Source: Candidatus Aenigmatarchaeota archaeon
GTDB taxonomy: Archaea > Aenigmatarchaeota > Aenigmatarchaeia > QMZP01
Length of the DNA: 22,391 bases
Assembly: GCA_039091855.1 (NCBI GenBank)
Contig: JAWCLA010000009.1
Coordinates: 1 to 22,391, forward strand
Direction: 5' to 3'
Of the stretch, positions 1 through 22,391 are shown in pieces. Numbering within the stretch: position 1 is the first letter of the stretch; every line of letters begins with the position of its first letter. Under the pieces are notes generated by a model. That model saw nothing but the letters and a program-made list of their open reading frames with translations, searched no databases and was not told the DNA's origin. The position numbers and the translations under genes were made by a program.

Positions 1-1
1 G

Positions 2-1084
2 TTGAAAAAAATACCATCAGCTTGCCTTTTTGCCTTTCTTTTTGCATTCGGTTTTTTGTCTTCCACAGCATTGGCAGGAAAGGCGCAACTTTCTTGGGAA
101 CCACCGACAACCAATGCCGACGGTACGCCTTTGACTGACCTTGCGGGATACAAGGTTTATTACGGGACATCAAAGCGCGTGTCAACGTGTCCAAACGAGA
201 CTCACGGCTACTCTAATGTAGTAAATGTAGGGAATGTAACTACATACAAGATTAACAACCTGCCTGACGGCTTCACTTATTATTTTTCTGTTACAGCTTA
301 TGACACATCAGGAAACGAGGGTTGCTTTTCAGAAGAGGTGAACAAGACAATACCCATTTACTTCACAAAAACGCCTTTTACAATAAATTTAGATGGTGTT
401 GTTTCTGAACAGATATGGAACCATTCATTTTCAGCGTTCTCAAAACCTTTGCTTACGGACAACACGGTTAAAGTGTATTCGCTTTGGGATGAGCAAAAAC
501 TTTATTTCGGATTTGAAGTGACTGACAATTCCATAGAAACTGTACAATCATCACGAGATTCCAACGTGATGGATGATGACAGTGTCGAGATTCTTATAGA
601 TACCCTTAATGACGGTTCTCAATCAATGCAGAATGATGATTACAGGTTTGTAATAAGCGCAAACGGCGTGGTTTGGGACGGAAGGGGAAATGGTATTCCC
701 GGGAATTCTGGAGATTCCTCTTGGAACAGTCAGGTTTCAGTAAATTCGAGAAGAGAGGGTGGAAAATACACCATAGAGGTTGCAATACCGCTTTCTGACA
801 TTGGGATGGTTTCTTCTTATGGAAAAATCGTGGGATTGTTTTTTGCAGTTAATGACAGGGACAGCGGAAGCCTGAGGCGACTGTATATGAATGAAACTGC
901 AGATTTAAACACCCCGAAAAACTGGGCAAAGTCCATACTTATGCACAGGTCTGATGAGAACAGGAACTCCTGCATAGAAATGACGGAGCTTTTGTCTTTC
1001 ATAGGTTTTTGGCAGTCTGATTCAACAGCTTATCCCATAAAAGAGCTTATGGAAACTATAGGGTTTTGGAAAAAGGGATGCTAA
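2..1084 (+). CDS. Secreted fibronectin type III + CBM9/DOMON-like sugar-binding domain protein
   Basis: Signal peptide (MKKIPS...STALA). FN3 motif LSW..P..N.DG..L.DLAGYKVYYG...YYF.V.AYD..GNE. CBM9-like LDG...E..W, LWD...LYF...V.D, DD.VEI.ID, Y..E.AIP. TTG start at the window edge, so the true start is uncertain. Confidence 0.8.
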   Translation: MKKIPSACLFAFLFAFGFLSSTALAGKAQLSWEPPTTNADGTPLTDLAGYKVYYGTSKRVSTCPNETHGYSNVVNVGNVTTYKINNLPDGFTYYFSVTAYDTSGNEGCFSEEVNKTIPIYFTKTPFTINLDGVVSEQIWNHSFSAFSKPLLTDNTVKVYSLWDEQKLYFGFEVTDNSIETVQSSRDSNVMDDDSVEILIDTLNDGSQSMQNDDYRFVISANGVVWDGRGNGIPGNSGDSSWNSQVSVNSRREGGKYTIEVAIPLSDIGMVSSYGKIVGLFFAVNDRDSGSLRRLYMNETADLNTPKNWAKSILMHRSDENRNSCIEMTELLSFIGFWQSDSTAYPIKELMETIGFWKKGC

Positions 1085-1266
1085 TCACATCTTTTGATTT
1101 TGCGGCCCTGCTCTGTAGAAACTATGTACTTGACCGAACCCATAAAATCCATTAGTAGTTCATCACGCTGTTAACACTTTCTAACAATTTCCTGCTGACA
1201 TCCAGAATAAGCTCAAAAGCTCATTTGCGTGTTGCACTAATAAGCTGGGAGCTGTTTGTATGTTTT

Positions 1267-1818
1267 CTACAAGGCAGATTTTGCTAAAATATTGACAAGC
1301 CTGACAAGTTCAGGATCCCTTATTTTTGATATTGCCCTTTTGTCCCAGAACCCTTCAAGGGGTTTTTTATGGTTTCCTTTTTTGTGATAGTCAATAGCCT
1401 GAATTATAGTCGCGACCTTGTCAATGTCCTTCACGAACCTTGATTCAGGAGTTTCCTGCCCAACAAATTCCTCCCATATCCTTAGAATTTCCTTGTTGCC
1501 TGAAAGGTTGGAGATTTTTTGCATAGCCGTCCTTTCCTTTTCGTGCTTTTCCTTATCCCACATAGTTCCTCCTTCCTCCCAACTGTTCTTTGAAATTATG
1601 TCGCCTGTAATTGCCTCCGGAAGATCGTGAACTAAAGCCATTTTAAGTGCCTTTTCCAAATCTATTTTCCTGCCTTTGGAAAAAACCAGCGTCAAAACAG
1701 CAACAAGAAAGGTATGCTCGGCCGAGCTTTCGGGGTTCTTGACCCCTCTTTCTGTCCAACCTGCCCTTTTGATGCCTTTCAGACTAAGGCATATATCCAG
1801 GAATTTTTGAATGTTCAT
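1267..1818 (-). CDS. HD-domain phosphohydrolase (YfbR/HDDC2-like 5'-deoxynucleotidase family)
   Basis: LK.IKRAGW...ES.AEH, ALVHDLPEAITGD, W.EF, DIDK motifs. Start moved to ATG 1818, preceded by GAGGT RBS. Confidence 0.88.
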   Translation of the reverse strand: MNIQKFLDICLSLKGIKRAGWTERGVKNPESSAEHTFLVAVLTLVFSKGRKIDLEKALKMALVHDLPEAITGDIISKNSWEEGGTMWDKEKHEKERTAMQKISNLSGNKEILRIWEEFVGQETPESRFVKDIDKVATIIQAIDYHKKGNHKKPLEGFWDKRAISKIRDPELVRLVNILAKSAL

Positions 1819-1829
1819 CAAAACCTCAT

Positions 1830-2300
1830 TCAATACTTTACCATATATTTGTCTATCTCCTGAAGGAAGAAGCACAAAAGAATTATTGCAAAATATATAA
1901 GAAGCCCTATTCCGCTTGATGTTATTATGTCATATCCGCCCCAGCTAAGCTTGAAGTTTATCCCGAACTGCATCCCTGTTATAGGATAAAACAGGGCAAC
2001 AGTCCCCTCTGAAAAAAGGTCAAGGATGGTGTGCGAAAACAGGAAAAGCAGCAAACACATCGAAGCCTGCCTTTCAGTCTCGCCTCCCCAGGTGTATGTT
2101 ATCGAAAGAATTGTGAAAGGGACTGCCAACGTGAAGAAAAGGTTGTGGAACATTGCACCCGGAAGTCCCATCCAATGGTCAATGTCTATTAGGACCGCTG
2201 AAAAAGCCATTGCCAAGACAGCTGGAACCCCGTGCTTCATGTGTATCCTTGCAGCAAGCGCTGCTATCAGGGGAAATACGAAATGGAACAGCGAATCCAT
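1830..2300 (-). CDS. Membrane-bound metal-dependent hydrolase (YdjM/DUF457-like)
   Basis: N-terminal H, LIDIDH, FHNL, SHTILD and LFYP motifs with several hydrophobic helices. Confidence 0.75.
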   Translation of the reverse strand: MDSLFHFVFPLIAALAARIHMKHGVPAVLAMAFSAVLIDIDHWMGLPGAMFHNLFFTLAVPFTILSITYTWGGETERQASMCLLLFLFSHTILDLFSEGTVALFYPITGMQFGINFKLSWGGYDIITSSGIGLLIYFAIILLCFFLQEIDKYMVKY

Positions 2301-2447
2301 AATATAATGTTGGTTTTGGGTATTAAAATATCGGTCGTGGTCCTGTCAAACCAAATTATGTTTTTCCGGCAGGAATTAGTCCTTTGAATTGGTTTTACAA
2401 ACACTTCAAACAATATATTATTGTAATCTGGAATTAAATGAAATCTT

Positions 2448-2955
2448 ATGAAAGTAATTGGAATAGACCTAGCAGGGAAGGAATCAAACCCAACAGGGCT
2501 TTGCATCCTTTCTCCGGAAAAAACAGAAACTTTGGAGATTTTTTCTGACATGAAGATTTTTGAGAAGGTTGAGATTGAGAGGCTTGATTTGATAGCGATA
2601 GGTGCCCCTTTTGGTTTTCCAACATCTGGGTGGTATGGGGATTCCGACAGGAAGCTTATGGAAATCGGACTGAAGCCACTCCCTCCGAAATTTCCTGGAA
2701 TGAAGCATCTTGTTTTCAGGGCAATGAGAATAGTGAAGGCCTTGCGCTCACAAGGATTCAATGTCATAGAGGTTTTTCCAAGGGCAACTGAAAAAATCCT
2801 GAAAACCGAAGGGAAAAAGAGCCATTGCTATGATGCCAGAAAAGAACGACGACCTGATCAATTGGTCAAAGTCGTCTATCGAGTTTGCGCTTTGACAGGA
2901 AAGCTCTATTGAAGGTAAGTTCAAGCTTATAGGAAATGAGATAGTCATTCCTTAG
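2448..2955 (+). pseudogene. DUF429-family RNase H-fold nuclease, probably decayed (insertion + frameshift)
   Basis: IGIDLAG, AIGAP (family usually AIDAP), IEVFP, H..DA motifs. Palindromic insert at ~2838-2882. Frame stops at TGA 2910-2912 while a family-like tail EGKFKLIGNEIVIP* continues in another frame at 2911-2955. Confidence 0.65.
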
Positions 2956-5140
2956 ATTTGAGCTTGTTTTTTGCAAGCCTAAAAGCCGCCCGAATGTTAT
3001 CCCTGCTTATCCCCTCTGACTCAAGTGCCTTTCTTATCTCCCTTTCAGAAGTTCCTGCCTCCATCTCCTCTGCTATTATTCCAGCAAGCCTGTTTATCGC
3101 GCCCTCGCGAGATTTTTTGCCTTTTGGCCCCTTTCCCTTTCCGACTTCCTTTTGTGAAGAGGCAGGTTTGCGTTTCCTTCTGGAAAGGAGTTTTTTGGCT
3201 ATGTAAACTAAAACCAAAGAAAATGCTACCCAAGCCAGAAATTCAGGTCCTGGAAATTCAGGGATTGATATTTTCAAACTGACAGGCTTGTATCTCTTGG
3301 ACAGCAGTTCATCGGCTTCCACATAAACAGCAAGCCCCGATATTCCAGGAACAGCATCAGGAGGGACATCAAACTCGGCAGTGAAGTTCGCTCCCTGCCC
3401 AGGCAGGATTTCCTTTATTTTTTGCGGTGAAACCCTTAGGCTGAAAGGACCGCAGAAGCTTGGAACAATGTTGTGAAAGGTTATGTTTCCTTTGTTTTTA
3501 ACCTCAACTGTGAATCTGGATGTTCTTCCCTGTTCCGCACTTATCGAGTCTGGGACAGAAATGGAAATTGGAGCAGAAATTTCGTCCAGTTCAAATGTCT
3601 TTGCCATTATTCCTGTCCCGCAGAAAATCACGCAGTTGCCGTTGCTGTCAATTCTTTCATTTGGGTTGCTGCAGCATCCTCCATCCACACCCTTTGCGTT
3701 CGGGCAGGGCAACACCCAGTATTCCTTCTCGTCATCACCACAACACATCTTGTTTTGAAAAGACCAGTTTGCAGAGCAGTTCCAACAGTATGTCCAGTGC
3801 ATATCAGGATCCAGGTAGTCAGGCTCGCAGTTGGTTCCATAGCAGGAGAAGTCCTTGAACCTACAACCAGGACACGGCAACTCACAATTGTCCTTTTTGT
3901 TGCAGGCACCCTTATAACATGCCGTCTGATTTGTGGACTTTTCCTCCCACACGCCTCCCTCGCAGGTTATGTTTATCTTTCCTATCTGGATTTTTTCTCC
4001 CGTTTCATAGCAAGTTCCATTGTAAACACAGGAGCCACCGTTGTTGCAGCATGCCCTGTCTGCCCTGTTTGTTTGGCAACCTGAAAAGCAAATCCTGCTG
4101 TTGTAGAACTCGTTCTTGTCATCTCCGCAACAGGCAGAGTTTTTCCATACAAAGCCACAAGCAGAGCAAAGGCTTGGGTTTTCGTCACAATCGTGCCAAA
4201 GTCCTGAAAGGCAGAAGGCATACCTGTCCTCATCCTCTTTTAGTAAGTGAACGCCATAGGAATAGCAGTTTCCTGAATAAACACACTCTCCCCTGTCTCC
4301 ACAACAGGCACTTTGCTGCGGGCATTCCCAACTAATTTGGGTGGTCTTTGCGCACTTCTTGAAGAACTCTCCGGAGTCATCACCACAACAATATTCGGCA
4401 GCAAAACTTTGTGGTGTGTCAAAAAAGCACTCAGGAGCGGAGCAATATTTCGCGCTTGTGCAACTTCCTTCGCAAACTCCTTTGCCGAGCTCGCAATTAT
4501 CAATAGCACAAGTTGGGCACATCTCATTGTCCCCGCCAACCCCCCTCGGCTGCTCGCTTACGTCAACATTCAGTAAAAAAACCCCTTTCTTTTCCGATGA
4601 TGCCCAAATGCCAAAGGTGAATCTGTAAAAGCCCACCGCTTTGTATGTCTTTATCCTCAAGCTGAAATCCTGTGACCTTTCATTCTCTATTGTTTTTTGA
4701 GTGGAAGGTGTTATGTTAAGACCGAAATCACAGTCAGGGCAACCCTCAAGGTCGCAGTCAGGATCGCATGAAAGCAAATTTATTTTAACGTCAGTGAACT
4801 TGCCTGTCCATCCTTTGTTATAGCACAACGGAAGCCCTTGATAATTTTTGTTCTCATAACAAAACTGCTCGCCGGGATTGCAGTCAGGCGGGTAAAGGAT
4901 TTTCCTGTTCTTTACTGTCAGGTTCAATTCAACAAAATCGGCTCCTGTAATGGGCTTATAAATGGTCAGGTAGAACGGGTCAGGACATCCTGTGCGAGGG
5001 TTGGATTCGGGGTTTGTATCAAAGCAGGTCTGGGCACCAACATTTTGAATAATTAAAAATGCAAAAATCGCGGCAAAAGCCAAACATTTACGGATTAAAA
5101 AACATCCCTCTTCCGATGTGCGATATCTGAAAAACACCAT
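2945..5140 (-). CDS. Large Cys-rich membrane-anchored surface protein (CCGDD repeats, Ig-like CARDB/NEW3-type domain, C-terminal TM)
   Basis: ~730 aa ORF with a signal-like hydrophobic stretch (CLAFAAIFAFLIIQNVGA), three CCGDD motifs, V.N.G...I.PG....F Ig-like segment, and TM FLAWVAFSLVLVYIA followed by a basic tail. Start uncertain. Confidence 0.75.
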   Translation of the reverse strand: MVFFRYRTSEEGCFLIRKCLAFAAIFAFLIIQNVGAQTCFDTNPESNPRTGCPDPFYLTIYKPITGADFVELNLTVKNRKILYPPDCNPGEQFCYENKNYQGLPLCYNKGWTGKFTDVKINLLSCDPDCDLEGCPDCDFGLNITPSTQKTIENERSQDFSLRIKTYKAVGFYRFTFGIWASSEKKGVFLLNVDVSEQPRGVGGDNEMCPTCAIDNCELGKGVCEGSCTSAKYCSAPECFFDTPQSFAAEYCCGDDSGEFFKKCAKTTQISWECPQQSACCGDRGECVYSGNCYSYGVHLLKEDEDRYAFCLSGLWHDCDENPSLCSACGFVWKNSACCGDDKNEFYNSRICFSGCQTNRADRACCNNGGSCVYNGTCYETGEKIQIGKINITCEGGVWEEKSTNQTACYKGACNKKDNCELPCPGCRFKDFSCYGTNCEPDYLDPDMHWTYCWNCSANWSFQNKMCCGDDEKEYWVLPCPNAKGVDGGCCSNPNERIDSNGNCVIFCGTGIMAKTFELDEISAPISISVPDSISAEQGRTSRFTVEVKNKGNITFHNIVPSFCGPFSLRVSPQKIKEILPGQGANFTAEFDVPPDAVPGISGLAVYVEADELLSKRYKPVSLKISIPEFPGPEFLAWVAFSLVLVYIAKKLLSRRKRKPASSQKEVGKGKGPKGKKSREGAINRLAGIIAEEMEAGTSEREIRKALESEGISRDNIRAAFRLAKNKLKSKE

Positions 5141-5206
5141 AATAATATTTTGTATCCTTATTATATAATTCCAAATGATTTTAACCAACCATTCCATAAA
5201 ATCTAT

Positions 5207-6013
5207 ATGAGCCAGTTAAAATTTGTCACGAACGAGCCTGCGATTGTTTTCTGCAGGACGCTTTTCATAGCGGATTTGCACATAGGAATAGAGAATGAAT
5301 ACAGGGTTTCGGGGCTGAACATACCATCGCAAACGGAAAAAATCCTTTCAAGGATAGAATCCCTTCTCAAGAAATCACGGGCAAAAAATCTTGTATTGAT
5401 AGGGGACATAAAGCACAGGGTGCCTGGAACGAGCTGGCAGGAGGAAAAAGAGATTCCTGTTTTCCTATCAAGACTTTCTGAGAAAGCAGATATTAATATT
5501 GTCCCCGGAAACCACGATGGTGGAATAGCGGAGTTTCTCCCAAAGGGTGTTAAGATTTACGATATGGAAGGCTTTTTGTTTGGTGATGTTTATGCCTGCC
5601 ACGGTCACGCGTGGCCTGAAAGGTCATTTCTAGATGCAAAATACCTGCTGATAAGCCACAGCCATCCTCAAATAGAGTTCAAGGACAGCCTTGGATACAG
5701 GTGGGGAGAAAGGGTGTGGGTAAGGACAAATCTTAACCCGAAAATAATTTCTGAAAAATACAAAATCACGAAGCTTCCAAAACCACTGCCAGAATTGATA
5801 ATAATGCCTGCATTCAATCCACTTTGCGGCGGAATTCCTGTGAATAAAAAAATTGAGGAAAACAAGGATGCTGTCCAGGAGAGGCAGATAAGCCCTTTAA
5901 TAAACTCAGCCTTTATGAGCAAAGCGAGAATCTATATGCTGGACGGGACGTATCTCGGTGAGTTGCGCAAGTTGAAAAATCAAGGCATCACTTCTCCCTC
6001 ACAAAAAACATAA
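5207..6013 (+). CDS. Calcineurin-like metallophosphoesterase (archaeal ICC-like)
   Basis: ADLHIG, GDIKH, GNHD, HGH, SHSHP, MPAFN motifs. Confidence 0.9.
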   Translation: MSQLKFVTNEPAIVFCRTLFIADLHIGIENEYRVSGLNIPSQTEKILSRIESLLKKSRAKNLVLIGDIKHRVPGTSWQEEKEIPVFLSRLSEKADINIVPGNHDGGIAEFLPKGVKIYDMEGFLFGDVYACHGHAWPERSFLDAKYLLISHSHPQIEFKDSLGYRWGERVWVRTNLNPKIISEKYKITKLPKPLPELIIMPAFNPLCGGIPVNKKIEENKDAVQERQISPLINSAFMSKARIYMLDGTYLGELRKLKNQGITSPSQKT

Positions 6014-7136
6014 GCAAAAAAGCTATAACAGTGAGGAAAAGAGAGAAATAAAGCGGCACGAAAAGTCCCATGGTATCCCACATAACACCTGCTATCAGCG
6101 AGGCGGGAAGCGCCGTAAGGCCAACAACCATCTGGAACGCTCCAAGCGTGCTTGCCCTGTATTTTTCAGGCGCGAGCTCTGAAACAAGCGTTTTCTGAAC
6201 GGGCTCGAGGGCTCCTCTGTGAAGTCCGTAAAGGACAAAAACCAACACAACTGCAAAATATGCCTGCACGAGTATGAATGTCAGGCACAGCAATCCCCAA
6301 AATCCAAATGCTGCCATAAGAACCGGTTTTCTCCCTATCCTGTCAGAGAGCTTTCCAAATGGTATTGAGAAAAGGAAAGCCACGGCTGTGAAAATAAGGT
6401 AAAGGACTGGAATGAATCCGACATCAAACCCGAACTCCTTGGCGTATATCAACAGGAATGAATAGCTGAACGAGCCAAGGGCGAAAATACCGCTCAACAA
6501 AAAGAAAAGCCAGAGATTCCTGTCAAAGTCCCTGAATGACACGCCCTTGTAGATTTTATGGCTTTCAGCCTTCCTTTCCCTTATAAGAAAGATTATAAGG
6601 ATAACCGCGATTATTGAGGGTATGGAGGCAAGAAGAAAAATGTTCTGATATCCAAGAAGCCCGAAAAGCAGTATTGTTAAAACTATTCCTGTCACCGCAC
6701 CGAGATTGTCCATTGCCCTCAAGACGCCGAAGTTTCTTCCCCTGTCCTTTTTTGTTGAGACATCCGCTATTATTGCATCTCTTGGTGCGCCCCTCATCTT
6801 TCCTGCCCTGTCAAGAACCCTGAAAGGCACTATGTGCTCCCAAGTTCTTGACAAAGCATAGCCGATTCTCGAAACCCCTCCGCAAAGATATCCTGTCCAT
6901 ATGAATATCTTTCTCTTCCTCGTCCTGTCAGATACATATCCTGAAGCTGCCTGGGAAACAGACACTATGGCATCACCAAGCCCGTCTATGAAGCCGATAA
7001 CTGCCATGTTCGCCTTCAAAACCGTGGCAAGAAAAAGCGGCCAAATCGGGTAAATCATGTCAGAGCCCATATCGTTAAGGAAGGAGGCGGCTGCAAAAAC
7101 CTTAACTGCCCTTTTTGGCTCATCCTTTGCTTTCAT
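5988..7136 (-). CDS. MFS transporter
   Basis: ~12 TM helices. Motif A (GYVSDRTRKRK, GKLSDRIGRK) and DRAGK..RGAPRDA. Confidence 0.93.
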   Translation of the reverse strand: MKAKDEPKRAVKVFAAASFLNDMGSDMIYPIWPLFLATVLKANMAVIGFIDGLGDAIVSVSQAASGYVSDRTRKRKIFIWTGYLCGGVSRIGYALSRTWEHIVPFRVLDRAGKMRGAPRDAIIADVSTKKDRGRNFGVLRAMDNLGAVTGIVLTILLFGLLGYQNIFLLASIPSIIAVILIIFLIRERKAESHKIYKGVSFRDFDRNLWLFFLLSGIFALGSFSYSFLLIYAKEFGFDVGFIPVLYLIFTAVAFLFSIPFGKLSDRIGRKPVLMAAFGFWGLLCLTFILVQAYFAVVLVFVLYGLHRGALEPVQKTLVSELAPEKYRASTLGAFQMVVGLTALPASLIAGVMWDTMGLFVPLYFSLFLTVIAFLLMFFVREK

Positions 7137-7500
7137 AAAAAGCCCTTATTGCCTCTTTCAGCATTCCCTTTGGGGGATATGGATACCGTCTTCCCTTGTA
7201 AAGATATACCCTGCATCCCATAAAGCATTCCTTCCTCACGAATTTTTTTGCCTTCTGCTCGGAGGAAAGTTTTTCGCATGCGACACACTTTCCCTTTGCC
7301 ACTTCGTCCTGAACATCTTTTTCATTTATTCTGACTGTTGGAGAGCCCCTGAAATGATATTTTGTTGCTTTTTGTTTAGTGTCTATTAGTATTTCCTCAA
7401 CTGTCGCCTTGATCCCGAGTTCTTTTAGAGTTTGCCTTACTATCTCTTTTGTCTTCACGCACCAGGGGCAGTCCATCAGGTAAAGAATCTGCACTTCCAT
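7120..7500 (-). CDS. Thioredoxin/glutaredoxin-like protein (DUF2703-like)
   Basis: CPWC motif, GSPTVRIN cis-Pro loop, CRVY. Start overlaps the upstream stop (TGATG). Confidence 0.75.
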   Translation of the reverse strand: MEVQILYLMDCPWCVKTKEIVRQTLKELGIKATVEEILIDTKQKATKYHFRGSPTVRINEKDVQDEVAKGKCVACEKLSSEQKAKKFVRKECFMGCRVYLYKGRRYPYPPKGMLKEAIRAFYESKG

Positions 7501-7850
7501 CAAATCGCCCTTATGAGCATACATTCAGGAGTGAGTTCTATGAAGTGCTTTGCCTGCCCGTCCCTGTATGAGTGGCACTGGTTTTCAGGAACGTTGTCAA
7601 CATCCTGCCTCGGGCTGTGGGCTATGTCGCAAACCCATTCCGGCTCAACGGGTATTGGGTCAAGGAGGCATGGCCCTTTACTCATATCCTCTCCCGAATC
7701 CCTGGCGTTTTTGCAGGAAGAGGTGCAAGCGTTGTAAGCCGCTGAGGGTATGTTGTTATGCACCTGATTTTTTGTGTTGTCGGTAACTGTTTGAACGCAG
7801 CCGCTGACAAAAATCAACCCGATTAGTAAAAAGAAAGCAAATTTTTTCAT
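7500..7850 (-). CDS. Small Cys-rich putative lipoprotein
   Basis: MKK + hydrophobic core + VSGC lipobox-like motif; six further Cys. Confidence 0.7.
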   Translation of the reverse strand: MKKFAFFLLIGLIFVSGCVQTVTDNTKNQVHNNIPSAAYNACTSSCKNARDSGEDMSKGPCLLDPIPVEPEWVCDIAHSPRQDVDNVPENQCHSYRDGQAKHFIELTPECMLIRAI

Positions 7851-7900
7851 ATTATTAAAGGTGTTTAAAGGGTTTATTAATGAAACTATAAAATTACAAT

Positions 7901-8215
7901 ATGGACAAGACTATGCATAATATTGCCAGCAAACTCGTCCCGTCCTATGATTTCATTTACAGCTTGTATGACCTTTCGCTCATTCTTGCGAGCAAAAAAT
8001 CAAGGGATTTTCTTGGCAAAGAGATTTGCAAAGAGAAAGTAATAACACTATATGACGTTTTTGACACAAGCCCGGAAAAGGTGTACGCATTTGTTTACAG
8101 GGTTTCGGGAAAGGGCGAAAGAGAATTCACTGTTAGAATAAAAAACAAGGGACATACACCTTTAAGACAAGGTTTGCTGATTTTGAGTACAAAAATGAAA
8201 TGTTCAGGGCGGTAA
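7901..8215 (+). CDS. Hypothetical protein
   Basis: 104 aa ORF downstream of an AT-rich divergent intergenic region. Confidence 0.5.
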   Translation: MDKTMHNIASKLVPSYDFIYSLYDLSLILASKKSRDFLGKEICKEKVITLYDVFDTSPEKVYAFVYRVSGKGEREFTVRIKNKGHTPLRQGLLILSTKMKCSGR

Positions 8216-8332
8216 AGGTTCTTGAGTTCAGAAAGGTAAGTGCAAAAAACACTCTGGAAATAGCAGAAACTGATGCTAGTCAGAAACAAAAATAAAAGGG
8301 GAGGGGAACAAAACTAACTCCCCAATAAACAT

Positions 8333-8638
8333 TTATCTTATTGACTTAACCCTTTCCACGCGTATCTTCTTTACTGTCGGTTTCCATACCTGCGATGGCA
8401 GCCAAGAAACCTTGCTCGACGCAGGAAGGCTCACCTTCTTCCTTGAGCCCTGGAACACGTGGATGGTGTAGGTTCCGTCTCTGTTTCTCCTTCCCCTTTC
8501 CCTCAATCTTATGTCTGTGAAGCCCCTGGTGGCTGCCTTTAGGGCTGCCTGCCTTGGCTGTCTGCCCGTAAAGATTGAGGTCTTCTTTCCGCTTTTCAGG
8601 ATATAGTATTTCTTTCCAGAAGACTTCTTTTTTGCCAT
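8333..8638 (-). CDS. Non-histone chromosomal protein MC1 family
   Basis: FTGRQPRQAALKAA.RG, IRLRE, HVF.G, W.P..V.KP.VKK signature; very basic; GAGGTG RBS. Confidence 0.9.
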   Translation of the reverse strand: MAKKKSSGKKYYILKSGKKTSIFTGRQPRQAALKAATRGFTDIRLRERGRRNRDGTYTIHVFQGSRKKVSLPASSKVSWLPSQVWKPTVKKIRVERVKSIR

Positions 8639-8724
8639 TTTTACACCTCACGTTTGATTTTTGATAGCGGCTGCCTTCTTAATTTATTGCAGCCAAAACT
8701 TTTGATATAATTATAGCACAAGGG

Positions 8725-8732
8725 TATATAAA
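8725..8732 (-). promoter_or_regulatory. TATA box for MC1 gene
   Basis: TTTATATA on the minus strand with an A-rich BRE-like stretch, ~90 bp upstream of the ATG. Confidence 0.5.
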
Positions 8733-8830
8733 TGTTTTAGACTGATGCTTGTTTTAAAGCCATTTGGAAAGTATGCTAATCCAATAAAGCTTGCAAATCA
8801 TATTTATTCATTAAAATACAAATTCTAAAT

Positions 8831-9193
8831 ATGGAAATTCCGTTTATATCGAACCTTTCCAACGTGGATGCCATAATATTGATAGGTGCAGCCATAGTTT
8901 TCCTTGTGATGGCATATATGGTATTCAAGCAGGTTATGAAGGCTGTGTTGATAGGAACAATATCAGCCGCAATACCAATAATTCTTTATCTTGTAGGTTT
9001 TGAGATAGAGCTAAGCCTGCAGACAATATTATGGTTCGGGCTTGCGGGTATAGCAACATATTTCGTTTACGATGTCATATCGGGTTGGATTACAATTATA
9101 AGAATTTTTACTTGGCCTTTTAGGTGGATTTTTAGGAGGAAAAAAGGCAGTCAAAAGAAGGGGGAAAAGCAAAAGGAAGAAAAGAAAAGTTAA
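8831..9193 (+). CDS. Small membrane protein
   Basis: Three or four hydrophobic helices and a Lys-rich tail. Confidence 0.75.
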   Translation: MEIPFISNLSNVDAIILIGAAIVFLVMAYMVFKQVMKAVLIGTISAAIPIILYLVGFEIELSLQTILWFGLAGIATYFVYDVISGWITIIRIFTWPFRWIFRRKKGSQKKGEKQKEEKKS

Positions 9194-9732
9194 GATTCAA
9201 CTTCCCTTACGCTTATGTCATTACCTCTTTTTATTTCTATGAAACCGTAAAGGTTGGCCTTGTTTCTAACCCACTGTGTTGTTTTGGCCTTTCCTTCAAA
9301 ATTTATTTCTATGTCAAATCTGTCAGGAATTCCTGAAAAAACCCTGCTTTGCATTTCCCCGTCTTCAATGTTGAATTCCCATTGGCTTCCATCAACAGTT
9401 ATTATCGGATTGGTTTCCTTTCCCATAAAGTTGCCCGCTGTGACAACGAGGTCAGATTCCCACGGCTCAGCAACCACCCAGAAAAGCCTTAGCTGTTTTG
9501 ACTGTTGCAAAATGGAATTTTTAACAAAAATGGAAAACGAGGCAAGATTTTGCGTGCCGCTGCCTGACTTCATTCCCAAGTTAAATGCCCTCGGAAGTTC
9601 CATTTCGATATTCTCAGAAACAAATTTCAAGTCTCCCTTTCCCGAGCGGGCTTCAGGCCCATAAAATGGAAGACCTATTAAAAACAGCGCGCACACCAGA
9701 ACCGCACCCAAAATGAAAAACTGCGCTTTCAT
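9190..9732 (-). CDS. Class III signal peptide (pilin-like) protein
   Basis: MKAQFFILGAVLV: K-A/Q cleavage-type motif followed by a hydrophobic stretch. Confidence 0.7.
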   Translation of the reverse strand: MKAQFFILGAVLVCALFLIGLPFYGPEARSGKGDLKFVSENIEMELPRAFNLGMKSGSGTQNLASFSIFVKNSILQQSKQLRLFWVVAEPWESDLVVTAGNFMGKETNPIITVDGSQWEFNIEDGEMQSRVFSGIPDRFDIEINFEGKAKTTQWVRNKANLYGFIEIKRGNDISVREVES

Positions 9733-9734
9733 AC

Positions 9735-10097
9735 TTACCACAGGTATAGTTTAATCAGTAAAGGCTGATAGCTTTGGTATCCTGATATTATGTAGCTTCC
9801 TACCCAAACATTAAACGCTTCTGGTTTATAGCCAACACAATTTCCAGAAATGTCGCATATCTCTATGCTGTGGTTCATGTCATAAATCCTGACTTGCGAG
9901 TTTATCGAGCCCCAGTCGCCTGCCGCGGCATAAGGCCTTAGCGTTCCCTTATCATCAAGCTCTTTCAGTTTTTCGTATGCCCTTATAGAAAAATCCTGAG
10001 TAGAAGTTTTTGCGTAATTCTGGCTCACTGCAGCCACAAACCCAACTATTATTATGCCTGCTATCACTGCCTCAAGCATATACCAGAATCCTTTCAG
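9735..10097 (-). CDS. Class III signal peptide (pilin-like) protein, probable CTG start
   Basis: In-frame upstream extension gives (M)KGFWYMLEAVIAGII. In-frame TAG at 10107-10109; AGGGTGG RBS-like sequence before the CTG. Confidence 0.65.
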   Translation of the reverse strand: MKGFWYMLEAVIAGIIIVGFVAAVSQNYAKTSTQDFSIRAYEKLKELDDKGTLRPYAAAGDWGSINSQVRIYDMNHSIEICDISGNCVGYKPEAFNVWVGSYIISGYQSYQPLLIKLYLW

Positions 10098-10401
10098 ATT
10101 GCCACCCTATGAATTTTTGTTTTCTGGCTTAAAATATCAAACATCGGGTTGGCAATTTAACCGCTTTGTGGAAATCATCAGTAAAAAACCTGTGAAAGAT
10201 TTTACAGACTTCGTTTCAAAAAAAATTTATATATGGAAATCCAAAAAATAAAACGTAATGAAAGCCCATTACAAAAATCCTGAAAATGGGAAAAAGGCTG
10301 TTTCTGCATCGGAAAATATTTTCATAAAGTGGGGTTTATGACATTAGCTTTTTATATATTTGCAATAATTTTTTTATATTTACTATTTAGTAGTGATAAT
10401 A

Positions 10402-11586
10402 ATGACACTATTTAACAGCATACAGAACTTGGAGCTTAACGAGGCAGTCCTTAAACTCAGGAAGTTAAGGAAGGAATACGAGTTTGAGCTTTCAAAAAAA
10501 GCTAAAAAATACCGTAAAGGTGTAATACCGGAAAGGGAAATGAATAAGCTTTATGATGAATTTTTCTCGCGAGAGAATTTCGAGAGGATATTGCCAACAG
10601 ATACCATAATAAGAATAAAGGGGGATATGGTAAACGAGATGATAGTAAACGAAAACAACCTTTACAACCTAAATCACTCAATTTTGAAAAAACTAGGATC
10701 TGGCTACACGATTTCATTCATTTACATAGGAAAATGCATCAACTGTGGAAGTGAAACGGGAGAGAGGGAGATTGAGGTCGAGTCTCCGATATTAGACTGG
10801 AAATATGAAAGCAGCCCAGATTGCCTTGACGGGTTTTTTGAGGCAACAAAATGCACGAATTGTAACGGTTCAACAGAAGCAGTAAAGACTGTGAATAAGT
10901 TCAGCATTCTTGAAGACAATGAATATAACATAAGATTGACCCTTGTGCGAAAGAAATCAAAGGGAAGGCTTATTCCAAAATTTGTGGAGAAGATATCGGG
11001 AAAACAGAAAGACATAAGGGACATTTACGGCCTTACGACTATATGCGAGTCTGAGGATGACTGCAAAACAATACCGGAGCTTATGCTCAAATACAGCGAT
11101 AATGGGTGGATAGAGTGCAGGGATTTTATAACTATAATGGATAAAAAAGACGTTGGAAAATCGGATATCAGCAACCTGAAATACATACTTTACACAAACA
11201 GGAAGGGAAGGTTGAAAAAAAACAACATAGAGCCTGTTGAAATTAAGATAAGGTCGTGCGTTGACAGCAAAGGCAGAAAGATAACTGCTCCTTACAGGGC
11301 AATTCATATGGTTTTCCCTTACAAGGGGACAATAATAGAGGTACAGGCAAAGGATATGAATGAATACCAACAGGAAAATGACCCCAACTCTCCGCTTTTT
11401 CACGGAAACTATGTGAAATCAAGAGGCTACACGTGCGGAATGCACTATGAACAAATAAGCGAAATGGAGATGAGAAGAGGGTGGAGCGAGTTTGAGAAAA
11501 GGCTCGAAAGATTTCTTATAGAATCTGATGTTTTCGGGAATTACAGCCCAACCCTTTACTCCGGTGACTTCACTAACAAGAAATAA
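10402..11586 (+). CDS. Divergent RelA/SpoT synthetase-like nucleotidyltransferase with putative Zn ribbon
   Basis: RKKSKGRLIPK, DIRDIYGL, DFI, YRAIH, IEVQ, HGNY in canonical order; CINC and CTNC pairs N-terminal to them. Confidence 0.65.
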   Translation: MTLFNSIQNLELNEAVLKLRKLRKEYEFELSKKAKKYRKGVIPEREMNKLYDEFFSRENFERILPTDTIIRIKGDMVNEMIVNENNLYNLNHSILKKLGSGYTISFIYIGKCINCGSETGEREIEVESPILDWKYESSPDCLDGFFEATKCTNCNGSTEAVKTVNKFSILEDNEYNIRLTLVRKKSKGRLIPKFVEKISGKQKDIRDIYGLTTICESEDDCKTIPELMLKYSDNGWIECRDFITIMDKKDVGKSDISNLKYILYTNRKGRLKKNNIEPVEIKIRSCVDSKGRKITAPYRAIHMVFPYKGTIIEVQAKDMNEYQQENDPNSPLFHGNYVKSRGYTCGMHYEQISEMEMRRGWSEFEKRLERFLIESDVFGNYSPTLYSGDFTNKK

Positions 11587-11630
11587 AAGTGTTTTTATAT
11601 ATGGTTTCTCATTCTTTAATAGGCGATAGT

Positions 11631-12659
11631 ATGCAGCAGAGGGACAAAATTCTTATAATAAATGTGGACAGGGACGACGACATAGGGCAAAAGACAGGAA
11701 TAATGGGCCCTGTTATAGGAAAGGACAATGTACTGAAGGCAGGAACAGAGCTCGGAATAGCGGATCCTGAATGTTCTGACTTAAATGCGATATTTCAGAC
11801 GCTGAAAACATACGAGGAAATGAAAAAGCAATACAATGTGGAGATAGCGATACTCACAGGAGACAAGGATGTCGGGGTTAAGTCTGACAGGATAATAGGA
11901 GAACAGTTAAGAACAACACTTAGAAATTTCGAGGCAAATTTTGTGGTTCTGGTGACAGATGGAAGTGAGGACGAGCATGTCATCCCCGTTATTCAGTCAA
12001 GGATTCCTATTCTTTCCGTCAAAAGGGTTGTTGTAAAGCAGGCAGACGAGCTTCAGTCCATCTACTTCAAGGTCAAGGACTTCCTTAAGGAAAGTCTTGA
12101 GGATCCCAAAATATCCAGGCTTGTCCTGGGCATTCCTGCCATAGTCCTGATAATTTACGCGATTTTCGGCATTGAGGGATGGAGGCTTATGATTGGGGCC
12201 ATAGGTGCTTATCTGTTCATAAAGGGGTTCAAGCTTGATGACTATGTTACGAGAATGATTAACGAGTTCGTAAACTCGTTCCATCACAGAAGGTTTGCGT
12301 TTTTTGGATATGTTGCAGGGATGTGTCTTGCTGCCCTTGCGACTTACAGAGGATTCCTAGGTGTTATGGAGCAACCCGCAATTGGGATATTTGAAACTGC
12401 TGCCACATTTCTCGTTCATTCAGCCTTCCTTTACTTTATGGGTGGAACGATAGCTTGGATAGGAAGAAATGTAAGCGTAAAAAAGAGGACGATGGGAAAA
12501 ACGGCGTCAATACCACTTTTCGGATTTGCAATAACAATAGTCACTTACAGCGCTTCGCAGTCAATACTGAAAAACTCAACTGGAATAGACTTCATTTATT
12601 CATTAATTGTTGGCTTTGCCGTTCTTCTGGCGGCACTCATCCTCGAGTGGAAGGGCTGA
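11631..12659 (+). CDS. DUF373 family archaeal membrane protein
   Basis: VDRDDDIG.K.G..GP..G, ADPE.SD.N, VTDG.EDE, SV.RVVVKQ motifs plus C-terminal TMs. Confidence 0.9.
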   Translation: MQQRDKILIINVDRDDDIGQKTGIMGPVIGKDNVLKAGTELGIADPECSDLNAIFQTLKTYEEMKKQYNVEIAILTGDKDVGVKSDRIIGEQLRTTLRNFEANFVVLVTDGSEDEHVIPVIQSRIPILSVKRVVVKQADELQSIYFKVKDFLKESLEDPKISRLVLGIPAIVLIIYAIFGIEGWRLMIGAIGAYLFIKGFKLDDYVTRMINEFVNSFHHRRFAFFGYVAGMCLAALATYRGFLGVMEQPAIGIFETAATFLVHSAFLYFMGGTIAWIGRNVSVKKRTMGKTASIPLFGFAITIVTYSASQSILKNSTGIDFIYSLIVGFAVLLAALILEWKG

Positions 12660-12735
12660 TTTTCAAAAATCGCTATCTATCGCCACCATTTCCACCAAGA
12701 AACACCTCACAACTTCACAGGCATTTTCTTAATTG

Positions 12736-12893
12736 AACTCTCACTTTTGACTAAAATCCAGAAAATATATGACTATAAAATATATATTTTATTAATGTTT
12801 TTTTAATAAATATTTTAAAAATAATCTTTTAAAAAATATCTATTTTAAATATTTTATTAAAATAAATATATTAAAATATAACTATTATAAAAT
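12736..12893. repeat. Left AT-rich iterated tract (TTTTAWAAAATA-like units)
   Basis: Almost pure A/T over ~120 bp; outer boundary AACTCTCACTTTTG. Confidence 0.55.
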
Positions 12894-12967
12894 GAAACAC
12901 TAAAGATTTATATAACCAAATGACATAAAATCAACTGTTAATCTAATTTAATCACTTGGTGTGATAA

Positions 12968-13333
12968 ATGGGTCAAAACCGAATATTGGAGGACTTGTTT
13001 CTGAGGGAGAAGCCGTCAAGAATACTGATGGGTTTGAAAACAAGCAGGGACAAGCCTGTTTATGCGACCATTCTTGCTAAGGAATCCGACTGCACTTATT
13101 CCCACACCATAAAGATACTGAACACCTTCAAGAACCTCGGGATAGTGAAATTCGACAAGCAGGGACGCATAAAGAAGGTCATGCTCACTGATGATGGCTG
13201 GGACATAGCGCACAACATAGAGGCAATGATAAAGAAATTCAACCAGATAGAGGAGATGGCAGCAAAGGACAATGCCAAAAAGAAGGTGTTGCCTGGAAAG
13301 GCTAAGGAAGAGAAGAAGCCCCCTGCCGGCTAA
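12968..13333 (+). CDS. Winged-helix DNA-binding protein (MarR/ArsR-like)
   Basis: YATILAKESDCTYSHTIKIL...GIV.F.K.GR.K.V.LT..G. TTTATATA box at ~12907 and GGTG RBS. Confidence 0.85.
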   Translation: MGQNRILEDLFLREKPSRILMGLKTSRDKPVYATILAKESDCTYSHTIKILNTFKNLGIVKFDKQGRIKKVMLTDDGWDIAHNIEAMIKKFNQIEEMAAKDNAKKKVLPGKAKEEKKPPAG

Positions 13334-13456
13334 AACCTGTTTTTAGGGATTTTTTGCCTATGGAATATAGGGTATAAGCCATCAAAACACACCAAAAAAC
13401 AAGGTTTTTCTTCAGATTGGGAAAAAAACAGTGTCAATTTGTGCTTTTTTTTGTTT

Positions 13457-13487
13457 TTGGTTTACAATTCGTCATTTTGTCAACCAA
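13457..13487. other. dif/att-like inverted repeat (recombination core or operator)
   Basis: TTGGTTTACAA-TTCGTCATT-TTGTCAACCAA: 11-bp arms with 1 mismatch, abutting TTTATAAG TATA box at 13489-13496. Confidence 0.5.
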
Positions 13488-13524
13488 CTTTATAAGCGAA
13501 TCCTTCCCAATATAAAGAGATAGT

Positions 13525-14145
13525 ATGCCGGAATTCGCCTCAATGACTATGAAGGACCTGAAGGGCTATCTGACGGAGGAACAGGTGAACAGGATAATAT
13601 CAAAGGCAAAAAACCCCAGGGATCGCCTAATTTTGCAGATAATGTACAGGTGCGGCAGGCGGGTTTCAGAGGTCCTTATGATAACGAAGGAGGACATCCT
13701 TTGGGACGAAAACAAGATAATATTCAACATATTGAAGAGGAAGCGTCCTTTGAAGGAGATGAAGCCTGTTGATGTCGAAACGATGGAGCTTCTCAGAAAA
13801 TACGTGTCAAGCGTGCCTATAAAAGGGCTTAGGAAAAACATGAATGGGGAGAGGCTGTTTCCAGTGAGCAGGCAGTATGTATTCAAGATGCTCCGTAAGC
13901 TTGGGAAAGAGGCTGGAATAGAGTTTGTCGGAAAAAAGCGGCTGCATCCCCATCACCTGAGGCACAGCTTTGCCGTCCATCAGGTAAGGACGAAGGTGAA
14001 GACAGCTGAGGACCTGCGCAAGCTCCAGATGTACATGAGCCACGCAAATATCGCTACCACCAGCCACTATTTGCAGTTCTCTCCCGACGAGCTCAGGGAC
14101 CTTGTTGATGTATGGAGCGAGAAGAAAAGGCACTCAAAAAAATAA
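13525..14145 (+). CDS. Tyrosine recombinase (Xer/integrase catalytic domain only)
   Basis: GRRVSEV (R), ILK (K), HPHHLRHSFA (HxxR), MSH..I.TT..Y (H, Y). 206 aa with no N-terminal core-binding domain. Confidence 0.92.
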   Translation: MPEFASMTMKDLKGYLTEEQVNRIISKAKNPRDRLILQIMYRCGRRVSEVLMITKEDILWDENKIIFNILKRKRPLKEMKPVDVETMELLRKYVSSVPIKGLRKNMNGERLFPVSRQYVFKMLRKLGKEAGIEFVGKKRLHPHHLRHSFAVHQVRTKVKTAEDLRKLQMYMSHANIATTSHYLQFSPDELRDLVDVWSEKKRHSKK

Positions 14146-14295
14146 TTAATAAATAATATATTTTATTTAATTTGTTTTTTATTATATCTATAAAATAGAA
14201 TATTATTTAAAATAACTATTTTATAAGATTTTTTATAAAATATATTATATAAAAGATATTTTATAAAATATTCTTTTTGCCAAAAAGTGAGGGTT
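14140..14295. repeat. Right AT-rich iterated tract
   Basis: 14-bp tandem units TTTTATAAAATATA / TTATATAAAAGATA / TTTTATAAAATATT at 14231/14245/14259. Outer boundary CAAAAAGTGAGGGTT is inverted relative to the left tract boundary. Confidence 0.55.
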
Positions 14296-14441
14296 TGGTG
14301 AAATTTGACTCCCTTAAGGAAAGGGGCTGGTTCAAAAAAGTGTCGCTAAACACTGGTTTTAGTGGATTTGCAAAAACAAAGCGTGAGTTTGCAATGCAAA
14401 GGTTTATAAATGCATATATTAACACTTAACAAGTGGTAAAA

Positions 14442-14807
14442 ATGGCAAAAAACAAGGATTTCGTCGAGGAGTCAATAGAAAGGATAATAGAGTTCATAAA
14501 CGAGGAAAGAATGTACAACTCAAATGAGCCTGTCTACCTGCTAGGCAGGGTTTCGGCAGAGAGCAGGGTTCCTCACGGAACTGACACGGATTACGTTATG
14601 AAGCTCTTTTTATCCAATCGCTTTGGAAAAAAGCAAACCGGGTTCAAAAGGCCCGTGATGCTTCCAAACGATGAGGAAGAGACAAGGGACGGTCCTGCTT
14701 ATATGTGCAGGAAGATAACTGAAAATTTAGGCGGAATGAGAATTATGAACACATTACTAAAGGTTGAAAAAACTTCCCCATATACCTTTGAGATAAAGGA
14801 GAGATAG
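14442..14807 (+). CDS. Hypothetical protein
   Basis: ORF with TTTATAAA box at 14403; closely followed by the next gene. Confidence 0.65.
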   Translation: MAKNKDFVEESIERIIEFINEERMYNSNEPVYLLGRVSAESRVPHGTDTDYVMKLFLSNRFGKKQTGFKRPVMLPNDEEETRDGPAYMCRKITENLGGMRIMNTLLKVEKTSPYTFEIKER

Positions 14808-14809
14808 TT

Positions 14810-15295
14810 ATGAAATATGGATTTGAGCCCGCTTCAGGGGAAATTGACCCAGAAGATTTCTACTGCTACTTGAAGTCAAAGGACATACTCAGAAGTTTTA
14901 GAGAGACGGGTTTCAGCTATCCCTTCACCTCGGCTCTTGTGAAAATAGCCGAAACAGAAGGACTGGAAAAGAGCCAAAAGGAAAATGCAATGTCGGATAT
15001 AATTGAGGAAATGAAGGGTTTCTGCGAATTAAACTCTGAAAAAATAGAGCCTCTATTTTACAAGAACATAACAATGCTGCTTGATTGCGCAAGGAATGAC
15101 ATAAAAAGAGGGGATTTTTACGCCGCAATCTCTGATGTAGAGTCCATAGAATCAAACTATCTTTTCAAATTGCAGAAAGAGCTTTCAGAAATAAGGGCGC
15201 CCGATGTCAAGAACCTTCTCCTGAAAAGAATGGTGGAATCGCAAATGAATCTTTACGGGATGAGGGGGGTTTTTGTTGAGCTTGTTGAGGATTAA
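14810..15295 (+). CDS. Hypothetical helical protein
   Basis: 161 aa ORF 2 bp after the upstream stop; GGAG RBS. Confidence 0.7.
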   Translation: MKYGFEPASGEIDPEDFYCYLKSKDILRSFRETGFSYPFTSALVKIAETEGLEKSQKENAMSDIIEEMKGFCELNSEKIEPLFYKNITMLLDCARNDIKRGDFYAAISDVESIESNYLFKLQKELSEIRAPDVKNLLLKRMVESQMNLYGMRGVFVELVED

Positions 15296-15930
15296 GTTTT
15301 GTTAAAGCCATACTGCTTCCTGAATTGCGGGAGCGTCTCCTTCAATTTCTTGTAAAACTCTATGAATTCCCTGGCTTCATTCCTTATGTATTCCTCTATC
15401 TTTTCATACTCCTTGTTGTGATACCATATTGGAACGTTCAAGCCGCTCGATTCCTTTCCGGAGAACTTGTCCAGTCCTGAGTCCTTCAGCCTGAACGCGT
15501 TCATTCCGACACATATGTGCTTTATGTCTATTGCAGGCAGGTCGTTGTATATGAACCACACTGGATAGTTTATTCCATAAAGGGACGCCCTCTCCCTTAG
15601 CATCCCGAGGTCAAAATATATGTTGTGCCCAACGGGTATGAACTCCCACTTTCTGCTAGGGTTTATCATTGTTGCTATCTTCCTCACTATCTGCTCCTCA
15701 GAGGATTCCCATTCCCTGAATATCTGGAGGCTGCCTTTCGGCGTCCCGTCTTCCCTGAGCAGCTGATATTGGACGGTGATTATCTTGGAGTTTGTCGGAT
15801 TTGGGTCAGGCACCTTCCTTCCGAGCTTGAGCAACTCAACATACTTGGGGTCAGTATAGGCAATCTCTATGTCAAAGTACATTTCTGCCGAATTACCAAG
15901 AAAGCTCATTTTTTTGTCCGCGCTGTCCAT
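15292..15930 (-). CDS. RNase H-like / DnaQ-like exonuclease-fold protein
   Basis: YFDIE (ExoI-like), GHNIYFDL (ExoII-like), IDIK, YIRNE (ExoIII-like). Confidence 0.65.
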   Translation of the reverse strand: MDSADKKMSFLGNSAEMYFDIEIAYTDPKYVELLKLGRKVPDPNPTNSKIITVQYQLLREDGTPKGSLQIFREWESSEEQIVRKIATMINPSRKWEFIPVGHNIYFDLGMLRERASLYGINYPVWFIYNDLPAIDIKHICVGMNAFRLKDSGLDKFSGKESSGLNVPIWYHNKEYEKIEEYIRNEAREFIEFYKKLKETLPQFRKQYGFNKT

Positions 15931-16096
15931 AATGTCACGTTTAAACTTTTTATTTTAAGTTAACTGAAAATTCACTAAAACTATCAATAAGATCCTGCAT
16001 AGAGATATTACTCAACAATTTATATATCTTATAATGCTGAAAACCAAAGAAACGGAGTTACCGCTTTTTATAAAACCTTGTTTTCAATATTCCCCT

Positions 16097-17914
16097 ATGA
16101 AAGGCAGGAAGGAGGAGTCGCAAACGAGAAGGAAGAGCAGGATTGCTGTCATAGACAGGGAGCTCTGCAATCCCCAGTCGTGTGGGCTTTACCTTTGCAA
16201 TAAAGTTTGCCCTGTAAACCGCTCAGGACAGGACTGCATAACCGTTTCCGAAACAGACAAAAAACCCCTCATAAACGAGGATTTGTGTGTTGGCTGCGGT
16301 ATATGCTGCAAGAAGTGCCCAAAGGGTGCGATAGAGGTAGTTAACCTTCCAGGAGAGCTTGAGGAGGCTCCTGTCCACAGGTACGGGAAGAACCTTTTTG
16401 CGCTTTACAGGCTACCAATCCCGAAGAAAAAGTCCGTGACGGGGCTGATAGGCCAAAACGGGGTCGGAAAGTCCACTGTTTTGAAAATACTTTCAGGAGA
16501 GGTCAAGCCGAACTCAGGGCTTTTCGGAAGGGAGCAGGAATGGGAATCAATAATCGAAAGGTTCAGGGGAACAGAGCTTCAGGACTATCTGGAAAAGCTC
16601 TCGGAGAGAAAAATAAGGGCGGCCCACAAGCCACAGCAGGTTGACCTCATACCAAAAATCTGGAAGGGAAGGGTTTCAGAACTTCTGGAAAGGATTTCGC
16701 AAAACCCGGAACCTGTTGTGAAAGCTCTTGGGATGGTCGGTATGCTTGATAAAGAGATAACGGGGCTTTCGGGTGGGGAGCTCCAGCTGCTTGCCATTGC
16801 AGCGACTATGCTGAAGGACGCTGATTTTTACTTTTTTGACGAGCCTTCAAGCTATCTTGATGTTTACCAAAGACTTTCTGTCGCGAGGGAGATAAGGAGG
16901 CTTACAGAGAAAGCTGTTGTTATGGTGATAGAACACGACCTTGCGGTCGCTGACTATCTGGCTGATTATGTCCACATACTTTACGGAAAACCCGGGGTTT
17001 TTGGTGTTGTCTCAAACCCGTTCAGCGTCAGGGTTGGGATAAACACATATCTCGAGGGGTACATTCAGGAAGAGAATGTTAGGTTCAGGGAGGAGGCAAT
17101 AATGTTCACCAGGACTGCAAAGTCGTCTGAAAAGAACAAACCATTTCTTGATTTTCCGGGGTTTGAGAAAAAATTTCACGGGTTTTCGGTCAAAACAGAT
17201 GGGGGAACAATTCACAAGGGAGAAATAATAGGCATACTGGGTCCCAACAGCACGGGAAAAACCACATTCATAAAGATGCTTGCGGGTATTTTGAAGCCTG
17301 ACAAAATTCTAAATTCGCAAAATTTAGAAAACAAGATGAATGAATTGAGGCTTTCCTATAAGCCACAGATGTTAGCAGCGGGGGATGAAGACATTACCGT
17401 GGAGGAATTCATAAGAAAATCCAAGAGCGAGCTTTCGGCAGAAGAAAGGTCTCTTCTCAGGAATCTTGGCGTTGAACGGATGTTCCTTAGGAGAATGGGC
17501 TCGCTTTCAGGAGGGGAGATGCAATCCGCTTTCGTTTCCGCCTGCCTTCTCAAGGAGTGCGACATTCTTCTTATGGACGAGCCTTCGGCTTTTCTCGACG
17601 TGGAACAAAGATTGAGGGTTGCAAAGGTGTTAAGGTCAAAGAGCGAATCAACGGGAATACCCTGTTTTATAGTTGATCACGATTTGCAGTTTATTGACGC
17701 CATTTCAGACAGGGTTATGATTTTTGAGGGAACCCCAGGAAAGCAAGGTCATGGGCTTAAGCCATGTGAATTGAACGAGGGAATGAACAAGTTCCTTAAA
17801 AATGTCGGTATAACATTCAGGAGGGATCCGCAGACGGGAAGGCCGCGCGCTAATAAGCCAGGCTCACAGAAGGATGTGGAACAGAAGGAAAGCGGAAAAT
17901 ATTACTACAGCTGA
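16097..17914 (+). CDS. rli: Ribosome recycling ATPase ABCE1 (RLI)
   Basis: N-terminal FeS Cys clusters (C.P..C...C...CP; CVGCGICCKKCP), two ABC domains (GQNGVGKS, GPNSTGKT, LSGGE, DEPS), ITFRRDP.TGRPR.NK.GS.KD.EQK tail. Confidence 0.97.
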   Translation: MKGRKEESQTRRKSRIAVIDRELCNPQSCGLYLCNKVCPVNRSGQDCITVSETDKKPLINEDLCVGCGICCKKCPKGAIEVVNLPGELEEAPVHRYGKNLFALYRLPIPKKKSVTGLIGQNGVGKSTVLKILSGEVKPNSGLFGREQEWESIIERFRGTELQDYLEKLSERKIRAAHKPQQVDLIPKIWKGRVSELLERISQNPEPVVKALGMVGMLDKEITGLSGGELQLLAIAATMLKDADFYFFDEPSSYLDVYQRLSVAREIRRLTEKAVVMVIEHDLAVADYLADYVHILYGKPGVFGVVSNPFSVRVGINTYLEGYIQEENVRFREEAIMFTRTAKSSEKNKPFLDFPGFEKKFHGFSVKTDGGTIHKGEIIGILGPNSTGKTTFIKMLAGILKPDKILNSQNLENKMNELRLSYKPQMLAAGDEDITVEEFIRKSKSELSAEERSLLRNLGVERMFLRRMGSLSGGEMQSAFVSACLLKECDILLMDEPSAFLDVEQRLRVAKVLRSKSESTGIPCFIVDHDLQFIDAISDRVMIFEGTPGKQGHGLKPCELNEGMNKFLKNVGITFRRDPQTGRPRANKPGSQKDVEQKESGKYYYS

Positions 17915-18258
17915 GATTTTTTCCTTATTTCTCCGGCAAGTTTTACTATCAGTTTTCGGTAAATGAAGGCGGCAATCACCAAAATCAAAACCACCCAAAA
18001 AAGCGCTATTTTCGTGGCCGAGAGAACCAAAGTTATCGCTCCTGAAACTATTGCAGAAATGAGGCACTCTATTATGAAAACCCCCCTTCCTGTCACCATA
18101 ACGCCATCCATAAGGACAAAAATTCCAATCACGACCAAAAGCGCACCTAAAAATCCATACTGGTTTGCAATGCCGCTTACAACAAGACCACCCCCAACAA
18201 CTCCCTTTAAGATGCTTGTCCAGTTTAAAAGAGGTGGGTAGATTATTTCCTTTGCCAT
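17905..18258 (-). CDS. Small 4-TM membrane protein
   Basis: Four hydrophobic helices; ATG directly follows the repeat-derived GAGGCGAAGCTT. Confidence 0.75.
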   Translation of the reverse strand: MAKEIIYPPLLNWTSILKGVVGGGLVVSGIANQYGFLGALLVVIGIFVLMDGVMVTGRGVFIIECLISAIVSGAITLVLSATKIALFWVVLILVIAAFIYRKLIVKLAGEIRKKSQL

Positions 18259-18533
18259 AAGCTTCGCCTCGTGACAGTTTCATTGCTGTTTTTTAGCTTC
18301 GTGACTTGACGGAGAAGTCGGCTTCGCCGACTTCCAATTATTTTCGCCTTGTGACTTGCATACAAGTTGACAGTAACGGAGAAGGCAGTTACACTGCCTT
18401 CCAATTCCTTTCGCCTTGTGACAGGTTTTTGGAAAGACGACTTTGTTATACTGGCTAAGGTCGTCAAATTACTATTTGGTTATCCTTGCGACTTGACGGA
18501 GAAGGTGCTTCGCACCTTCCAATTAATTGCCTT
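18259..18533 (-). repeat. REP/BIME-like mosaic array 1 (A-C-A-A-B-stub on minus strand)
   Basis: Hairpins at 18314-18334, 18381-18401, 18501-18519 inside conserved TTGGAAG..CTTCTCCGT frames. Units are joined at GTCAC/GTCGC junctions, mostly followed by RAGG. Confidence 0.85.
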
Positions 18534-18540
18534 GTAAAAA

Positions 18541-19074
18541 TTATCCGTATGTTCCTGTGGCTGTAGGAACGCTTTCCGCTGTCTCAAGATTATAATATTT
18601 CTTTATCTCTTCCCTGAAGTTGAGGACGTTGTTCCTACATCTTTCTATCATCTTCCTCCTTACCCTGTGATAGAAAAGATATGAATAAAGAATCCATATT
18701 GGTTTAAGCCACACTCCCCATCCCTTAAATTCTGTCTCAAGCCTTGCGTTCATCTGAAGGGTGAAGTTCCCTTGGTTGGTTGCCTTTGACTTCTTGCCTA
18801 TGACCTTCATATCCACCCACATAGTGGTGTGTCTGCTTAGAGCTTTCTTCACCCACCAAACAGAATAAAAAGAAATGTTCTCACCGACAACATCCCAGTT
18901 TATCCTTGTGTTGCAAGTGCCTGACGCGCTGACATGGAAAAACGGCCTTATCCTGCCGCTTATGTGTTTTGCAACGCCCCAGGGGTTAGGGCCTGTATAA
19001 TATAGCCATATAAACCTGTCCGGGACAAGACAGTCATCAATTATTTTTATTTTTCCTTCTTTCATAAAAACCAT
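18541..19074 (-). CDS. Uncharacterised protein, paralogue of 19528-20097
   Basis: Shared motifs D.C, GPN, NW, WW..K, G....G, L.TE[FY], FYHR.R....E.CR. Confidence 0.8.
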   Translation of the reverse strand: MVFMKEGKIKIIDDCLVPDRFIWLYYTGPNPWGVAKHISGRIRPFFHVSASGTCNTRINWDVVGENISFYSVWWVKKALSRHTTMWVDMKVIGKKSKATNQGNFTLQMNARLETEFKGWGVWLKPIWILYSYLFYHRVRRKMIERCRNNVLNFREEIKKYYNLETAESVPTATGTYG

Positions 19075-19075
19075 C

Positions 19076-19483
19076 CTATATTAAAGGTCCCTTTTCCCTG
19101 TGCTTTTCCAATAGAGGCTGTCCAAGTTTTTTGGCATTTTCTATGAATTCCCACGAAACCCTGTGGTGGAATGGACATTCCGGGGATAGTTCCCATTCAG
19201 CATCCCTTCGATGGTGTGGAAGGGCCAAAGGATAAATCCTGCAGTTTATTGGCATCACTTCCTCTATCGAGCATTTTCCGTTTTTCAGGAATGGACACGG
19301 GTCTCCTTTTATTATGTAAAACCCGTCCCTTTTCGCAAATATTCTCCTTCTCTGTAAAAATCCCATCTTGGTCTTTCTTATTATGTTATCCTTCTCATAT
19401 GGCAATACCACGGGATAAGCGCAACACCTCATATCGCATTCCTCACAGAAATTCTTTCGGTATGAATCATTATTTGCGTCCAT
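19076..19483 (-). CDS. YkgJ / CxxCxxCC cysteine-cluster protein
   Basis: CEECDMRCC...CPFL..GKCSI....P..CRIYP. Confidence 0.85.
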   Translation of the reverse strand: MDANNDSYRKNFCEECDMRCCAYPVVLPYEKDNIIRKTKMGFLQRRRIFAKRDGFYIIKGDPCPFLKNGKCSIEEVMPINCRIYPLALPHHRRDAEWELSPECPFHHRVSWEFIENAKKLGQPLLEKHREKGPLI

Positions 19484-19527
19484 AGTTACCCTTTTGAAAG
19501 ACTATTGTTTTGGTTAAAGCCATCAAT

Positions 19528-20097
19528 TTACTGGTAGTTTTCTTCTGCCTCTTCAATTTTTGGTATCTCCTTTTCTTGGGGAAGCTCTTTGCCTGATATT
19601 TGCTGGAAAAATTCCTTCATCCTCTTCTCAAAAAGTATTATGGAATGCCTGCACTCTTCTGCATACTCCTCCCTCTTCCTGTGATAAAAGACCCTGTGCC
19701 AGAAAGTCCTGAGCATCTCGTAAAAGAGAGACCTCTGCCAAACCGTATCCTGAGGGTATTCTGTTCTTAGCAGGCCCCTGACCCTTATCCTTGCGCTTCC
19801 AGCCTTTTCGGTTCCCTCGCCTGTCAGGGTGAACTGTATGTAAAAATAACTGAATATGTCCATGTCCTTATGAAGCCACCATGTGATGTCGAACTTCTCC
19901 CCCCTTTCGGACTTTCCCCAGTTATACTCCGTTTCCTGTATGTCAGCATCAGAGCACCTGAAAACCGCCTTTATGGTCTCATACATTTTCTTGTAAAGTT
20001 TTATGACATTTGGTCCCACGAACCTCATCTCAACTGCACCAGGCTCCTCCTCAAAGCAGTTGTCCTCCATTGTCAGCTTTGACCTGGCAAAAACCAT
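19528..20097 (-). CDS. Uncharacterised protein, paralogue of 18541-19074
   Basis: Same motifs as its paralogue; GAGGT RBS before ATG 20097. Confidence 0.8.
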   Translation of the reverse strand: MVFARSKLTMEDNCFEEEPGAVEMRFVGPNVIKLYKKMYETIKAVFRCSDADIQETEYNWGKSERGEKFDITWWLHKDMDIFSYFYIQFTLTGEGTEKAGSARIRVRGLLRTEYPQDTVWQRSLFYEMLRTFWHRVFYHRKREEYAEECRHSIILFEKRMKEFFQQISGKELPQEKEIPKIEEAEENYQ

Positions 20098-20187
20098 AAA
20101 CCTCACTTATATTATATTGTCACTGCTGATAATATATTTATTCCCACAGAACAATCATTAATTGTGTATTTAGACAACTTAACTATT

Positions 20188-20349
20188 ACAGCAAAGTCTA
20201 ATTGGAAGTCGGCGAATCCGACTTCTCCGTTGAGTCGAAAGGGTAAACAACAGCAAAGTGAATTGTTGCAAGGCGAAGTTTAAGTGGAAGTCGGCGAAGC
20301 CGACTTCTCCGTCACTGTCGTTTTGGATACAAGTCACGAGGCGAAGCTT
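20188..20349 (+). repeat. REP/BIME-like mosaic array 2 (A-D-A-stub)
   Basis: Hairpins GAAGTCGGCGAA(T/G)CCGACTTC at 20205-20225 and 20287-20307; ends GTCACGAGGCGAAGCTT-ATG. Confidence 0.85.
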
Positions 20350-20523
20350 ATGTTCGGCTGGATAGGAACAATAGTTGGAATATTGCTGCTGCTTTTTGCA
20401 GCCTTTATGATTTTTTTCTTTCCTGCTGCCGAAGAGCATCAACCAAGAGGAGTTGATGTAAATGGTGTCGTTTTTGGTTTCATTGCAGGACTGTTGGGAA
20501 TCGCGCTGATTTTTCTTCCCTGA
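20350..20523 (+). CDS. Small 2-TM membrane protein (57 aa)
   Basis: Two hydrophobic helices; ATG follows the GAGGCG RBS-like repeat stub. Confidence 0.7.
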   Translation: MFGWIGTIVGILLLLFAAFMIFFFPAAEEHQPRGVDVNGVVFGFIAGLLGIALIFLP

Positions 20524-20562
20524 ATAAAGAAACTAATTAAGGTGTTCTTCCAATATTTAATT

Positions 20563-22158
20563 ATGTCAGAATCCTTTCTTGACAGGTTGCCTGAACCAAA
20601 GGGACTTGTAGTGGACGAGCTTCAGAAATGGGCAATAGACAAGAGCCCCGTAGGATATGCTGTGATGGGCTGGCCAAGGGAGATGTTCATAATACTGGAT
20701 TACACAGGACTTAGGGGAAGCGGCTCAAACGTTTTCTGGACATTCACCCATAGGGTAGGAAAGATGAGATACACAATAAAAAAAGTGGATGAGTGGGTTG
20801 AGATAAACCCAAACTACACAGAGCTTTACAACGCGATGCTTGGCCAGAAGCAGAGAATAGAGGGAACAATAAAGGCGAGCCTAGCATCTGTCGCTCAGGC
20901 AGTTGCTGATTACGAACTTCTTAAACACGACGCCAGAAGGTACAGGGAGATTCTGGACTATTTCAAGAAAGGGGAGAAGGACGAGCACGTGATGAGGTCG
21001 CTTTTCGTTGACAGGGTTGATGCATACACAGGAGAGGGATATTCACTTGTCACAATGGCAAAGAGATGGCCAACCATAATAACCGATTTCATAAGGATGA
21101 GTGAGGACTGGGATGACGTGAATGTGATAAGGAAGGAACTTGATGTCTCGCAGGCAGAGGCAACTGTCCTGAAAACGAAAAACGAGCTTTACAAGGAGTG
21201 GAAGAAGCTTTTTCTACCCACTGTAAAGGAGAGGTACGCGAGAATACAGGCGCTTGTCAAGGCGAGGGAAAGGTCAATAGACGAGTACAAGAACTGGCTC
21301 AGGCCGCACATAGCTAAATACAAGGCAATGAGGGAGGGAACCGAACACGGGGACTGGTCGTACGTGACCAACGCTTTCTCAACGCCCGGCTTCGGGACAA
21401 TGGATTCCTGGTCATACGTAAGGTTCTGGGTATGGAGACCTTTCCAGCCCGTTGAGGCAGGAAAACCAGAGGCAATGGTCGAGGGAGGCAGCAAGAGAGA
21501 GGGTTTCATAATAGACCCTTATGACGATTTCGTCAGGCACTGGAAGGCAAAGATAGAGAGGCATTACGGGATTAAAATAACTGACAAGGATGTGGAAGAC
21601 ATACTTTCAAAAGCGATAAAGCAAAGTGAACAGTCGCACTGCTCAGAAATGGAATCCCAGGCGCTTTACTACCTTCTTTTCGATATGAAGATTCTTCTGA
21701 ACACGCTGAAGAGCCCACCCCCTGAAGGCGTGGAGATGGACAACATAATGTTCATACCGATAAAGATATGGGTGATGTCCCAAAACTGCATGCTGATACA
21801 CCTTCTTGAACTTTATGCAAAGGAAAAATATATGGAAAAATATATGGATGAGCTGATAGGAGCAAGGAGCATAGAGGAAGACATATACAGAAGCGTGGAA
21901 GAGGAGTTTTCAGGAAAAAAGGAGGAAGAAAAGAAAGCGGGTAAAAGTTCCTTTTTGGGTGGTTTGAAGCCGAGATACGTTTCCGATGGTGATGAATTCA
22001 GGCCTAACACCATGATGAGGTTTGTGAGATTTTTCGTCAAGCCAGGTCCATATGAGCCTGTTTTCTTCGAGAGGCTCAGCAAGATGTACTTCAGGGCAAG
22101 CGGGTTTTACTTCAAGCAGATGGTTGACGTGATTAAAGGCGCGATGGGAATTGAGTAA
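20563..22158 (+). CDS. Large uncharacterised, partly coiled-coil cytoplasmic protein
   Basis: 531 aa ORF with typical coding composition; no family recognised. Confidence 0.8.
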   Translation: MSESFLDRLPEPKGLVVDELQKWAIDKSPVGYAVMGWPREMFIILDYTGLRGSGSNVFWTFTHRVGKMRYTIKKVDEWVEINPNYTELYNAMLGQKQRIEGTIKASLASVAQAVADYELLKHDARRYREILDYFKKGEKDEHVMRSLFVDRVDAYTGEGYSLVTMAKRWPTIITDFIRMSEDWDDVNVIRKELDVSQAEATVLKTKNELYKEWKKLFLPTVKERYARIQALVKARERSIDEYKNWLRPHIAKYKAMREGTEHGDWSYVTNAFSTPGFGTMDSWSYVRFWVWRPFQPVEAGKPEAMVEGGSKREGFIIDPYDDFVRHWKAKIERHYGIKITDKDVEDILSKAIKQSEQSHCSEMESQALYYLLFDMKILLNTLKSPPPEGVEMDNIMFIPIKIWVMSQNCMLIHLLELYAKEKYMEKYMDELIGARSIEEDIYRSVEEEFSGKKEEEKKAGKSSFLGGLKPRYVSDGDEFRPNTMMRFVRFFVKPGPYEPVFFERLSKMYFRASGFYFKQMVDVIKGAMGIE

Positions 22159-22173
22159 AATGGTTTAGTCTTT

Positions 22174-22391
22174 CCAAATAGATTGACGAACTCGACCAAC
22201 ATAAAAAATTCGTCTTTCCAATATGTCACGAAGCTAAAAAAACAGCAATGAAAACTGTCACAAGGCGAAAACAACTGGAAGTCGGCGAAGCCGACTTCTC
22301 CGTTGAGTCGAAAGGGTAACCAACAGCAAACTGAATTGTTGCAAGGCGAAGGTTAAGTGGAAGTCGGCGAAGCCGACTTCTCCGTCAAGTC
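22174..22391 (+). repeat. REP/BIME-like mosaic array 3 (C-B-A-D-A, truncated by window end)
   Basis: Hairpins at 22278-22298 and 22360-22380; modules shared with arrays 1 and 2. Confidence 0.85.

Follow-up and report, generated by a model that had tools for sequence, protein, structure and literature searches.

Several families of short intergenic repeats in bacteria resemble the arrays described here. REP/BIME sequences of enterobacteria and pseudomonads are short GC-rich hairpins with conserved flanks, present in many intergenic copies, single or clustered, built from hairpins and a few linkers, transcribed with neighbouring genes and, in the account given in PMC3184786, favouring 3' ends and convergent intergenic sites. 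MIRUs, as characterized in the same source, are intergenic units of 40-100 bp whose ends touch the neighbouring genes, which are transcribed within polycistronic mRNA and for which empty and filled orthologous sites exist, the filled ones with tetranucleotide direct repeats; they hold small ORFs overlapping the flanking genes (PMC3184786). Pneumococcal BOX elements are non-autonomous, transcribed and assembled from a few kinds of box, the internal modules varying in number (PMC3184786). Neisseria REP2 is a single 120-150 bp unit with a promoter, and the portion of PMC3184786 that deals with it reports no tandem mosaics.

The host of the present arrays is a tiny hot-spring archaeon whose small hairpin repeats are apparently mobile. 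We regard the arrays as local pile-ups of a lineage-restricted, non-autonomous Aenigmatarchaeota repeat family, a variation on the bacterial REP/MITE theme; the kind of system is not in itself new. No published description of the family was found in the literature, and its units have no sequence similarity to Neisseria REP2 or Borrelia IR-A/IR-B. Unlike REP/BIME, the archaeal arrays point one way, abut start codons rather than 3' ends, carry an SD-like box in their units and are accompanied by no detected RAYT. They differ from MIRUs in that they contain in-frame stops, their hairpin stems vary regardless of codons and direct repeats are not consistently seen, and from BOX in that the latter has fixed end modules, probably relies on an IS transposase for its movement and has no tie to start codons.

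Distribution and architecture of the repeat family

The window, i.e. the whole stretch of 22,391 nt that was analysed, belongs to a 689-kb draft genome of 84% completeness (G000) in which a covariance model (R1) found 41 matches, falling by our own grouping into 23 loci. Further matches were found in four congeners (11 in G003, 10 in G001 and 7 each in G002 and G004) and in a representative of another genus (G062, 16 matches), while the other 41 of the 47 genomes of the family searched yielded none. The first-pass annotation had proposed a dispersed, non-coding modular family; this stands, as the modules are not confined to a single locus, are not fixed in their arrangement among relatives and match no Rfam entry.

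Units are ~55-80 nt long and can be parsed into a hairpin, a variable linker ending in GTCAC and the SD-like box AAGGCGAA, which occurs 87 times against 19.1 occurrences expected from base composition. The hairpin is strand-specific and combines conserved feet (TGGAAG ... CTTCTCCGT) with a freely covarying upper stem: 99.1% of 235 stem cells are paired, compared with 34-57% in slid controls, both sides have changed in 4 of 10 pairs (39 cells), and the covariation score was reached by none of 500 shuffles. A G.U pair at the base is invariant; otherwise there are five G.U cells and no A.C cells. At all 12 multi-copy loci every copy lies on one strand, and the likeness to BIMEs that had been drawn does not extend to their alternating orientation.

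The three arrays of the window

The window contains seven matches to the module A pattern GGAAG-N8-22-CTTCTCCGT, compared with 0.00 expected (100 shuffles), and R1 places seven units there, the number first reported. Modules B, C and D, the orders A-C-A-A-B (minus strand), A-D-A and C-B-A-D-A, and the junctions GTCAC, GTCGC and GTTGC had likewise been read correctly. The kit of four needs extending: A to D do recur, but a fifth linker, E (e.g. 20313-20337), had been merged into A.

Array 1, on the minus strand, opens 2-7 nt past the stop codon of the gene at 18541-19074 with a unit A (18488-18539; 60.3 bits) that has a degenerate box, AAGGCAA, and a GTGC/GCAC stem. Module C (18418-18487), a second hairpin type with a GACG..CGTC stem, a large loop and a TTTCCAA tail, comes next, followed by a unit A at 18367-18423 that folds (stem GCAGT/ACTGC, loop GTA; 68.7 bits), another at 18301-18356 consisting of SD-like box and hairpin (stem TCGGC/GCCGA, loop GAA; 76.8 bits), and linker B (18271-18300), a D-type variant. 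At the array's end (18256-18275) the junction GTCAC is followed by the SD-like box GAGGCGAA and, after 4 nt, by the ATG (18258-18256) of a gene for a 117-aa membrane protein (17905-18258), so that the array system reaches slightly past 18259. This end is a perfect 20-nt inverted match (I18) to 20333-20352 in array 2.

Array 2, on the plus strand, is preceded by a TATA-like box (20131-20141) that may be its promoter and by a GTG (20163-20165); in an alignment of 20131-20165 made by eye with G003 and G004, this GTG occupies the position of the leaderless ATG of the empty orthologous sites. The array itself comprises a unit A that lacks the upstream box and has one stem mismatch (GAATCC; 20184-20238; 50.0 bits), linker D (20239-20269), a second unit A (20264-20321; 74.6 bits) and, at 20313-20352, linker E, a terminal GAGGCGAA box and 4 nt leading to the ATG at 20350 of a gene for a 57-aa membrane protein (20350-20523). 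Array 3, also on the plus strand, starts 16 nt past the stop codon of the gene at 20542-22158 and consists of module C (22174-22229), linker B (22230-22261), a unit A (22256-22311; 74.0 bits), linker D (22312-22342) and a unit A truncated where the contig stops (22337-22391; 72.0 bits); at this site in the congeners the next gene is on the same strand and its protein starts MPFKLGV or MPYKLAV. The two C modules form an inverted pair (I8) that is 79% complementary, and both copies of D lie within a 115-nt direct repeat (D1) of 96% identity. Module B, by eye a variant of the D-type linker, has two full copies in the whole genome, both of them in the window.

Arrays run with the downstream gene and end at its start codon

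The first-pass interpretation was only partly supported. It had also missed three features of the arrays: their abutment to start codons, their direction relative to the genes and their SD-like end. Arrays share the orientation of the gene that follows, and their last component is an SD-like box 3-5 nt before that gene's ATG. Of the 21 loci that could be assessed, 18 face the start of a gene in the same orientation, and at 14 an ATG opening an ORF of 57 aa or more comes 1-6 nt after the last box. Downstream genes include those for EF-1beta, a MinD-type ATPase, the ribosomal proteins L37Ae and S8e, subunit N of RNA polymerase and an FttA-like protein. The same adjacency was found for 9 of the 11 best matches inspected in G001-G004 and for all 6 printed arrays of G062, one of which has a native SD in between. 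In-frame stops occur 21-126 nt upstream of the ATG at 15 of 16 listed sites and 258 nt upstream at the remaining one, indicating that the arrays are not coding.

The seven assessable loci that do not adjoin a gene start are varied. One (C23) adjoins a convergent gene at its stop codon, and another (C33:7.9k) lies ~90 nt upstream of a gene; at C36 and C37 box and ATG open just 17-18 codons before the real start, and at C12, upstream of a pilin-like gene, the array precedes AAG instead of ATG. The remaining copies (C11 and C2) sit in tRNA intervening sequences: family members are found antisense inside the 168-nt intron of a tRNA-Met gene, at 37/38, and in another tRNA-like gene.

The 3' end of 16S rRNA in G003 is GGATCACCTCCT, and AAGGCGAA is one position off AGGTGA, which is complementary to the 16S 3' end of this congener. 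In the G001 arrays the box is AAGGTGAA itself, in which two arrays of G000 also end. Judged from this complementarity, the terminal box may work as an SD, and AAGGCGAA would be a weak one given its central C.A mismatch to the anti-SD. The arrays would be transcribed as leaders; promoters were read by eye only.

Orthologous sites in the congeners

At each of the eight orthologous sites compared, the array is absent from at least one congener, the site being empty or differently filled. Several empty sites are of the leaderless type, with a TATA-like box, ~22 nt and an ATG, as at the array 2 site in both G003 and G004. In G002 the EF-1beta gene has only a 4-nt spacer upstream, and the empty array 1 site is an 18-nt spacer containing AGGTGA. 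Empty sites are devoid of a AAGGCGAA-type box, suggestive of the SD-like box arriving with the element. Given that the filled and empty pattern across the five congeners varies from site to site, several gains or losses are needed.

Candidate mobilising enzymes and alternative explanations

The association with RAYT or IS200-type enzymes put forward in the first-pass annotation found no support. The model in question is that of REP/BIME elements moved by a Y1/HUH enzyme (RAYT or IS200/IS605 TnpA), with single-stranded DNA cut at GTCAC beside the hairpin. In its favour, the hairpin is short and GC-rich, its single-stranded flanks are conserved and a constant pentanucleotide marks the unit junctions; the hairpin can fold as DNA too (z-scores of -2.3 to -2.9), the presence in G001 and G003 of hairpins within the loops of other hairpins is suggestive of single-stranded DNA insertion, and G000 does encode two Y1 proteins. 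Both of these are nonetheless of the IS200 type (93 and 66 bits, cut-off 55), their RAYT scores of 29 and 18 bits falling below the cut-off of 80; one gene contains two TAG codons in frame, and the N-terminus is missing from the other. Each is bounded by hairpin ends of its own that are unrelated to the modules, and one of these end types also has non-autonomous copies. No Y1 gene was found in G001-G004 or G062 (assemblies 78-92% complete), making one in six genomes with modules, compared with 10 of 41 without, and the orientation alternation of BIMEs is missing. This makes the model quite improbable. Neither IS110, TnpB, a reverse transcriptase nor RAYT was detected in the G000 draft, in which, at 84% completeness, an enzyme gene could be unassembled. 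As to the window, it is indeed free of transposases, although a 206-aa tyrosine-recombinase ORF is present at 13525-14145.

The modules could alternatively form the cis-regulatory RNA leader of a housekeeping regulon, whose boxes and hairpin would be recognised by a protein or the ribosome. Such a leader could adjust translation or make the mRNA more stable in the heat, and the number of copies at each gene would be adaptive. In support, the fold is specific to the strand that follows transcription, the boxes AAGGCGAA, TGGA and TCTCCGT are conserved across two genera despite changes in the stems, the downstream genes largely serve translation, transcription and replication, and Neisseria REP2, which provides a promoter, RBS and ATG, is described upstream of co-regulated genes (PMC3184786). 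We still hold a regulatory leader to be unlikely, as at all eight sites congener orthologues have either no array or other units, copy number ranges from 1 to 6 and unit order varies by locus, copies lie antisense in the tRNA-Met intron, within a further tRNA-like gene and by the 3' end of a convergent gene, whole-array RNA folds consist of hairpins only without consistently sequestering the box, and Rfam offers no matching family. The tRNA copies bring to mind mobile mini-introns that the archaeal splicing endonuclease would excise and that would be harmless wherever their flanks form a bulge-helix-bulge, mRNA leaders included. A strict 4-3-4...4-3-4 scan of eight arrays, a crude test that misses relaxed forms, revealed no such motif bounding an array, and observed counts were about those of shuffled sequence (15/14.4, 8/9.2, 13/4.2, 84/58.7, 29/15.8, 12/9.8, 12/9.6 and 36/27.0). 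Moreover, the array in the tRNA-Met intron is antisense and a conserved box at SD distance from ATG would be purposeless if spliced out, all of which renders mini-introns very improbable. Least probable to us is that, without any movement between loci, slippage or unequal recombination produced each array in place out of an ancient leader motif common to them, with gene conversion accounting for the likeness between loci. Neighbouring units are often identical (C13, C23 and C1, and an 80-nt period in C4), but empty congener sites offer no leader motif as a starting point, stem subtypes are shared among many contigs, and the differing filled and empty patterns of the congeners again speak against it.

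Proposed model

We conclude that the repeat is probably a non-autonomous element akin to REP/MITE sequences, one that provides genes with a substitute ribosome-binding site. It would have spread by transposition-like copying; we note that with no mobilising enzyme, terminal inverted repeats or consistent target duplication found, the case for calling it mobile comes from its dispersal and from differences among genomes rather than from an event directly observed. The data agree with the earlier suggestion of an element whose end re-creates its target, every unit ending in the box that precedes ATG. Units are arranged head to tail, with the same polarity as transcription, and occupy the sole non-coding space of these compact genomes, which would extend from the transcription start, or the stop codon of the upstream gene, to the start codon. 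Arrays may then grow both by local tandem duplication and by the arrival of units from other loci, a combination that would give rise to the shuffled, mosaic orders. By this process, a leaderless or tightly coupled gene would become a gene with a structured leader and may stay translatable because the element brings its own ribosome-binding site.

Organization of the arrays in the window

The host draft genome comprises 689 kb in 38 contigs (84% complete), one of which, C38, is the window in its entirety, and the window sequence is present in DNA runs labelled hot-springs metagenomes, whereas no RNA run was listed for 17800-22391. Modules A-D of the first-pass annotation were all recovered in place, and the module orders that it had proposed, A-C-A-A-B in array 1 (~18256-18539, minus strand), A-D-A in array 2 (~20184-20352, plus strand) and C-B-A-D-A in array 3 (~22174-22391, plus strand, cut by the contig end), are correct. 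The hairpin pattern GGAAG-N8-22-CTTCTCCGT matches seven times in the window against 0.00 matches expected; a 115-nt stretch of array 2 recurs in array 3 at 96% identity, and across 73 nt array 1 is an inverted copy of array 3. In a genome-wide survey of the short modules by blastn-short (single-module nhmmer queries gave no match), module B, which resembles a variant of the D linker, had only two copies, both in the window, and modules C and D had further copies elsewhere; an additional short linker (e.g. 20313-20337) recurs, by eye, at many loci. What did not hold was the outline of module A: its copies are real, but the unit as first drawn joins the box of one unit, the SD-like sequence with which arrays end, to the hairpin of the next. 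Because arrays consistently end in the box before an ATG, the natural unit is hairpin, linker and box.

Most arrays end at start codons

A regularity missed by the first-pass annotation is that arrays run in the direction of the gene on their 3' side, with exceptions at some loci. The 3' end of an array consists of a junction GT(C/A)AC, the box AAGGCGAA (GAGGCGAA in the window), a spacer of 3-5 nt and an ATG. At 14 of the 21 assessable loci (23 loci minus two that run off contigs), the box is followed after 1-6 nt by the ATG of an ORF of at least 57 aa. Genes led in this manner include those for EF-1beta, a MinD-type ATPase, L37Ae, S8e, RNA polymerase subunit N, an FttA-like protein and a tRNA-binding protein, and also two small membrane-protein genes in the window; a rhomboid gene on contig C11, preceded by a C module and box only, makes a fifteenth case. 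The same rule was found at nine of the 11 best matches inspected in four congeners (G001-G004) and at all six arrays examined in G062, a genome of another genus. At 15 of 16 sites an in-frame stop codon occurs 21-126 nt before the ATG, the differences in spacer length are not multiples of three, and some linkers show, by eye, an A/T-rich stretch at about -30 from the ATG. We note that the FttA/aCPSF1-like ORF downstream of the array at C6:13703 (minus strand) has only 287 aa. Proteins of the FttA family are usually about twice this size, and the ORF could have undergone a frameshift, a split or an interruption.

The present assembly lacks the 16S rRNA gene, and the 3' end of this gene was taken from congener G003, where it has the usual sequence, GGATCACCTCCT. 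AGGTGA pairs with this end in full, AGGCGA with one central mismatch. The motif AAGGTGAA is over-represented in the present genome (65 copies observed, 26.0 expected), and ten of these copies stand 3-6 nt before an ATG; the motif is itself the box of the G001 arrays and also terminates two arrays of the present genome. The spacing between box and ATG is similar to that of plain SD sites. On these sequence features we infer that the box acts as a ribosome-binding site.

Structure of the hairpin

All subtypes share the lower stem, GAAG/CTTC, and the upper four to five pairs are swapped wholesale between subtypes (TCGGC/GCCGA, GCAGT/ACTGC, TTCC/GGAA, ATGC/GCAT, GCGC/GCGC and others). Of 235 stem cells, 99.1% are paired, compared with 34-57% in slid controls; two-sided changes occur at four pairs, in 39 cells, and none of 500 shuffles reached the covariation score. 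The loops are mostly G-N-A triplets with a C-G or T-A closing pair, a very stable kind of DNA hairpin, and the folds of the units have z-scores of -1.7 to -2.9, whether computed for RNA or for DNA. Wobble cells are G.U only and never A.C, in small numbers (five cells besides an invariant base pair), which would fit use of the structure on the strand shown. A pairing between the box and the 3' foot of the hairpin, in which seven of nine positions match by hand alignment and both genera share the two mismatches, was set aside; whole-array folds were inconsistent.

A second unit sits inside the loop of an A-type hairpin in two relatives, at the array-3 site of G003 (stretch L025, contig C4) and at the L37Ae site of G001 (L102, contig C96). 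Likewise, a TTC loop replaces GAA on an otherwise identical stem at C6:13755-13782 of the present genome and in L025 at the array-1 site of G003, the core of the palindrome being flipped relative to its flanks. Nested hairpins and flipped loop together may point to events that took place while the DNA was extruded or single-stranded.

Distribution of the family

A covariance model built from 26 copies identified 41 copies in the present genome, which we grouped into 23 loci on 13 contigs; like REP elements, the family is a short imperfect palindrome present in many intergenic copies, here with covariation. The four same-genus genomes carry 7-11 copies each and G062 carries 16; under strict filters, the model gave no match in the remaining 41 family genomes, the assemblies being drafts. 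A match to an Rfam family had been named beforehand as an outcome that would speak against a mobile repeat, and over the whole window there was none at E-values up to 1. Phage records, plasmid records and viral contigs contained no match to the family, and a pattern scan of genome contigs found the exact pattern outside in one other Aenigmatarchaeota MAG only. Eleven metagenome contigs with the pattern were taken as chance matches, none of them having a covariance-model match.

Two arrays terminate contigs (C33:1-115 and the window end). Logan contigs of four DNA runs, at ~5x cover, are fragments broken at arrays in which no usable empty or filled joint was seen, and their summed depth over arrays does not equal copy number. 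The same copy of a C-type hairpin (GACG..CGTC) stands at both ends of the largest contig (C1:43-88 and C1:62581-62626), as would be expected if repeats broke the assembly there, or if the two ends form a join that is circular or duplicated.

Filled and empty orthologous sites

Comparison of eight orthologous sites across the congeners found the array missing from at least one congener at every site. At the array-2 site, G003 and G004 lack an SD and show only a TATA-like box separated from the ATG by ~22 nt; one unit is present in G001 and in G002, and two in the window. At the array-1 site, G002 has an 18-nt spacer with AGGTGA, and in G003 the site is filled by another array, of three hairpins, with AAGGCGAAGTTT and ATG once more at its end. 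The gene downstream of array 3 lies beyond the contig end in the present genome; it is of leaderless type in G002 and preceded by other units in G001, G003 and G004. The MinD, EF-1beta, C36, C34 and L37Ae sites show a similar pattern of empty and filled alleles. Since the filled genomes vary from site to site, several gains or losses are needed, and empty sites without the box indicate that the box comes with the element.

The 5' edges of arrays are heterogeneous and the 3' edges constant, and terminal inverted repeats are not visible. An ATG-like triplet (ATG, ATA, GTG or AGG) is found at the 5' edge of five filled leaderless-type alleles at two sites and is absent at other sites. In two orthologues of the C34:23803 start, L096 (G002, contig C5) and L101 (G003, contig C17), an ATG or ATC in the former start position is followed by an 11-nt insert (AGGTATCT plus ATG), which could be the footprint or the seed of an element, with the start codon duplicated.

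Exceptions and tRNA loci

The array on C23 takes up the 3' region between convergent genes, as far as the opposing gene's stop codon, and that at C33:7.9k lies ~90 nt upstream of its gene. On C36 and C37, the ORF opened by box and ATG is just 17 and 18 codons long, respectively; a native SD precedes the real start, which lies 13 and 58 nt further downstream. On C12, a pilin-like gene follows box, CTT and AAG, and the array is part of an open frame that reaches back to an upstream ATG.

Other copies lie in tRNA or tRNA-like genes. A tRNA-Met (CAT) at C11:12051-12349 has two inferred introns, one of 57 nt in the T-arm and one of 168 nt at position 37/38 that contains an antisense array unit; at the junction of box, GTTT and ATG, the ATG is the reverse complement of the CAT anticodon. 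With introns allowed, ARAGORN returned nothing in the C11 and C2 tRNA regions, and it recognised the C11 tRNA-Met only after both inferred introns had been removed by coordinates. At C2:15430-15700, a tRNA-like gene consists of a 5' half with a CAA anticodon loop and a long insert with an A-type hairpin and the AAGGCGAA box. A strict-motif bulge-helix-bulge scan of the arrays gave about the same count as shuffled sequence. A second repeat family, with hairpin types CAGCCCTTTCCAAGAAAGGGTTGA and GGCCCTTTTTTCAAAAGGGCTGA, flanks or separates tRNA gene fragments of the present genome (C2:14512-14662; C3:21347-21378; C6:4634-4863; C7:5757-5908 and 9798-9846; C19:7433-7566; C37:23741-23789), sites which are probably tRNA introns or leaders missed by standard finders.

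Candidate mobilisers

The first-pass annotation had linked the modules to RAYT-like Y1 enzymes, a link that the searches did not bear out. The present genome encodes two Y1 genes, both on C37, and both score as IS200-type, with 29 and 18 bits against the RAYT model (cut-off 80). Both are flanked by repeats other than the modules, and Y1 genes occur in one of six module-bearing genomes versus ten of 41 module-free ones (47 draft assemblies). The first (C37:6950-7513, minus strand) has its own hairpins at ~6886-6925 and ~7760-7800 and in-frame TAG codons at 7478-7480 and 7214-7216; the gene must be a pseudogene unless it came from a source in which TAG is read as sense. The second (C37:9001-9324) lacks its N-terminus, and its two element ends (C37:8877-8946 and 9572-9620) constitute a third repeat family with transposase-less copies at C5:2606-2808, C8:9644-9847 and C35 (9117-9185 and 14643-14691), like a palindrome-associated mini-element. 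In PATEs derived from IS200/IS605, the left and right ends carry different subterminal hairpins that match those of a resident IS200/IS605; here, the ends of both resident IS200-type elements are unrelated to modules A-D, which thus do not qualify as PATEs. Family searches of the genome for IS110, TnpB and reverse transcriptase yielded nothing above cut-off.

The window itself contains very A/T-rich palindromic repeat blocks (I4, I5, I10, D2-D4) at 12774-12889 and 14137-14278. These bracket an ORF of 121 aa (12968-13333) and a 206-aa tyrosine recombinase (13525-14145) that consists of the catalytic domain only and scores as XerA-like with 118 bits, under the cut-off of 220; blocks and ORFs may form a small integrated element. 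Close orthologues of the recombinase (64-85% identity; E <= 1e-86) occur in ten of the 47 family genomes, only two of which have modules, and on this distribution it was rejected as mobiliser of the modules.

Relation to known repeats and possible origin of the start-codon rule

In REP/BIME clusters, successive REPs alternate in orientation, and the cognate RAYT (TnpA-REP) gene typically has REPs on its flanks. The present arrays depart from BIMEs in orientation, as every copy is on the same strand in all 12 multi-copy loci (covariance-model matches). The closest relatives in kind are REP/BIME, Neisseria REP2 with Borrelia IR, and MIRUs, all of which are treated in a 2011 review (PMC3184786). 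REP/BIME are portrayed there as hairpins plus linkers, located at 3' ends and linked to RAYT; Neisseria REP2 and Borrelia IR as single-unit repeats that carry an RBS and ATG just upstream of genes; and MIRUs as tandem units in operons, with empty and filled sites and small ORFs. The family resembles Neisseria REP2 in that a predicted RBS of the repeat immediately precedes the downstream ATG at 14 of 21 loci, but forms arrays of several units rather than single units; REP2 repeats also include a promoter of their own. Unlike MIRUs, it has no small ORFs overlapping the flanking stop and start codons, given the in-frame stops at 15 of 16 sites, and the terminal inverted repeats that MITEs combine with a fixed-length target-site duplication are not visible. 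The literature searches yielded no account of repeats of this sort from Aenigmatarchaeota or from other DPANN archaea; a 2024 MITE census names other DPANN genomes as MITE-dense, and its supplementary tables might list this lineage (PMC11602168).

The best-supported reading is that of a REP/MITE-like selfish repeat that persists through where and how it is placed. In a dense genome, the only tolerated site would be the space before the ATG that begins at the transcription start or at the stop codon of the preceding gene, where an insertion would sever the gene from leaderless or coupled initiation unless the insert ended in an SD. Selection could thus be enough by itself to create the start-codon rule. 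The 5' edges of filled leaderless sites, with their ATG-like remnants, and the tRNA-anticodon case nevertheless make a true ATG-targeting mechanism conceivable. In its fullest form, which we consider rather unlikely, a transposase-less "mobile leader" would home to the ATG triplet of leaderless genes where the transcription bubble has its single-stranded edge, duplicate or replace that ATG and supply SD and ATG, such that an array would be a chronological stack of successive strikes at one start codon. Hints in this direction are the ATG, ATA, GTG or AGG remnants, the C11 anticodon junction, the ORFs of 17-18 codons at two loci and the C12 array in frame after an upstream ATG.

The repeats also affect how such genomes are read: they break assemblies, hide tRNA genes from standard finders and can mimic N-terminal extensions of proteins. 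If the reading as a selfish repeat is true, the family would show how such an element can persist in a 0.7-Mb genome that has hardly any DNA to spare, by settling precisely between transcription start and start codon and paying for the place with a ribosome-binding site. Leaderless genes, the usual archaeal type, would thereby become SD-led genes, and the insertions would amount to natural experiments on two archaeal modes of translation initiation.
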